Shown piece after piece: positions 1 to 64,000 of a stretch of 64,000 nt of DNA. The translations under genes were made by a program, and so were the position numbers. The stretch lies in contig CAVPLM010000005.1 in the NCBI GenBank assembly GCA_963706025.1, positions 448,001 through 512,000 on the forward strand. The letters run 5' to 3'. The notes beneath the pieces were generated by a model that was not told the DNA's origin, did no database searches, and was given only the letters and a program-made list of their open reading frames with translations. The stretch's first letter is position 1, and each line of letters begins with the position of its first letter. The stretch is from an uncultured Actinomycetes bacterium. Lineage in GTDB: Bacteria > Actinomycetota > Thermoleophilia > RBG-16-64-13.

Positions 1-212
1 ACGGTGACTCCCTTGGTGACGGCGTCGTACACCTTCTCCTCGACGATCTCGATGCCGGTGCCCCGCACCCCTTTCTGCTCCAAGAGCATCTTGAGCAGCG
101 TGCCTCGGCCGCAACCCAGGTCGAGTACCCGCGACCCCTGGGGTACCACGTCGACAATGAACAGGTGGTCCCAACGCACCCCCTCGGCATTGCGGGCGAT
201 GGCGCTAGGCAA
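1..212 (-). CDS. metW: Methionine biosynthesis protein MetW (SAM-dependent methyltransferase fold), 5' part only, runs off the window edge
   Basis: My translation from TTG at 212, overlapping the metX stop: [40 protein letters not shown]...GIEI. It has SAM motif I (VLDLGCG) and the usual metX-metW order. Not in the ORF track. Confidence 0.85.
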
Positions 213-1386
213 GGCGGATGCCTCGCAGTCTGGCCGTCGATCCCAGGAAGTGCCATATCACTCTGGCCAAGTCCTTGTTCTCCAGAAGGAAGGCGTCGTG
301 TCCGTAGGAAGACCTCATCTCGAGATACGAGCAATCCAGGCCGTTGCCCTTGAGTGCCCGTACGATCTCTTTCGACTGATAGGGGGGATAGAGCCAATCG
401 CTGCTGAACGCGATGACCAGGAAACGCATGTCGTCCGGCAGGTCGCGGAAGGTCTCGACGAGCACGCCCCGGTCGGCGGTGAGATCGAAGTAGTCGAGGG
501 CCTTGGTGATGTAGAGGTACGTGTTGGCGTCGAAGCGGCGCGTGAACACCTCCCCTTGATAACGAAGGTAGCTCTCCACCTCGAAGTCGAGCGTGAGATC
601 GAAGCCGGGCAGCTTCTCATCCCGCAGCCGTCTGCCGAACTTCTCGTGCATAGACTCATCGGATAGATAGGTGATATGGCCGATCATGCGGGCCACCGCA
701 AGCCCGCTATCGGGGGCGTCTCCCTGGTAGTAGTCTCCGCCGTTCCAGTTGAGGTCGGTCATGATGGCCTGACGTCCCACTTCGTTGAAAGCTATCTGCA
801 TGGGCGAGTGCTTGTGGGTGGCGGCGATCGGGATGCATGAGGCTACCGCTTCGGGATAGGCGACCGCCCACTCCAGGGCCTGCATCCCGCCCATCGAGCC
901 CCCGCACACGCAGAGAAGTCGCTCGATCTCCAGGTGGTCGATGAGCATCTTCTGAGCCCGCACCATGTCGGCCACGGTGACCATGGGGAAGCCAAGCCCG
1001 TACTCTCTCCCAGTGGCCGGGTTGATGCTGCTGGGCCCGGTACTTCCCTTGCAGCCCCCGATGACGTTCGAGCAGATCACGAAGTACCGCTCGGTATCGA
1101 AACCCTTCCCGGGGCCGATCTGGGTCTCCCACCAGCCGGGTCTGTCTTCTCCGGCGTAGTATCCGGCAGCGTGCGCATCACCCGAGAGGGCGTGCAGGAT
1201 GAGAACGGCGTTGGTCCGCTGATCGTTGAGCCGGCCGTAGGTCTCGTAGGCGATGGTGAACGGCTCCAACCTCTCGCCGGAATCCAGCGGTAGCGAGCTG
1301 AAATCGATTGACTCCAGCCTCACCGTTCCCACCGAGACGCCCAAGGCCCGCTTCCCCAGCACGTAGTCGCTCAACCCTGTTCCCAA
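205..1386 (-). CDS. metX: Homoserine O-acetyltransferase
   Basis: HALSGD, nucleophile GGSMGG and GHDAFL motifs; 393 aa. Confidence 0.95.
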
Positions 1387-1468
1387 CCTCTCTACGGATC
1401 GCGTCCGCCGTCGCGTCAGCGGATTATACGAGCTATGCCCGCGCCGGTGTAACCCGCGTACCTGAGTG

Positions 1469-3231
1469 TCATCCCCTGTAACGGTTCGTTATGGGTAGGC
1501 GCCTGTCCTTTCCGAAGGCCTTGGGAGTGATGCGCACCCCCGGGGCGGCCTGCCGGCGCTTGTACTCGTTGCCGTCGATCATGGCCACCACTCGTTCTAC
1601 CCCGTCCCGCTGCAGGCCGAGCGCCACTATCTCGTCGACACTCTCGTCCCGCACCACGTACGCCTCGATGATGCGGTCGAGGATATCGTAGGGCGGCAGA
1701 GTGTCCTGATCTGTCTGATCCTCGGCCAACTCGGCAGAGGGGGCTCGGTCGATGGTGGACGCAGGTATGGGACCCGGACCCGGACCCAGCGAATTCCTGT
1801 GCCGCGAAAGGCTGTAGACCAACGTCTTGGGCACATCCTTGAGCACGGCGAAGCCGCCGGCCATGTCGCCGTAGAGCGTCGCGTAGCCTACGGCGGTCTC
1901 GCTCTTGTTCCCGGTGGTGAGGACCAACCAGCCCAGTTTGTTGGAGAGCGCCATCAGCACGTTGCCGCGTATGCGGGCCTGGATGTTCTGCTCCGTCACC
2001 CCGGGCTCGTCATTCACGAAGTAGGGGGCGAGGCTCTCCAGGTAGGAGCCATACATGCCTTCGATAGGGATCTCGTAGAAGCGTATCCCCAAGCGGGTGG
2101 CGGTCTCGCGGGCATCGGTCTTCGTACCGGCGCTCGAATAGCGAGACGGCATGGAGACGGCGTTGACTCTGTCCCTGCCCAGGGCATCGGCGGCGATGCA
2201 GGCGGTGAGGGCCGAGTCGATCCCCCCGCTGAGACCCATCACGACCTGCTGGAAGCCGTTCTTCGTGACGTAGTCCCTGACTCCCAGGCAGAGGGCGGCG
2301 TAGACCTCGGCCTCCGTGGTCAGGGGCTCGCTGAGCCTTGCCGCCACGGGTTCGGTCGAAAGACCCTCGCGGGACACCCCGCATGACCCGGCCGGTCAAG
2401 CCGGTGCCCGACTCACCGCCCGAGCGTGCATCAACGACGATGAGCTCCACCGGCCAGTCCCGCTCGACGCAGCGGGAGAGCGCGACGCCCTTTCGCGCAC
2501 GCTCGGGATCCAGGTCGACCACGAGCAGGTCCTCCTCGAACTGGCGGGCGCGGGCAACGACCGTTCCTGAGGGATCGAACACAAGACTCTGGCCATCGAA
2601 GACCAGCTCGTCCTGGCCCCCGACCCCATTGAGGTAGCACAGAAAGGCATCCGCCTCTCTCGCCCTTCTCGAGAGCAGCTCTTCCCGCTCCTTACCCTTT
2701 CCCAGATGGTAGGGCGACATGGAGAGATTGATGATGACGTGGGCCCCGCCCCGGTACGCCGCCGTCTCGGTGGGGCCGCAGTCGTCCCAGATGTCTTCGC
2801 AGATGCTGAGTGCCAGGCGCACCCCTGAGACCTCGAGCACGGTGACGCGATCTCCCGGTGTGAAGTAGCGCTTCTCATCGAACACGGCGTAGTTGGGCAG
2901 CAAGAGTTTCTGGTAGAAGCCGACCATCACTCCCCCAGCCAGGACAGCCGCCGCGTTGTGACACACCTCCACCGTCCACGAGCGGAACCCCGACCAGGGC
3001 GACTATGTCGGGACAGGCGACCGCGACGTTAAGGAGGGCTTCACGGCAGCCGGCCAAGAAATGATCTTTGAGGAGCAGATCCTCCGGCGGATACCCGGCT
3101 ATGGCCAGCTCTGGGAAGACGACGATATCCACGCCCATCGCACAGGCCTGCCCCGTCCGCTCGATAAGCAGCTGCGCGTTGCCTTTGAGATCACCGACGG
3201 TCGGATTTACCTGCGCCAGCGCTATCCTCAC
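1469..3231 (-). CDS. nadE: Glutamine-dependent NAD+ synthetase, split by two +1 frameshifts (~2970, ~2378)
   Basis: Three consecutive ORF pieces: the nitrilase domain ([23 protein letters not shown]) and the synthetase domain ([20 protein letters not shown]). GTG start at 3231. Confidence 0.92.
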
Positions 3232-3244
3232 CTTGTCCGTCCCC

Positions 3245-4645
3245 TCACCCGGCACTCTCCAGGACATCCAGCAGCTCTCTAGTCTTGAGCTCGAGCAGAT
3301 CCCTGTCCGCCCGGGTCTCGACGTTCAAGCGCACCACCGGCTCGGTATTGGACGGGCGGACGTTGAAGCGCCACGTTGGGTATTCGATGCTCAAGCCGTC
3401 CGTCTCGTCGACAGCCAAAGCCCCGGGCTCATACTTATCCCTGACCAAGGCAAGGGCCCTTGCCGGGTCCGCGATGGTCAGATTGATCTCTCCGCTGACA
3501 GGGTAGCGCGCGATCCCTTCCTCCATGAGTGCGGAAAGCGGCCGCCCCTCCTCGCTCAGCGCTTCCACCACCTGCAGCCAGGGGATCATGCCGCTGTCGC
3601 AATAGGAGAACTCCCGGAAGTAGTGATGGGCGGACATCTCCCCCCCATAGGCAGCGTCGACGGCCCGCATCTTCTCCTTGATGAAGGCATGCCCGCTCTT
3701 GGAGACCACCGCCCGCCCGCCCGCCGCTTCCACGAGATCGCGGGTGTTCCAGACCAGGCGGGGATCGTGGACGATGGCCGCCCCGGGATGGCGGCGGAGG
3801 GCGCGTTGGGCCAGCAGACCCACGAGGTAGTAGCCCTCGACGAACTCGCCTCGCTCGTCGAAGAAGAAGCAGCGGTCGAAGTCGCCGTCCCAGGCGATAC
3901 CAAGGTCCGCCTTCTCTGCCACCACCGCTTCGGCCGTTAAGGCCCGGTTCTCGGGCAGTAACGGGTTGGGAACGCCCAGGGGGAACGACCCGTCCGGCCG
4001 ATGGTTGATCTTGACGAAATCGAGGGGCAGGGACTGCTCCAACAGGTCCACGATCGGTCCGGCTCCGCCGTTTCCGGCGTTGACGACCACCTTCAGCGGC
4101 CGGAGCTTCGTCTCATCGACATAGGACAAGAGGTGCTCGACATAGCGCGATCGCACGTCGACCTGCGTGATGGCTCCCGGCCGCGTCGCTCCAGGTCCGG
4201 TCGGGGCCGAGGCCCCTTCTGCAGCCCGGCTGAGGGCACTCGCCACCATCGCCTCCATGTCGAGCAGCCCGGTATCGGCACTGATGGGTCTGGCCTGCGC
4301 ACGGGTGAACTTCATGCCATTGTAGTCACGGGGATTGTGGCTGGCTGTGACCATCACTCCGCCGTCGAGATCGAGGAAGAAGGTCGCGAAATAGACTTCC
4401 TCCGTGCCCACCAGGCCGATATCGACCACGTCGACTCCCGAGCCGGTGAGTCCCCTGCACAGCGCCTCGGTCAACGCCGGACTTGTGAGGCGGACATCGT
4501 GGCCGACGACGACCTTGCGTGCACCCACCAGGGCCGCGTATGCGCGCCCGATGAGCTCAGCCATCTCTTCGTTCAGTTGGTCGGGCACCCGGCCGCGTAC
4601 ATCGTAGGCTTTGAAGCACTCCAGGTGCGCCCCGTCATGCGCCAT
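3245..4645 (-). CDS. Phosphomannomutase/phosphoglucomutase
   Basis: FKAYDVRG, phosphoserine loop TASHNP, metal loop DGDFDR, GEMSAH and RPSNTEP motifs. Confidence 0.93.
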   Translation of the reverse strand: MAHDGAHLECFKAYDVRGRVPDQLNEEMAELIGRAYAALVGARKVVVGHDVRLTSPALTEALCRGLTGSGVDVVDIGLVGTEEVYFATFFLDLDGGVMVTASHNPRDYNGMKFTRAQARPISADTGLLDMEAMVASALSRAAEGASAPTGPGATRPGAITQVDVRSRYVEHLLSYVDETKLRPLKVVVNAGNGGAGPIVDLLEQSLPLDFVKINHRPDGSFPLGVPNPLLPENRALTAEAVVAEKADLGIAWDGDFDRCFFFDERGEFVEGYYLVGLLAQRALRRHPGAAIVHDPRLVWNTRDLVEAAGGRAVVSKSGHAFIKEKMRAVDAAYGGEMSAHHYFREFSYCDSGMIPWLQVVEALSEEGRPLSALMEEGIARYPVSGEINLTIADPARALALVRDKYEPGALAVDETDGLSIEYPTWRFNVRPSNTEPVVRLNVETRADRDLLELKTRELLDVLESAG

Positions 4646-4742
4646 CGGTGACCTCCCAGTATCTGGTGGGTATCCCCCGCTTCCGCGTCTCGAGACCCGG
4701 ACGGCCTCGAGCGGACGGGTCCCCCTCGGCGGCTGCCTCCCG

Positions 4743-4771
4743 TTGCATGGGGCAATTCATTCGCCTATACT
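4743..4771 (+). promoter_or_regulatory. Housekeeping-sigma promoter of tRNA-Asn
   Basis: TTGCAT-N17-TATACT, 15 nt upstream of the tRNA. Confidence 0.65.
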
Positions 4772-4786
4772 ACGCGAGGTTCCCGC

Positions 4787-4861
4787 TCCTCGGTAGCTCA
4801 ATGGTAGAGCACCTGGCTGTTAACCAGGGTGTTGCAGGTTCGAGTCCTGCCCGAGGAGCCA
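4787..4861 (+). tRNA. tRNA-Asn (GTT)
   Basis: Acceptor stem TCCTCGG/CCGAGGA, anticodon arm CCTGG-CT GTT AA-CCAGG, T-loop GTTCGAG, encoded CCA. Confidence 0.97.
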
Positions 4862-4888
4862 TTTATTTCCGGAAGGATAGCGGGCTGA

Positions 4889-5149
4889 TCACGCCGCTCG
4901 GATAAGGTCCCGGCCCGCTTTCGCCGACGGCTGGTCGCACGAAAAAGCGGCTATTTCGCAACCGCAGACCGGGCAGGTCAGGATACGGCTTTCCTCTGGA
5001 TAGGGCCGGCTCAGGCCCATCGTGCAAGAGGCACCGCCGCTTTCCATCGACTGCAATGCTGCTCCGCAACACACACATACCGATCCCGGGTGGAGATCGC
5101 ACACATACGCCCCTAGAGTGGGCGCTTCAACGACTCTGTTACCTTCCAT
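4889..5149 (-). CDS. Small Cys-rich putative zinc-ribbon protein, translationally coupled to lexA
   Basis: ATG overlaps the lexA TAA (TAATG), with SD GGAGG upstream. CVCCG and CPVCG knuckles; 86 aa. Confidence 0.6.
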   Translation of the reverse strand: MEGNRVVEAPTLGAYVCDLHPGSVCVCCGAALQSMESGGASCTMGLSRPYPEESRILTCPVCGCEIAAFSCDQPSAKAGRDLIRAA

Positions 5150-5767
5150 TAGAGCCTCCGGATCACTCCTGTGACCTTACCCACGATCCGCGGATCCCGG
5201 GTGAAGATCGGCTCCATCGAGTCGTTCTCGGGTTGAAGCCGAACGGTGTCGGACTCCCGGAAGAACCGCTTGAGGGTGGCTTCTTCATCCAGGACCGCCA
5301 CCACTATGTCACCGTCATCTGCGGTCTCCTGTCGTTTGACCACGACCAGGTCACCATCTAAGATGCCTGCCTTGATCATGGAGGTTCCCGTCACCCGTAG
5401 GGCGAAGCACTCCTGCGGTTCGCCCAGGAACGCCGGGATGGCGATCGCCTCCTCGATGTTCTCCTCCGCCAGCAACGGGACCCCAGCTGCGACCCGTCCT
5501 ACCAGGGGGATCAGCAGGGGATTCCGAACAGCGCGACGAGGCGACTGACCGCCCGCCGGCCGGATGACTTCGAGAGCCCGCCGCTTCGACGAGCCCCGGC
5601 GGATGTAACCCTTGGCTTCGAGTGAGGCAAGGTGACTTTGCACCGACGCCGGCGAGCACAGACCGACGGCGGCGCCGATCTCGCGCACAGTGGGCGGGTA
5701 CCCCTGCGCTCTGACCGCCTCCTCTATCACCTGCAGTATCTGCCTGCTGTCTTTCCGGCAGTTTCAT
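5149..5767 (-). CDS. lexA: SOS repressor LexA (+1 frameshift near 5743)
   Basis: YPPTVREIG HTH, Ala-Gly cleavage site VAAG, catalytic Ser (GTSM) and Lys (ATLK). The N-terminus MKLPERQ lies in the adjacent frame, from ATG 5767 with SD GAGGAG. Confidence 0.95.
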
Positions 5768-5782
5768 CGCCGTCTCCTCGGT

Positions 5783-5822
5783 GAACATTCGTTCGGTTGG
5801 GGGCAGTATAGAATATGTGTTC
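5783..5822. promoter_or_regulatory. Two LexA (SOS/Cheo) boxes overlapping the lexA promoter
   Basis: GAAC-ATTC-GTTC at 5783-5794 and GAAT-ATGT-GTTC at 5811-5822. The second lies in the spacer of the minus-strand promoter TTGCAG-N17-TATACT (5833-5805). Confidence 0.85.
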
Positions 5823-5841
5823 GGTCGCTGCAAGACTCCTG

Positions 5842-5870
5842 TTGACGCCCCCAGACGGGGGCCCTATACT
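5842..5870 (+). promoter_or_regulatory. Housekeeping-sigma promoter of tRNA-Leu
   Basis: TTGACG-N17-TATACT, 21 nt upstream of the tRNA. Confidence 0.75.
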
Positions 5871-5891
5871 CACCGCTGTTCGCAAGTCCAC

Positions 5892-5976
5892 GTCCGAGTG
5901 GCGGAACTGGCAGACGCGCTAGGTTGAGGGCCTAGTGAGTGCATAACTCATGGGGGTTCAAGTCCCCCCTCGGACA
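5892..5976 (+). tRNA. tRNA-Leu (GAG)
   Basis: Acceptor stem GTCCGAG/CTCGGAC, anticodon arm CTAGG-TT GAG GG-CCTAG, long variable arm, GTTCAAG; CCA not encoded. Confidence 0.96.
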
Positions 5977-6134
5977 CCTCTCTCCCCCTCTTTCGCGGTC
6001 GCGCGCTTCGCATCTGCTTGAACAAACCTGATCCAAGTGGTTGCATCGGCGGCTGAACGGGTAGTCTGCTAACGTTGCAGACAGGCAAGATCGGCGTGGA
6101 TTCGAGTCAACCTTTCGACGATCCGGAGGAAGAA

Positions 6135-8644
6135 ATGGTCAGAGGCCCCGCAGAACTCCGACCCGACGAGATATACCGGCTTTGCGACGGGTCGATCTTC
6201 CCGTTCGAGACCACAGCGGAATTGCCCGAGTTTGCCGACATCATCGGTCAGGCCCGCGCTGTATCCTCGGTGGAGTTCGGGATGGGGATCAGCAACGACG
6301 GCTACAACATCTTCGCCGTCGGTCCTGCAGGGACGGGGAAATCCAGCACTATCCTTGGCTTCCTGTCCCGAGAGGCGGCCTCTCTTCCGGCCCCCGATGA
6401 CTGGGTCTACGTCTACAACTTCGCCAAGCCGTATCAGCCGAATGCGATCCGGATGCCGGCCGGTCGGGGTGATGAGTTCCGCAAGGATATGGAGAAGCTG
6501 GTCGAGGATCTCCAGGCCGCAATCACCCAAGCCTTCGAGAGCGAGGAATACGAGAAGCAGAAGCGGGAGATCGCCCAGCAGGTCAGCGAGCGCCAGGAGA
6601 GCAAGCTGAGCGCGCTCAGCCAGAAGGCGGAGTCAGGACAGTTCCAGATGGTACGCACCCCCGCGGGCTTGGCCTTCGCTCCCAAGACCGCAGACAACGA
6701 GACCATGTCGCGAGAGGCGTATGAAGCCCTGCCCCCCGAGGAGCAGAAACGCATCGACGACGGCCTTGAAAGCTTGAACGAAGAACTGCAGCAGATAATG
6801 CGTCTCGTCCGGCAGGACGAGCGGGCCGGCCGGGAGTCCTGGCGAGAGCTCGACCGTCAGGTCACCACGTTCGCCGCAAAGCATCTTGTTGACGAGGCCT
6901 GCGAGCGCTGGTGTGACGTGCCCGAGATGGTGGACTATCTGCAGGGCGTCCTGCAAGACGTGGTGGAGAACGCCGACGACTTCAAGAAGTCGGACGACGA
7001 GACGCCGGTTATGTTCATGGGCATGCCCATCTCTCCACGCCAGAAGGGCGAGGGCGTCTTCCGCAAGTACAAGATCAACGTTCTGGTCGACAACTCGAAA
7101 CAGACCGGAGCTCCCGTCGTCAGCGAAAGCAACCCCTTGATGGGGAACTTGGTTGGCCGGATCGAGCATCAGGCGCAATTCGGCGCTCTGCTCACCGACT
7201 TCAGCATGATCAAACCTGGAGCCTTGCACAAGGCCAACGGTGGCTTTCTCGTGCTCGACGCCAGAGATGTCCTTATGAAGCCTTATGCGTGGGACGCCCT
7301 GAAGCGCACGCTCAAGACCTCCGAGATCCGGGTGGAGGATATCGCCCAGCAGATGGGCTTCGTCACCACCGCCACCCTTGATCCGGAACCCATCCCCTTC
7401 AAGGCCAAGATCGTGCTCATCGGGGAACCCTTCATCTACTACCTGCTTTACACACAGGACCCGGAATTCCAGGAATTGTTCAAAGTCAAAGCCGACTTCG
7501 ACACCGTCGTGGACCGAACCCCGGACAACGAGCAACTGTATGCCCGCTTCATAGGCCACCTCTGCCGGCAACGCGGTCTCCCCCCTTCTCTGCCGACGGA
7601 GTCGCCCGCGTGATCGAGCAGTGTTCCCGCTTGGTCGAAGACCAGCGCAAGATGACTACCCGGTTCGTCGATGTCGCCGACCTTCTCACAGAATCCGGGT
7701 ACTGGGCGGGAAAGGGACGCCGGGGGCGGGCAAGGCCTGTGGTTCTAGGAAAGCACGTCCAGAAAGCCATAGACCAGCGGGTCTACCGCTCCAACCGGGT
7801 GGAAGAGCGGGTGCGCGAGATGATCACCGAGGCGACCGTGATGGTCGACACTCGAGGTGCAGTGGTCGGCCAGATAAACGGGCTTTCGGTCTCGTCGATA
7901 GGAGACTACATGTTCGGGCGCCCCAGCCGCATTACCGCCACGCACCGCCTGGGGGATGGCGAACTGGTGGATATCGAGCGAGAGGTGGAGATGGGCGGTC
8001 CCATCCACTCCAAAGGGGTACTGATACTGGCGGGCTATCTGGGCGCCAAGTACGCCTCCGACCGGCCTCTCTCTCTGACGGCCCGGCTCGTGTTCGAGCA
8101 ATCCTACTCCGGAGTGGAAGGCGATAGCGCTTCGTCGGCCGAGTTGTATGCCCTGCTGTCCTCGCTCTCCGGCCTGCCCATCCAACAGCGTTTCGCTGTG
8201 ACCGGTTCGGTCAACCAGCGTGGGCAGGTGCAGGCAATCGGGGGTGTCAACGAGAAGATCGAGGGCTTCTTCGCAGTGTGCAAGGCTCTGGGTCTGAGGG
8301 GCGATGAAGGCGTTCTGATCCCGAAGTCCAACGTCCGCAACCTGATGTTGAGCGAATCGGTACGGCAGGCCGTGGAGAAGGGACGGTTCCACATCTACCC
8401 CATCACGAGCATCGACGAAGGGATCACCGTGTTGACCGGCCTTCCTGCCGGTGCACTCAGCGCAAAGGGAGCGTATCCGAGGGGATCGGTCAATCGCCTC
8501 GTGGTCGACCGCCTGGCCTTCCTCACCGAAAAGGCGCGAGAAGGAGAACGCAAGAAGGACAGAACCGGAGGACGGACCAGCGCGACTGGGGACGATGGAT
8601 CGCTCCGCCCAGCGCGGAATGAGGCGACCAAGACCTCATTCTGA
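6135..8644 (+). CDS. Lon-like (LonC/COG1067-type) AAA protease, frameshifted at a C-run (~7580)
   Basis: IIGQARA, GPAGTGKS and GALHKANGGFL in the first piece. The Lon protease domain (GQINGLS, Ser in EGDSAS, Lys in IGGVNEKIEGF) is in the second piece. Restoring one C joins the frames. Confidence 0.9.
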
Positions 8645-8679
8645 AACGAGTTCTAGGAAGCAGGTCGACGCCAGTTCGA

Positions 8680-8708
8680 GGTGTGAGGGGCGGCACGCCC
8701 CTCACACC
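8680..8708. terminator. Hairpin between convergent lon-like and fdhA-like genes
   Basis: GGTGTGAGGGGCG-GCA-CGCCCCTCACACC, a perfect 13-bp stem. Confidence 0.7.
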
Positions 8709-8722
8709 CAACCCTTCTACTC

Positions 8723-11420
8723 CTATACTCGCTCAATGCGGACCGCCGGAGTACCGGAGACCCCCCATTCGAAGAGACGGGCGGCCGGCGCCGTTGCAGA
8801 GAAGCCGGGTAGGAACACGACACCCGCCGGTACGCGTCCGGTGACCCAGGCCTCAAGCTCGATCGCCGCCTGATTGCGCCCGACGACCCTTACCCGGTCG
8901 CCGTCCGAGATACCGATGCTCGTCGCATCCGCGGGGTTGACCTCGAGTCTGGCCTCGTCGACCAAGCTGGTCAGCCCGGCCGAGCGGCGCGACCGCACAC
9001 CTGTTCCGTGGTGCTCGAGGACGCAACCAGTGAGCAGCACGAACCCATAGTCGGCATCGACCGCTGTTTCCGAGATGCCGCTTTCCACGGGCGCGAATAC
9101 GGCTTTGCCCCCGCGCGAACTCACTCACGTGCAGGACGGCAGTACCTGGGTGGTCCACTCCCGGGCAAGGCAGCTGCAGACCCTCGTCATCGAGACGGTC
9201 ATACGAGATGCCCTTGTAGCACCAGACCACGTCGGCGATCTCGCGCATCACGTCCGCGGGCTCTGCATAGGCCCAATCGCCACCAAGCCCTTTGGCCAAC
9301 CGCTGGATGATCTTCCAGTCGGGAAGCGCCTCCCCCAGTGGCGGAACCGCCGGCCGTACCCGCTGGACGAAACGCTCCACATTGGTGAAGGTGCCTTCAT
9401 CCTCACTGCTGACCACGGACGGCAGGACCACATCGGCGAACTTCGCGGTCTCTGTGAGGAAACTATCCTGCAAGACCACGCAATTCACCTTCGTCAAGGC
9501 CTGGCGAGTCCTGGCCTCGTCGGCGGCGGAGAGCGCCGGATCGGTCCCAACGACGTATAAGAAGCCGATCTCACCCTTTTCTGCGGCCTCGAGCACCTGG
9601 CTGGAGGTTCGACCGGGCACCGCAGCGGACAGGGTGGCACCCCAGGCCGCTTCCAACCTGGCGACAGCTTCGGGGTCGTTCGGTAGCGACCCTCCGGGGA
9701 GTCGGTCAGGGCGGAGGCCCATGTCGAACAGGCCCTGCGAGTTGGCGCCGGCACGCAGCGGGTAGACGCCGGTGCCCGGACGCCCGATGTTGCCGGTGAG
9801 GAGGGCCAGGTCGGTCACCGCCTTCACCGACGCTACTCCCGTTGAGCCGTGGGTCAGACCCGGTCCGAACAGGATAGCGGCAGCGGCGGCCTGGCCGTAG
9901 GCCGCGGCCGCCGCCCGCAGGACATCCGCATCTAGACCGCAGGCGGCGGCTTCGCCGGCTACGTCCACCTTCTCCAACGAAGCCAGAAAAGCGTCGAAAC
10001 CCTCCGTACGGTCCGCCACGAACTCCGCATCGTTGAGGCCGAGGTCGAGCAGGTGGCGCATCATCCCGCGAAGTAGCGCAAGATCCGTCCCCGGCTTGAT
10101 GGCCAGGTGATGCTTGGCCCGCCGGGCGAGCTCGGTGGTGCGCGGATCCACGACGATCACGGTCTTGCCCTTGCGCATCGCTCTGATCACATCGAGCGCA
10201 AGAACCGGGTCGGATTCGGTAAGGTTGGCGCCGATCACGAGGATCACGTCGGCCGCCCCCAGATCCTTGCGCGAATTGGTGGCGGGGGCCGCTCCGAAGG
10301 CGGCCGGGAGAGCTTCCTCGGAGGCAGCCTGCCAACCGTGGTCGATGGAATCGATGTTGTTCGAGCCCAGGAGTCCGCGTACCAGCTTCTGCAAGAGGTA
10401 GGCCGCTTCATTGGTGCAGTGTGTCCCACACACCGCCGCAATGGCTTGGCCCCCCTTCTCCTTCCGGACCGCCGCGGCCTTCTCGACCACCCGAGCCAGA
10501 GCTTCCTCCCACGAGGCCTCTTCCAGCTCTCCGGCAGCGCTCCTCACCAGAGGGGCAGTCAGCCGGTCGGGAGCGTCGGTGTAACCGATCCCGAAGCGCC
10601 CCTTCACGCACAGGTTGCCGGCGTTGAGGCCCTTCTCCAGTTCCGAGGCGACCCGGACCACCTTGTCCCGGTAGCTGTGCAGGACCAGACGGCAACCATT
10701 GCTGCAGTAAGAGCAGGTGGTGGCGGTCTTCGTAGTCTGCCACTCGCGCGCGCCCTGAGGAGTGCGCTGACCGATGACCGCCCCGACCGGACAGGTGCTC
10801 ACGCACTGTCCGCAGGAGACGCAACCCACTTGCTGCAAGGGGAGCCGATAGGCCGTGTCGACCTCGCTCTCGTAGCCGCGATTGAGATATCCCCAGCAGC
10901 CGATCGACATCACTTCGCGACAGATGCGTACGCATCGACCACACAGAATGCACCGGGCCCCGAAGTGAGCCACGTTCGGATGGTCGCCTGGATCGCCGGC
11001 CAGTGGTCCCCGCCAGCCCCATGGCACCATATCCACGAGATACTCGTAGGCATAGTCCTGTAGACGGCAGTCGCCGGCGGCCTCGCAGACGGGGCAATCG
11101 AGCGGATGGTTGGTCAGCAGTAGTTCCATCACGAACTTGCGCAGCTTGAGGATCTTCTCGCTGTGCGTCTCCACGACCATGCCTGCCCTGATCGCAGTCC
11201 CGCAGGCTGCCATGGGGCCGCGGGCGCCTTCCACCTCCACCAGGCACATACGGCAGGCGCCATAGGGCTCAAGACGGGGATCGTGGCACAGGGTGGGGAT
11301 GTCGACGCCTGCTTCGCGCGCCACCTCCAGGATGGTCTTGCCAGGGAGTGCCTGGATCTCCCGCCCGTTGAGGGTGAGAGTCACCGGTTGGGCCCCGGTC
11401 GGCTCGGCGGCGACGGACAT
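8723..11420 (-). CDS. FdhA/NuoG-like Fe-S subunit with a degenerate molybdopterin domain (+1 frameshift in a G-run ~9108)
   Basis: ATG 11420 overlaps the upstream TGA. Fe-S motifs CHDP..ACRMC..C, HPLDCPVC..C, CILCGRCVRIC, CVSCGQCVSTCP and CSYCSNGC..LCVKG. The Mo-bisPGD fold continues to the C-terminal barrel (VNPADA..I), but the catalytic C/U-H is absent. Confidence 0.85.
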
Positions 11421-13309
11421 CACGACCTCCTCACAGCGTCGAATCGGCACTTGTCGTAGCATTCTCCGCACTTGATGCAAAGCTCTTGATCGATCACGTG
11501 GATTTCCTTGCGCTCTCCGGTGATGGCCTGGACCGGGCAGACACGGATGCAGGCCCGGCACCCGGTGCAGGTCCCGGGGTCGATGGAGTAGGTGGTGAGG
11601 GCTTCGCAGGCCCCCGCCCTGCATTTGTGCTCGATCACGTGCTCCTCGAACTCCTCCCGGAAGTACTTCAGAGCAGTGAGGACCGGGTTCGGGGCCGTGG
11701 TGCCCAGTCCACACAGCGAGCCGGTCCGCACTTGCTGGGCCATCTCCTCAAGGAACGTCAGGTCGCCGAGCGTGCCCTTGCCCTCACAGACCTTGTCGAG
11801 CAGATCCAGCATGCGTTTGGTGCCGATCCGGCAGGGCGGGCACTTGCCGCAACTCTCGTGTTGGGTGAAACGCAGGAAATAGCGGGCGGTATCAACGATG
11901 CAGTTGTCCTCGTCGATGACGATCATTCCACCCGAGCCGACGATCGCACCGGTCTGGTTGATAGTCTCGTAGTCGACAGGAAGATCCAGGAGCGATTCGG
12001 GCAGACAGCCACCCGAGGGGCCTCCCATCTGCACCGCTTTGAAAGCCTTGTCGTTCTTGATTCCGCCCCCGATCCCGAAAATCACTTCCCGGAGGCTCTT
12101 TCCCATCGGGACCTCCGCCAGGCCGGTGCGGTTCACCTTGCCCGCCAGGGCGAAGACCTTGGTGCCTTTGGACTTCTCGTAGCCGCGGGAGGCAAAAGCC
12201 TCTGCTCCGTTCAGGATGATCCAGGGTACTACCGAGAGGGTCTCGACATTGTTTATGTTGGTCGGACGGCCCCACAGCCCCGATTCGGCCGGGTAGGGAG
12301 GGCGCAGGCGAGGCATCCCGCGCCTGCCCTCGATGGACTCCATCATAGCCGTCTCTTCGCCGCAGACGAAGGCCCCTGCACCTTCCTTGATCGTGACATG
12401 GAAGGAGAAGCCCGAGCCCATGATGTTGTCGCCGATGAGCCCCCGTTGCTCAGCCACTTGCACGCCGATCTTGAGACGTCTAAGAGCCAGGGGGTACTCT
12501 GCCCGCACATATACGTAGCCCAGGGGGGCTCCGATCGCATACGCACCGATGGCCATACCCTCGAACACCGCGTGCGGATCGCCTTCCAACACCGAGCAGT
12601 CCATGAAGGCGCCGGGGTCGCCTTCGTCGCCGTTGCAGATGAAGTACTTGATCCCGTCCGGCGACGAATAGCCCGCAGCGAACTGCCACTTCTGGCCGGT
12701 GGGGAAACCCGCGCCTCCACGACCTCGCAGCCCCGAGCGTTTGATCTCGTCGACGACCTCCTCGGGCGACATGCTGGAGAGGACCTTGTAGAGAGCCTGA
12801 TAGCCGTCGGCCTCCAAGTAGTCGTCGATGTCCTCGGGATCGATGATCCCCACGTGCCGCAGGGTGAGCTTCTCCTGCGCCTCGTAGAAGGAAGCGAACT
12901 CGGTCGGGCCATCATCGCTAAGCACCAGCCACTTCGCGATCGGCTCCCCGCCGATGATGTGCTTCGCGATGATCTCGTCCACCATGGCCGGCGTCACCTG
13001 ACCGTAGGTGACTTTGTGAGCAGATCCGTTGCGCCTGAGTATCACCTCCACCAGCGGGTCCATGGCGCAGAGACCCTGGCAACCGGTGCCCGTGATCGAG
13101 GCGCACTGCCCCCCGCACTCATCCTCGCGGGGACGGATCACTGCGTAGACCCCTGAGAGGGCGAGCTTCTTCTCGAAGGCCTTCAGTACCTCCCGGCTCC
13201 CCGCGGCGACGCCCCCGGTACCCAAGCAGATGCGCACTTCGACTTCGGGAACGCTCAGGCGGGGGTTGCGCGGCGCCGGTCTTTCCAAGACTCGCTCGGG
13301 AGCCATCAC
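11420..13309 (-). CDS. NuoF/HydB-like NADH- and FMN-binding subunit
   Basis: SGLRGRGGAGFPTG, NGDEGDPGAFMD, GAFVCGEET, GGPSGG and ESCGKCPPCRIG motifs; C-terminal 2x[4Fe-4S]. Confidence 0.95.
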   Translation of the reverse strand: MMAPERVLERPAPRNPRLSVPEVEVRICLGTGGVAAGSREVLKAFEKKLALSGVYAVIRPREDECGGQCASITGTGCQGLCAMDPLVEVILRRNGSAHKVTYGQVTPAMVDEIIAKHIIGGEPIAKWLVLSDDGPTEFASFYEAQEKLTLRHVGIIDPEDIDDYLEADGYQALYKVLSSMSPEEVVDEIKRSGLRGRGGAGFPTGQKWQFAAGYSSPDGIKYFICNGDEGDPGAFMDCSVLEGDPHAVFEGMAIGAYAIGAPLGYVYVRAEYPLALRRLKIGVQVAEQRGLIGDNIMGSGFSFHVTIKEGAGAFVCGEETAMMESIEGRRGMPRLRPPYPAESGLWGRPTNINNVETLSVVPWIILNGAEAFASRGYEKSKGTKVFALAGKVNRTGLAEVPMGKSLREVIFGIGGGIKNDKAFKAVQMGGPSGGCLPESLLDLPVDYETINQTGAIVGSGGMIVIDEDNCIVDTARYFLRFTQHESCGKCPPCRIGTKRMLDLLDKVCEGKGTLGDLTFLEEMAQQVRTGSLCGLGTTAPNPVLTALKYFREEFEEHVIEHKCRAGACEALTTYSIDPGTCTGCRACIRVCPVQAITGERKEIHVIDQELCIKCGECYDKCRFDAVRRS

Positions 13310-13857
13310 TCCTCACTCTCCTGCCCGCTCGCGGCAGGAGAACCGCCGTTCTCCCCCTCTACCTCCGCCTGGAAGGTCTTGACGACTTCCACCGCCTTAT
13401 CCGGGGTCAGCTTGCCGTGCGCCCGGTCGTTGATCATCACGACAGGAGCCATTCCGCAGGCACCCACGCAGTGCACCTCTTCGATCGTGTACAGCATGTC
13501 CGAGGTGTTCTCACCGGCATGGATGCCGAGATGCTTCTCGATCTCGCGCGAAATGAGCGGTGCGCCGGACACATGGCAGGCGGTGCCATGGCAGCAGCGG
13601 ATGGTGTTCTTGGCGTGGGGTTGCAGTCTGAACTGGGAGTAGAAGGTGGCCACGCCGAGAGCCTGGCTGAGGGGCTCGCCAGCCGTCTCGGCCACACGAG
13701 CCATCACCTCTTCCGGCAGGTAGCCGAAGATGGCCTGTGCTCCCTGTAGGAGAGGCACAAGTGCGCCCGGTTGTCCCTCGTAGTGATCGAGTAGCTCCCG
13801 AAACTGCTCTTCCAGCTCCGGCTCGATCGTTGTCCCAGCCACAGTCCCACTCGTCAT
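13306..13857 (-). CDS. NuoE/HydC-like [2Fe-2S] subunit
   Basis: GVATFYSQF, CHGTAC...CVGACGMAP; SD GGAGG. Confidence 0.95.
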   Translation of the reverse strand: MTSGTVAGTTIEPELEEQFRELLDHYEGQPGALVPLLQGAQAIFGYLPEEVMARVAETAGEPLSQALGVATFYSQFRLQPHAKNTIRCCHGTACHVSGAPLISREIEKHLGIHAGENTSDMLYTIEEVHCVGACGMAPVVMINDRAHGKLTPDKAVEVVKTFQAEVEGENGGSPAASGQESEE

Positions 13858-13994
13858 CGATATGGCCTCCGTAGGTCCGGGCTATTGTAGCTCGGCGTTT
13901 AGGACAGAATACAAGGATTTGTCGGTCGCCGCCCGCACCAGGCGCACCATACCCAAGGGGCCGTAGAGAGCGTCGGACCCGGCTGCGACCATGT

Positions 13995-14927
13995 TCAGGT
14001 TGTCCACTCCGACGAACACCGGTCCTTGATCACACCAGGAGTTCTAGCTTGGGCGAAGCTCTCGCCCGCTTGGAAAGAGCTGCGAACGAACGGCCCGGCC
14101 TGCACTCGAAGACCGAGAGCTTCGCCCCACTCCCGGTACCTTGCGAAGACCTCAGGGTGCACATACTCCACCACCGGGAGATGGCACGCCGAGGGCCGCA
14201 AATACTGCCCGATGGTCACCATGTGTACTCCGGCTTCCGCCACCTGACGCAGGAGATCGGCAATCTCCTCCTGCGTCTCACCCAACCCCACCATCCAGCC
14301 GGTCTTCACCACACTCTGTCGCACCAGGGCCGCCCGTCTCAGCACCATCAGGGAGCGCTCATACACTGCCTGTGGCCGAACGGTAAGGTACAGGCGGGGG
14401 ACGGTCTCGATATTGTGGTTGAAGACCTCTGGCGCTTCGGCCAACACCATGTCGAGATCCTCCATTCGACCGGCAAAATCAGGGACGAGCACTTCTAGGG
14501 TCACCCCGGGAGCTCTTGAACGGATGGCCCGCATGGTATCCACATAGTGTCCCGCCCCCCCATCTTTCAGATCGTCGCGAGTGACTGAGGTAACGACGGC
14601 GTGTAACAGTCCCAGGCGGCTCACAGCGTCGGCGACGTTCTTTGGTTCCAGGGGATCCAAAGTAGCCGGCCGTCCGGTGGCCACGCCGCAGAAGCCACAG
14701 TCACGAGTGCACACATCCCCCATGATGAGGAACGTGGCGGTGCCCGCCGCGAAACACTCGCCCAGATTGGGGCAGAGAGCGCTCTCGCAGACAGTGTGCA
14801 AGTGCCTGTCGCGGAGCAAGGTCTCCATTCTCCGCAGGGCGCCGGACTCGGGCAGTGGCTTCTTGAGCCAATCCGGCTTTCGACTCGGCCGGTCGTCCCT
14901 GCTGTCAAACACCGTGCGCTCGTTCAC
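13995..14927 (-). CDS. lipA: Lipoyl synthase
   Basis: RKPDWLK, CX4CX5C (CESALCPNLGEC), radical-SAM CTRDCGFC, IGQYLRP and VRSS. GTG start overlaps the larC stop (GTGA). Confidence 0.93.
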   Translation of the reverse strand: MNERTVFDSRDDRPSRKPDWLKKPLPESGALRRMETLLRDRHLHTVCESALCPNLGECFAAGTATFLIMGDVCTRDCGFCGVATGRPATLDPLEPKNVADAVSRLGLLHAVVTSVTRDDLKDGGAGHYVDTMRAIRSRAPGVTLEVLVPDFAGRMEDLDMVLAEAPEVFNHNIETVPRLYLTVRPQAVYERSLMVLRRAALVRQSVVKTGWMVGLGETQEEIADLLRQVAEAGVHMVTIGQYLRPSACHLPVVEYVHPEVFARYREWGEALGLRVQAGPFVRSSFQAGESFAQARTPGVIKDRCSSEWTT

Positions 14928-16189
14928 GAGATCGAGACACCGTGTTCGAGCCGTGCGGCCGCGGCCTCGGTCGCCAGCTGCATCACGACCCTCAAAGGCA
15001 GGCCGGCCGCCGTCGCTGCGCCGGCCGCGTCTTCGTACTCCGGCGCGACACTCACCAGACGGTCGCGCCACCGGCCCCATTTCACCCTCACCTCGCGACC
15101 CGCTACCTCGACGGTCACCGTTCCCCGTGTGGCCAGCCAGCGCGAGGCCGGCTGCCGGCGGACGCCCAGCGTCCCCGTCTGTCCAAGCAGGAGTTCCACC
15201 GCGGCGGGCTCAGCGTCAGGGCGGACGAGGGCATGAACGACCACCCCTGGGCGGTCCTTCTTCATCTGAGCGGCCACGGTCCACACGTCCAGCGCTCCTG
15301 TTTCGCGCAGCAGGCGACACGTGTAGCCGATCACCTCCGGCGAGACATCGTCGAGGTTGGTCTGCAGTTCGACGACCGTATCCAGTCCCTCCTCGCCAGC
15401 GAGGGATGCACCCCGACCCTCCCACGAGCGCCCCAACAGGACCCTCAGAATATTGGGACCGTTATCCAGCTTCATACTCCCGGCGCCGTGCCCCACCTTT
15501 TCGATCTCCATCGGGGGCAGCGGGCCGGGCACAGCTCCCAGTTGACTCACCAGCAGAGCCCCCGTGGGTGTGGTCAGCTCCCGCATCTCAGGGCCTCCCA
15601 CTATCGGATAGCCTTTGAGAAGAAGGGCAGTCGCGGGCGCGGGCACACCCATCCGTCCGTGTGCGATCTCGACGGTGCCGCCTCCCACCGGGATCGGGCC
15701 CACCATGACCTTGTCGACCCCGAAGGCCTCTACCAGCACGAAGGCCCCGACCACATCGACCAGGGTATCCACTGCCCCCACCTCGTGGAAATGGATCTCC
15801 TCCACCGGACAGCCATGGACCTCGGCTTCCACCGCCGCCAGCCGCCGGACCGCAGCTAGGCTGTGAGAGCGCACCCATGCCGACAGAGACGAATCCTCGA
15901 TGATGTGTTCCATGTCGGCCAGGTGCCTGAGGGGAGCGTTCTCGGCAGCGCGTACCCGCACCCGCGTGCACGAAACGCCCCACTCCACGTCGCGTACGAT
16001 TTCCACCATGGAGTCATCCAGGTTCAAGGCGGCCAGGGCCCTCCGCAGGTCGGCTTCGAGCTTACCGCCGGCTTGATCGGTGCTCAGCAGCGCGCCCAGG
16101 AGCATGTCCCCGGACACTCCGGCCCACGGATCCAAATAGAGCAGCGTCCGGTCGATCGCCGTCGCCCCACCACCCGAGTGATCCGCCAT
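14924..16189 (-). CDS. larC: Nickel-pincer cofactor nickel insertase LarC
   Basis: GVSGDMLLGAL, HFHEVGAVD, PVPAPAT, ELTTPTGA, MKKDRPG and PEYED motifs; SD AAGGAG before ATG 16189. Confidence 0.92.
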   Translation of the reverse strand: MADHSGGGATAIDRTLLYLDPWAGVSGDMLLGALLSTDQAGGKLEADLRRALAALNLDDSMVEIVRDVEWGVSCTRVRVRAAENAPLRHLADMEHIIEDSSLSAWVRSHSLAAVRRLAAVEAEVHGCPVEEIHFHEVGAVDTLVDVVGAFVLVEAFGVDKVMVGPIPVGGGTVEIAHGRMGVPAPATALLLKGYPIVGGPEMRELTTPTGALLVSQLGAVPGPLPPMEIEKVGHGAGSMKLDNGPNILRVLLGRSWEGRGASLAGEEGLDTVVELQTNLDDVSPEVIGYTCRLLRETGALDVWTVAAQMKKDRPGVVVHALVRPDAEPAAVELLLGQTGTLGVRRQPASRWLATRGTVTVEVAGREVRVKWGRWRDRLVSVAPEYEDAAGAATAAGLPLRVVMQLATEAAAARLEHGVSIS

Positions 16190-16296
16190 CCCGTTCTCCT
16201 TGTCCGCTGTCTCAGTCTCGGTGGTTGCATTCTCGCATGCCACCCCATACACTGCAGAACGTAGGCTCCGGCAACCTTCAGAATCGGGTCAAGGCA

Positions 16297-16674
16297 GTGA
16301 CACAGAGGCGCCTAGCCGACTACATAGGCTTCACGGTGCGCCGTCTGCGCGCGGACCGGGAGTTCACCTTGCAGGCCCTGGCCGACGAGTCCGGGGTCTC
16401 CAAGAGCTACCTGGGTGACATCGAGAAGGGTCGCAAGAACCCCACCACCGACGTCATAGAAGCCATTGCCGACGCGCTGGGCGTGCCGGCTCGAGAACTG
16501 CTTTACCATGCCGCGCTCGACGAGGAGGACCCGTTCCTCCAGCCGGAGCAGCTGAGCTTGGAGGAAGTGGCTGAGGAAGACGCCGAAACGCGGGAGTTGA
16601 CCCAACTGGCCAGGCGCATGCGGACCATCGATCGCCGGCTTCTGCTCGAGTTCGCCCGCAGGCTCTCGCACTAG
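16297..16674 (+). CDS. XRE-family HTH transcriptional regulator
   Basis: VRRLR..TLQALADESGVSKSYLGDIEKGRKNPT; divergent from larC; start codon uncertain. Confidence 0.88.
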   Translation: MTQRRLADYIGFTVRRLRADREFTLQALADESGVSKSYLGDIEKGRKNPTTDVIEAIADALGVPARELLYHAALDEEDPFLQPEQLSLEEVAEEDAETRELTQLARRMRTIDRRLLLEFARRLSH

Positions 16675-16714
16675 GGGCAGCTGCATCCCTCAAGACAAGG
16701 CCACTCGGGTGCCT

Positions 16715-17086
16715 TCACCAGCCCAGCTCGTCCAGACGCTCGTCGTCGATCCCATAGTAATGCGCGATCTCGTGGATGACCGTTTGACGCACTTGCTGCT
16801 TGATCTCCTCGTCGTCGCCGCGGGCCACCGCCTCGATGGGTTTCTGATAGATAGAGATACGGTCCGGGAAGGACATGTAGAAGACCCCCCGGTCGGTCAG
16901 GGGCACGCCGTGGTACAAGCCCAGTAGCGAGTATTTCGCCCTGGGCGACAGCCCGGCGGCCGCCAGGTCTTCGGGCGTCGGCCATTCCTCGATATCCACC
17001 TGGATGTTCTCGAGCCCGTCGAGGAACTCCTCCGGCAATGACTGCATCGCCTCAGAAACCAGCTCCGCGAAGGCGTCAAGATCCAT
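16715..17086 (-). CDS. Zincin-like metallopeptidase family protein (DUF1025-like)
   Basis: LLGLYHGVPL, PDRISIY and HEIAHYYGIDD (HExxH). Confidence 0.85.
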   Translation of the reverse strand: MDLDAFAELVSEAMQSLPEEFLDGLENIQVDIEEWPTPEDLAAAGLSPRAKYSLLGLYHGVPLTDRGVFYMSFPDRISIYQKPIEAVARGDDEEIKQQVRQTVIHEIAHYYGIDDERLDELGW

Positions 17087-17711
17087 CGCCGATAACCCCT
17101 TCTTCCCTCAGACGCGCGAGGAGAGCTCTCGCAGCCGCCCCTCGATGCGAGACGCTGTCCTTGTCCGCAGGGTCGGCCTCGGAGAGAGTCTCCGCCCATC
17201 CGAGTGGTTCGAAGATCGGATCGTACCCGAAGCCATCGCTACCACGGGGGGAGAGTGTGATGGTCCCCTCCAGCAGTCCCTCTGCTGCGGAAACCCGCGG
17301 AGTCGAGCCGGGACCGGGCTGGAGGGGCGGAAGGATGAGACACAGTGCGCACACGAAGCGCGCGGTCCGGTCCTCATGCCCGGACAACTCCGCCAGAAGC
17401 TTCCGTACGTTGTCTTCGTCAGAGGCATGATCGCCGGCGTAGCGGGCGGACCGTACCCCTGGACTGCCGTGTAGCGCCGCCACCTGTAGTCCGGAGTCGT
17501 CCGCCAACACGCCTGTTTCACCCCCGAGGGCGGCGAAGACCGTGGTGGCTTTCAGCCGGGCGTTCTCGGCGAAAGTCTCTCCGGTCTCCTCGGGTAGGGG
17601 GATCCCCGCAGGCACTGTACGCAAGTCGAAAACACCCTCCAGCAGACGCGCGAACTCTCGGGCTTTTCCCGGGTTGCGCGTCGCGAGGACTACCTTGGGA
17701 GGGGCGGTCAC
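17076..17711 (-). CDS. rdgB: Non-canonical purine NTP pyrophosphatase (dITP/XTP)
   Basis: ATRNPGK, ADDSGL, PGVRSAR, GFGYDPIF and SHR motifs; follows rph. Confidence 0.93.
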   Translation of the reverse strand: MTAPPKVVLATRNPGKAREFARLLEGVFDLRTVPAGIPLPEETGETFAENARLKATTVFAALGGETGVLADDSGLQVAALHGSPGVRSARYAGDHASDEDNVRKLLAELSGHEDRTARFVCALCLILPPLQPGPGSTPRVSAAEGLLEGTITLSPRGSDGFGYDPIFEPLGWAETLSEADPADKDSVSHRGAAARALLARLREEGVIGDGS

Positions 17712-18472
17712 GGCCGGGACATGCTCCCGGTTCCGCCGGTGTATGCCTGGGCGACCACTTCCATCTGAGCCGCCTTGATCTCGGCGATGCCCTTCTGAGC
17801 CAGGTCGAGCAGTTCGTCGAGCACGTGCCGCTCGAACGGATCGGTCTCCGCGGTCGCCTGGACTTCGATCAAACGCCCGTTCCCGGTCATCACGACGTTC
17901 ATGTCCACCTGGGCGACGCAGTCCTCTTCATACTCCAGGTCCACCACCGGCATCCCCCCGACCACACCCACGCTCACAGCGGCTACGGAATCGTTCAGAG
18001 GCAGTGACCGGAACAGCTTGTTGTCCACCGCTCGCTTCAGAGCCAGATGAAGGGCGATGTAGCCCCCACTCACGGCCGCACAGCGGGTGCCACCGTCGGC
18101 TTCCACCACGTCGCAGTCGACATACACCGTGCGCTCGCCGAGGGCCGCAAGCTCGACCACAGTGCGCAGGCTCCGTCCGATGAACCGCTGGATCTCGATT
18201 GTCCGCCCCCCTTGCTTGCCTCGGACCGCTTCCCGCGGAGTACGCTCCCGAGTGGAACTGGGCAGTAGGGAGTACTCGGCCGTGACCCATCCTGCGCCGC
18301 TTCCTCGTCGCCAACCGGGGACACCGTTGACCACCTGGGCCGTGCAGAGAACACGCGTGCCGCCTAGCTCCAGAAACACCGACCCATCGGCCGTGCGCAC
18401 GAAGTCCGGGGTGATCTTCAGGCTCCGCATCTCAGCGGGACCCCGCGTGCCGGCTCCACTTCTTCCGCTCAT
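17708..18472 (-). CDS. rph: Ribonuclease PH
   Basis: GWVTAEYSLLP, GRTIEIQRFIGRSLR, ADGGTR and EVQATAE. Own ATG at 18472 with SD GAGGTG; wrongly fused to murI in the ORF track. Confidence 0.93.
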   Translation of the reverse strand: MSGRSGAGTRGPAEMRSLKITPDFVRTADGSVFLELGGTRVLCTAQVVNGVPGWRRGSGAGWVTAEYSLLPSSTRERTPREAVRGKQGGRTIEIQRFIGRSLRTVVELAALGERTVYVDCDVVEADGGTRCAAVSGGYIALHLALKRAVDNKLFRSLPLNDSVAAVSVGVVGGMPVVDLEYEEDCVAQVDMNVVMTGNGRLIEVQATAETDPFERHVLDELLDLAQKGIAEIKAAQMEVVAQAYTGGTGSMSRP

Positions 18473-19285
18473 ATCTGGGTCACCTCTCGGATAGGCAGTT
18501 GGAGGAAGCGCATGCCCACTTCCCTGAACTCCTCGCTGTCCCCGGTCGAGAAGAACTCGATAGGCGCCTTCCCGCCGAGGGCCGTTACCGATTGCTTTGC
18601 GCTCCAGAAGCTCCCGGACCTCCCTGGCAGTCTCCTCGGCGGAATCGATCAGGGCGACCTCGGGACCCAACAACCGGCGGAGCATCGGCGTTATCAGGGG
18701 GTAATGGGTGCATCCCAGGATGACCGTGTCGACCTCGGCCTCTTTGAGGGGAGCCACGCATCCGCGGGCGGCCTGCTCCGTCTGTTCTGAGAACACGTCG
18801 CCTTCCTGGATAAGGGGAGCCAGGCGTGGACACGCGACCGGGAACACCTCCACCCCGGCATCGAGCGTGTGGAGGGCGTGCTGGTAGGCGTTTGAGCGCA
18901 CCGTAGCTTCCGTGGCCAGCAGCCCCACCCGCCGGTTCCGCGTCTCCTGGGCTGCCGCGCGGGCTCCCGGCATCACGACCCCGACGATAGGCGTGGAATA
19001 GGCGGTCTGCAGTTGGGAGAGCGCCGCGGCCGCGGCGGAGTTGCAGGCGACGACAACCAGCTTGACCCCTCTTGCCACCAGGAAGCCCACGGCGGCAAAG
19101 GCCAAATGACGAACTTCGGCCAGAGACTTCGAACCGTAGGGGAAATTGCCCGTATCGCCCAGGTAGACGAAATCCTCATGAGGCAGGTTCACCAGACATT
19201 CGTGCAAGACCGTGAGGCCGCCGACCCCAGAATCGAAGACTCCAACGGCACGTGTGTCGGGGATGGGCGCGTCTGGTGCAGTCAT
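18469..19285 (-). CDS. murI: Glutamate racemase (+1 frameshift near 18560)
   Basis: FDSGVGG, ACNS and LGCTHYP. The shifted frame gives the typical C-terminus EFFSTGDSEEFREVGMRFLQLPIREVTQI*, whose TGA overlaps the rph ATG. Confidence 0.92.
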
Positions 19286-19360
19286 CGTCAGCCGATTCTA
19301 CCAGACCCTGCCTGCATCCCCGCTCGAATCCGGCCGCGCCGCCGCGGCGGCTACCGGGCC

Positions 19361-19669
19361 CTACTCCGTGTAGACGCGCACGCCCGGGTACTTGCAGGCG
19401 TAGCTGGGAACAAGCGTATTGAGCCGGGCCACGAGATTCCCGGCCAGCAGTCCGTCAAGAGCGTGCTCAACTGCGGGTTCCGGACACGAGACTCTGGCCA
19501 CTATCTGTTTCTGTGTCAGCCCGGCCCCGGCCTGTTGTAGACAGTCGAGAACCTTCTTCTGTTCGTCAGTCAGCTTTGCAAGCGAGGAGGCGGACGTCGT
19601 GTCGCCGTCTCCGACGAGTTTCTCCGCCGGCTTGTCCCGGTGCTGGTCGGCTCCGGTCTGCCGCTTCAC
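19361..19669 (-). CDS. Small hypothetical protein with a probable winged-helix domain
   Basis: SD GAAGGAGG then GTG. LTDEQKKVLDCL...LTQKQIVARV...VEHALDGLL resembles a wHTH. Confidence 0.6.
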   Translation of the reverse strand: MKRQTGADQHRDKPAEKLVGDGDTTSASSLAKLTDEQKKVLDCLQQAGAGLTQKQIVARVSCPEPAVEHALDGLLAGNLVARLNTLVPSYACKYPGVRVYTE

Positions 19670-19744
19670 TAGGGCCCTCCTTCCCGGCGCCCAAACTCGC
19701 GCCAGTGCGGTCCTTAGAGATAGCTTGCCCAGGCGTAATCTGCT

Positions 19745-20983
19745 TCAAACGTCAAGTGCCTCAGCGTTGTCGCTGCCTCGGAAGAAGAAGAGCGAGATCA
19801 CGATCATGAGTGCTGAGACCAGCCAGATCACGGCGTACTCCCGGCCGTCTTCCGCGAATGTGGCGGTGATGTCGATCGCCACGCCGGCAATGATAGGTCC
19901 AAGGATGTTGGCGAAGCCTCTCGTCATGGAGAACATGCCGGTGAACTGTCCGATGTGTTCCTTGGGCATCAGTTTGATGAGAATAGCGTACGGCAGTGTG
20001 AGGACAATCGATCCCCCCAAGCCGAATATGGGTAGGAAGATGAAGGCCCACTTGATGTCGGTGAGAAACACGCCCAGGATGCAGCCGCCCAAATAGATCC
20101 AGAGACCGATACGCATGATCCGAACTCGCCCGTATCTGTCGGCCAGGTACCCGCTCGAAACCCCGGCGATCATGTAGGTGACTCCGACCAGACCGAGGAG
20201 GAGGGCACCTACCTGCTCGGTCGCCCCCAGCGTGTAGATGAAATAGAGCATGATGAAGGGGCGCAGGGCGGCCAGAGTGGACTCCCACAGAAAGCTGGCG
20301 ACCATGAAACGCTGGATGCCCTTGGTCTGGCGGGTCGATTGCCACACCCGCTGGATCTCGACCCAGATGCTTGCACGCGGGGGCAGAAGGAGGTGCTCAG
20401 GTTCCGGTTCCTGGATCTTCACGACAGTCAGATAGGTGAAAACCATGATGAGCAGGCTGCAGAGGATGAACGGCAGTGGCTTCCAGCGGTAGAAGAGGAA
20501 TCCGGCCACGACCATGCCAAGAAACATGCCTCCTCCGCGCATGAAACTCTGGAATCCCTGCGCCCGGCCCTGGACGTTCGATGGAGTGACGTCGGGCAGC
20601 AGCGACTGATAGGGCGACGTGTAGAAATGATATGCGGCGAAAAACACGAAGGTGGAGACGGCGATGGGCACGTATCCCGGTTGGAAGGGGGCCAGCATCA
20701 AGGCCGCGGCCATGAAAGGAGCGGCGAAGATCATGAACGGCTTGCGCCGGCCCCAGCGCTTCGTCCAGATGCGATCGCTCATGACGCCGGCCCACAAGGG
20801 GATCAGAGAGGAGAAGATCCCTTCCCCACCGATCGCGAACCCTATCAGCGTGGCCGACGAAGTGAAGCGTTTTAGGATAAGGGGGAGATAGGTGGTGACC
20901 AGCGAAAGGCCGGTAGCAAAGCCCAGCGTCGGCAGAGTCAGGATCAGCAGGAACCTGACGCCCACCTTTTGCTCGCTACTCAC
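19745..20983 (-). CDS. MFS transporter (GPH/sugar-like)
   Basis: About 12 hydrophobic segments; motif A (GVMSDRIWTKRWGRRKPF and GYLADRYGR). Confidence 0.9.
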   Translation of the reverse strand: MSSEQKVGVRFLLILTLPTLGFATGLSLVTTYLPLILKRFTSSATLIGFAIGGEGIFSSLIPLWAGVMSDRIWTKRWGRRKPFMIFAAPFMAAALMLAPFQPGYVPIAVSTFVFFAAYHFYTSPYQSLLPDVTPSNVQGRAQGFQSFMRGGGMFLGMVVAGFLFYRWKPLPFILCSLLIMVFTYLTVVKIQEPEPEHLLLPPRASIWVEIQRVWQSTRQTKGIQRFMVASFLWESTLAALRPFIMLYFIYTLGATEQVGALLLGLVGVTYMIAGVSSGYLADRYGRVRIMRIGLWIYLGGCILGVFLTDIKWAFIFLPIFGLGGSIVLTLPYAILIKLMPKEHIGQFTGMFSMTRGFANILGPIIAGVAIDITATFAEDGREYAVIWLVSALMIVISLFFFRGSDNAEALDV

Positions 20984-21283
20984 ACTGCCGCACCCTTCCG
21001 CCTCCTAAAGCATGCTTCGAAGGACTTCAAGGCCCTCGTTCAGTGTAGGCCAAACCGGATTCTACCAAAGGGGCAAGCGGCAGCGCGAATGGGCACGGCC
21101 TTCCGGAGTCGAGACCCGCCGGGGGGCTCGCGATCCCCGGGAGAGCCTGTGCTATCCACGGGTCGGCGCATGCGCGAGGCCGACGTCAGGTCAGGCGGGG
21201 CGACCCGCGCAAGATCTATCCGTGTCCGGGTGCGAGAGGTCCGCCGCCTCGCCCCTCATCCCTCAGGTGTCTCGCGAAGCGCT

Positions 21284-21871
21284 TCAGCGGGCAGCGGCGT
21301 AGTTCGCAGCCACGAAGTCCCAATCGACGAGATTGCTGAGGAAGGTCTCCACATACTTCGGCCGAAGATTGCGGTAGTCGATGTAGTAGGCGTGCTCCCA
21401 GACGTCCACCGTAAGCAGGGCGGTCTGCCCGTGCTTCAAGGGGAGGTCGGCGTTGCCTGTCTTCACGATCTTGAGGCTGCCGCCTTCGACCACTAACCAG
21501 GCCCAGCCGGAGCCGAACTGGGTGACGGCCGCCTGAGTAAACTCCTTCGCGAAAGCCTCGTACGACCCAAAAGCCTCGTCCATGGCCTTGGCCAGTTCTC
21601 CACTGGGCGCTCCACCGCCGCCCGGCTTCATGCATTTCCAGTAGAAGCTGTGGTTCCACACCTGGGCCGCGTTGTTGAAAACGCCTCCGTCCGAGGCCAG
21701 GATGATCTCCTCGAGAGTGCTCGCCGCTAGGTCGGTGCCCTCGATCAGACCGTTCAGGTTCGTGACGTAGGCGTTGTGATGCTTGCCGTGATGGTATTCG
21801 AGCGTCTCTTCGCTGAGATAAGGGGCAAGGGCGCCCTTGGCGTAAGGCAGGTCGGGCAACGTGAAGGCCAT
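21284..21871 (-). CDS. sodB: Superoxide dismutase, Fe type
   Basis: HHGKHH, Fe-type signature FNNAAQVWNH, QFGSGW and DVWEHAYY. Confidence 0.93.
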   Translation of the reverse strand: MAFTLPDLPYAKGALAPYLSEETLEYHHGKHHNAYVTNLNGLIEGTDLAASTLEEIILASDGGVFNNAAQVWNHSFYWKCMKPGGGGAPSGELAKAMDEAFGSYEAFAKEFTQAAVTQFGSGWAWLVVEGGSLKIVKTGNADLPLKHGQTALLTVDVWEHAYYIDYRNLRPKYVETFLSNLVDWDFVAANYAAAR

Positions 21872-21912
21872 GACGGTCTCCTCCTCCAGGCGTTGATGTT
21901 TCCGTGTGCGAC

Positions 21913-21940
21913 TTACCCGGATGGAAGGGCCTCTGAAACC
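21913..21940 (-). promoter_or_regulatory. Putative SigB/SigF-type stress promoter of sodB
   Basis: GGTTT-N17-GGGTAA, 41 nt upstream of the ATG. Confidence 0.55.
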
Positions 21941-22000
21941 TGCTCGCCCCTGAAACCTGCTCGCGTCTGGGACCTGCCCGGTCCTGAGACCCTCGCGGCG
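21933..22000. repeat. Four degenerate 17-bp tandem repeats upstream of sodB
   Basis: CTGAAACCTGCTCGCCC / CTGAAACCTGCTCGCGT / CTGGGACCTGCCCGGTC / CTGAGACCCTCGCGGCG. Confidence 0.8.
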
Positions 22001-22004
22001 CGTG

Positions 22005-23339
22005 TCAGCCGGTCAGTTCCCGCTTTCGTAGGAACGATCGGATGAAGTCCGAAAGCCTCGGCTCGCCCCGCTCGGCCAGCTCGTAACTCACCTGTACCAG
22101 AGGCTTGTCTACCTGGATGAGGCTCTTCAGAGAGAAAGGCGTGGCGCTCACCACCACGTCCGCCGGCACCGCTTCGACGGTTGCCTCGAGATCTCGCAGT
22201 TGGTCCTGGTAGTAGCCCAGGGCTGGAAGGATCGGCCCGAGATGCGGGTAGGCGGCATATGTTTCCGCCAGGTGCCCCTGAGCAAACGGCCGGGGATCCA
22301 CCAACTCAGCCGCCCCGAACTCCCGCGCCGCTTCCACTCCCGCTCCGGTGGCCATGCCCCCATGGGTGAGAGTGGGGCCGTCCTCCACCACGAGGACCCG
22401 CTTGCCTCTTATCTGCTCACCTCCCGGGACGCTTATGATCGAGTCGGTCTGGACGATCACCGCCTCCGCGTTCACCCTCCGGATGTTGGCCACCACCCGA
22501 TCGACATTCTCCCGCGGGGCGCTGTTCACCTTGTTTATCACCACTACCTTGGCTCGCCGCACGTTCACCTCACCCGGGTGATATGCCAGTTCATGCCCAG
22601 GCCTGAAGGGGTCCACGATCACTATCTCCAGATCCGAGCGCAGGAAGGAGAAATCGTTGTTCCCTCCATCCCAGATAATGATGGATGCCGCCCTCTGAGC
22701 TTGCTCGACGATCGCCTCGTAATCCACCCCCGCCCAGACCACCAGGCCGCGACGGATATGCGGCTCGTAGTCCTCTCGCTCCTCCACCGTTGCTTGATGG
22801 CGGTCGAGATCCTCGAGGGTGGCGAACCGCTGAACTTTTTGCCGCACCAGGTCCCCATAGGGCATGGGGTGACGAATGATCGCCGGTCGTAGGCCCTCGA
22901 CGATCAACAGATCGGCCACGAATCGCGAGGCCGGGCTCTTGCCGGCACCGGTGCGCACCGCGAGAACCGAGATCACCGGCACCGAGCATCCCACTTGGGT
23001 GCTTTGCGGGCCCAGCATGGTGAAGTCGGCCCCGGCGGCGAGGACCCGGGAAGCTTGATGCATCACATACTCGTGGGCCACGTCGCTATAGGCGAACACG
23101 ACCTCGTCGATCCTCTCCTTGCGTATAAGGTCATCGAGTGAGTCCTCCGGAATGACCGGAATGCCCTCGGGGTACAGGGATCCGGCCAACTCGCGGGGGT
23201 ACTGGCGCCGGTCGATGCCCGGAATCTGGGTGGCCGTGAAGGCGACGACTTCGGTCTGGGGATCGTTCCGATAGACCACATTGAAATTGTGGAAGTCGCG
23301 CCCTGCCGCGCCCATGATCACCACCCGCTTCCGCTCCAC
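22005..23339 (-). CDS. Cyclic 2,3-diphosphoglycerate synthetase-like predicted GTPase (COG2403-type)
   Basis: MGAAGRDFHNFN, P-loop AVRTGAGKS, RHPMPYG, WDGGNND and EDGPTLTHGGM. Confidence 0.8.
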   Translation of the reverse strand: MERKRVVIMGAAGRDFHNFNVVYRNDPQTEVVAFTATQIPGIDRRQYPRELAGSLYPEGIPVIPEDSLDDLIRKERIDEVVFAYSDVAHEYVMHQASRVLAAGADFTMLGPQSTQVGCSVPVISVLAVRTGAGKSPASRFVADLLIVEGLRPAIIRHPMPYGDLVRQKVQRFATLEDLDRHQATVEEREDYEPHIRRGLVVWAGVDYEAIVEQAQRAASIIIWDGGNNDFSFLRSDLEIVIVDPFRPGHELAYHPGEVNVRRAKVVVINKVNSAPRENVDRVVANIRRVNAEAVIVQTDSIISVPGGEQIRGKRVLVVEDGPTLTHGGMATGAGVEAAREFGAAELVDPRPFAQGHLAETYAAYPHLGPILPALGYYQDQLRDLEATVEAVPADVVVSATPFSLKSLIQVDKPLVQVSYELAERGEPRLSDFIRSFLRKRELTG

Positions 23340-23420
23340 GCCAACCTCCTCGTCATTCGCGGTGACGTTCGCTCGCGATTATGGCTGAGGCCCCTCCCGT
23401 TAGGAAGGAGCCCCCGCGGT

Positions 23421-23856
23421 AGCAGCCCTGTAAGCCGGATTCTGTCCTATGGGCTGCTGGGACATGACCCCCGGCCTCCAGAATGCACTGGACGCACCCT
23501 GCGGGCGAAGCGCCATGTCCCAGCAGCCCACTTGGGTAGCCATCTATCTGTGGCCGACCGTTGCCGGACGGCTCATGCGACCAACCCGAAGGCATCGGGC
23601 GAGCAGCCCTCGAACGCCTCCCTATTCGGCCTTGCACCGGGTGGGGCTTGCCTGGCCGCTGTGTCACCACAGCGCCGGTGCGCTCTTACCGCACCATTTC
23701 ACCTTCGCAGCCGGATGAACCGGCGTGCTGTGTAATTTCTGTGGCGCTTTCCCTGGGGTTTCCCCCGCTGGACGTTATCCAGCACCCTGCTCTACGGTGT
23801 CCGGACTTTCCTCAAGAACCCGCCTTTGGCGAGTCCCTGCGACTACCCGGGCTGCA
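23421..23856 (-). ncRNA. rnpB: RNase P RNA, bacterial type A
   Basis: GAGGAAAGTCCGG near the 5' end, ACAGAATCCGGCTTA near the 3' end, P1 GCAGCCC/GGGCTGC, AGTGCCACAGAAA-like and GGTGCAAGGCC segments; -10 TATACT at 23862-23867. Confidence 0.96.
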
Positions 23857-23895
23857 TATCGAGTATACCAGTATGCAGTCCCGGCAGGTCGGCCC

Positions 23896-24909
23896 CTACG
23901 AGCCCGCTTTCCAGTCCGCGGGGATGGGGAAGGGCTTGGCAAAATGGCAGGCGGCTCGATGACCGATGGCCACCTCGTTGAACGGCGGCTCCTCCTCTTT
24001 GCAGATCGGGAACTGCGCGATAGGGCAGCGGGTGTGGAACCGGCACCCACTGGGCGGATCGATGGGGCTGGGCACGTCGCCGCGCAGGATGATGCGGGCC
24101 CGCCGCCGCTGTTTCTCGGGATCCGGTACAGGGGCTGCCGAGAGCAGTGATTGCGTGTAGGGGTGGTTGGGGGTGTTGTAGACCTCTCGCCAGCCGCCGA
24201 GCTCTACCACCTTCCCTAGATACATCACCGCCACCCGGTCGCAGATGTGGCGGATCACGGCTAGGTCGTGGGCGATGAACAGATACGTAAGCCCGAACTC
24301 CTCCTGCAGCTCCTCGAGCAGGTTTATGATCTGCGCTTGGATGGAAACATCCAGAGCCGAGACCGGCTCGTCGCATACGATCATCTTGGGCCGGAGCATG
24401 AGGGCCCGAGCGATGCCCACCCTCTGCCTCTGGCCGCCTGAGAACTCGTGCGGGTAGCGATGGATGTGCTCGGGATTCAGGCCCACCACCTGCAACATCT
24501 CCTTGCAGCGCTCCTCGCGCTCCTTGCGCGTGCCAATGCCGTGGATCACGAGAGGCTCGGACATTATCTCGCCGAAGGTCATGCGCGGATTGAGGGAAGC
24601 ATAAGGGTCTTGGAAGATGAATTGGACGTCGCGGCGGAAGGCCTTGAGGCGTCCTCGCTTGAGAGCCCTCACATCCTTGTCCTCGAAGCGGATGGTTCCC
24701 GCCGTAGGCTCGAGAAGCCGGATGATACAGCGCCCGGTGGTCGACTTCCCGCATCCCGACTCCCCTACCAGGCCGAGGGTCTCCCCCTGCGCCACCGAGA
24801 AATTAACGTCATCGACCGCCTTGACCGTGTCACCGAGCCGCGAAAAGATCACTCCCTTGCTCACCGGGAAGTGCTTCGTCAGGCCCTCGACCTCCAGGAG
24901 CGCGGTCAC
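23896..24909 (-). CDS. oppF: Oligopeptide/dipeptide ABC ATPase
   Basis: [24 protein letters not shown] and the oligo-HPY Cys tail. Confidence 0.9.
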
Positions 24910-25946
24910 TTCGCCCCGTCCCCTGAAGCGCTCCCCACGTAGCAGGCGCGATTCTCGAACCGGGCGATGAAATCTGGATCGCCGGCGAAATGGCAGGATG
25001 AGTAGTGCCCAGAGTCCAGCTCAACCAAGGGAGGCACCTGGCTGCGACACAAGGGCTGCGCGTGGGCGCAGCGGGGACTGAACGCGCACCCGGCCGGCAG
25101 ATTGATGAGGCTGGGAGGTTGACCCTTGATGGGGCAAAGCGCGCCCTTGTCATCGACGTCGTGGCGCGGCAGGCTCTCGAGGAGGCCCCACGTATAGGGG
25201 TGTATGGGTCTGTAGAAGACATCATAGGCCTGACCGAACTCGACCGCCTTGCCACCGTACATCACGAGGATGTGATCGGCCATATCCGCCACCACCCCCA
25301 GATCGTGGGTGATCATGATGATGGCCGACTCGGTGCGCTTCTGGATCTCCTCCATGAGCTCCATTATCTGCGCCTGGATGGTGACGTCGAGAGCAGTGGT
25401 GGGCTCGTCGGCGATGAGGATGTCGGGACCGCAGGCGAGGGCCATCGCGATCATCGCCCGCTGGCGCATGCCCCCCGAGAACTCGTGGGGGTAGTTGCGC
25501 GCCCTCTCCTCTGCTTGGGGAATCCCTACTTGATCGAGGAGTTCGACGGCGGCGGCCCAGGCATCGCTCTTGCTCATGTTCTTGTGTATCCGCAGAGGCT
25601 CGGCGATCTGCTTGCCGATGCGATGCACGGGATTGAGCGAGGTCATCGGGTCCTGGAAGATCATAGCTATCCGGTTGCCCCGGAGCTGGCGCTGGTCCTT
25701 CTCGGACATAGTCAGGATGCTCTCTCCCTTGAAGCGGATATCGCCGCTCACTACCTTGCCCGGAGGTTCAGGCACCAGCCGCATGATGGAAAGCGCCGTG
25801 ACCGACTTGCCCGAGCCCGATTCTCCCACCACGCCCAGAGTCCCGCCGGCTTCCAGGGTGAAGCTGACCCCATCGACGGCCTTGACCACGCCGTCGCGGG
25901 TGAAGAAATGCATATGTAGGTCGGCCAGTTCGAGAAGCGGGGGCAC
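24906..25946 (-). CDS. oppD: Oligopeptide/dipeptide ABC ATPase
   Basis: [24 protein letters not shown] and HPYT. Confidence 0.9.
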
Positions 25947-25948
25947 TA

Positions 25949-26917
25949 CTACTCCTTCAGCTTGACATCGAGGGCATCGCGCAGACCGTCACCAAGCAGC
26001 ACGAAAGCCAGCACCGTGGTTAGGATGGCCAGGCCCGGATAGATCATGAGCCAGGGCGCCGTGAACATGAACGAACGAGCTTCGGAAAGCATGAGACCCC
26101 AGGAAGGCGCCGGCGGCTGCACGCCCATCCCCAGGAAGCTCAGGGCGGCCTCGGTAAGAATGGCCCCTCCTACACTCATGGTCGCATAGACGATGATCGG
26201 AGAGATCGAGTTCGGCATCAGATGCCGGGAAAGAAGACGAGTGGTCGATGCCCCCATAGCCCGGGCGGCGTCCACATACTCGTTCTTCTTGATACCCAGA
26301 ATGGAGCTTCTGAAGACCCGGGCGATGCTCGGCCAGCCCAGGATGCCGATGGCGAGGAAGACGTTTTGGAAGCCCTTGCCCAGCACGGCGATGAGAGCGA
26401 TGGCGAACAAGATATACGGGAAGGCAAAGAACACGTCGGCCGTACGCATGATCAAGCTGTCCCAGATCCCCCCGTAGTAGGCGGAAATGGCCCCCAGCAC
26501 CAGGCCGATCACGACCATGATGAACACTGCCACCACACCCACGACGAGCGACACCCTGGCGCCATAGATCACCCGGGAGGCGACGTCGCGCCCCAGTTCG
26601 TCGGTACCGAACGGATGATCCGGAAACGACGGGGGCAGAAGATCCTGCTCGGCCACGGTGGTGCTATCGATAGCAATGGGATCGCCCAACCAGTAAGGAA
26701 CCCAGAGATCGGCCGTGACCGCGATCAGGACGATGATGATGATCCAGATGAGTCCAGCCACGGCCAGCTTGTTCTTGCGCAGGCGCCGGATCGCATCGGC
26801 CCGGAGAGTTCGGCCTTTGCCGGCAAACGTCTCGACGTCGCCGATGGCGATGTCCGCCGGGCCACCGTCAGGCACGGAGACCGGCGGGGCGACAGGCTCC
26901 GACGGGTCCCTAGCCAC
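25949..26917 (-). CDS. oppC: Oligopeptide/dipeptide ABC permease
   Basis: HPFGTDELGRD, EAA loop (EYVDAARAMGA) and PSWG. Confidence 0.9.
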   Translation of the reverse strand: MARDPSEPVAPPVSVPDGGPADIAIGDVETFAGKGRTLRADAIRRLRKNKLAVAGLIWIIIIVLIAVTADLWVPYWLGDPIAIDSTTVAEQDLLPPSFPDHPFGTDELGRDVASRVIYGARVSLVVGVVAVFIMVVIGLVLGAISAYYGGIWDSLIMRTADVFFAFPYILFAIALIAVLGKGFQNVFLAIGILGWPSIARVFRSSILGIKKNEYVDAARAMGASTTRLLSRHLMPNSISPIIVYATMSVGGAILTEAALSFLGMGVQPPAPSWGLMLSEARSFMFTAPWLMIYPGLAILTTVLAFVLLGDGLRDALDVKLKE

Positions 26918-26925
26918 TTGTCACC

Positions 26926-27897
26926 TCATGCCACCTGGTGTCCATAGCGGATCCGTGGATCCAGGAACGCGTAGCTGATGTCCACAAGCAGGTTGATGAT
27001 CATGACCAGCACCACGATGATGATCGTGCCCCCCATGATGATAGGCCAGTCCCGCTGGCCGATGGCCAGGTACATCTCATAGCCGATCCCCGGCCAGTTG
27101 AAGACGGTCTCGGTGAGGATGGTGCCCCCTATCATGGCTCCCAGATCGAGACCCAGGAACGTAACCACCGGGATCATAGCGTTCTTCATGGCGTGGCCGC
27201 CGACGACTCGCCGGTAGGAGAGACCCTTCGCCGAAGCCGTTCGGATATAGTCTTGGCCCGTCACTTCCAGCAGCTGGCTGCGCATGATCCGAGCGCAATA
27301 GGCGGTCGAGACAGCCGCCAGAGTCACCGCGGGTAGGATGATGTGGATGGCGGTCGGGAACTGGCGCGAAGACATGCCCGAGATCGGGAGATACGGCAAC
27401 CCCCATTGCTTGAACTTGATGCCGAAAAGTATCTGCAGCAGCATCCCGAGCCAGAACACCGGTAGCGAGACAAGCACCGAAGTGCTGAACGTCACCAGCA
27501 CGTCCCAGAACGAATAGCGCTTGATAGCGGAGATGATCCCGGCGGCGATACCGAAGATCATCTCGATGATTATGGCCGCAACCGCGAGCTTGATAGTGTT
27601 CGGCAGCTTGTCCATGAGGATGTCGCTGACCGAACGCCCCTTCTGGTAGGACTGTCCCAGATCGCCTTGGAGCAGAGCGACCAGGTAGTTCTTGTACTGC
27701 ACGATGAGCGGATCGTCGAGTCCGTACTTCTCGACAAGCTCGTTGTAGAGCGTCTCCGAGATGGCCCTTTCTCCCGTGAGCAACTTGATGGGGTCCCCCG
27801 GTAGGATGCCCGGAGCCCGGAGGATGAAGAGGATGATGGTGACCCCGATGAACACCGGGATCATCTGCAGGATCCGCCGCGCGATGTAGCCGATCAT
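26926..27897 (-). CDS. oppB: Oligopeptide/dipeptide ABC permease
   Basis: PGDP, GDLGQSY, DYIRTASAKGL and ETVFNWPG. Confidence 0.9.
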   Translation of the reverse strand: MIGYIARRILQMIPVFIGVTIILFILRAPGILPGDPIKLLTGERAISETLYNELVEKYGLDDPLIVQYKNYLVALLQGDLGQSYQKGRSVSDILMDKLPNTIKLAVAAIIIEMIFGIAAGIISAIKRYSFWDVLVTFSTSVLVSLPVFWLGMLLQILFGIKFKQWGLPYLPISGMSSRQFPTAIHIILPAVTLAAVSTAYCARIMRSQLLEVTGQDYIRTASAKGLSYRRVVGGHAMKNAMIPVVTFLGLDLGAMIGGTILTETVFNWPGIGYEMYLAIGQRDWPIIMGGTIIIVVLVMIINLLVDISYAFLDPRIRYGHQVA

Positions 27898-27930
27898 GCG
27901 GCGGCCTTCGCGTACTCAACCTCAGATAGG

Positions 27931-27968
27931 GACATGGTAGGGCGCCGTCGCCGGCGCCCTACCATGTC
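27931..27968. terminator. Intercistronic stem-loop after oppA (mRNA stabiliser or partial terminator)
   Basis: GACATGGTAGGGCGCCG-TCGC-CGGCGCCCTACCATGTC, a perfect 17-bp stem with no U-tract. Confidence 0.7.
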
Positions 27969-28007
27969 TACAGTGACTTGCCTGCTACACACTAATGAAT
28001 GAAGCTG

Positions 28008-29666
28008 TTACTCAGCCGGTTCGATCCAGGTTTTTTCCAGGGTGGCCAGGGTCATAACGCTGTACGTGAGGCCATGGATCCGGTCGGAACCCACGTCTTT
28101 GTGAGCGTAGTTGACAAGCGGGATGACCGGGGAGTCTTCACCGGCCAGCCGCTCCGCCTCCTGGTACTTGGCAGCCCTGGCGGCGGGATCCGCCGTCTGA
28201 CGCGCCTCCTGGAGCAATTGATCGAACGCCGGGTTCTTGTACAACCCATCGTTGTCGGCGCTCTCGCTGGATAGCTGCGGCCAGAGGAAGTTGTCGGCGG
28301 AAGGATAGTCGGCGACCCAGCCGGAGCGGCTGATCGTGAAGTCTCCGGCGTCCCGTGTGTCGAGGAACTGGGCCCATTCTATGCCTTCCAGCTTGGTCTT
28401 GACGCCGACGGCTGCCCAGTCGGCCTGGACCAGAGCATAGACCTTCTCGTGACCCGAACCGGTGTTGTAGATGATCGAGAACTCGGGCAACCCTTGGCCG
28501 CCCGGGTAGCCGGCCTTCTCGAGCAGCGCCTTGGCCTGTTCCACATCGTACTTGGCATACGGCCATTGATCGGGAAGGAATCCTTCTACACCCTCGGAGA
28601 CCATGCCCGTGGCCGGCTTACGAGCACCCTCGTATATGGTGTCGCAGATGGCCTGGCGGTTGATGGCCAGGGAAAGCGCTCGGCGGAGGTCGGCGTTCTT
28701 GAGGAACTCGTCCTCATTCATCAGGATGGTGTAGTTGATACCGAGATATGCACCGGTGACGACCTGCTTGCCCGGCGAAACGGTCCAACCGTTTTCACTT
28801 GCGCCGTATGCAGCCTTCGCTGCCTCCAGTTGACCGGTGGGGACTTGGGTGAAGTCCAGGTTACCGGCCTGGAACTCGAGGTAGGCGGTTTCTTCATCCT
28901 TGAAGATCTTGAAGTCGATCCCGTCCAGGTAGGCCTTTTGGCCGTAGTAGTCGTCGTTACGGACCAGTTGGATCAATTGGTCGTGCTGCCACGGTGCGGC
29001 CATCTTGAAGGGGCCGTTGCCGATGGGCATCTCGGCGAAGGCCTCGGCTCCTTTGTCCACCTCTTCCTTGGGCACCGGTCCCAGCGTCGGGTGGCCGACC
29101 CATTTCAAAAAGTCGCCGAATGGATACGACAACGTTATTTCCAAGGTGTAGTCGTCGATGACCTTGACACCCTCGAGCTCGGTGGCGGTGCCGTCCTGCA
29201 TGGCCTGGTAGCCCTTCACGGCATCGAGGTGGTAGGAGATCTCGGACCCGCCGTTCGGGTCGCAGATGCGCTCGAAGGCATACTTGAAGTCGGCCGCCGT
29301 GACCTTGCGCCCGTTGTGGAACTTGGCGTCCTCGTTCAAACTGAAGGTCCACACGGAGGCGTCGGCGTTGGCTTCCCAGCTGTCTGCCGCCGCCGGGAGA
29401 GGCGCTGAAGTAAGCGGGTCGAAGGCGACCAGGCTGTCGAAGACGCATTGGATTACCTGCACGCCTTCGGATTCTTGACCGTTGTAAGGGTCGATGAAGG
29501 CCGGTTCAATGATGAAGTAGTTGAATATCCCACCTTCGACCGGCTCTCCGCCTTCGCCTGTGGTGGCGGTCTCGTCGTCGCCGCCGCAGGCTGCGACCGC
29601 GATCAGCACACCCACCAACACAAGGGCCAGAACGAGTCCATACCATGTACGTTTGCTCAGTTTCAA
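28008..29666 (-). CDS. oppA: Peptide ABC substrate-binding lipoprotein (SBP family 5)
   Basis: TTG start with SD AAGGAGG, lipobox VAAC, KFHNGRKVTAADF and PIGNGPF. Confidence 0.92.
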   Translation of the reverse strand: MKLSKRTWYGLVLALVLVGVLIAVAACGGDDETATTGEGGEPVEGGIFNYFIIEPAFIDPYNGQESEGVQVIQCVFDSLVAFDPLTSAPLPAAADSWEANADASVWTFSLNEDAKFHNGRKVTAADFKYAFERICDPNGGSEISYHLDAVKGYQAMQDGTATELEGVKVIDDYTLEITLSYPFGDFLKWVGHPTLGPVPKEEVDKGAEAFAEMPIGNGPFKMAAPWQHDQLIQLVRNDDYYGQKAYLDGIDFKIFKDEETAYLEFQAGNLDFTQVPTGQLEAAKAAYGASENGWTVSPGKQVVTGAYLGINYTILMNEDEFLKNADLRRALSLAINRQAICDTIYEGARKPATGMVSEGVEGFLPDQWPYAKYDVEQAKALLEKAGYPGGQGLPEFSIIYNTGSGHEKVYALVQADWAAVGVKTKLEGIEWAQFLDTRDAGDFTISRSGWVADYPSADNFLWPQLSSESADNDGLYKNPAFDQLLQEARQTADPAARAAKYQEAERLAGEDSPVIPLVNYAHKDVGSDRIHGLTYSVMTLATLEKTWIEPAE

Positions 29667-29806
29667 AATGTTCCCTCCTTAGCTTCGAGACACCCCACGC
29701 CGAACTGCTACACCATCGCTACGCCTCACCACCTCCTCCGCACTTTCGTGCGTCTCGCCTCAGACGGTCCCAGACGATGTGTCAAGTCGGCTCTTGGACG
29801 ACGCCC

Positions 29807-30025
29807 TCAGATGACAAAGGCCAGAGCGATCGTCACTATGAAGAAAGCGACCGCGCAACCCACGGTCAGCCGGTCGAGGTTCTTCTGCACCATCGAACTG
29901 CCGCCGAACGCGCCGGACCCCCCAAAAGTAGTGGCCAGGCCGGCGTCCTTGCCGGAGTGGAGGAAAATGAGGAACAACAGCCCCAGACCAAAAATGGTTT
30001 CTAGCCCAACCAGAACGAATAACAC
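29807..30025 (-). CDS. secG: Preprotein translocase subunit SecG
   Basis: Two TM segments, HSGKDAGL..FGG and KNLDRLT; conserved position after the glycolytic operon. Confidence 0.9.
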   Translation of the reverse strand: MLFVLVGLETIFGLGLLFLIFLHSGKDAGLATTFGGSGAFGGSSMVQKNLDRLTVGCAVAFFIVTIALAFVI

Positions 30026-30130
30026 CTCAGACTGCCCTTCCCCTGCTAGCGGTTTCGCCCCTCGACGGCGTTCGCATCATTCTACCTTGTAAAGTACCAC
30101 CCTGAACACTATCTTGCATACACAACTTTC

Positions 30131-31678
30131 CTATTCATCCCCACACAGAGAGCGTCCCGTCATCACCGCCGGCGCCTTCAGGCCCATGAAGCACAGAATC
30201 GTAGGGGCCACATCGGCCAGCCCGGCGCCCTCGCGCGGGGTCACCCCTTCGTCCAGAATGATCAAGGGGACCTTGGCGGTGGTGTGAGCCGTGTTGGGAC
30301 TCCCGTTCGTTTCAACCATCGATTCGGCGTTCCCGTGATCGGACGTCACCATGACTTTCGCTCCCAGGCCCTCCAAAACCTTCAATACCCGCCCCAGACA
30401 GTGGTCGACATGCTGGATGGCCTCGACTGTCGCGCGTATGTCGCCTGTATGTCCCACCATGTCGGGATTGGCGAAGTTCAACACCACCAGGTCGACCGGG
30501 TTCTCCGCCATCGCCTTCTCAAAACACTCCGCCACTTCGTAGGCGCTCATGGCCGGCTTCTCGTCGTAGGTGGCCACGTCTCTCGGCGACGCGACCAGCC
30601 TGCGCTCTTCCCCCGGGAACGGTTCCTCCCGACCACCGTTGAAGAAGAACGTCACGTGCGCGTACTTCTCCGTCTCGGCGATGTGCAACTGAGTGAGGCC
30701 GGCGGCGCTCACCACCTCGGCCAATACGTGTCGCGGCTCGTCTTTGGGGAAGGCGACGGCGAGCCCAAGGTGGGGATCATATTCCGTCATGCCGACGAAG
30801 TCGATATCGGGCGGCGCCCCGTCCCGGTCGAACCCGGTGAAGTCAGACTGGGTGAGGGCGGCCGCCAACTCCCGCACCCGATCCGGCCTGAAGTTGAAGA
30901 AGACCACCCCGTCGCCCTCACGCACCCGGCTATCCGGGTCGTCGCCAATGACGGTCGGCTGGACGAACTCGTCGGTCTCGCCGCGGGCATACGATTCCCG
31001 GATCGCCGCGGCAGCTTCAGCAGCCCGCAGTCCCCGGCCATGCACCAAAGCGTCGTAAGCAAGCTTGACCCTGTCCCAGCGGCGGTCCCGATCCATGGCG
31101 TAGTAACGACCGGATATCGTGGCGATCGCGCCCAGTCCCTCCGCCTCCATGAAGCCTTCGAGCTCGTCCACATAAGCTTCCCCCGCGGTCGGCGAGGTGT
31201 CGCGGCCGTCGGTGAAAGCGTGGATGTAGAGCCGATCTACTCCCCGCCGGTGGGCCATCTCGACGAGAGCCTTGAGGTGCTCCAGCGAGGAATGCACCCC
31301 GGCGTCGGATAACAAGCCCATGAGGTGTATCGAGCGACCACGGGTGACGGCTCCATCTATCACCGCCGCCAAGGCCGGGTTGTCGTAGAACGAGCCGTCT
31401 GCTATCGCCCGGTTGATGCGGGAAAGATCCTGGTAGATGACGCGCCCCGAACCCAGCGTCAGGTGCCCCACTTCCGAGTTGCCCATGACGCCCGGCGGCA
31501 GACCCACGGCTTCGCCGCTGGCTTCGAGAAGCGCATGGGGGTAGCGGGCCCACAGTGCGTCCCAAATCGGGGTGTCGGCCAGAGAGATGGCATTACCGGG
31601 TCCGGGAGGCGCGCAGCCCCAACCGTCCAATATGACGAGGGCTGCGCGCCGGTGTTCCGTGTTGCTCTCGATAGACAT
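30131..31678 (-). CDS. gpmI: 2,3-bisphosphoglycerate-independent phosphoglycerate mutase
   Basis: ILDGWG, MGNSEVGH, GRYYAMDRD, AETEKYAHVT, NPDMVGH and DHGNAE. Confidence 0.96.
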   Translation of the reverse strand: MSIESNTEHRRAALVILDGWGCAPPGPGNAISLADTPIWDALWARYPHALLEASGEAVGLPPGVMGNSEVGHLTLGSGRVIYQDLSRINRAIADGSFYDNPALAAVIDGAVTRGRSIHLMGLLSDAGVHSSLEHLKALVEMAHRRGVDRLYIHAFTDGRDTSPTAGEAYVDELEGFMEAEGLGAIATISGRYYAMDRDRRWDRVKLAYDALVHGRGLRAAEAAAAIRESYARGETDEFVQPTVIGDDPDSRVREGDGVVFFNFRPDRVRELAAALTQSDFTGFDRDGAPPDIDFVGMTEYDPHLGLAVAFPKDEPRHVLAEVVSAAGLTQLHIAETEKYAHVTFFFNGGREEPFPGEERRLVASPRDVATYDEKPAMSAYEVAECFEKAMAENPVDLVVLNFANPDMVGHTGDIRATVEAIQHVDHCLGRVLKVLEGLGAKVMVTSDHGNAESMVETNGSPNTAHTTAKVPLIILDEGVTPREGAGLADVAPTILCFMGLKAPAVMTGRSLCGDE

Positions 31679-31683
31679 GGCGG

Positions 31684-32467
31684 CTACAAGCTTTCGAACT
31701 CGACGATGCGCGCAAATGCCTCGACGTCGAGGCTCGCGCCTCCCACCAGCACGCCGTCTATGTCCGGTTGGGCCATGAGTTCATCGATGTTGTCCGGTCG
31801 GACGCTTCCCCCGTATAAGATCCGCACCGTCCCGGGCGCGTCCCCGCCGAGGAACTCCGCCGCCCTGGCGCGGCAGAACGCGACGGCCTCTTGCGCGATT
31901 TCAGGCGTAGCCGTCTTGCCTGTGCCTATGGCCCATTTGGGTTCGTAGGCGAGCGCCAGCGAGGGGCCTTCTTCAGACCGAACCTTCGAAAGGGCGGCCC
32001 GGATCTGTGCGGAGAGCAGCTCATCCGTCAGGCCCGCCTCGCGCTCGCCGGCGGTCTCCCCCACGCATACGATCGGAAGCAGTCCCTCGTTCAGAGCCGC
32101 CCGCACCTTCCGGGAGACCCAATCGTCGGTCTCGCCGAAGTACTGACGACGCTCGGAATGGCCGATGATGACGCCCTTCACCCCCAGATCGACCAGCATG
32201 CCCGGCGCCACCTCACCCGTATAGGCGCCTTCCGTCTCCCAGAATACGTCCTGGGCTGCCACGATGATGCCAGTGCCGGCGGCCGCCTTCACCGCCTCGG
32301 AGAGGCCGGTGAACGGCGGCGCCACCACCACCTCGCGGCCTTTCAACGACGCCCAGTCGAACGGCGAGGGCCTTCACGAACGCCGCGCCCTCGTCGCTGG
32401 TCTTGTACATCTTCCAGTTGCCGGCGATAAGCGGCACCCGCGCCGGGCCGCCAGCCTGTCCGGCCAT
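31684..32467 (-). CDS. tpiA: Triosephosphate isomerase (+1 frameshift ~32342)
   Basis: IAGNWKM in the first piece; GHSERR, AYEP.WAIGTG, YGGSV and LVGGASL in the second. Confidence 0.94.
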
Positions 32468-33657
32468 CAGGTCTGTTCCCGGTCGGGAAGTGCGACCACG
32501 CCCGGCAGCGCCGCGCCTTCGAGGAGTTCGAGCGCAGCCCCTCCGCCCATGGACACGTGATCCATCTGCTCCGCCAAGCCGAACTTGTTGAGGGCCGCGA
32601 CCGAATCGCCACCACCGACGATCGTGACTGCCGAACTTGCGGCCATGGCTTCCGCCACCGCCCGGGTGCCGGCCGCGAAGGGGGCCATTTCGAACACACC
32701 CATCGGGCCGTTCCAGAAGACTTCTCCCGCCTCCCCTATCGCAGCGGCGTAGGCCGCAGCCGTCCGCGGGCCGATATCGACCCCCATCCAGCCCTCGGGG
32801 ATAGCGTCCACGCCCACGATCCGGGTGGCAGCATCCTCGGCGAAAGCGTCCGCCACCAACACGTCTTCCGGCAGGACCAACTCGCAGCGCCCGCCGGCGG
32901 CTTTCTTCAAGGACGCCGCCGCCACCGGGACGCCTTCCTCCTCGACCTTGGACGCGCCGACGGCCAGGCCCTTCGCCTTCAGGAAGGCAAAACTCATCGC
33001 TCCACCGATCAGCACCTTATCCGCCAGGTCGAGGAACCGATCGATCACCTTGATCTTGTCGGTCACTTTGGCTCCGCCCAGGATCACCAGGAACGGTCTC
33101 CGTGGAGCCGCCAACAAGCCTTCCAGGGCCGCCAGTTCCTTTTCCATCTGCAATCCGGCTACCGCCGGCAGGACCGCCGCCAGACCGGCAGTGGTGGCGT
33201 GGGCCCGGTGGGCGGCACTGAAGGCGTCGTTCACGTATAGGTCGCCCAGGCACGCCAGCTGCTTCACGAGAGCAGGATCGTTCTTCTTCTCGCGGGGATC
33301 GAAGCGGGAGTTCTCCAAGAGCAGGACGTCCCCGGACTCCATGGTCGCCACGGCAGCCTCCACTCCGGGCCCCGAGAGCTCGCTCATCTTGCGCACGGGC
33401 GCCGACAGCAGTCGCGCCAGACGCATCGCCACCGGGTCGAGCTGCAAGGCAGCGTCGGGCCCGTCTTTGGGCCGGCCCAGGTGTGACATGAGGATGACCC
33501 GGCAGCCCTGCTCCCTCAGATACCGGATGGTCGGCAGGGCCGCCCTTATCCGAGTATCGTCGGTCACAAACCCATCCTTCAGGGGGACGTTGAAGTCCAC
33601 GCGCACGAGTACCCGTTTGCCGGCAACGTCGACATCGTGGACGGTCTTCTTGGCCAT
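32467..33657 (-). CDS. pgk: Phosphoglycerate kinase
   Basis: RVDFNVP, SHLGRP, NDAF..AHRAH, WNGPMGVFE and GGGDS. Confidence 0.97.
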   Translation of the reverse strand: MAKKTVHDVDVAGKRVLVRVDFNVPLKDGFVTDDTRIRAALPTIRYLREQGCRVILMSHLGRPKDGPDAALQLDPVAMRLARLLSAPVRKMSELSGPGVEAAVATMESGDVLLLENSRFDPREKKNDPALVKQLACLGDLYVNDAFSAAHRAHATTAGLAAVLPAVAGLQMEKELAALEGLLAAPRRPFLVILGGAKVTDKIKVIDRFLDLADKVLIGGAMSFAFLKAKGLAVGASKVEEEGVPVAAASLKKAAGGRCELVLPEDVLVADAFAEDAATRIVGVDAIPEGWMGVDIGPRTAAAYAAAIGEAGEVFWNGPMGVFEMAPFAAGTRAVAEAMAASSAVTIVGGGDSVAALNKFGLAEQMDHVSMGGGAALELLEGAALPGVVALPDREQT

Positions 33658-33681
33658 GACGCGCCCTTTCCCGTAACCTCT

Positions 33682-34692
<1,011 letters not shown>

Positions 34693-34719
34693 TTAAGTCG
34701 ACGATTCCCGAACCCTCCG

Positions 34720-35700
34720 TCAGCGAACGCGCATCTTACCACAAGCCCTCTGGCCCTCTGCTCGCTCCGCGGCTTGGACCAAGCGTCGCAGCCGGTGATT
34801 CACCGCGGACCGGGAGAGGCCCTCCCCACCCGCTTCTGCCAGCTCCGACAGGTTCATGTACGGAAAGCGCAGGCGCAGTTCCGCGACCTCGCGCAGAGCC
34901 GGCGACAACGTGGCGTACCGTCCCGTTCGCTCCAGAGCGGCCACTGCCTCCATCTGCCGCGCTGCCGCCGCACCGGTCCGACGCAGATTGGCAGAGTCGC
35001 AGTTGGCCAGGCGATTAGCACGGGACCGCACTTCCTTGACCACCGCCTGCTCCTCCAACAGCAGGGCCGACTCCTGCGCTCCCGCAAGAGCCAACAGACC
35101 GGCCACGTCGTCTCTGCCCTTGAGATATACCACGAAACTTCCCCGCCGGAACCTCTGCCCCGGATGGAAGTGTATGTCACGCAGTAGACGCAAGAGATCC
35201 TCGGCGAACACCTGGTGGGGTGTGACTATCTCCAGATGGGCTTCCCTCTGTGGCGAATTGGCCGAACCGGCTCCGATCAGACACCCGCGGAGAAAGGCTC
35301 CTCTACAACAGCTCTTCTTCACCAACCGCCTAGCGATGCCGGGTTGAAGCTGGAAACCGTCGCTCAATACCCCCATCTCGTTGAGCGCCTGCAGGGCGGA
35401 GGGCGAGCCCTTCAGGTGAAGCTCATAAACCAATCGGTGCCGGAAGCGAGGCTCTCTCCGGGTAAGCAGTTCCCCTTCCGCCCCATAGGCTTTGAACTGC
35501 GAGAAAGCCATTTTCGCGGCTGCCTGCACGGTCGTGGAGAGGTGTATCTCGTAGCGGTCCGTTTCAGCGACACCCCCCCTGATCAGAAAGGACCCGGCCG
35601 TGTGCATCAGACCGGCCAATGCGGCCATACGGCAACACGGCTGCCGTTCTTCGGCGCGCGCAAGCTCCTCCCGAAAGGCGCGGGTGAACCCAGCGGCCAT
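34720..35700 (-). CDS. whiA: DNA-binding protein WhiA
   Basis: AFLRGCL..GS..P..HLEI, NRLANCDSANL and SRSAVNHRLRRL. Confidence 0.93.
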   Translation of the reverse strand: MAAGFTRAFREELARAEERQPCCRMAALAGLMHTAGSFLIRGGVAETDRYEIHLSTTVQAAAKMAFSQFKAYGAEGELLTRREPRFRHRLVYELHLKGSPSALQALNEMGVLSDGFQLQPGIARRLVKKSCCRGAFLRGCLIGAGSANSPQREAHLEIVTPHQVFAEDLLRLLRDIHFHPGQRFRRGSFVVYLKGRDDVAGLLALAGAQESALLLEEQAVVKEVRSRANRLANCDSANLRRTGAAAARQMEAVAALERTGRYATLSPALREVAELRLRFPYMNLSELAEAGGEGLSRSAVNHRLRRLVQAAERAEGQRACGKMRVR

Positions 35701-35702
35701 GC

Positions 35703-36581
35703 TCAGACCGTCCGCTCGATATCCCTGTGAGACACGCTGATGACCACACCTGGATCATCCTTGAACCTTCGGGCCAGCTCCTCTACCAACACTACCGACC
35801 GATGCCGTCCGCCCGTACAACCGATAGCCAGGACCAGCCGTCGTTTCTGTTCGGACAGGAAACGCGGGCCCAGGAACCGCACGAGGTCGACGACCGCGTC
35901 GAGGAAGTGCCCGGCCCCCTCCAGCCCTAATACGTACCGCATCAGCGGCTCGTCCAGACCGCTTGACGCACACAGCTCGGGGACCCAGTGCGGATTGGGC
36001 AAGAAGCGGGAGTCCAACACGATGTCCGCTTCGTCGGGGAGCCCGAACTTGTAGCCGAAGGAAACGAGACTCACCAACAGCTCGTTACTCAACTGCTCGG
36101 CCAGCAGCGTCTCTTCCAGTCGTCTACGGAGCTCGCGGGGGGACATCCCCGTCGTGTCGATCACCAGGTCGGCCTGCCCGCGCAGGGTGGACAGCAGCAG
36201 CCGCTCGCGCTCGATCCCCTGGACGGAACTCGAGCGGGAGAGAGGATGTGGCCTTCTGGTCGCCTGATAGCGAGCCACCAGAGCCTCCTCAGAAGCCTCC
36301 AGGTACAGCAGGCGGTAGGAAACGCCCGACTCTCGCAGGTAGTCGAGGGATTGGCCCAGCTGCTCGAAGTAAGTGCGTGCACGCACATCGAAGACCAGAG
36401 CCACTCGGTCGACGCGGCTGCCTTCGAGACTGAAGAGTTCCACTACCCGGGGCAACATCTGCGGCGGGAGGTTATCGATGCAGAAGTAGCCCATATCTTC
36501 AAAGGTGGCGACCGCCTCCGATTTGCCTGCACCGGACAGCCCGGTGATCACAGTCAGTTGTAGCCGGCGTGCCTCGTTCAT
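35703..36581 (-). CDS. rapZ: RNase adapter RapZ/YvcJ P-loop protein
   Basis: ITGLSGAGKS, DNLPP, SFGYKFG, RFLPNP and GCTGGRHRSV. Confidence 0.94.
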   Translation of the reverse strand: MNEARRLQLTVITGLSGAGKSEAVATFEDMGYFCIDNLPPQMLPRVVELFSLEGSRVDRVALVFDVRARTYFEQLGQSLDYLRESGVSYRLLYLEASEEALVARYQATRRPHPLSRSSSVQGIERERLLLSTLRGQADLVIDTTGMSPRELRRRLEETLLAEQLSNELLVSLVSFGYKFGLPDEADIVLDSRFLPNPHWVPELCASSGLDEPLMRYVLGLEGAGHFLDAVVDLVRFLGPRFLSEQKRRLVLAIGCTGGRHRSVVLVEELARRFKDDPGVVISVSHRDIERTV

Positions 36582-37141
36582 CTCTTCTCTGCCTCTGAAG
36601 TAAGGACGCCCGCCCGCTCATGGGCCAGCAGGCGGCCTTTCCACGCAGGGTCGTCGCCGTAGTTGCCCAAGCTGCCATCCGCGCGGATGACCCGATGGCA
36701 GGGAACGACCACGGGGATCGGGTTCGCCGCCATGACGTTGCCGACCGCCCGGGCGGCTCGGGGGTATCCGGCCATCTCGGCCAACTCACCGTAGGCCACC
36801 GTGGCTCCAGCAGGGATCGAAAGCAAGGCCACGTACACCGCGTGTTCGAAGGGGCCCAGGGAGAGCGCTTCTAGAGGGACCTCCTCCGCGCTCCAGGCGA
36901 GACGCTCCCCTCGGAAGTAAGCCTCCAACTCGGCCGCCCAGAGCTCCAAAGCCGCCTGGTCGGCCGCCTGGTAGGCAGGCGAAGCCTCACGAGCCTCTGC
37001 CCGCCCTTCGACGGATACCGCCGGCTCGCCCGCGGATCCCGGCGCTCCCGGCAACTCCACGGCCACCAGCTTCCCCCGGCTCACCCATACCGACCCCGCG
37101 CCCCAGGGCGTTTGGTACCGACTAACCCGTCTTGTGGACAT
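36578..37141 (-). CDS. ogt: Methylated-DNA-protein-cysteine methyltransferase
   Basis: YGELA, AARAVG and active site VPCHRV. Confidence 0.92.
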   Translation of the reverse strand: MSTRRVSRYQTPWGAGSVWVSRGKLVAVELPGAPGSAGEPAVSVEGRAEAREASPAYQAADQAALELWAAELEAYFRGERLAWSAEEVPLEALSLGPFEHAVYVALLSIPAGATVAYGELAEMAGYPRAARAVGNVMAANPIPVVVPCHRVIRADGSLGNYGDDPAWKGRLLAHERAGVLTSEAEKR

Positions 37142-38990
37142 ACGCGTATATCTCCCTCGCCACTTTGCCGGGCAGCCCCGGCACGGCCTCGAGTTCCTCC
37201 CTGGTCGCCTCTAGGAAACGCTCCGGAGAGCCGAAATGCTGAACTATGGCTTGCTTCCGCCTGGCCCCGACTCCAGGGAGCTGGTCCAGAAGTGATGTTG
37301 TGGCCTGGGCCGCCCGCTTGCCTCGGTGGAAGCCGAGGGCAAAACGATGGGCCTCGTCTCGGACCCTCTGCAGGAGGAGAAGACCGGGGTCGTCCGCGCC
37401 CAGATCGAGCGGAGCGGGGGACCAGGGGACGAACACCTCCTCCTCCCTCTTTGCGAGGGATATGGCGGTGACCGCGTCCCCTAACCCTAGCTCTCGCAGG
37501 GCCCCCACTGCCGCCCCCAGCTGTCCCTTGCCCCCGTCGACCACCACCAGGTCCGGCACGGCTTCGAAAGACGGATCGTACCGTCCTTCGGTCTTTTCGC
37601 CGCTCCATGTGAAGCGACGCAGCAACGCCTCCCGCATGGCCCCCACGTCGTCCGGTCCCTGGGTCGAGTTTATGGCGAACTTCCGGTAGTCGGACTTCTT
37701 CGGCATCCCTCCTTCGAACACGACCATGGAGGCCACGGTGTTCTCAGCTCCGAGGTTGGATACGTCGAAGCCCTCGATCCGCACGGGGATTCCTTCAAGC
37801 CCCAGGCGCTCCTCCAAGGAAGTCAGGGCTCCATACCTCCGTTCGCGACTGCGCTCCTCCAGGAGTCGCTCGTGCGCCAAAGCCAGGCCGGCGTTGCGGT
37901 CGGCCAACTCCTGCAGCCGTCGCTTGTCGCCCCGCTCCGCCTGCCTGACCTCGATCTTCGTCCCCCGAAGCGTCTGCAGGAAGTCGGAGAGGCTTGCGGT
38001 GTCCTCGATCCCTCCCGGAACGATCAGTTCCGCGGGAAGAGTCAGCGCAGACCCGTAGTACTCGGCCACGAAACGCTCATAGACCTCTTGTTCCGTAGCT
38101 CCCTCGACGTTGACCAGCGTCAGGCTACGCCGATCGGCCAGCTTGCCGTCCCTGGTGATGAAAACCTGAACGTTCGCTCCCCAGCCGTCCATCGCCATGC
38201 CGGTGACGTCCGCCGATCTCAGGGAACTCGATTCGATCCGTTGCCGTTCCAGAACGTGATTCAGGGCTTCCAACCGGTCACGGAAAACCGCAGCACTCTC
38301 AAAATCTTGGTTGCCTGCCGCCTCCTGCATCGACAGCTGCAACTGCGCCACCACCTGGGTCTCCCGCCCGCTCAAGAAGTCCACCACCTGGCTCACGACG
38401 GCCCTGTAATCGGCCGCGTCCACCGTTCCCATGCACGGACCGGGGCAGCGCTGGATATGGAACTGCAGGCAGGGAGAGCCGCTCCGCCTACCCGGCTGCG
38501 GGCCGCGGCAGGCCCGGACCGGGAACACCCGCCCGAGCACGTCCAGAGTCTCGCGCACCTTCGCGGCGCTCGCGAACGGACCGAAGTACAGGTTCCCGCG
38601 CCGGTGCTGCTGCCGCGTGAACATCACCCGCGGGAACTCGTCCTCAGCGGTGACGAGTATGTACGGGTAGGACTTATCGTCACGAAGGCGGATATTGAAC
38701 TGAGGCCGGTGTTGCTTGATGAGGTTGTGCTCCAGCAGAAGCGCCTCCACTTCGCTGGTGGTGGCGATCCATTCGACCGTGGCCGCCCGACCCACCATCT
38801 CGGCCATTCGGGCCGGAGCCCGGCTGCCGTTCCTCCCCTCCACGGCAGGCAAGTAGCCGGCCAGTCGCTTTCTGAGCGAGAGCGCCTTGCCCACGTACAA
38901 CACCTCGCCGGCCTCATCCCGGTATAGGTAGACGCCCGGTACGTCGGGGGCGTGCTTGATCTGATGACGGAGTTCTTCGGTCGCGCTCAT
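37122..38990 (-). CDS. uvrC: Excinuclease ABC subunit C
   Basis: GIY-YIG (PGVYLY..YVGKA), DDKSYP, EGFDVS, VDGGKGQ, RDEAHRFA and HhH; ATG at 38990. Confidence 0.96.
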   Translation of the reverse strand: MSATEELRHQIKHAPDVPGVYLYRDEAGEVLYVGKALSLRKRLAGYLPAVEGRNGSRAPARMAEMVGRAATVEWIATTSEVEALLLEHNLIKQHRPQFNIRLRDDKSYPYILVTAEDEFPRVMFTRQQHRRGNLYFGPFASAAKVRETLDVLGRVFPVRACRGPQPGRRSGSPCLQFHIQRCPGPCMGTVDAADYRAVVSQVVDFLSGRETQVVAQLQLSMQEAAGNQDFESAAVFRDRLEALNHVLERQRIESSSLRSADVTGMAMDGWGANVQVFITRDGKLADRRSLTLVNVEGATEQEVYERFVAEYYGSALTLPAELIVPGGIEDTASLSDFLQTLRGTKIEVRQAERGDKRRLQELADRNAGLALAHERLLEERSRERRYGALTSLEERLGLEGIPVRIEGFDVSNLGAENTVASMVVFEGGMPKKSDYRKFAINSTQGPDDVGAMREALLRRFTWSGEKTEGRYDPSFEAVPDLVVVDGGKGQLGAAVGALRELGLGDAVTAISLAKREEEVFVPWSPAPLDLGADDPGLLLLQRVRDEAHRFALGFHRGKRAAQATTSLLDQLPGVGARRKQAIVQHFGSPERFLEATREELEAVPGLPGKVAREIYAYVHKTG

Positions 38991-39162
38991 ATGGGTCAAG
39001 TGTACCCCACCCCCTGCGCGAAGCTGCGTCGACCGGGGTACAGCCGCCCCTGGCGTCGCGGGGAGCCGCGAGAGGGACGGGAAGCACCCCATGTTATACT
39101 TTCGCGCCTACGGCTCCGCTCTCTCACGACCATGCATTCGAACATATCCGTTGGGGGTGACA

Positions 39163-40791
39163 GTGGCACTGGCAGGATTACCGCTCGAAGAACGGCAGAT
39201 GATCCTCGATCTGCTTTCACAGCTCCGTCAGCGGCTGTTGACGCCCGAGAAGATCCGTGGGTACGATCAGGACGAGATCTTCCCAGAGGACGTCATCCGG
39301 GAATTGCTCGGACCCAATATCGGCCTACAGTTGCTCTTCATACCCGAAGAATATGGCGGTCTGGGCGGTGGAGCCCGCGACATAGCGGCGGTCTCGGAGG
39401 AACTGGCGAAGATCTGCCTCGGAGTCGGCACTGCGTTTCTGGCGATCCACCTGGGAGCCGATCCGATCCTGGTAGGCGCGACCGACGCCCAGAAACAGAA
39501 GTGGCTCACCAGACTCGCTGAAGACGGCGCGATCGTCGCCTATGCCGTCACCGAACCGGAAGCCGGAAGCAATCTCGCCAGTCTCAAGACGTCGGCCACT
39601 CCTGTCCTTGATGACCAAGGCGTGATCACCGGCTATAGGATCAACGGTACCAAGCAATTCATCTCCAACGGCAGCTTCGCCGACTTCCTGACCGTCCTTG
39701 CCCAGGCACCGGAGGGGCCGACCTTCTTCATCGTCGAGAAGAACATGAGTGGGTTCACACCCGGCAAACCTGAAGAGAAGCACGGAATCAGGTGTTCGAA
39801 CACCGCATCCCTGACCTTCGACGACGTCTTCGTTCCCATCGACAATCTAGTCGGTGGCATCCCAGGAAAGGGTTTAGCACAAGCCAATCAGGTCTTTGGA
39901 TACACCCGGCTGATGGTCGCGGCGTTCGGTCTAGGAGCCGCTGTCGCTGCGCTTGAGAAGGTGATCCCTTACGCGAAGCAGCGGATCCAATTCGGTTCCC
40001 CGCTGATTGAGAAACAGGGCTACACCCACAAATTGATCGTACCGTTCGTTGCGAAGCTCGAAGCCGCCCGCGCCTACATCGAAGAAGTCGCTGCTAGGTT
40101 AGATGCCGGCGAGACAGATCTCCAAGTAGAAGGTTCACTGGCAAAACTCTATACGACGGAAGTGGCCAATGCCTGTGCCGACGCCGCGATCCAGGCGCTC
40201 GGGGGCTACGGATACACCAGGGAGTACGACGTCGAGAAGATAAAGCGGGATGTGAAGATCACCACTATCTACGAAGGAACCAGCGAGATCCAGCAGATGA
40301 TCATAAGCACGTTCAGATGGCGGACTTCGGTCTCGTCGAAAGGCGCCTTCTACGAATCCTTGGCCCAGCAGATGGACGCGGTGCATCACGAACACGGCGA
40401 TCTGAAAGCCGACGCGTTTGCCGGCATCTTGCGTCTGTTGAATCGTCTCTTCGAAGAGGTCCATAGGACGAAGGCGACCCGCCAGCAGCACGTCATGTTT
40501 CAGATGGCCACCCTGGCCTCGCTAGCGGAGACCGGCGCCGCCTTGATCAGCAAGGCCGCCCGGGGCGACGGTTTCACGCCTGAAAAGGCCGCCTATCTGA
40601 AGCAGTGCGCGCGAATAGATGCCGCCTTGTCTGCGCAGAGCGCGTTCGCCATCGCAAACGAGGTTCTGCTTGGCTCAGGACTGTGGGCGCCTTCGGAGGC
40701 CGATGCGATTCTGGAGTCGGCGGGATTCGACTACCAGGCCTCGCAGGCTGGTCTGATCTCGGATATGGACGCTCTGCGAACGATGATCTGA
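39163..40791 (+). CDS. Acyl-CoA dehydrogenase with C-terminal extension
   Basis: AYAVTEPEAGS, INGTKQFISNG, RIQFG, IQALGGYGY and TIYEGTSEIQ, then about 150 extra aa. Confidence 0.92.
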   Translation: MALAGLPLEERQMILDLLSQLRQRLLTPEKIRGYDQDEIFPEDVIRELLGPNIGLQLLFIPEEYGGLGGGARDIAAVSEELAKICLGVGTAFLAIHLGADPILVGATDAQKQKWLTRLAEDGAIVAYAVTEPEAGSNLASLKTSATPVLDDQGVITGYRINGTKQFISNGSFADFLTVLAQAPEGPTFFIVEKNMSGFTPGKPEEKHGIRCSNTASLTFDDVFVPIDNLVGGIPGKGLAQANQVFGYTRLMVAAFGLGAAVAALEKVIPYAKQRIQFGSPLIEKQGYTHKLIVPFVAKLEAARAYIEEVAARLDAGETDLQVEGSLAKLYTTEVANACADAAIQALGGYGYTREYDVEKIKRDVKITTIYEGTSEIQQMIISTFRWRTSVSSKGAFYESLAQQMDAVHHEHGDLKADAFAGILRLLNRLFEEVHRTKATRQQHVMFQMATLASLAETGAALISKAARGDGFTPEKAAYLKQCARIDAALSAQSAFAIANEVLLGSGLWAPSEADAILESAGFDYQASQAGLISDMDALRTMI

Positions 40792-40820
40792 AATCGCCTA
40801 TTTCCCATGGGAGCCCTCAG

Positions 40821-41879
40821 ATGAAAGACCTCGCCGCTCTCCTCACGATGTTCGCCGACGCTCACGGCCTCTCCGGCTACGAAGACGAGGTCGCCACCTT
40901 GCTGAGGAGCGAACTGGAGCCGCTGGTCGACGAGGTCCATATCGACAAGATGGGAAATGTCGTCGGCATCCGCGCCGGCGACGGCCCCACCGTCATGGTG
41001 GCCGCTCACATGGACGAGATCGGACTGATGGTCTCCCACATCGATGACGACGGCTACCTGCGGGTCGTGCCCATCGGCGGCTGGTTCGATCAGACCATCC
41101 TCAGCCAGCGGGTCATGGTCCATACGCTGGACGGCAAACGCATCCCAGGGGTCGTCGGCTCCCGGCCGCCTCACCTCATGGACGCCGAAGAGCGCAAGAA
41201 GATGGTCAAGCTTAAGGACATGTTCGTCGACTGTGGTGCCACCAGTGTGGCCAACGCCGGCGAGTTGGGGGTGGAGATCGGCTCCCCCATAACCATCGAC
41301 CGTGAGCTGCGGCGGATGGGCAACGACTTCGTCACCGGCAAGGCCCTCGATAACCGCGCCGGCATCGTGATGATGGTGGGTGCTCTCGAGCGACTCAAAG
41401 GCAAGAAAGTCCGGGCCACAGTGCAGGCGGTGGGGACCGTTCAAGAGGAGACGGGCTTGAAGGGCGCTCGCACGAGCGCCTACGGCCTGAATCCCGATGT
41501 CGCCCTCGCCACCGACGTGACCATCCCCGGCGACCACCCCGGGGTCAGTAGGAACGAAGCCCACGTCGTGGCCGGCAAAGGCCCGGCCATCACCGTCGTC
41601 GACGCGGCCGGTCGAGGCATCATGGCTCCGCGGCCGGTGCTTCGTTGGCTGCGGGACTCGGCGGAGAAGGCCTCCATCCCCTATCAGCTCGAAGTCGGCA
41701 ACGGCGGCAATACCGACGCCACCGCCATCTACATCTCCAGGACCGGCATCCCGTGCAGCGTCATCAGCGTACCGGCGCGCTACATCCATTCTCCTGTAGA
41801 GGTGCTCTCACTGCGCGATCTGGAGCAGGGTGCTGAGCTGATCGCCGCCGCCATCCGGCGGGCGCACGAATACTTCTAG
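40821..41879 (+). CDS. M42 family (TET-like) aminopeptidase
   Basis: Metal ligands AAHMDE, KALDNR, VQEE, ATD and RYIHS; ATG at 40821. Confidence 0.92.
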   Translation: MKDLAALLTMFADAHGLSGYEDEVATLLRSELEPLVDEVHIDKMGNVVGIRAGDGPTVMVAAHMDEIGLMVSHIDDDGYLRVVPIGGWFDQTILSQRVMVHTLDGKRIPGVVGSRPPHLMDAEERKKMVKLKDMFVDCGATSVANAGELGVEIGSPITIDRELRRMGNDFVTGKALDNRAGIVMMVGALERLKGKKVRATVQAVGTVQEETGLKGARTSAYGLNPDVALATDVTIPGDHPGVSRNEAHVVAGKGPAITVVDAAGRGIMAPRPVLRWLRDSAEKASIPYQLEVGNGGNTDATAIYISRTGIPCSVISVPARYIHSPVEVLSLRDLEQGAELIAAAIRRAHEYF

Positions 41880-41906
41880 TCCGGGCACGGTGAGAAGGCT
41901 CGAGGA

Positions 41907-42083
41907 TCACTTGATCTTCAGAGCCTCCTCGATCTGTTTGACCTTCTCCGGCCCGAAGTAACCGCAATTACCTTTCTTCTGATCCGGTTCGAGGCCTTCC
42001 TGCTTAATGGTCTTGCTCACCTTGCCCGCCGAGACCCCTAGCTTCTCCGCGATCTTGCCTGCCGTCAGTAGCTCGTCCACCAT
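41907..42083 (-). CDS. Small basic HTH-like protein (58 aa), in frame with the end of the hflX ORF
   Basis: Own SD GGAGGTG then ATG 42083; [43 protein letters not shown]. Confidence 0.65.
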   Translation of the reverse strand: MVDELLTAGKIAEKLGVSAGKVSKTIKQEGLEPDQKKGNCGYFGPEKVKQIEEALKIK

Positions 42084-43439
42084 TTCGCCACCTCCAGTGC
42101 CCGCTCTGTCCGCGCGTTCGCGCGCCCGCAGAACGCGTTCCCAACTTGCGGCCGCGCTGTGCAACTCTCCAGCCAAGGATGGCGGGACCTTACCCTCCAT
42201 CCGCACGTCCTCGTCCCGGTACTCGAAGACTACGGAGCCGCGCTCTCTTACCCGGGCCATCAGGCTGCCGGCCGAATAGGGCACGAACACATCCACGTCC
42301 AGCCACAGCTCGGCCAAGACCTCTGCCATGAGCGCCCGCAAACCGTCGATACCCATTCCTGTAAGCGCCGACACTCTACGGACGTGCTGATCGTCGCGGC
42401 GAATCACCCCACCGCGGGCTCCCTCACCGCCGGGTGCGGCTTCGACCCGGTCTGCCTTGTTGAGCACCACGATCCGCGGTTTGTGGCCGGCCTCGAGGTC
42501 GTCCAGCACGGCCTGCACGGTGCGCCGGTGCTCCGCCGCATGCCGGTCGGCCAGGTCAACGACCTCCAGCAGGGCGTCCGCCCGGGTCACCTCCTCGAGC
42601 GTGGCCCGGAAAGCCTCCACCAGTTGGTGGGGCAACTTGTGGATGAAACCCACTGTATCGCTCACGATCACGATCTGTCCTTCAGCCAGCCGCACCCGGC
42701 GGGTGGTCGGGTCCAGAGTGGCGAAGAGCATATCCTCGACGGCCGCCGCCTCCTCGCCTACCAGAGCGTTGAGCAGCGTCGACTTCCCTGCGTTGGTGTA
42801 GCCCACGATGGCCACTTTGGGCAGGAGGCGGCGGTCGCGCGCCCGGGCCGCGGTCTCCCGGCGGCCGCGCACCTCCTCCACCCTCTCCCGAGTCTTCTTG
42901 ATGCGCTGTCGGATGACCCGGCGGTCGGTCTCGAGCTGCGTCTCACCCGGCCCGCGCGTGCCGATGCCCCCACCGGTGCGCGACAGGTGGGTCCACAAGC
43001 GGGTCAGGCGGGGCAACTGGTACTCGAGTTGTGCTAACTCCACCTGGATGCGGCCCTCGTGTGTGTGTGCTCGCTGAGCGAAGATATCGAGGATCACCCC
43101 GCTGCGATCGAGCACCTTCACGTCGAGGAGAACCTCCAACGACCGCTGCTGCTTGTAGGACAGCTCGTCGTCCGCCACCAACACAGTGAAACCGGTAGCC
43201 GCCTTGGCCGGCTTCAACTCTTGGGCTTTGCCCGTGCCCACATACCAGGCCGGGTGGATCGATTCCCGCTTCTGCGTAGCCGTGCCCACCACCTCCACGC
43301 CGGCCGTCTCCACCAGCGCCGAGAGCTCCCCGAGCGATTCTTCCGCGCTCCATCCGGCATCGTCACCGCAGTCGACGGCTATCAGGTAGGCCCGCTCTCG
43401 CTCTAACGGCGCGCCGTCAGCACCTCCGCGACTCCTCAT
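41907..43439 (-). CDS. hflX: Ribosome-splitting GTPase HflX (as assembled it reads through into the small HTH ORF)
   Basis: [40 protein letters not shown] and NKAD; ATG overlaps the uvrA TGA. Confidence 0.93.
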
Positions 43440-46348
43440 GCCACCCCCTGAGCGCGATCGGCGGGCATGCCCGGTGAACACCTCTCGAGGACACGCCGCA
43501 GGACCTTCCCCGTCTCACTGGCCGGGTGGGCGCAGACTTCCTCGGGAGTGCCCTCCGCCACCAACTCCCCGCCGGCATCCCCCCCTTCCGGGCCCAGGTC
43601 CACCAGCCAATCGGCGCATTTGATGACGTCCATATTGTGCTCTATCACCAGGACCGTGTTGCCCGTGTCCACCAGGCGTTGTAGAACCTGCAGCAGCCTG
43701 TCGACATCGGCGAAATGGAGCCCGGTCGTGGGCTCGTCCAAGATGTAAAGGGTGTTGCCGGTGGCTATCTTGGCCAGTTCGGTCGCCAGCTTCACCCGCT
43801 GGGCCTCGCCTCCCGAGAGCGTCGTGGAAGCTTGACCCAGCTTGATGTAATCCAGCCCCACATCGGCCAAGGTCTGTAGGCGCCGCCTGATCTTCGTTTG
43901 ATTGGCAAAGAACTCGAGTGCCTCCTCGACGCTCATGTCCAGGACTTCGGCCACGTTCTTGCCCTTGAAGCGCACCTCCAGCGTCTCCCGGTTGTACCGC
44001 TTGCCCTGGCAGACCTCGCAGGGCACGTAGATATCCGGCAGGAAGTGCATCTCTATCTTGAGGGTGCCGTCCCCCTTACAGGCCTCACATCGGCCGCCCT
44101 TCACATTGAAGCTGAAGCGGCCGGGCGCATAGCCGCGCACCTTCGATTCCTGCGTCTGCGAGAAGAGCTCCCGGATATGGTCGAAAAGCCCCGTGTAGGT
44201 AGCCGGGTTCGAGCGAGGGGTCCGGCCGATGGGGGTCTGGTCGATGTTGATGACCTTGTCGAGCTGCTCGATGCCGTCGATGCGATCGTGGTCTCCGGGG
44301 CGCACCGGCACTCGGTTGACGAGATTGGACAGGCTGCGGTAGATGATGTCGTTGACCAGGGTCGACTTCCCCGACCCCGAGACTCCGGTCACACAAACGA
44401 ACTTCCCGGTGGGGATGCGGACGTCAAGGTCTTTCAGGTTGTGCTCGCGGGCGCCCCGGACCACGATCTCACCCCGTCCTTCGCGCCGGGTCGCCGGGGT
44501 GGCAATAGACAGCTCTCCAGCCAGGAAACGTCCGGTGACCGAGCGAGGCTCGGCCACGATGGCCTCCAGCGAGCCGCTGGCCACTACCTCCCCCCCGTGT
44601 TCACCGGCGCCGGGACCCATGTCCACGATGTAGTCGGCCGAGCGCATGGTCTCCTCGTCATGCTCTACCACGATCACCGTGTTACCCAGGTCGCGCAGTC
44701 GCAGTAGGGTGTCTATGAGCCTGCGATTGTCGCGCTGATGGAGACCGATCGAGGGTTCGTCCAGTATGTACAGAACGCCCACCAGACTGGAGCCGATCTG
44801 GGTGGCCAAACGGATCCGCTGGGCTTCTCCCCCGGAAAGTGTGCTCGCCCCCCGGTGCAGACTCAGATAGCCCACCCCGACCGACTCCAGGAAGGACAAG
44901 CGCTCTCGGATCTCCTTGAGGACCCGGCCTCCGATAAGCCGTTCCCGTGCCCCCAGCTCCATGTCGTCGAGGAACCGCATGGTCCGAGTCACCGGCAGAA
45001 GGCTCAGCTCGTAGATGTTCAGGCCACCGACCCTCACCGCCAACGAGGGTGGTCTCAGCCGGGCCCCGTTACACGCGGTGCAGGGCCGCTCGGCCATATA
45101 CTCCTCGATCTTGTGGCGCATGTAGTCGGAATCCGTCTCCCGGTAGCGCCGTTCCAGATTGGGGACGATCCCCTCGAAGGTGGTCATGTAGCTGCGCTTG
45201 AAGCCCGAACGATTGACGTAGGAGACGTACAGGCGTTCCCCCCGCGTGCCGTAGAGGAACACATTCCGTACCTCCTCGGGCAGCGAAGCCCAAGGCGCGG
45301 AGATATCCACCTCATACCTTTCGGCTACCGCCTTGATGATCTGGTCGTAGTACTTCGAACTGCTGCCGGTCCACGGAAGCAGCACCCCTTCAGCGACCGA
45401 CAGCGAAGGGTCGCCCACGACCAGGTCCGGATCGATCTCGCGGCGGGCCCCCAGACCACCGCAGGTCTCGCAGGCGCCGTGAGGAGAGTTGAACGAGAAG
45501 ATGCGGGGCGCCATCTCGGGCAACGACACCCCGTGCACGGGGCAGGCCAGATTCTCGGAGAAAAGGAGGCTCGTAGGCCGGGGGCCGGCTTTTTCGTGGC
45601 CGCTCCCGCCGTCCGCCGACGCGCCGTCGTGAACGTCGACCACCAGCAGGCCGTGAGCCTCGGACAAGGCGGTCTCCACCGAGTCCGAAAGCCGCCGCCG
45701 TACGCCGTCCTTCATCACCAGACGATCGACCACCACGCTTATGTCGTGGCGCACGTTCTTGTCCAACTCAGGCAACGGCTCGTCCATGCTGTACTGTGCC
45801 CCGTCGATCTCCACCCGAGTAAAACCCTCCTGCCGGATGTGCTCCAGGACCTCCCTGTGCCAGCCCTTCTGGCCGCGGACAACCGGCGCTTTGATGACGA
45901 ACCGGGTACCACGTTCCAGGCCCAGGACCTGGTCCACGATCTGTTCCTTGCTCTGCCCTTCGATCGGGCGGCCGCAGATCCAGCAGTGGGGGTGCCCGAT
46001 GCGTGCGTAGAGCAGGCGGAGGTAATCGTAGATCTCGGTGACCGTGCCCACCGTGGAGCGTGGGTTGCGCGAAGTGGTCTTCTGGTCGATCGAGATGGCC
46101 GGGGAAAGCCCTTCGATGGAGTCCACATCGGGCTTGTTCATCTGGCCCAAGAACTGACGAGCGTACGCCGACAGACTCTCGACGTAGCGACGTTGGCCTT
46201 CGGCGTAGATGGTGTCGAAGGCAAGGCTCGACTTCCCCGAGCCCGAGAGCCCGGTGATTACGATGAAGCGGTCCCGTGGCAGGGCCAGAGAGACGTCCTT
46301 GAGATTGTGCTCCCGGGCCCCCACGACGATGATCTGGTCAGCGCCCAT
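43436..46348 (-). CDS. uvrA: Excinuclease ABC subunit A
   Basis: Two ABC ATPase modules ([24 protein letters not shown] twice) and zinc fingers. Confidence 0.97.
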
Positions 46349-46403
46349 GGCACGAGGATTCTAGCAGCTGGCCGGGACGGCGGAATGATGTTGGCACCCG
46401 GGT

Positions 46404-47522
46404 CTATGCGACGGTCGCAAGACGTGCCTTCAGCATTCTGATGGTGTCGCGTTGAGCCTCGAGAGCCGGATGATCCGAAGACTGCACTCTGCCGTGGAAA
46501 AGGGCCAGGTTCATCTGTTCCCGCTGCAGCTGCTTCAGCCAGGAGCGGGCCGCCGGTCCCTTCTCCCTCTTCATCCGGCGCAGAGCTGCTCGTCGCTTTC
46601 GTCCGCTCTGCAGGCTGTGGAACTCGACCTCACTGAGCACGTCGGTCCCCACTTCGGTGGCGATCAGCCGGGCGAACGCTTGGCCTTCCCGCCGCCGGGC
46701 AAAGACCGCAAGAAGCGCCAGGAAGACAAGGAAAGGCACCCCCTTGACGACCAAAGCGAGAACGAACGACCCCGTGCTGCGTGCCATGAGCGAATCGAGC
46801 CAGGGCGAGTTCCACACGAAGTGCGCGGCCCACGCCAGGACCGCGAACAGGGCCGCCATCACCACACGTCTACCGAGGGGCGCGGCGCGCTGGGTCACCA
46901 AGTAGGCGATGCCGAACCCCATCAGTCCGGTGAACAGAGTGTGACTGTACAGTCCGGCAAGGACCACCCGAACGAAAAAGGTGTTGACCACCGGTCCCAA
47001 TTGCCCGGCCCCGGCTTCCGCTGCGGCATACATGAAGTACTGCACGTTCTCCACCACCTGGAAGCCGAGTCCGATCATGGCGCCGTACACCAGCCCGTCC
47101 ATCAACCCGTCTATCTCGGAGCGAGCCATAAGAAAGATGATGACCAAACCGGCTCCCTTGTAGAGCTCCTCGTTGATGGGGGCGACGATGGCTGCCCCCC
47201 AGGAATCCACTGTGGTCGCGGGCAGGATGTGCTGCAGGAAGCTCAACATCGACGAATTGGTGATCGCCGAGAACGACAAGGCCACCACTCCGCCCCACAG
47301 GACCGCGACGGCGATAAGGGATGCGGGCTCTGGCTCGAAAGTGTCGAACCTATAGATGATGAGACCAGCGGGTATCGCCGTGACTGCGAGGAGGACGATC
47401 GAGAGCAGCCAGGCCCCGGGGTAGCTGTTCACGTACGCGAGTTGCTCGATCCCGACGATCAATACGCCGCCGGCCATGAGCGCAAGGAACAGCCAGTAGG
47501 CGGGCTGTCTGCCCAGGCTCAA
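46404..47522 (-). CDS. prsW: PrsW-family intramembrane protease
   Basis: EPEP, APINEELYK, GFQVVEN, HTLFT and HFVWN; multi-TM. Confidence 0.88.
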   Translation of the reverse strand: MSLGRQPAYWLFLALMAGGVLIVGIEQLAYVNSYPGAWLLSIVLLAVTAIPAGLIIYRFDTFEPEPASLIAVAVLWGGVVALSFSAITNSSMLSFLQHILPATTVDSWGAAIVAPINEELYKGAGLVIIFLMARSEIDGLMDGLVYGAMIGLGFQVVENVQYFMYAAAEAGAGQLGPVVNTFFVRVVLAGLYSHTLFTGLMGFGIAYLVTQRAAPLGRRVVMAALFAVLAWAAHFVWNSPWLDSLMARSTGSFVLALVVKGVPFLVFLALLAVFARRREGQAFARLIATEVGTDVLSEVEFHSLQSGRKRRAALRRMKREKGPAARSWLKQLQREQMNLALFHGRVQSSDHPALEAQRDTIRMLKARLATVA

Positions 47523-48130
47523 CGAGGCACCACAAGGGTCTCAAGCATGGTGTCCAGGTCGGCCTGCACCCGCGGCAACTGGCCGGCCGGAGCGACGGCC
47601 AGCATCACCACGCCGGTCCCTCCATACGTCGCCGCCGCCAACTCGCCTTCCAATCGACTGGAGTCCGCGGTCCCAGAGAACAGTACGGTCAGGCCGGGCA
47701 GGTCACCGGCTATGGATGACTCGGCAGCAGGCAGGGCCCTGAAGGAATCGAACTGACCCTTGAGGTCGTCAAGTTCGAAAGCGAGAAGCTCCTCAGCAGT
47801 ACCGTCGTACGCTTCCGCGGCGAACACGACGACGGCGCCGGCCCGCTTGAGGGAAACAGCGTTCGGTCCCGCCTCCCAAACGTCGGCAGCCGAGGTCCAT
47901 CCGTCCGCCGGCGTCACCGTCACGTTTCGACCCAGCTCGATCGGTACCGCCTGGTCGACACCGGCAGGCGCCGCGAACGCCGCCAAGAGGAGAGTGAACA
48001 GCATCCAGCCGATCATGACCGCGACCAGGATGACCGGGCCTCGCCACAAGGAGTGACGCGGTCCCTCGGTAGGCATAGGACGAGGGGGGGCCCCGCGGAC
48101 TGTGTAGATGGGTAAGTCGCCCTGGTTCAC
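47519..48130 (-). CDS. Membrane-anchored hypothetical protein coupled to prsW
   Basis: One N-terminal TM then a beta-rich domain; stop overlaps the prsW start; start codon uncertain. Confidence 0.65.
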   Translation of the reverse strand: MNQGDLPIYTVRGAPPRPMPTEGPRHSLWRGPVILVAVMIGWMLFTLLLAAFAAPAGVDQAVPIELGRNVTVTPADGWTSAADVWEAGPNAVSLKRAGAVVVFAAEAYDGTAEELLAFELDDLKGQFDSFRALPAAESSIAGDLPGLTVLFSGTADSSRLEGELAAATYGGTGVVMLAVAPAGQLPRVQADLDTMLETLVVPR

Positions 48131-48230
48131 AGCAGTCTCCGCCGTCCTTCTTCCCAGAAAACACAAGAGCCCCGCCGCCGTCACGGTGGGGCCTTCTGGG
48201 TCCGGTCCACTCGGGGTCCGGAAGTCTAGG

Positions 48231-48303
48231 TGGAGGTAAGGGGACTCGAACCCCTGGCCTCAACGCTGCCAGCGTCGCGCTCTCCCAGCTGAGCTATACC
48301 CCC
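48231..48303 (-). tRNA. tRNA-Ala (GGC)
   Basis: Acceptor stem GGGGGTA/TACCTCC with G3:U70, anticodon arm CGACG-CT GGC AG-CGTTG, GTTCGAG; CCA not encoded. Confidence 0.96.
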
Positions 48304-48375
48304 ACGGCGAGCGGCCTCGGATTATAGCCGCTGGTTCAACCCGGTGCAACCGGGCGGTCGCCGGCCACAGACCCC

Positions 48376-48804
48376 CTACTCAACGCTCTCGACCGGCGCC
48401 TGCTTCCAGAGCACATCCAGCCTGTAGAACTCCCGCGCGGTCGGGGTGAAGACGTGCACCACGAAGTCAAGATAGTCCAGGAGGATCCATTCTCCGCTCG
48501 CCGCGCCCTCGCTCCCGCTCGGCAACAGGCCGGCGTCGCGCTTGAGCCTGAAGCCAATCTCCTCGGCGATGCGTCGGGTCAGGCGCACGTTGCGACCTGT
48601 GCACAGTACGAAGTAGTCCGTGTAGGTGACCAGTTCGTGCATGTCCAGCACCTTGACCTCTTCGGCCTTAACACCGGCCGCCGCCATCGCGGCGCGGCGG
48701 GCGCGCGCATGGATGAGCTCGAGCTCTTGGTCGGACTCGGGGACGCTGGGCCGTTCTCGCCGAGACAGACTCTGAAGACCCGGAACGGCAGGCTCCTCAA
48801 CCAC
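48376..48804 (-). CDS. rsfS: Ribosome silencing factor
   Basis: KAEEVKVLDM, TDYFVLCTG, WILLDY.DFVVHVF and REFYRLDVLW. Confidence 0.92.
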   Translation of the reverse strand: MVEEPAVPGLQSLSRRERPSVPESDQELELIHARARRAAMAAAGVKAEEVKVLDMHELVTYTDYFVLCTGRNVRLTRRIAEEIGFRLKRDAGLLPSGSEGAASGEWILLDYLDFVVHVFTPTAREFYRLDVLWKQAPVESVE

Positions 48805-48813
48805 GGCGACGGA

Positions 48814-50349
48814 TCACTCCCATTCGATAGTGGAGGGAGGTTTGCTGGAGATGTCGAGCACCACGCGATTGACCCCCGGGACCTCGTTGATGACACGCTG
48901 GGAGATGCGCTCCAGCAGGTCGTACGGCAGACGAGCCCAATCCGCCGTCATGGCGTCGTCGGAAGTGACGGCCCGCACGACGATGGGGTAGGCATAGGTG
49001 CGCTCGTCGCCCATGACGCCCACGCTGCGGATGGCCGGCAACACCGCGAAGGACTGCCAGAGCTCCCGGTACAGACCAGCCCGTTTGACCTCATCCAGCA
49101 GGATAGCGTCGGCTTCTCGGAGGATCTCCAGTCTCTCCCAGGTGACTTCACCCACGATGCGGATGGCGAGTCCCGGGCCCGGGAAGGGCTGGCGCCAGAC
49201 CATTTCCTCCGGCAGGCCCAGTTCCTCGCCCACGACCCGCACTTCGTCCTTGAACAACATACGAAGCGGTTCTACCAGTTCGAAATCGACGTCTTCAGGT
49301 AGACCTCCGACGTTGTGATGTGACTTGATAACCGCCGCCGAAGTAGTCCCCGACTCGATCACATCCGGATAGATAGTCCCCTGCACGAGGAACTTCGACT
49401 TGCCGAGCTTGTGAGATTCTCCCTCGAAAGTCCGGATGAACTCCTCACCGATGATCTTCCGCTTGTCTTCGGGATCCGTGACGCCCGCCAGCTTCCCTAT
49501 GAAGCGCTCCTGCGCCTGTACGTGAACCAGCGGTATGTGGAAATGGCGGCGGAACGTGTCCGCCACCTGTTCGGCTTCGTTCTTCCGATTGAGCCCGTGG
49601 TCCACAAAGATGCAGGTCAGCTGATTGCCCACTGCCTTGTAGACGAGAAGCGCGGCCACCGTCGAGTCCACCCCTCCGGACAGCCCGCAGACCACAGGTT
49701 GGTCGCCGACCTGAGCACGGATTCGCCCCACAGCCTCTTCGATGATAGAGACCGGCGTCCAGGTGGGGGCGATATCGCAGATCTTGTAGAGGAAGTTCTT
49801 GAGAATATCCTGGCCGCACTCAGTGTGACGCACCTCCGGGTGAAACTGGACCCCGTATAACTTCGCCTCCGGGTCCTCCATGGCAGCCACCGGCATGTTC
49901 GGGCTGGTCGCCGTGACCTGGAAACCCGGTGGCACCTCGACCACCGAATCACCATGGCTCATCCAACACCCCATCTCCCCAGGAAGACCGGCGAACAGCG
50001 CGCCGTGATCGTTGACGGTCAGCGTCCTCCCCCCGTATTCCGCTCGCCCGATGCGCGCGACCTGCCCGCCCTTCAGCTTGGCGATGAGTTGCAGGCCGTA
50101 GCAGATCCCCAGCACCGGGATGCCGCCGGCCAGGATCTCCGGATCCACAGTAGGCGCGCCGGGATCGTTGACGCCACATGGCCCCCCGGACAGAATGATC
50201 CCGGCGGGTTTCTGGGCGCGGATGTCGGCCAGCGGCGTGTCAAGAGGGATGAGTTCGGAGTAGACACGGCATTCGCGAACGCGCCGCGCGATGAGTTGGG
50301 AGTACTGACCGCCGAAATCGATGACCAGGATCTTCCTGACGCCGTCCAC
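48814..50349 (-). CDS. guaA: GMP synthase (glutamine-hydrolysing)
   Basis: [32 protein letters not shown] and KPPSTIEWE; GTG at 50349. Confidence 0.97.
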
Positions 50350-50350
50350 C

Positions 50351-51301
50351 TTACGATTCAGCGGACACCTCCTCCACCTCCACGGCTCCGGCCAGTTCCA
50401 CGGCGTCTGCCGCCAGAAAGACCCCGGCGCCATATCGCACCAGACTGGCGGCGGCACAGCCCAGACCGAAGCGCAGGCATTCGACCGGTTCGGCGCCCTC
50501 GAGAAGGCGCACCGCATATCCACCCACCAAAGCATCCCCCCAGCCCAGAGGCGATACCGCGTCGATCTCCGGCATCTTGCCGACGTAGGTCCGGCTGCCC
50601 TCTCCGTCGGCTAGTTCGGCAACACACCCGTACCGGAAGGTGATCACCACGGAACCGGCTCCCATCTCCCGCATACGGCGGGCCGCCAGGATGCGGTCGT
50701 TCAGACTAGCGAACTCGTAGCCTATGACTTTCTCGGCCTCGACCAACTTGGGAAACACGAAGTCAGGGCCCGCTTTGATGCCCCAGCGCAGCGGATCACC
50801 ATACGTGTAGAAGAAGGTCTTGACTCCCAGTCTCCGCAGCCGCTCGATCATGTGCACGTAGAAGTCGTCCTCCAGTCCCCGCGGGACGCTCCCGGCCAAG
50901 ACCGCTATGTCGGCCGCCTTGCCCAGATACTCCAGCTTCTCGTACATCAGGTTGACTTCCTCCGGCCGGATCTCCGGGCCGGCCTCGGTGATCTCGGTGA
51001 CGGAGTTGGTGGCGGGGTCGACGACAGCCATCGTGAGTCTCGACTCGTCCTGGATACGCACGAAATCGTTCAGGATCCCCTCGCTGTTGAGATCGGCAAG
51101 GATCTGGTCGCCCCTGCGACCGCCCATGAACCCGGTGGCGATGACCGGCCGGCCCAGGATCCTGGCCGCCCGGGCGACATTGATGCCCTTGCCGCCAGGG
51201 AAGGCGACCGTGTCGATGGCCCGGTTACGGAAGCCGGCATGGAAATTGGGAACGACCATCGTCCGGTCGAGGGCCGGATTGAGGGTCACCGTCAGTATCA
51301 T
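50351..51301 (-). CDS. 1-phosphofructokinase family (PfkB) sugar kinase with a divergent active-site motif
   Basis: [11 protein letters not shown] and GGKGINVA; anion-hole motif reads SPLGWGD instead of xTxGAGD. Confidence 0.85.
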
Positions 51302-51322
51302 GGACGACTGGTCCCCACGGCC

Positions 51323-52577
51323 CTAGCCCGCTCCCAGCCACCGGGCGAGCCGATCCCAGTAGTGGCTCAGCTTGGAGCCGAGGGTGGTCTTCCCGATCGA
51401 CTTGTTCGCTACCAGGTCCACGGTCTTCACCGTCTCTCCATCGACCATCAAGGCCACGCTGCCGTACACATCGCCTGCCCTGACGGGAAGGACCAGCCGG
51501 CCCGTCAAGTGAAACCGAAGCGGTGACCTCGTCGTCCTTGTACAGATCCATCTCCACGGCGCTCTCAGTGACGAGTTGCAGTCCGCCGTCAAACTGATGG
51601 GGAACAGTGGTCTCTGCCACCGCCACGCCCTCTTCCATGAGGGTGACGTGCTTGTACTGGGCCAATCCGTACTCCAAGAGAGCCTGGCTCTCGCTGAAAC
51701 AGACACTCGACGACGGTTGACCGAGGACCACGCTGATGACCGAGACGCCGTTCTTCGAGGCGGATCCCACGAGACACTGCTCCGCCTTGGGCGTGAGCCC
51801 GGTCTTGATGCCGGTCACCCAGGAGACTCGGCCTAACAGCTTGTTCGTGTTCTTGAAGACGGTGGGCTCGGACCTACCCGGTAGCGAGACCGTATAGCTC
51901 TCCGTGGACACCAACTCGCGGAACTTGTCGTTCTTCATAGCGTATCGAGCGACCACAGCCATGTCGGCTGCGGTCGAGTAATGTCCGGTCGCATCCAAGC
52001 CGTTGGGGTTGACGAAGTGCGTGTCCTCCATCCCTAGTTCCGCGGCCTTGTCGTTCATCAAGGCGGCGAACTCCTCCACGGACCCCGAGCACGCCTCAGC
52101 CAAGGCCACGGCGGCTGAGTTCGCGCTCCGAAGCATCAGAGCGTACAGGAGCTGCTCTACCGTAAGAACATCGCCCTCCCTCAGCCAGGTCTTGGGCTCG
52201 ATGGTCTGCGCGGCCTTCTCAGAAACCGTGACGGAGGTGCCCAAGTCCATGTTCTCGAGGATCAGGATGCCGGTCATGATCTTGGTGGTCGAAGCCATGC
52301 GCCTTTGTTTCTCCGCGTTACGCTCGTAGAGCACCTTGCCGGAATCCGCATGGATGAGGATGGCGGCGGGAGACTCGACGGTTGGTGGATCGGCCGCGAA
52401 TCCACCCAGATCCGTCGCGCTGACGGTGAAGACGGTCGTCTGGGTCGGTGAGTTGGCCGTGGCCTCGGCGGTCTCGCCCAGAGCGATGGCACTCAGAACC
52501 GAGATCACCACCAGGAGAACGACCGCGAAGATCAGGAGCGGGCCAAACCGCCCCTGTCTGGCTATCGGTGGCATCAT
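51323..52577 (-). CDS. D-alanyl-D-alanine carboxypeptidase (peptidase S11), +1 frameshift ~51500
   Basis: SxxK (ASTTK), SxN (SAN), NPNGL and KTG; the PBP5 C-terminal domain continues in the adjacent frame. Confidence 0.9.
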
Positions 52578-52688
52578 GGCGCGGAGTATACCATGGGCCA
52601 CTTCGCCGACCGCGCCGGACATCCCCGGTTCGGAGGCCTTCGGGCCGATGCTATACTTCGCGGCTGACTTGTGCTCCGTCGGGGAGGT

Positions 52689-53453
52689 ATGACGATCGCC
52701 GAGGTGCTACGCCACGCTTGGAGCCGGCTGATCCGCAAACAGTGGTTGATCTTCTATCCATTGGCGCTGGCGGTCATCAACACCTTGGCTTTCTTCGCGA
52801 TCTACGCGAGCAATGGCGAGACCATGAGTTGGACTGCGTTCTTCGCCGCCAATGCTGCCCGATGGCAGTACGTCCAGGATCACTTCCTCAGCGGCTTCTC
52901 TTTCACGCCCACGCTGGCCATAGCCGTGTTCGTGGGGCTGGCCGTCTGCGTGCTCGCGGCCATGATCCGTGCTCCCTACTTCCGTTCTATAGCCGGTCTT
53001 GGTTACCCTCTCGCGCCTCGAAACCGTCAAGAGGCAGCCAGACTCTCGCTCTTCTACGTGCTCGCAAATCTGGTGTTATGGGTACTGCCCCTTGCGGCCC
53101 CCGGCGGCAGCATACTGGAGCAGATCGTGGCCGTCGCGGTGCTGGTGGTAGCGATCCTGATCGCCTTCGTCGACTACGTCATAGTCTTCGAAGAGGTGGC
53201 TTTGCCTGCCGCCGTCCGCCGAAGCGTCCAGCTGTTCGGCCGTCGTTGGATCACTTTGGTCGCGATCTTCGTGGTCATTCAACTCCTGTACCTGGGGATC
53301 TACAGCCTGTATGACCTCTACTACCAAAAGGCCACCGGGCTGTTCATCCTTCTGCCGCTCAGTCAGATCCTGGTGGAGGCATTCGTGGTGCTCTGCATCG
53401 ACCTGGTGCTCATCTTCCTCTACGAGCAGATCAGACCGGATAGCGCTTCCTAG
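52689..53453 (+). CDS. Multi-pass membrane hypothetical protein
   Basis: SD GGAGG then ATG 52689; about 6 hydrophobic segments. Confidence 0.75.
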   Translation: MTIAEVLRHAWSRLIRKQWLIFYPLALAVINTLAFFAIYASNGETMSWTAFFAANAARWQYVQDHFLSGFSFTPTLAIAVFVGLAVCVLAAMIRAPYFRSIAGLGYPLAPRNRQEAARLSLFYVLANLVLWVLPLAAPGGSILEQIVAVAVLVVAILIAFVDYVIVFEEVALPAAVRRSVQLFGRRWITLVAIFVVIQLLYLGIYSLYDLYYQKATGLFILLPLSQILVEAFVVLCIDLVLIFLYEQIRPDSAS

Positions 53454-53529
53454 GGAACGCGCAGCCGGGAACATTAGTCGGCTGCTTTCCCGGCCTCTCT
53501 CAGGGTCGCCTTCTATCGAGCCCAGGGTC

Positions 53530-53730
53530 TCAAGGGACCACTTCCACCGTCGGCAAGGTGGTCGGAGCGGCCTCCGGGCCGACTCGGGGCTGGTCGCTCT
53601 TCACTACGCCGGTCAGGACCAGTACGCTCACGACTGCGACCACAACCACGAGGGCCACAAGAGGAAGGACATAGGTCCGCACCCAGGTCGAGTTCTCGGG
53701 CCCTTCTGAGTACAGGTCTTCGCTAGACAC
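53530..53730 (-). CDS. Small single-TM hypothetical protein
   Basis: Start overlaps the pyrF end, with SD GGAGG; one clear TM. Confidence 0.5.
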   Translation of the reverse strand: MSSEDLYSEGPENSTWVRTYVLPLVALVVVVAVVSVLVLTGVVKSDQPRVGPEAAPTTLPTVEVVP

Positions 53731-54640
53731 GACCGGCCGCCTCCCACAGAGCGGCCCGCATCTCCTGAGCCTCGCGCAAAGCCGCCGCCTTCCAATCCCC
53801 GGGATGGTTTCGATACGCGTAGAGAATAGCCCTAGCCGAATTCACCACCGCTCCGGTGCCGTTCCCATCAAAGAAACCCGAGAGATCCTCGGCCCTGGCT
53901 CCCTGGGCTCCATACCCAGGTATGAGCAGAGGCACGCCGGGCATCTGTCTTCTCAGAGCGGCTCCCTGCGCGGGATGCGTGCCTCCGACCACTGCGCCCA
54001 CTGCCCGGTAGCCCCAAGAACCCTCGCTTCCGACGCCCCAGATGTTCACTAGATCGGCGATGCGGCCGTATACCGGTCCGCCCGATAGGAGGTCCAGGTC
54101 CTGGATCTCTGCAGAGCTGGGATTGGACGTCTTGACCAGGACGAACACGCCTTTCCCCTCCTCCCGCGCCCTCCGCAAGAAGGGCTCCAACCCGTCCGCC
54201 CCGAAATACGGGTTCACGGTTACTGCATCGGCGCCGGCCACGTCGAGGTGGGCGTGGGCGTAGGCTTCGGCCGTGCTACCGATGTCGCCCCGCTTCACAT
54301 CGGCGATCACCAGGTATCCTAGATCTCTCGCCGCGGCGACCACGTCCTCGTATAGCCCATAGCCGCGAGCCCCCAAAGCCTCGAAATACGCTATCTGGAT
54401 CTTGACTGCTATCGCCTCCGAGCGCAGGCTTTGCAGCAGCGCATTCAAGAAGTCCCGATAGCACGCGACTTTCATCTCCTCTTCGGTGGCGTAGCGCGCC
54501 TGCTCGTGAGCGGCTCTGATCTGCGGAGGAAGCAGAGCATAGTCGGGGTCGAGGCCCACCACCACGTGCGAACGTTTGGTCTCGATCGCCTCCAAAAGGC
54601 GATCGGCAAAGTGCTCCCCGGTCGATCTTCCCTCGGTCAC
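53723..54640 (-). CDS. pyrF: Orotidine-5'-phosphate decarboxylase
   Basis: VGLDP, DVKRGDIGST, KTSNP, PGYGAQG and NSARAI. Confidence 0.94.
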   Translation of the reverse strand: MTEGRSTGEHFADRLLEAIETKRSHVVVGLDPDYALLPPQIRAAHEQARYATEEEMKVACYRDFLNALLQSLRSEAIAVKIQIAYFEALGARGYGLYEDVVAAARDLGYLVIADVKRGDIGSTAEAYAHAHLDVAGADAVTVNPYFGADGLEPFLRRAREEGKGVFVLVKTSNPSSAEIQDLDLLSGGPVYGRIADLVNIWGVGSEGSWGYRAVGAVVGGTHPAQGAALRRQMPGVPLLIPGYGAQGARAEDLSGFFDGNGTGAVVNSARAILYAYRNHPGDWKAAALREAQEMRAALWEAAGRV

Positions 54641-54688
54641 ACTACTTCACCTCGCTCGTCGCTTCGCGTTCCTCGCGTCACGGCTCGA

Positions 54689-54718
54689 CAAGAAAAAGGG
54701 GCCGCACGAGGCGGCCCC
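54689..54718 (-). terminator. Intrinsic terminator after hup
   Basis: GGGGCCGC-CTCGT-GCGGCCCC followed by TTTTTCTT. Confidence 0.8.
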
Positions 54719-54743
54719 ATCGGATACTGCCGTGAACGTGGAA

Positions 54744-55016
54744 CTACTTGACGGCGTTCTTGAGAGCCAGGCCCGCGCTGAACTTGGGGACGTTGCTGGC
54801 CGGGATCTTGATCTTGGCCTTGGTCTGCGGGTTGATACCGTCCCTGGCCTGACGTTTCTGTACGTAGAACTTGCCGAAACCGGTGAACTGAACGTCTTCC
54901 CCCTTCTTCAGCGAGTCTGTGACCACCTCCACGAACGCGTCCACCATACTGGCTGCGTCTTTCTTGGTGAAGCCACCCTTTGCTGCAAGCTTGTCCACAA
55001 AATCAGCCTTGGTCAC
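54744..55016 (-). CDS. hup: DNA-binding protein HU
   Basis: GTG start with SD GGGAGG; TKADFV, GFGKF, GINPQT and PKFSAG; 90 aa. Confidence 0.95.
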   Translation of the reverse strand: MTKADFVDKLAAKGGFTKKDAASMVDAFVEVVTDSLKKGEDVQFTGFGKFYVQKRQARDGINPQTKAKIKIPASNVPKFSAGLALKNAVK

Positions 55017-55116
55017 AGCTACCTCCCTTTGTCCGCGCGGTACATCTTTACCATAGCAAACACGCCGAGTCCCGCACAAGCGGTTTTTGCCCGTTCCAGG
55101 GCAAGAAACCCCGATT

Positions 55117-55665
55117 TCATCGAGGAACCGCGATCCCCAGTCCGGAGGAGGTGAACAGAGGGCGCAAGACAAGCCCCGCGGCGGCACAAGCGTCGATGCC
55201 GCCTTCCTCTCGATCCACCACGCAGTACAGGTCTCTTACCACGAGTCCGGCCTCGCGCAGCGCCTCTGTCGCCATGATGGCGGCACCACCCGAGGTCACG
55301 ATATCCTCCACCAGAGCGACCCTCTCCCCCTCAGCATAGCGCCCCTCGATACGCTTGCCCGTCCCATACTCTTTCGACAGCTTCCTGACCAGGAGCAACG
55401 GTAGCCCCAATTCGAGAGAGAGCCCCGCTCCCAGGACCACGCCGCCCAGCTCCGGAGCCGCCAGGCGCTGGTATTCCTCGCCGAGAGCCAGTTGATTACG
55501 GATCATCATGGCCAACTCGTAGACGATCCCCCGCAGGACGTGAGGTTCCGTCTCGAAGAGATACTTGTCCAGGTAGTACCTACTGCGCTTCCCGGACCGG
55601 AGGACGAAGTCCCCCTCCAGGTAGGCCGTATCCAGCAGCAGGCGTCCTAAGGCTTCCTTATCCAC
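55117..55665 (-). CDS. pyrE: Orotate phosphoribosyltransferase
   Basis: FVLRSGKRSRYYLD, RK..KEYG, PRPP motif VEDIVTSGG and VVDREEG. Confidence 0.92.
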   Translation of the reverse strand: MDKEALGRLLLDTAYLEGDFVLRSGKRSRYYLDKYLFETEPHVLRGIVYELAMMIRNQLALGEEYQRLAAPELGGVVLGAGLSLELGLPLLLVRKLSKEYGTGKRIEGRYAEGERVALVEDIVTSGGAAIMATEALREAGLVVRDLYCVVDREEGGIDACAAAGLVLRPLFTSSGLGIAVPR

Positions 55666-55715
55666 ATTTCACCCCGCGTCTGTCCTGATCACCACGACGC
55701 ATACTACTCGAGAAC

Positions 55716-57107
55716 TCACGCCCCGGATACCGCTATCCCCTGAACGGCCAGAGAGGGCACGTGAGCACTGCCGTACAATGGGATCCAACGGGCATCACCT
55801 GCCACTTCGCTCACCGAACCGAGCAGATGGGCGAAATCGGTCGCTACCGTCACCTCCCGCACCGGCCTGCCCAAGTCTCCACCTTCGATAAGGCGACCGG
55901 TGGCTCCTACGGATATCTCACCGCTGATGGCGTTGACACCTGAGTGGACGCCGGAGACGCTTTCCACGTAGAGCCCCTCACCCAGTCGCGAGAACACGGT
56001 CTCAAGGCTCCCTTGACCGCCTGGAACGACCAGATTGGTGGCGCGGACCCCTGGGAGCGTGCGATACGAGCCCCGACCCGCGTTGCCCGTGGAAAGAGTC
56101 TCTCCGCCTTCTTTACGAGCTGTGTAGCTACTGTGCAGATACGAGCGCAGCAGACCGGAGTCGATGAGGAGGGTAGCCTGCTGCGGTACGCCTTCCCCAT
56201 CGAAGGGATTGGTGGCCATGCCATCCATCGCGAGGCCGTCGTCCAAGAGCGTGACAAGAGAGGAAGCCACGGTCTGACCCAGCCGCCCCGCGAACACCGA
56301 CCGCCCCTTCTGTACCGCTTCCGCGCTCAGCGCGGGAATGATGCTGGATAGCAGTGCAGCCACCACCTCGCGATCGAAGACCACCGTGTACAACCCGGTC
56401 GGACAGGGTCTGGCCCCCAGCAGCACTTGCGCCTTCTCGGCAGCCTCCTCGCCCGCGGTCTCCGGGCGGAGTTCGGAGGGCTCCCGACCCGAGCTGAGAC
56501 CCAGCCCGGACTGCCGTTCACCGTCACGGCCGGCGTGAGCCAGGACATACAGGTAGCAGAACGACTGGTCGGCTTCTGCCTCGACCCCGGTGGTGGACAC
56601 GACGGCGATCCGGGTCTCGCTGTCTGCGTACACGCTCTCTTCGACTGCCTCGATTTCCTTACAGGACAGGGCGGCCGATTCGGCCCGGAGGGCCAACTCG
56701 ATCTTGCCCTCCACGGTCGTCCCCGAGACCCCCGCCCGCCAAAGACCCTCGACCCTCGGGTAGGGTCCGTCGGGCCGCGAAGGTAACTCGACAAAAGGGT
56801 CTGGGTCGGTGGCCGACGCCGCGGAAGCCGCTTCGGCGAGCACCCGGTCGACACCGCCAGGACTGAGGTCCGCGGTGAAAGCATAGCCTTTCCGGCCGTC
56901 GCGGACGGCCCGTACTCCCATTCCCCGGGGCTCGGCCACCGTGACTGATTCCACCTCGCGGCCGTAGGTCTTGACCGTCACAGTCCGCCCGAACTCGACG
57001 TAGATCTCCAGCTCGAACCCCAGTCCCGGGCCTCGCTCCATCGCTGCCCGGGCCACCGCGAGGGGAGCCCCCGACGACCAGCCGCTTGAGGCGCCGGCGC
57101 CGCTCAT
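55716..57107 (-). CDS. pmbA: TldE/PmbA family protein
   Basis: PFDGEGVP, STGNAGR and SGEIS; no HExxxH; ATG overlaps the tldD stop. Confidence 0.88.
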   Translation of the reverse strand: MSGAGASSGWSSGAPLAVARAAMERGPGLGFELEIYVEFGRTVTVKTYGREVESVTVAEPRGMGVRAVRDGRKGYAFTADLSPGGVDRVLAEAASAASATDPDPFVELPSRPDGPYPRVEGLWRAGVSGTTVEGKIELALRAESAALSCKEIEAVEESVYADSETRIAVVSTTGVEAEADQSFCYLYVLAHAGRDGERQSGLGLSSGREPSELRPETAGEEAAEKAQVLLGARPCPTGLYTVVFDREVVAALLSSIIPALSAEAVQKGRSVFAGRLGQTVASSLVTLLDDGLAMDGMATNPFDGEGVPQQATLLIDSGLLRSYLHSSYTARKEGGETLSTGNAGRGSYRTLPGVRATNLVVPGGQGSLETVFSRLGEGLYVESVSGVHSGVNAISGEISVGATGRLIEGGDLGRPVREVTVATDFAHLLGSVSEVAGDARWIPLYGSAHVPSLAVQGIAVSGA

Positions 57108-58516
57108 CAGAGACTGGTACCGCCGACGGTGAGTTCGCGGATACGGATGGTCGGCTGACCGGTCCCGACAGGCACGCTCTGTCCCTCTTTGCCGCACATC
57201 CCCGCTTTGACATCCAGATCGTCGGCAACGGCGTCGATGCCCCGCAGCACCTCCGGGCCGTTGCCGACCAGAGTCGCGCCTCGTACCGGCCCACCTACCC
57301 TGCCGTTCTCGATCAGATAGCCTTCCGCCACCCCGAAGACGAAATCCCCGGTGACGGGGTTGACCTGGCCACCAGACAAGGACTTCGCGTATAGCGCCCG
57401 GGGCGTGTCGGCGATCATCTCTTCGGGCGTGGGTTCGCCTGGGCCGAAGTAGGTGTTGGTCATACGCGGATAGGGCAGATGACGATAGTCCTGCCGGCGA
57501 CCGTTCCCCGTCAGCGGCAGTCCCAGATGACCGCCCCGAAGGCGGTCGGTCAGGTACCCCGTGAGTATCCCGGCTTCGATCAGAGTCGTGCGCCGGCTGG
57601 GAGTGCCCTCATCGTCATACCTGGCGCTCCCCCACATGCCGGGCCCCGTCCCATCGTCGAAGGCGAACACGTGAGCCTCAGCCACTCGCGTCCCCTTTTT
57701 GCCCTCCCAGACGCTGGCCTTCTTCAGGATATAGTCGGCTTCCAGTCCGTGGCCGCAGGCCTCGTGAAAGAGGACTCCTCCAAAGCCGTTGGCGAGTACC
57801 ACCGGCATCCGACCGGCCGGAGCCGGTCGTGAGTCGAGCATGACGAGCGCCTTCTCGGCAGCCGCGGTGGCCACGGCGACGACGGCCTCATCCTGCGGCA
57901 ATCCGAAGCTTCCCTGGTAGGCGAGTGTCTCCCTTCCGGTCTGGATGAGGCCGTCGCGCGCCGCCATGACGGTCACGGCGATCGTCACCCGAGTCCTCGT
58001 ATCGCCGGCCAGCGAGCCGTGAGAGCCGGCGATCCACACCCTCTGCAGGCTCTCCCCGTAGGACGCGATCACCTGGCGCACCTCGGTCGAGAGCCCCCGC
58101 GCGACCTCGTCGACGAGATGCAGCAGCCGCGCCTTGGCCGTCACCTCCGTTGCCCCAGGGTCTCCAGTTCCGTCCTCACGCGGCCCGGAACGGCTGACAG
58201 CAAGGGTGCCGACCGCTCCAGGGGAGCCTGTCTGTGAGCGGCTCAGCTCTACAGCCAGAGAAAGCAGAGATCCGTCGTCGACGGCGTCCACATAGCCGAA
58301 CGCCGTGGAAAGTCCGCGTATCAAACGCACGGAGCCGCCCCTATCCACACCGGATACGGCGTCTTCGATCTTGCCGTCCTCCAGACGCAGAGCCAGGGAC
58401 TGGCGCTCCTCGACGTACAACTCGGCCGAATCCCCGCCCTTCTGCAGGGCTTTGCGCAGGACCGCAGCCCCGAACTCGGCGGTCAAGCCGGGGAACAGCG
58501 CATCAGCAGCGCTCAT
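57107..58516 (-). CDS. tldD: TldD metalloprotease
   Basis: HEACGHGLEAD, DDEG, TGNGRR, PRMTNT and CGKEGQSVPV. Confidence 0.93.
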   Translation of the reverse strand: MSAADALFPGLTAEFGAAVLRKALQKGGDSAELYVEERQSLALRLEDGKIEDAVSGVDRGGSVRLIRGLSTAFGYVDAVDDGSLLSLAVELSRSQTGSPGAVGTLAVSRSGPREDGTGDPGATEVTAKARLLHLVDEVARGLSTEVRQVIASYGESLQRVWIAGSHGSLAGDTRTRVTIAVTVMAARDGLIQTGRETLAYQGSFGLPQDEAVVAVATAAAEKALVMLDSRPAPAGRMPVVLANGFGGVLFHEACGHGLEADYILKKASVWEGKKGTRVAEAHVFAFDDGTGPGMWGSARYDDEGTPSRRTTLIEAGILTGYLTDRLRGGHLGLPLTGNGRRQDYRHLPYPRMTNTYFGPGEPTPEEMIADTPRALYAKSLSGGQVNPVTGDFVFGVAEGYLIENGRVGGPVRGATLVGNGPEVLRGIDAVADDLDVKAGMCGKEGQSVPVGTGQPTIRIRELTVGGTSL

Positions 58517-58533
58517 GCGCGCCTGAGCGTATA

Positions 58534-58749
58534 TCAGTTGGCGACGGGGTTGGCGGCCAGTATCTCCGCGGCGACGCTCATGAACGGCTCGGCTTCGGCG
58601 GTATTGCCCGGCATAGCCAGCATGGAACCGTCATCGAAGTACAGTTCCACCTGAGGCTTCCGAGGCCGCATGACAAGGAAGTAGTAGCCTCCTGCAGCCA
58701 TGCTGCCGAGAAGAGTCACTACGCCCAACGCTTTAACCACGGGCTTCAT
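58534..58749 (-). CDS. Small single-TM hypothetical protein
   Basis: ATG abuts the upstream stop, with SD GAGGAGG; N-terminal TM then VELYFDDGSM. Confidence 0.7.
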   Translation of the reverse strand: MKPVVKALGVVTLLGSMAAGGYYFLVMRPRKPQVELYFDDGSMLAMPGNTAEAEPFMSVAAEILAANPVAN

Positions 58750-59148
58750 CTAGGCCTCCTCGCAGCCTTGGACTTCGGCACTCTCTACACTCAGGGCTTC
58801 CCGAGCGTCCCGCAGGCAGGTCTTGAGGTCGTATAGGACCAGGCCGACACGGCTGCTCTTTTTGCCCGTGGCCAAAATGGCCATCCCCCCGGGCGCCGTT
58901 TCGCGGGCCAGGAACACCATTCCGCCAGCGGCCTCCACCACCAGCTGCGTGAGAGGCTGAGAGCACATCTCGGTCGCGCGCAGATCGCCTAGTCGTATGA
59001 GCTCCTCCGCCTGCGCGACCGCGGCGTCATGAGCTTCGGGCGCCATATTGGAGGCCAGTATCTCGCCCGGGCCCAAAAGCACCGCCCTGTCTATGTCGGT
59101 AGAGATGTCCAGCATCTCCGAGAACGCGGCCTGCACTTCTTCCTTCAT
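58750..59148 (-). CDS. Roadblock/LC7 (MglB-like) domain protein
   Basis: SD AAGGAGG; pattern IDRAVLL..GEILAS, LTQLVVE..GGMVFL, VGLVLYDLK. Confidence 0.7.
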   Translation of the reverse strand: MKEEVQAAFSEMLDISTDIDRAVLLGPGEILASNMAPEAHDAAVAQAEELIRLGDLRATEMCSQPLTQLVVEAAGGMVFLARETAPGGMAILATGKKSSRVGLVLYDLKTCLRDAREALSVESAEVQGCEEA

Positions 59149-59189
59149 CAGCGCCTCCTTGCCCGGTCACTATCTGCCACTGAAGACCC

Positions 59190-59216
59190 TTTCCCAGTTT
59201 ACCATCGCTTCTAAAC
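59190..59216 (-). promoter_or_regulatory. Putative SigB/SigF-type promoter of the roadblock-tldDE unit
   Basis: GTTT-N17-GGGAAA, 41 nt upstream of the ATG; same geometry as at sodB. Confidence 0.5.
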
Positions 59217-59230
59217 GATCCTCGGGACAA

Positions 59231-59290
59231 CAAGAAAGGGGCCATCGCGTTCCGAACGTCCGCTATGGACGCCACGAACGCGATGGCCCC
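59231..59290 (-). terminator. Long intrinsic terminator after groEL
   Basis: 15-bp stem GGGGCCATCGCGTTC/GAACGCGATGGCCCC with an inner CGTCC/GGACG hairpin, then TTTCTTGTT. Confidence 0.8.
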
Positions 59291-59339
59291 GAACCGGTCG
59301 ACCGTCTCCTCGACGCTCGACCGGTTGGAGACGACTTCT

Positions 59340-60983
<1,644 letters not shown>

Positions 60984-61047
60984 CTATGAAGCACAGTGTT
61001 GTTCATCAAGATCGCGCCCCGTTCAGAGAACGGAGGCTGTCCCTCAG

Positions 61048-61344
61048 TTATCCTTCGGGCAGTACGCCGATGATATCGGTCATAGCCCGCAGGACCAGGT
61101 AGTCCTCACCGTCCAGCTTGACCTCGGTGCCCGCGTACTTGGCGAACACGATGATGTCGCCTTCCTTCACCGGCATCGGGAGGAGGTCACCCTTCTCCGA
61201 ATACTTGCCGGGGCCTGCCGCGACGACTTTTCCTTTCGACGGCTTCTCTTTGGCCGTGTCCGGGAGGACGATACCGCTTTTGGTCGTCTCTTCCTGCTCC
61301 AGGACCTTGACAACGACCCTGTCCTCGAGTGGCACTAGTTTCAT
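61048..61344 (-). CDS. groS: Co-chaperonin GroES
   Basis: [23 protein letters not shown] and KYAGTEV; ATG 61344 with SD GGAGG. Confidence 0.97.
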
Positions 61345-61423
61345 GCACAATCCTCCTGTTTCTTGCTCTTGACGCTCTACCGGCTGATGCCTCGACGAGG
61401 CTGCTACAACCCACTTCGCACGA

Positions 61424-61450
61424 TTGGCACTCTTCAACCGCGAGTGCCAA
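61424..61450. promoter_or_regulatory. CIRCE element (HrcA operator)
   Basis: TTGGCACTC-N9-GAGTGCCAA, just downstream of promoter TTGACA-N17-TAATAT (61488-61460). Confidence 0.93.
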
Positions 61451-61532
61451 CCGCCGCATATATTATGCTCGGACTCAGGATTTGTCAAACATCCAGGCCA
61501 GGTAGCCGGCAGTCTGAACTTGAGTTTGCCAG

Positions 61533-62999
61533 TCAGGCCCCGCTGGACCATTCACCCAGGGCGAGGGAAGCCGCAGCGTCGATCCCCAGGTAGGTGGGAT
61601 ACTGAAGCCTCGGGCCGCTGAGCGCCGCCGCTCCGATCATGGCCGCATTGTCGGTGCAGTAGGCTAGAGGCGGCACCACCACATGAAGCCCGGCCCCCTC
61701 CCCAGCTTCCAGCAGCCGGCGGCGCAACAGTGAGTTGGCCGCCACTCCTCCTGCCACCGCGAGGGTCTTCACTTTCTCTCGCTCCGCCGACAGGAGGGCC
61801 TTGCTCACGAGCGCGGTGACTATGGCCTGCCGGTACGACGCGGCCACGTCAGCCGCCCTTGCGATGCGCTCCTCGGCGGTCATGTCACGCAGAAGGTAGT
61901 AGAGCGCCGTCTTCACTCCCGAGAACGAGAAGTCAGGCCGGGGCGAACGCTTCAGCCCTATAGGGAAGGCAAAGGCCCCTGGGTCACCTTTCTCCGCCAG
62001 TTCGTCCAACTCCCGTCCGCCGGGATAACCCAGCCCCAGCAGGCGGGCTCCCTTGTCGAACGCTTCGCCGGCGGCGTCGTCGAGGGTCTGCCCCAGCAGC
62101 CGGAACGTCCGCCGGTCATCCACCCGGATGAGGGCGGTGTGGCCACCCGAAGCCACCAGCGTCACCATGGGGAATAGGGCCTGCTGATCCGCCAGCCACA
62201 CGGCTGCGAGGTGGCCATGAATGTGATTGACGGGGAAGAAAGGCAGCCGCCGGCTCCACGCTATGGTCTTCGCCGTCTGGACCCCCACGAGCAGCGCCCC
62301 GATCAGCCCCGGCCCCACGGTGGCAGCCACCGCGCCAAGATCGGCGATCCCGCAGCCGGCCTGGCGCAGGGCTTCGCGCACGACCGCGGTCATCCGCTCA
62401 ACGTGCGCACGGCTTGCCACCTCAGGGACCACACCGCCGTAACGCGCATGTATAGCGTCCTGGGAATGCACCACCGACGCCAGCACGTCTCCCTCCGCAG
62501 TGAGTACTGCAGCCGCGGTGTCGTCACATGAAGTCTCTATCGCGAGCACGGGCCCTGAAAGCCGTTCGCGGAGCATCACGACCGCGTCCTCCTGAGTGTC
62601 GCTGTAGTAGCCGCGCCGGGTCGCGATGCTCCGGAATCCCACTCCTCCGTACATCGCCACCGCCGCCTCGTTCCCTGGGCGGACTTCCAGGACCACCTCC
62701 ATGCCGGCCGCGTCGGCAGCGCGCAAGAAACGGGCGAGCAAACGTCCTCCCGCGCCTCGCCGCCGATGGGCGGGCGCAACGGCCAGGTCCATGAGGTGCC
62801 ACACATCTGGATAGCGACGGCCGATGATAAAGCCGATCACTTCGCCGCCCGGTTCGACTGCCACCTCTCTCCAACTCAGATCGTGCGATAGCTCCTCCCG
62901 GAACATCTCCTCGGTCCAAGGTAGATTGAAGGATGCAGCCTCGATGGAGACCACGGCCGCCAGGTCCTCAGCGCGCATGTCCCGTGACGAGGTGTCCAC
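61533..62999 (-). CDS. tsaD: Fused RimI N-acetyltransferase / TsaD t6A transferase
   Basis: GNAT domain ([25 protein letters not shown]) joined in frame to [20 protein letters not shown] and CTDNAAMI. Confidence 0.92.
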
Positions 63000-63005
63000 G
63001 CGGCT

Positions 63006-63983
63006 CTACCTACCGCTGGATCCGTCGGCCCACGGATCCCTCATTCGTGTGATGTGTATGTCGGCGTCCGGAGACCGAACGTATATGGGCGTCACCGACT
63101 CAGGAGTACCGGGAGCGCCGCTGCCTCTGCAAACACCGCCGGCCGGCTCTCCGGCCGACGTCGTCCCACCCGTGACAAGCGCTTCCCGGAGCCAACCCGT
63201 CAACCGGCTCCCTTCGGGAAGCCGGCCCGGTTCTTCCAGCCTCTCCTGCCCGATCACCAGGTACTGGGCGGCGGCATCACGGCCGACAAACACGACGCCC
63301 GGCGGAAGCTTCTCCGGACGCAGCAGCTCCTCACCCACGACGACGGTGTTCCCTCCCGCGACCAAGTCGCCTAACTCTCCACGATCACAGACGCCGAACT
63401 CGGTCGTGCGTGCCCAAAGACCCTGGGCCGCTCGGTTGTCCGCTTCGGTCGGTCGATAGAGGCCGTAGAAGAGCTGGCCCCGACGCGCCTCAACCACCGG
63501 AACGATCGCCTTCGCCCTTTCGACCGAAGGAGACTGCGCGGCGTCTTTCGAGGCCGAGGTCGGTCGCCCCGTCGCCACCTCGCTCGCCGCCACAGCCGCC
63601 AGAGCCCCGAGGGTGCTCACGCCCGCCACCGGCGTTCCCAGGGCCAGACTCAACGCTCGCGCGGTGGCGACCGTGACCCTCACCCCTGTGAAAGTTCCAG
63701 GCCCCCTGCCTACCACGACGGCCCCCAGGTCTTCCGGCCGGCGACCGGCTTGCTCCAGCATCTCGTCTACGAGGACGAGCAGTGCCCTAGCCTGCGCCCG
63801 GCCGTCCGGCTCTGAGCGCCAGGCGACTACTTGGAAGGGACCGCCCTCGCCGCCCCCACCCCGACCGATGGCAGACCCAGGACGCATGTCTCCGAGGACG
63901 GCGCGAGGCTCGAGCAATCTGAGCAGTGCCGCGCTGCAGACTCCCGTAGAGCCGTCCAGGGCCAACACCAGTCGCTCATACAT
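63006..63983 (-). CDS. tsaB: tRNA threonylcarbamoyladenosine biosynthesis protein TsaB (with low-complexity insertions)
   Basis: VLALDGST, GPGTFTGVR, EARRG and PIYVR..DA. Confidence 0.9.
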   Translation of the reverse strand: MYERLVLALDGSTGVCSAALLRLLEPRAVLGDMRPGSAIGRGGGGEGGPFQVVAWRSEPDGRAQARALLVLVDEMLEQAGRRPEDLGAVVVGRGPGTFTGVRVTVATARALSLALGTPVAGVSTLGALAAVAASEVATGRPTSASKDAAQSPSVERAKAIVPVVEARRGQLFYGLYRPTEADNRAAQGLWARTTEFGVCDRGELGDLVAGGNTVVVGEELLRPEKLPPGVVFVGRDAAAQYLVIGQERLEEPGRLPEGSRLTGWLREALVTGGTTSAGEPAGGVCRGSGAPGTPESVTPIYVRSPDADIHITRMRDPWADGSSGR

Positions 63984-64000
63984 GGGTGCCGCCCGACCTT

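Follow-up and report, generated by a model that had tools for sequence, protein, structure and literature searches.

The locus encodes a soluble three-subunit Fe-S flavoprotein of the Bfu (HydABC/NfnABC) type, whose A subunit is very probably a fossil formate dehydrogenase (FDH), descended from a Sec-FDH of the same locus with its metal ligand lost and its gene kept. The ligand, the neighbouring His and many conserved columns were lost in the ancestor of most genera of the order. We tentatively propose, at somewhat less than even chances, that the subunit is now a wire to an external third partner. The explanation as a whole, a fossil FDH A subunit acting as an Fe-S wire to a third partner, we put at about even, because its weaker, inferred part governs. 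Judged from the sequences, formate or CO2 turnover no longer appears feasible and Mo/W-bisPGD is most likely not bound.

Within the window (the whole 64,000-nucleotide stretch of DNA analysed), the relevant features are as follows.

13306..13857, minus strand: NuoE-like gene (BfuC), a thioredoxin-like [2Fe-2S] subunit of 183 aa (PF01257, E 4.2e-46)
11420..13309, minus strand: NuoF/HydB-like gene (BfuB), an FMN/NADH subunit of ~628 aa with a thioredoxin-like domain at the N-terminus and a 2x[4Fe-4S] domain at the C-terminus (PF01512, PF10589, Fer4 twice)
8723..11423, minus strand: FdhA-like gene (BfuA), ~898 aa discounting an assembly frameshift, with five Fe-S motifs ahead of a dead Mo/W-bisPGD domain (PF13510, PF10588, PF22117, PF04879, PF00384, PF01568)
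10329..10334, minus strand: TGG CAG, encoding Trp-Gln where the Sec/Cys-His pair would stand (TGG at 10332-10334)
9108..9112, minus strand: G5 run with a frame shift in the window, an assembly indel
9023..9025, minus strand: TGC (Cys) at the Arg position of the TGR motif of live relatives
13858..13994, minus strand: spacer of 137 bases between lipA and the NuoE-like gene, containing TTGTAT...TACAAT as read from the sequence

The three genes are coupled by overlapping stop and start codons, as an earlier note on this DNA had claimed: the NuoE-like/NuoF-like junction reads ...GAGTGATGG... at 13306-13310 and the NuoF-like/FdhA-like junction ...TCGTGATGTCC... at 11420-11425. The TTGTAT...TACAAT element in the spacer upstream is a putative promoter. 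Scanning the window ORFs with Pfam gave no adjacent nuo, hydrogenase, GltD, fdhD or Moco gene, again as claimed, and the absence of adjacent Moco genes is uninformative given 53 PF00384 matches in the genome, on the basis of which the organism makes Moco. The frameshift that the earlier note placed at ~9108 is present in the window, where the FdhA-like reading frame breaks in the G5 run at 9108-9112, but not in the gene. The contigs of all three DNA runs, from three independent metagenome studies, have one letter fewer there (reported at place 9115), and with one G fewer the FdhA-like protein reads ...EFARGKAVFAPVE, where the complete homologue P0002 (898 aa, 87% identity) has ...EFSRGKAVFAPVE. 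Since the contigs of three independent studies lack one base there, the break near 9110 is an assembly error, not a pseudogene. Other window genes are damaged too (nadE and lon are split, murI is fused to RNase PH) and relatives carry intact forms, which suggests an indel-prone assembly. Contigs of the metatranscriptome run X19 covered only 8900-8990, 9732-9882 and 9934-10077, possibly through DNA carry-over.

We then examined the active site of the FdhA-like subunit. The codons AAC AAC ATC GAT TCC ATC GAC CAC GGT TGG CAG GCT GCC TCC encode NNIDSIDHGWQAAS, and phmmer against Rhodobacter capsulatus FdsA (6tg9_A, E 1.8e-151) set W-Q, ungapped, opposite the C-H of ...CARVCHSPT..., in agreement with the claim that W-Q replaces the Cys/Sec-His pair. 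The Trp aligns to FdsA Cys386 and to the TGA of Sec orthologs. Cys386 of FdsA is the Mo ligand, and His387 and Arg587 are active-site residues, according to the accessible part of PMC7171172. The contigs of all three DNA runs leave TGG and CAG unchanged. The TGR motif reads TGCVLEHH, with its TGC codon at 9023-9025, and the Arg of PLR is retained (YPLRAG), both as reported previously. W-Q itself is conserved in the window's genus (4/4 genomes) but not across the clade, where many different residues stand at the former Cys column (W, E, D, N, G, K, R, Y and others), Glu or Asp in ~68% of members.

The fold of an FDH alpha subunit is kept: an AlphaFold model of P0002 (pLDDT 90.6) had NAD-dependent FDH alpha subunits as its top Foldseek matches (best 9ktl_A, 7vw6_A, 8rqz_C and 6tg9_A, TMq 0.84-0.87), with FdhF 1fdi at an rmsd of 1.9. 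The catalytic residues are not, as Trp stands in place of the Sec/Cys ligand to Mo/W and Gln in place of His; the active-site Arg (R555) is present in the window and in only 53% of the clade. On the FDH-alpha model TIGR01591 (NCBIfam), P0002 scored 582.5, under the cut-off of 666.25, and the N-terminal part from the window 515.2. Cys-His occurred in only 2 of the 120 best homologues, a count biased by gene callers that cut Sec-type genes at TGA and so put them outside the lengths searched.

We compared columns between 36 Cys-His relatives and 103 clade members, calling a column conserved when at least 85% of the Cys-His relatives agreed. Of 133 such columns, 89 were kept in the clade, including all Fe-S Cys, 39 were variable and five had switched. 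Lost columns include C362, H363, R360, H403, G556, Q557, N558, V560, K673 and R683, as well as R798, H872, N879, T882 and K888; the TGR Arg column is Ser in 61% and Arg in 2%. Except for Cys386, His387, Arg587 and Val592, the bisPGD contacts among the lost residues are presumed ones. In the cluster beside the dead site, in contrast, all four Cys are 100% kept and the adjoining Lys 90%, and the motifs DPR, PGTD and GTFTN.ER are retained together with Lys272. Past residue 275, no Cys is conserved above 73% in the clade, and a replacement Cys as metal ligand was rejected for lack of a conserved candidate. Both active-site and cofactor-site columns are degenerate in the dead clade, the cofactor-site assignment being probable. 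The claim that this is not a formate dehydrogenase is upheld by the clade-wide degeneration of Cys/Sec, His and many further columns, by the missed TIGR01591 cut-off and by a genuine Sec-FDH elsewhere in the genome, beside metF. That enzyme is apparently GltD-linked, with a GltD-like ORF just upstream.

The loss could be placed within the order, a group of uncultured Actinomycetota represented by 61 genomes. Matches to the FdhA-like locus were found in 60 of the 61, and the active site could be typed in 55: at the same syntenic locus, 42 were dead, 12 carried TGA(Sec)-His (NNxDHCARL-TGA-HSS) and one carried Cys-His. Dead and Sec types have the synteny lipA-nuoE-nuoF-fdhA in common. The tree joins the Sec group (SH-aLRT 97) and the dead group (SH-aLRT 99) as sisters, so one change suffices; the branch to the main dead clade has a length of 0.51. 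Ligand loss is therefore an old trait of most of the order (42/55 typed), from a Sec-FDH at the same locus. It is not peculiar to the window's genome.

The dead domain is still under purifying selection, with a constraint like that of the live Sec orthologs: dN/dS was 0.125-0.16 for the dead domain and 0.139-0.222 for the live orthologs (the NuoE-like gene gave 0.07-0.10 against close relatives), and intact genes of ~898 aa occur across 14 genera. The A subunit persists though its partners change. In two relatives, L013 and L045, nuoE and nuoF are replaced by an NfnAB-like pair, which in L013 ends 16 bases upstream of the intact dead A gene. The trimer is retained without an ACS match in 23 of the 42 dead-typed genomes, which, with the separate Sec-FDH, speaks for its independence from formate and acetogenesis. 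The columns seemingly gained in the dead clade (D359, R383, R450, E489, H803, R808, F872, R880) are mostly charged; as evidence of adaptation they were set aside as mostly lineage signal, the comparison group being far more diverse.

The NuoF-like subunit retains every Bfu motif, as the earlier note had said of the bifurcating HydB residues. By the motif criteria given in the accessible parts of PMC12018979 and PMC9304861, BfuB has the FMN/NADH domain, the B1 cluster, the AFM and GGPSG motifs, the B2 His/Cys site, the C-terminal 2x[4Fe-4S] (B3, B4) and the N-terminal B5 domain, next to a NuoE-like BfuC and a BfuA with [2Fe-2S] and [4Fe-4S] domains. The motifs found were DEGDPGAFM, GAFVCGEET, GGPSGG, EEHVIEHKCRAGAC and two C-terminal CxxCxxCxxxCP. 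Ligation of B5 is uncertain, its Cys pattern being NfnB-like. The best PDB matches were NfnB (9bov_B, E 3.5e-238), StnB (8oh5_B) and NiFe-Bfu B (7t2r_B), followed by HydB (7q4v_B/8a6t_B/7p5h_B), and at the level of motifs these relatives support the proposed HydABC-like bifurcating-type module. Ten BfuB motif stretches had near-identical consensus in 31 dead-type and four Sec-type orthologs, and three of the ten were invariant among the 31 dead-type rows. Published accounts have Bfu cores couple a third reaction to NAD and Fd (PMC12018979, PMC9304861, as far as accessible). For this trimer we found no third-substrate site: the pterin site is dead, and the operon and neighbourhood have no GltD domain, H-cluster or extra subunit. 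The accessible part of PMC9304861 mentions 17 BfuB clades without assigned function; our literature search found no paper on this actinobacterial clade, and 'Actinobacteria' is absent from the accessible main text of PMC9304861, supplementary cluster tables aside.

On the preferred reading, NADH would react at the FMN of BfuB and ferredoxin at its C-terminal 2x[4Fe-4S] domain. The five A-subunit clusters would form an electron wire, with the dead domain as scaffold, ending at the [4Fe-4S] cluster that adjoins the old active site; electrons would then pass to or from a third acceptor outside the operon, either a protein partner or a small oxidant. As a counter-point, the Fe-S chain and the dead domain may have been conserved for structural reasons alone, for which NuoG, with its cluster N7 and C-terminal domain, and the oligomerising FdhF-like domain of StnC (PMC10482914) are precedents.

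Neither gene neighbourhood nor co-occurrence served as a guide to a partner. Some 38 loci have a common housekeeping synteny (MFS, murI, rph, rdgB, larC, lipA, trimer, lon, lexA, pgm, nadE), and gene context is uninformative because the whole 25-kb neighbourhood is of this kind; no third-partner candidate and no conserved extra gene adjoining the trimer was found among them. Co-occurrence with Nuo was rejected as well, NuoD being present in 58 of 61 genomes, Sec-type and dead-type alike. The genome has six Fer4_20 matches, all away from the A subunit.

It is possible, if somewhat unlikely, that no third partner exists and that the trimer is a plain non-bifurcating ferredoxin:NAD+ (or NADH:ferredoxin) oxidoreductase for redox balance, its A subunit serving only assembly, stability or oligomerisation. 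The lack of a conserved extra gene at the ~38 loci fits this, as does the lack of an Rnf (PF03116) match in the 92%-complete genome, which would make another Fd/NAD link useful; StnC also has an oligomerising FdhF-like domain, inactive, that mediates tetramer contacts (PMC10482914, accessible part). However, Bfu cores link NAD and Fd to a third reaction in the accounts cited above, the cluster Cys next to the dead site are fully kept and the Lys nearly so, the 650-residue domain is constrained as strongly as a live one, and the A gene is kept beside NfnAB, which by itself already links NADPH, NAD and Fd.

The pocket may alternatively be remodelled rather than an empty fossil: after the loss of Sec, the main dead clade would have fixed the mostly charged residues listed above in the former cofactor region and held them under selection like that on a live enzyme. 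In that case the trimer would be a new bifurcating enzyme whose third site is either the FDH pocket put to a new use or a surface on which a partner with its gene elsewhere docks. We think this unlikely; if true, it would give an entire order of Actinomycetota from soil and sediment a new electron-bifurcating enzyme as part of its core.

We hold it improbable that the trimer belongs to the genome's 11-subunit Nuo as its detached NADH-input (N) module, with the FdhA-like subunit as NuoG. The only NuoD of the genome lies in the nuo operon on contig C3 (Pfam: NuoB, C, D, J/K, L, M), inspection of 20 kb around it showed no nuoEFG, and NuoG chains are among the sequence and Foldseek matches of the A subunit; NuoG is itself a molybdopterin-fold protein without cofactor. 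That nuoEFG of an 11-subunit Nuo may lie elsewhere in a genome is an idea in print (PMC5736913, accessible part). Yet the A subunit is far nearer to FDHs (E 1e-151 against 3.6e-70, at partial coverage, for NuoG; TMq 0.84-0.87 against 0.71), its NuoG TIGR01973 score of 393.8 falls below the cut-off of 470.05, NuoD co-occurs with both site types and so does not discriminate, and BfuB has the ferredoxin-type extra clusters of Bfu enzymes.

Arsenite oxidase, which has no protein ligand, and Nar, which has an Asp ligand, would be precedents for a subunit that still works as a molybdo- or tungsto-enzyme, its protein ligand unusual or missing and its substrate not formate. Glu/Asp at the former Cys column in ~68% of the clade, the kept DPR, PGTD and GTFTN.ER motifs with Lys272, and an organism that makes Moco speak for it, and a carboxylate metal ligand is conceivable in that ~68%; against it stand the Trp of the window's genus, the high variability of the column, the active-site Arg at only 53%, and the loss of the His, of the GQNNVQG loop, of the TGR Arg and of the H/N/T/D/K columns near the C-terminus, which leaves this reading highly improbable. 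A decaying pseudogene, suggested by the broken window frame near 9110 and the lost catalytic residues, is already contradicted by the absence of the extra base in 3/3 DNA runs, an indel-prone assembly, dN/dS of 0.125-0.16 and intact genes in 14 genera.

Databases label clade members 'formate dehydrogenase alpha subunit' or 'formate dehydrogenase (NADP+)'. Such labels would wrongly credit the locus with formate oxidation or CO2 reduction across a widespread order, while the real FDH of the genome is a separate Sec-containing gene. Within this single order, one orthologous locus exists in a live Sec-type, an early-dead and a fully remodelled version, a natural before-and-after series from Mo/W enzyme to Fe-S scaffold; this is the step that NuoG of complex I is presumed to have taken. 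A Bfu core without a recognisable third site also offers a clean test of the BC module alone and of rewiring, a question sharpened by the swap of NuoEF for NfnAB beside the same dead subunit.

Among the closest known systems is Type 1 Fdh-Bfu, represented by the Sec-type orthologs of the order, which have the same locus, the three genes and the B-subunit motifs, at 51-55% (A) and ~70% (B) identity; the window's clade differs in lacking Sec, His and other active-site columns. Type 1 Fdh-Bfu (BfuABC, pterin site in BfuA) is described, with no member characterised, in the accessible part of PMC9304861. R. capsulatus FdsABG (6tg9) and its relatives match the A subunit best over its full length, in sequence as in fold, and likewise have NuoE/NuoF-type partners, but FdsA keeps Cys386, His387 and Arg587 and binds bis-MGD (PMC7171172, accessible part), whereas the window's subunit is without the Cys/His pair. 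FdsB lacks the extra B2-B5 clusters and bifurcation, as far as PMC9304861 is accessible. StnABC and Nfn-Bfu (NfnABC; Sporomusa ovata 8oh5, C. saccharolyticus 9bov, T. sibiricus 9n5u) have in common with the window a NuoE-like subunit, a HydB-like subunit with extra clusters, and a large subunit that joins NuoG-like Fe-S domains to a catalytically inactive FdhF-like domain; StnC showed no formate activity (PMC7483475; PMC10482914, the latter as far as accessible). StnC/NfnA, however, carry an inserted GltD-like FAD/NADPH domain for the third substrate, whereas neither PF14691 nor PF07992 matched the window's A subunit, which places it outside Nfn-Bfu/Stn, and its dead domain is much nearer to live FDHs (35% identity, TMq 0.85) than to StnC/NfnA (18%, 0.63).

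In NuoG/Nqo3, a cofactor-less molybdopterin-fold domain follows the same N-terminal Fe-S domains as wire and scaffold. The window's A gene stands apart from NuoG in lying outside a nuo operon and under the NuoG cut-off, and the loss in its clade is much younger, with live orthologs remaining. Geobacter sulfurreducens SfrAB, cited as an NADPH:Fe3+ oxidoreductase (PMC7483475), likewise pairs an FDH-alpha-like Fe-S subunit with an NAD(P)H flavoprotein. L013 and L045, with a GltD-like NfnB beside the dead A gene, resemble SfrAB, whereas the window's partner is of NuoE/NuoF type, not GltD type. The nearest known analogues of the window's A subunit are StnC/NfnA, SfrA and NuoG.

The trimer lies downstream of a true lipA, itself preceded by larC, and the remainder of the window holds housekeeping genes. 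Its three genes are as follows:

13306-13857, minus strand: NuoE-like gene
11420-13309, minus strand: NuoF/HydB-like gene (B subunit)
11423 down to 8723, minus strand: FdhA-like gene (A subunit)

At each of the two junctions a stop codon shares bases with the following start codon, as the earlier note claimed. The Trp-Gln it reported in place of the Cys/Sec-His pair is encoded by TGG CAG at 10329-10334, inside NNIDSIDHGWQAAS, and pairs gap-free with the C-H of CARVCH in R. capsulatus FdsA (phmmer, 6tg9_A, E 1.8e-151), an enzyme whose Mo ligand is Cys386 and whose active site includes His387 and Arg587 (PMC7171172). The altered TGR motif stands as TGCVLEHH (TGC codon at 9023-9025), and every NuoF-like residue named earlier is present. 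The observation was confirmed as a whole, and its interpretation is supported.

The reading frame of the FdhA-like gene breaks inside a G5 run at 9108-9112. We compared window 8900-10500 with Logan contigs of three DNA runs (three studies) and one RNA run. All three DNA runs lacked one letter, in line with the frameshift suspected at ~9108, placed at 9115, three bases off the G5 run, the exact base not being assignable; TGG and CAG were unchanged in 3/3. Removing one G gives the protein sequence ...EFARGKAVFAPVE, versus ...EFSRGKAVFAPVE in P0002, a complete homologue (898 aa, 87% identical). The frameshift in the window is an assembly error. The window also splits nadE (glutamine-dependent NAD synthetase, 1469-2972; a single 589-aa gene in relatives) and a lon-like protease gene (6075-8644; a single 842-aa gene in relatives) and fuses murI to RNase PH (17708-19285; two separate genes in relatives), suggesting an indel-prone, long-read assembly. 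The homologue P0004, from a relative on another long contig, is truncated elsewhere than the window's gene.

Among the best 120 homologues (46-100% identity; source names Thermoleophilia, Gaiellales and Actinobacteria RBG_16_64_13), Cys-His occurs only in P0118 and P0120, the P0119 row being out of frame, and the former-ligand column holds W, E, D, G, Y, K, R, N and others, a count biased because gene callers cut Sec-type genes at TGA and the fragments lie beyond the length range searched. In the wider family, represented at 50% identity, 48/153 rows have Cys-His and 6/153 gaps, so loss of the cofactor site is common in nature for such an architecture. We then set 36 Cys-His relatives (the live group) against 103 clade members. 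Of the 133 columns conserved in at least 85% of the live group, the clade keeps 89; 39 are variable there and 5 switched. Every Fe-S cysteine is kept, as is Lys272 (90%). Lost are the ligand, the adjacent His and the Arg of CAR; the His of GxNxxxxHP; the GQNNVQG loop, with the active-site Arg remaining in only 53%; K673, R683 and the TGR Arg; and, C-terminally, H872, N879, T882, K888 and a conserved Asp column (gapped in P0002). The FDH site of the A subunit is dead. Past residue 275 the clade has no other conserved Cys. Basic residues are frequent among the losses, and we therefore take the clade to have lost the site that binds the pyrophosphate-bearing cofactor; the cofactor-contact roles of lost columns other than Cys386, His387, Arg587 and Val592 are our assumption.

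The order's 61 genomes fall into one family and 19 genera; a match at E <= 1e-60 exists in 60. Sites were typed in 55/61, from the matching stretch of 54 genomes and from the window's own genome (G004, G019, G020, G028, G038 and G052 were left untyped). The site is dead in 42 of the 55, spread over 14 genera, and Trp-Gln is conserved in 4/4 genomes of the window's genus. Twelve typed genomes, in genera g4, g11, g12, g13 and g19, read NNxDHCARL-TGA-HSSTVAGL, and one, G024, has Cys-His. G024 belongs to a Sec-type genus; its version reads HCTRLCHAPS (L131, G024:C106:9198-11798), and the contig bears another FDH-like match, containing a TGA, ~2.5 kb downstream. Four Sec-type genes, examined over their full length, carry PLRGQxNVQG, TGRELVHYH and GSNTTEAHP, and their loci share the window's order, lipA-nuoE-nuoF-fdhA. 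In a tree of 61 rows (IQ-TREE quick search, 10 Cys-His outgroup rows, midpoint root for drawing), the Sec group (SH-aLRT 97) and a group of all 47 dead rows (99) are sisters, which requires no more than a single loss. An early-dead subclade with GAR branches first in the dead group, and the main dead clade sits on a branch of length 0.51.

ACS (PF03598) matched in 37/61 genomes. It is present in all 13 live-typed genomes, eight of which have it on the trimer's contig at a distance of ~10-11 kb; in early-dead G017 and G021 it likewise lies ~10 kb away. ACS occurs in 19/42 dead-typed genomes, distant from the trimer wherever both share a contig, and had no match at E <= 1e-20 in 23/42, including the window's 92%-complete genome. 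By this distribution, the ancestral gene at the locus was the FDH of a Wood-Ljungdahl cluster. The trimer has outlived its own active site and, in many genomes, the Wood-Ljungdahl pathway, and is independent of acetogenesis. At locus L035 (3564-7517), a Pfam scan found CdhD-family (corrinoid Fe-S protein) genes and a pterin-binding methyltransferase gene upstream of the dead trimer; by ORF cluster, the same CdhD-family pair occurs at L045 (3660-5889) and the same pterin-binding gene at L041 (815-1615). These genes are remnants of the ancestral cluster.

The closest PDB relatives of the NuoF-like subunit are B subunits of Bfu (HydABC/NfnABC-type bifurcating) enzymes throughout (NfnB 9bov_B, E 3.5e-238; further StnB 8oh5_B, NfnB 9n5u_B, NiFe-Bfu 7t2r_B and HydB 7q4v/8a6t/7p5h), with far lower scores for non-bifurcating FdsB and NuoF. 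Between 31 dead-type and 4 Sec-type orthologs, its consensus is near-identical at ten stretches spanning the N-terminal Cys, DEGDPGAFM, GAFVCGEET (these two motifs invariant in dead-type rows), GGPSGG, the B1 Cys, EEH..KC..GAC and both C-terminal CxxCxxCxxxCP. The Fe-S chain of the A subunit and the Bfu-type BC core are both intact. Our preferred reading, held tentatively as a whole, is that NADH would react at the FMN of the B subunit and ferredoxin at its C-terminal clusters, and that the A-subunit Fe-S chain would be a wire terminating beside the former active site, from which electrons would pass to an acceptor for which the operon has no gene.

We consider it rather unlikely that the trimer works without a partner, as an Fd:NAD+ oxidoreductase whose A subunit is structural. 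In favour of that reading, no Rnf match was found in the window's genome. Against it, two loci have an NfnA-like/NfnB-like pair instead of nuoE/nuoF, immediately before an intact dead FdhA-like gene (its product 78% identical to P0002 in L013, 66% in L045):

L013 7327-9690: NfnA-like/NfnB-like pair
L045 7628-9925: NfnA-like/NfnB-like pair

The L013 pair matches 5jca_S (E 3.3e-96) and 4ylf_B (E 3.6e-186) and ends 16 bases before the dead A gene.

That the trimer is the N-module of an 11-subunit Nuo is improbable. In its favour, the sole NuoD of the genome (3.66 Mb, 30 contigs, 92% complete, 7% contamination) sits among nuo genes (L092, G000:C3:531001-551000, ~7337-16071), and a search of 20 kb there turned up no nuoE, F or G. 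None of the NCBIfam cut-offs for Fdh-alpha, NuoG and NuoF was reached. An AlphaFold2 model of P0002, built on an alignment of 70 rows, reached a mean pLDDT of 90.6 (mostly >90 in the dead domain) and a pTM of 0.90, and Foldseek of this model placed NAD-dependent FDH alpha subunits on top (TMq 0.84-0.87; rmsd 1.9 to FdhF), with NuoG at 0.71 and NfnA/StnC at 0.63. The L092 order is NuoB, C, D, an unassigned 347-aa ORF, J/K (apparently fused, 433 aa), L and M. The genome's four NuoF-like genes are the trimer's, one in a WOR-type Bfu cluster and two in [FeFe]-hydrogenase clusters. The WOR-type cluster (L094, G000:C5:964001-984000, ~8211-13366) encodes an aldehyde:ferredoxin oxidoreductase (AOR), then NuoE-like, BfuB-like (627 aa) and small BfuA-like (254 aa) proteins. 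The hydrogenase clusters (L093, G000:C10:75001-95000) differ in having a short NuoF (396 aa, lacking the extra clusters) versus a NuoF-GltD fusion (1036 aa); the stretch separating them encodes response regulators and a HydS-like sensory hydrogenase fused to a histidine kinase.

That the trimer is a metal enzyme whose ligand is unusual is very improbable. In favour of this reading, the organism makes Moco, as indicated by 53 PF00384 (molybdopterin oxidoreductase family) matches on many contigs. A Sec (TGA) FDH lies elsewhere, at C5:1.135 Mb (L101, G000:C5:1126001-1146000, ~8295-11723), with a GltD-like part or ORF directly upstream (N-terminal side) and adjoining metF, a pterin-binding methyltransferase-like gene and a NiFe-hydrogenase large-subunit fragment. 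The family count is unusually large for a 3.7-Mb genome and includes about seven genes in tandem, each ~880 aa (C17:25657-50002). A pseudogene is scarcely credible, as the dead-type trimer is under purifying selection: Nei-Gojobori dN/dS between dead-type loci, rough figures given high dS (0.5-2.5), was 0.05-0.10 for NuoE, 0.03-0.07 for NuoF, 0.03-0.07 for the Fe-S part of the A subunit and 0.125-0.16 for its dead domain, against 0.139-0.222 for the same domain in Sec-type orthologs.

A literature search on the trimer's actinobacterial clade returned nothing. Genera RBG-16-64-13 and Chersky-299, names also borne by loci L044 and L041, are listed among active catechin degraders in peat (PMC12203004). 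In PMC9304861, Type 1 Fdh-Bfu is described, along with 17 BfuB clades whose function is unassigned. An inactive FdhF-like domain within a Bfu enzyme is already known from StnC/NfnA (PMC10482914 and PMC7483475); there a GltD insert, absent from the window's A subunit, constitutes the third site.
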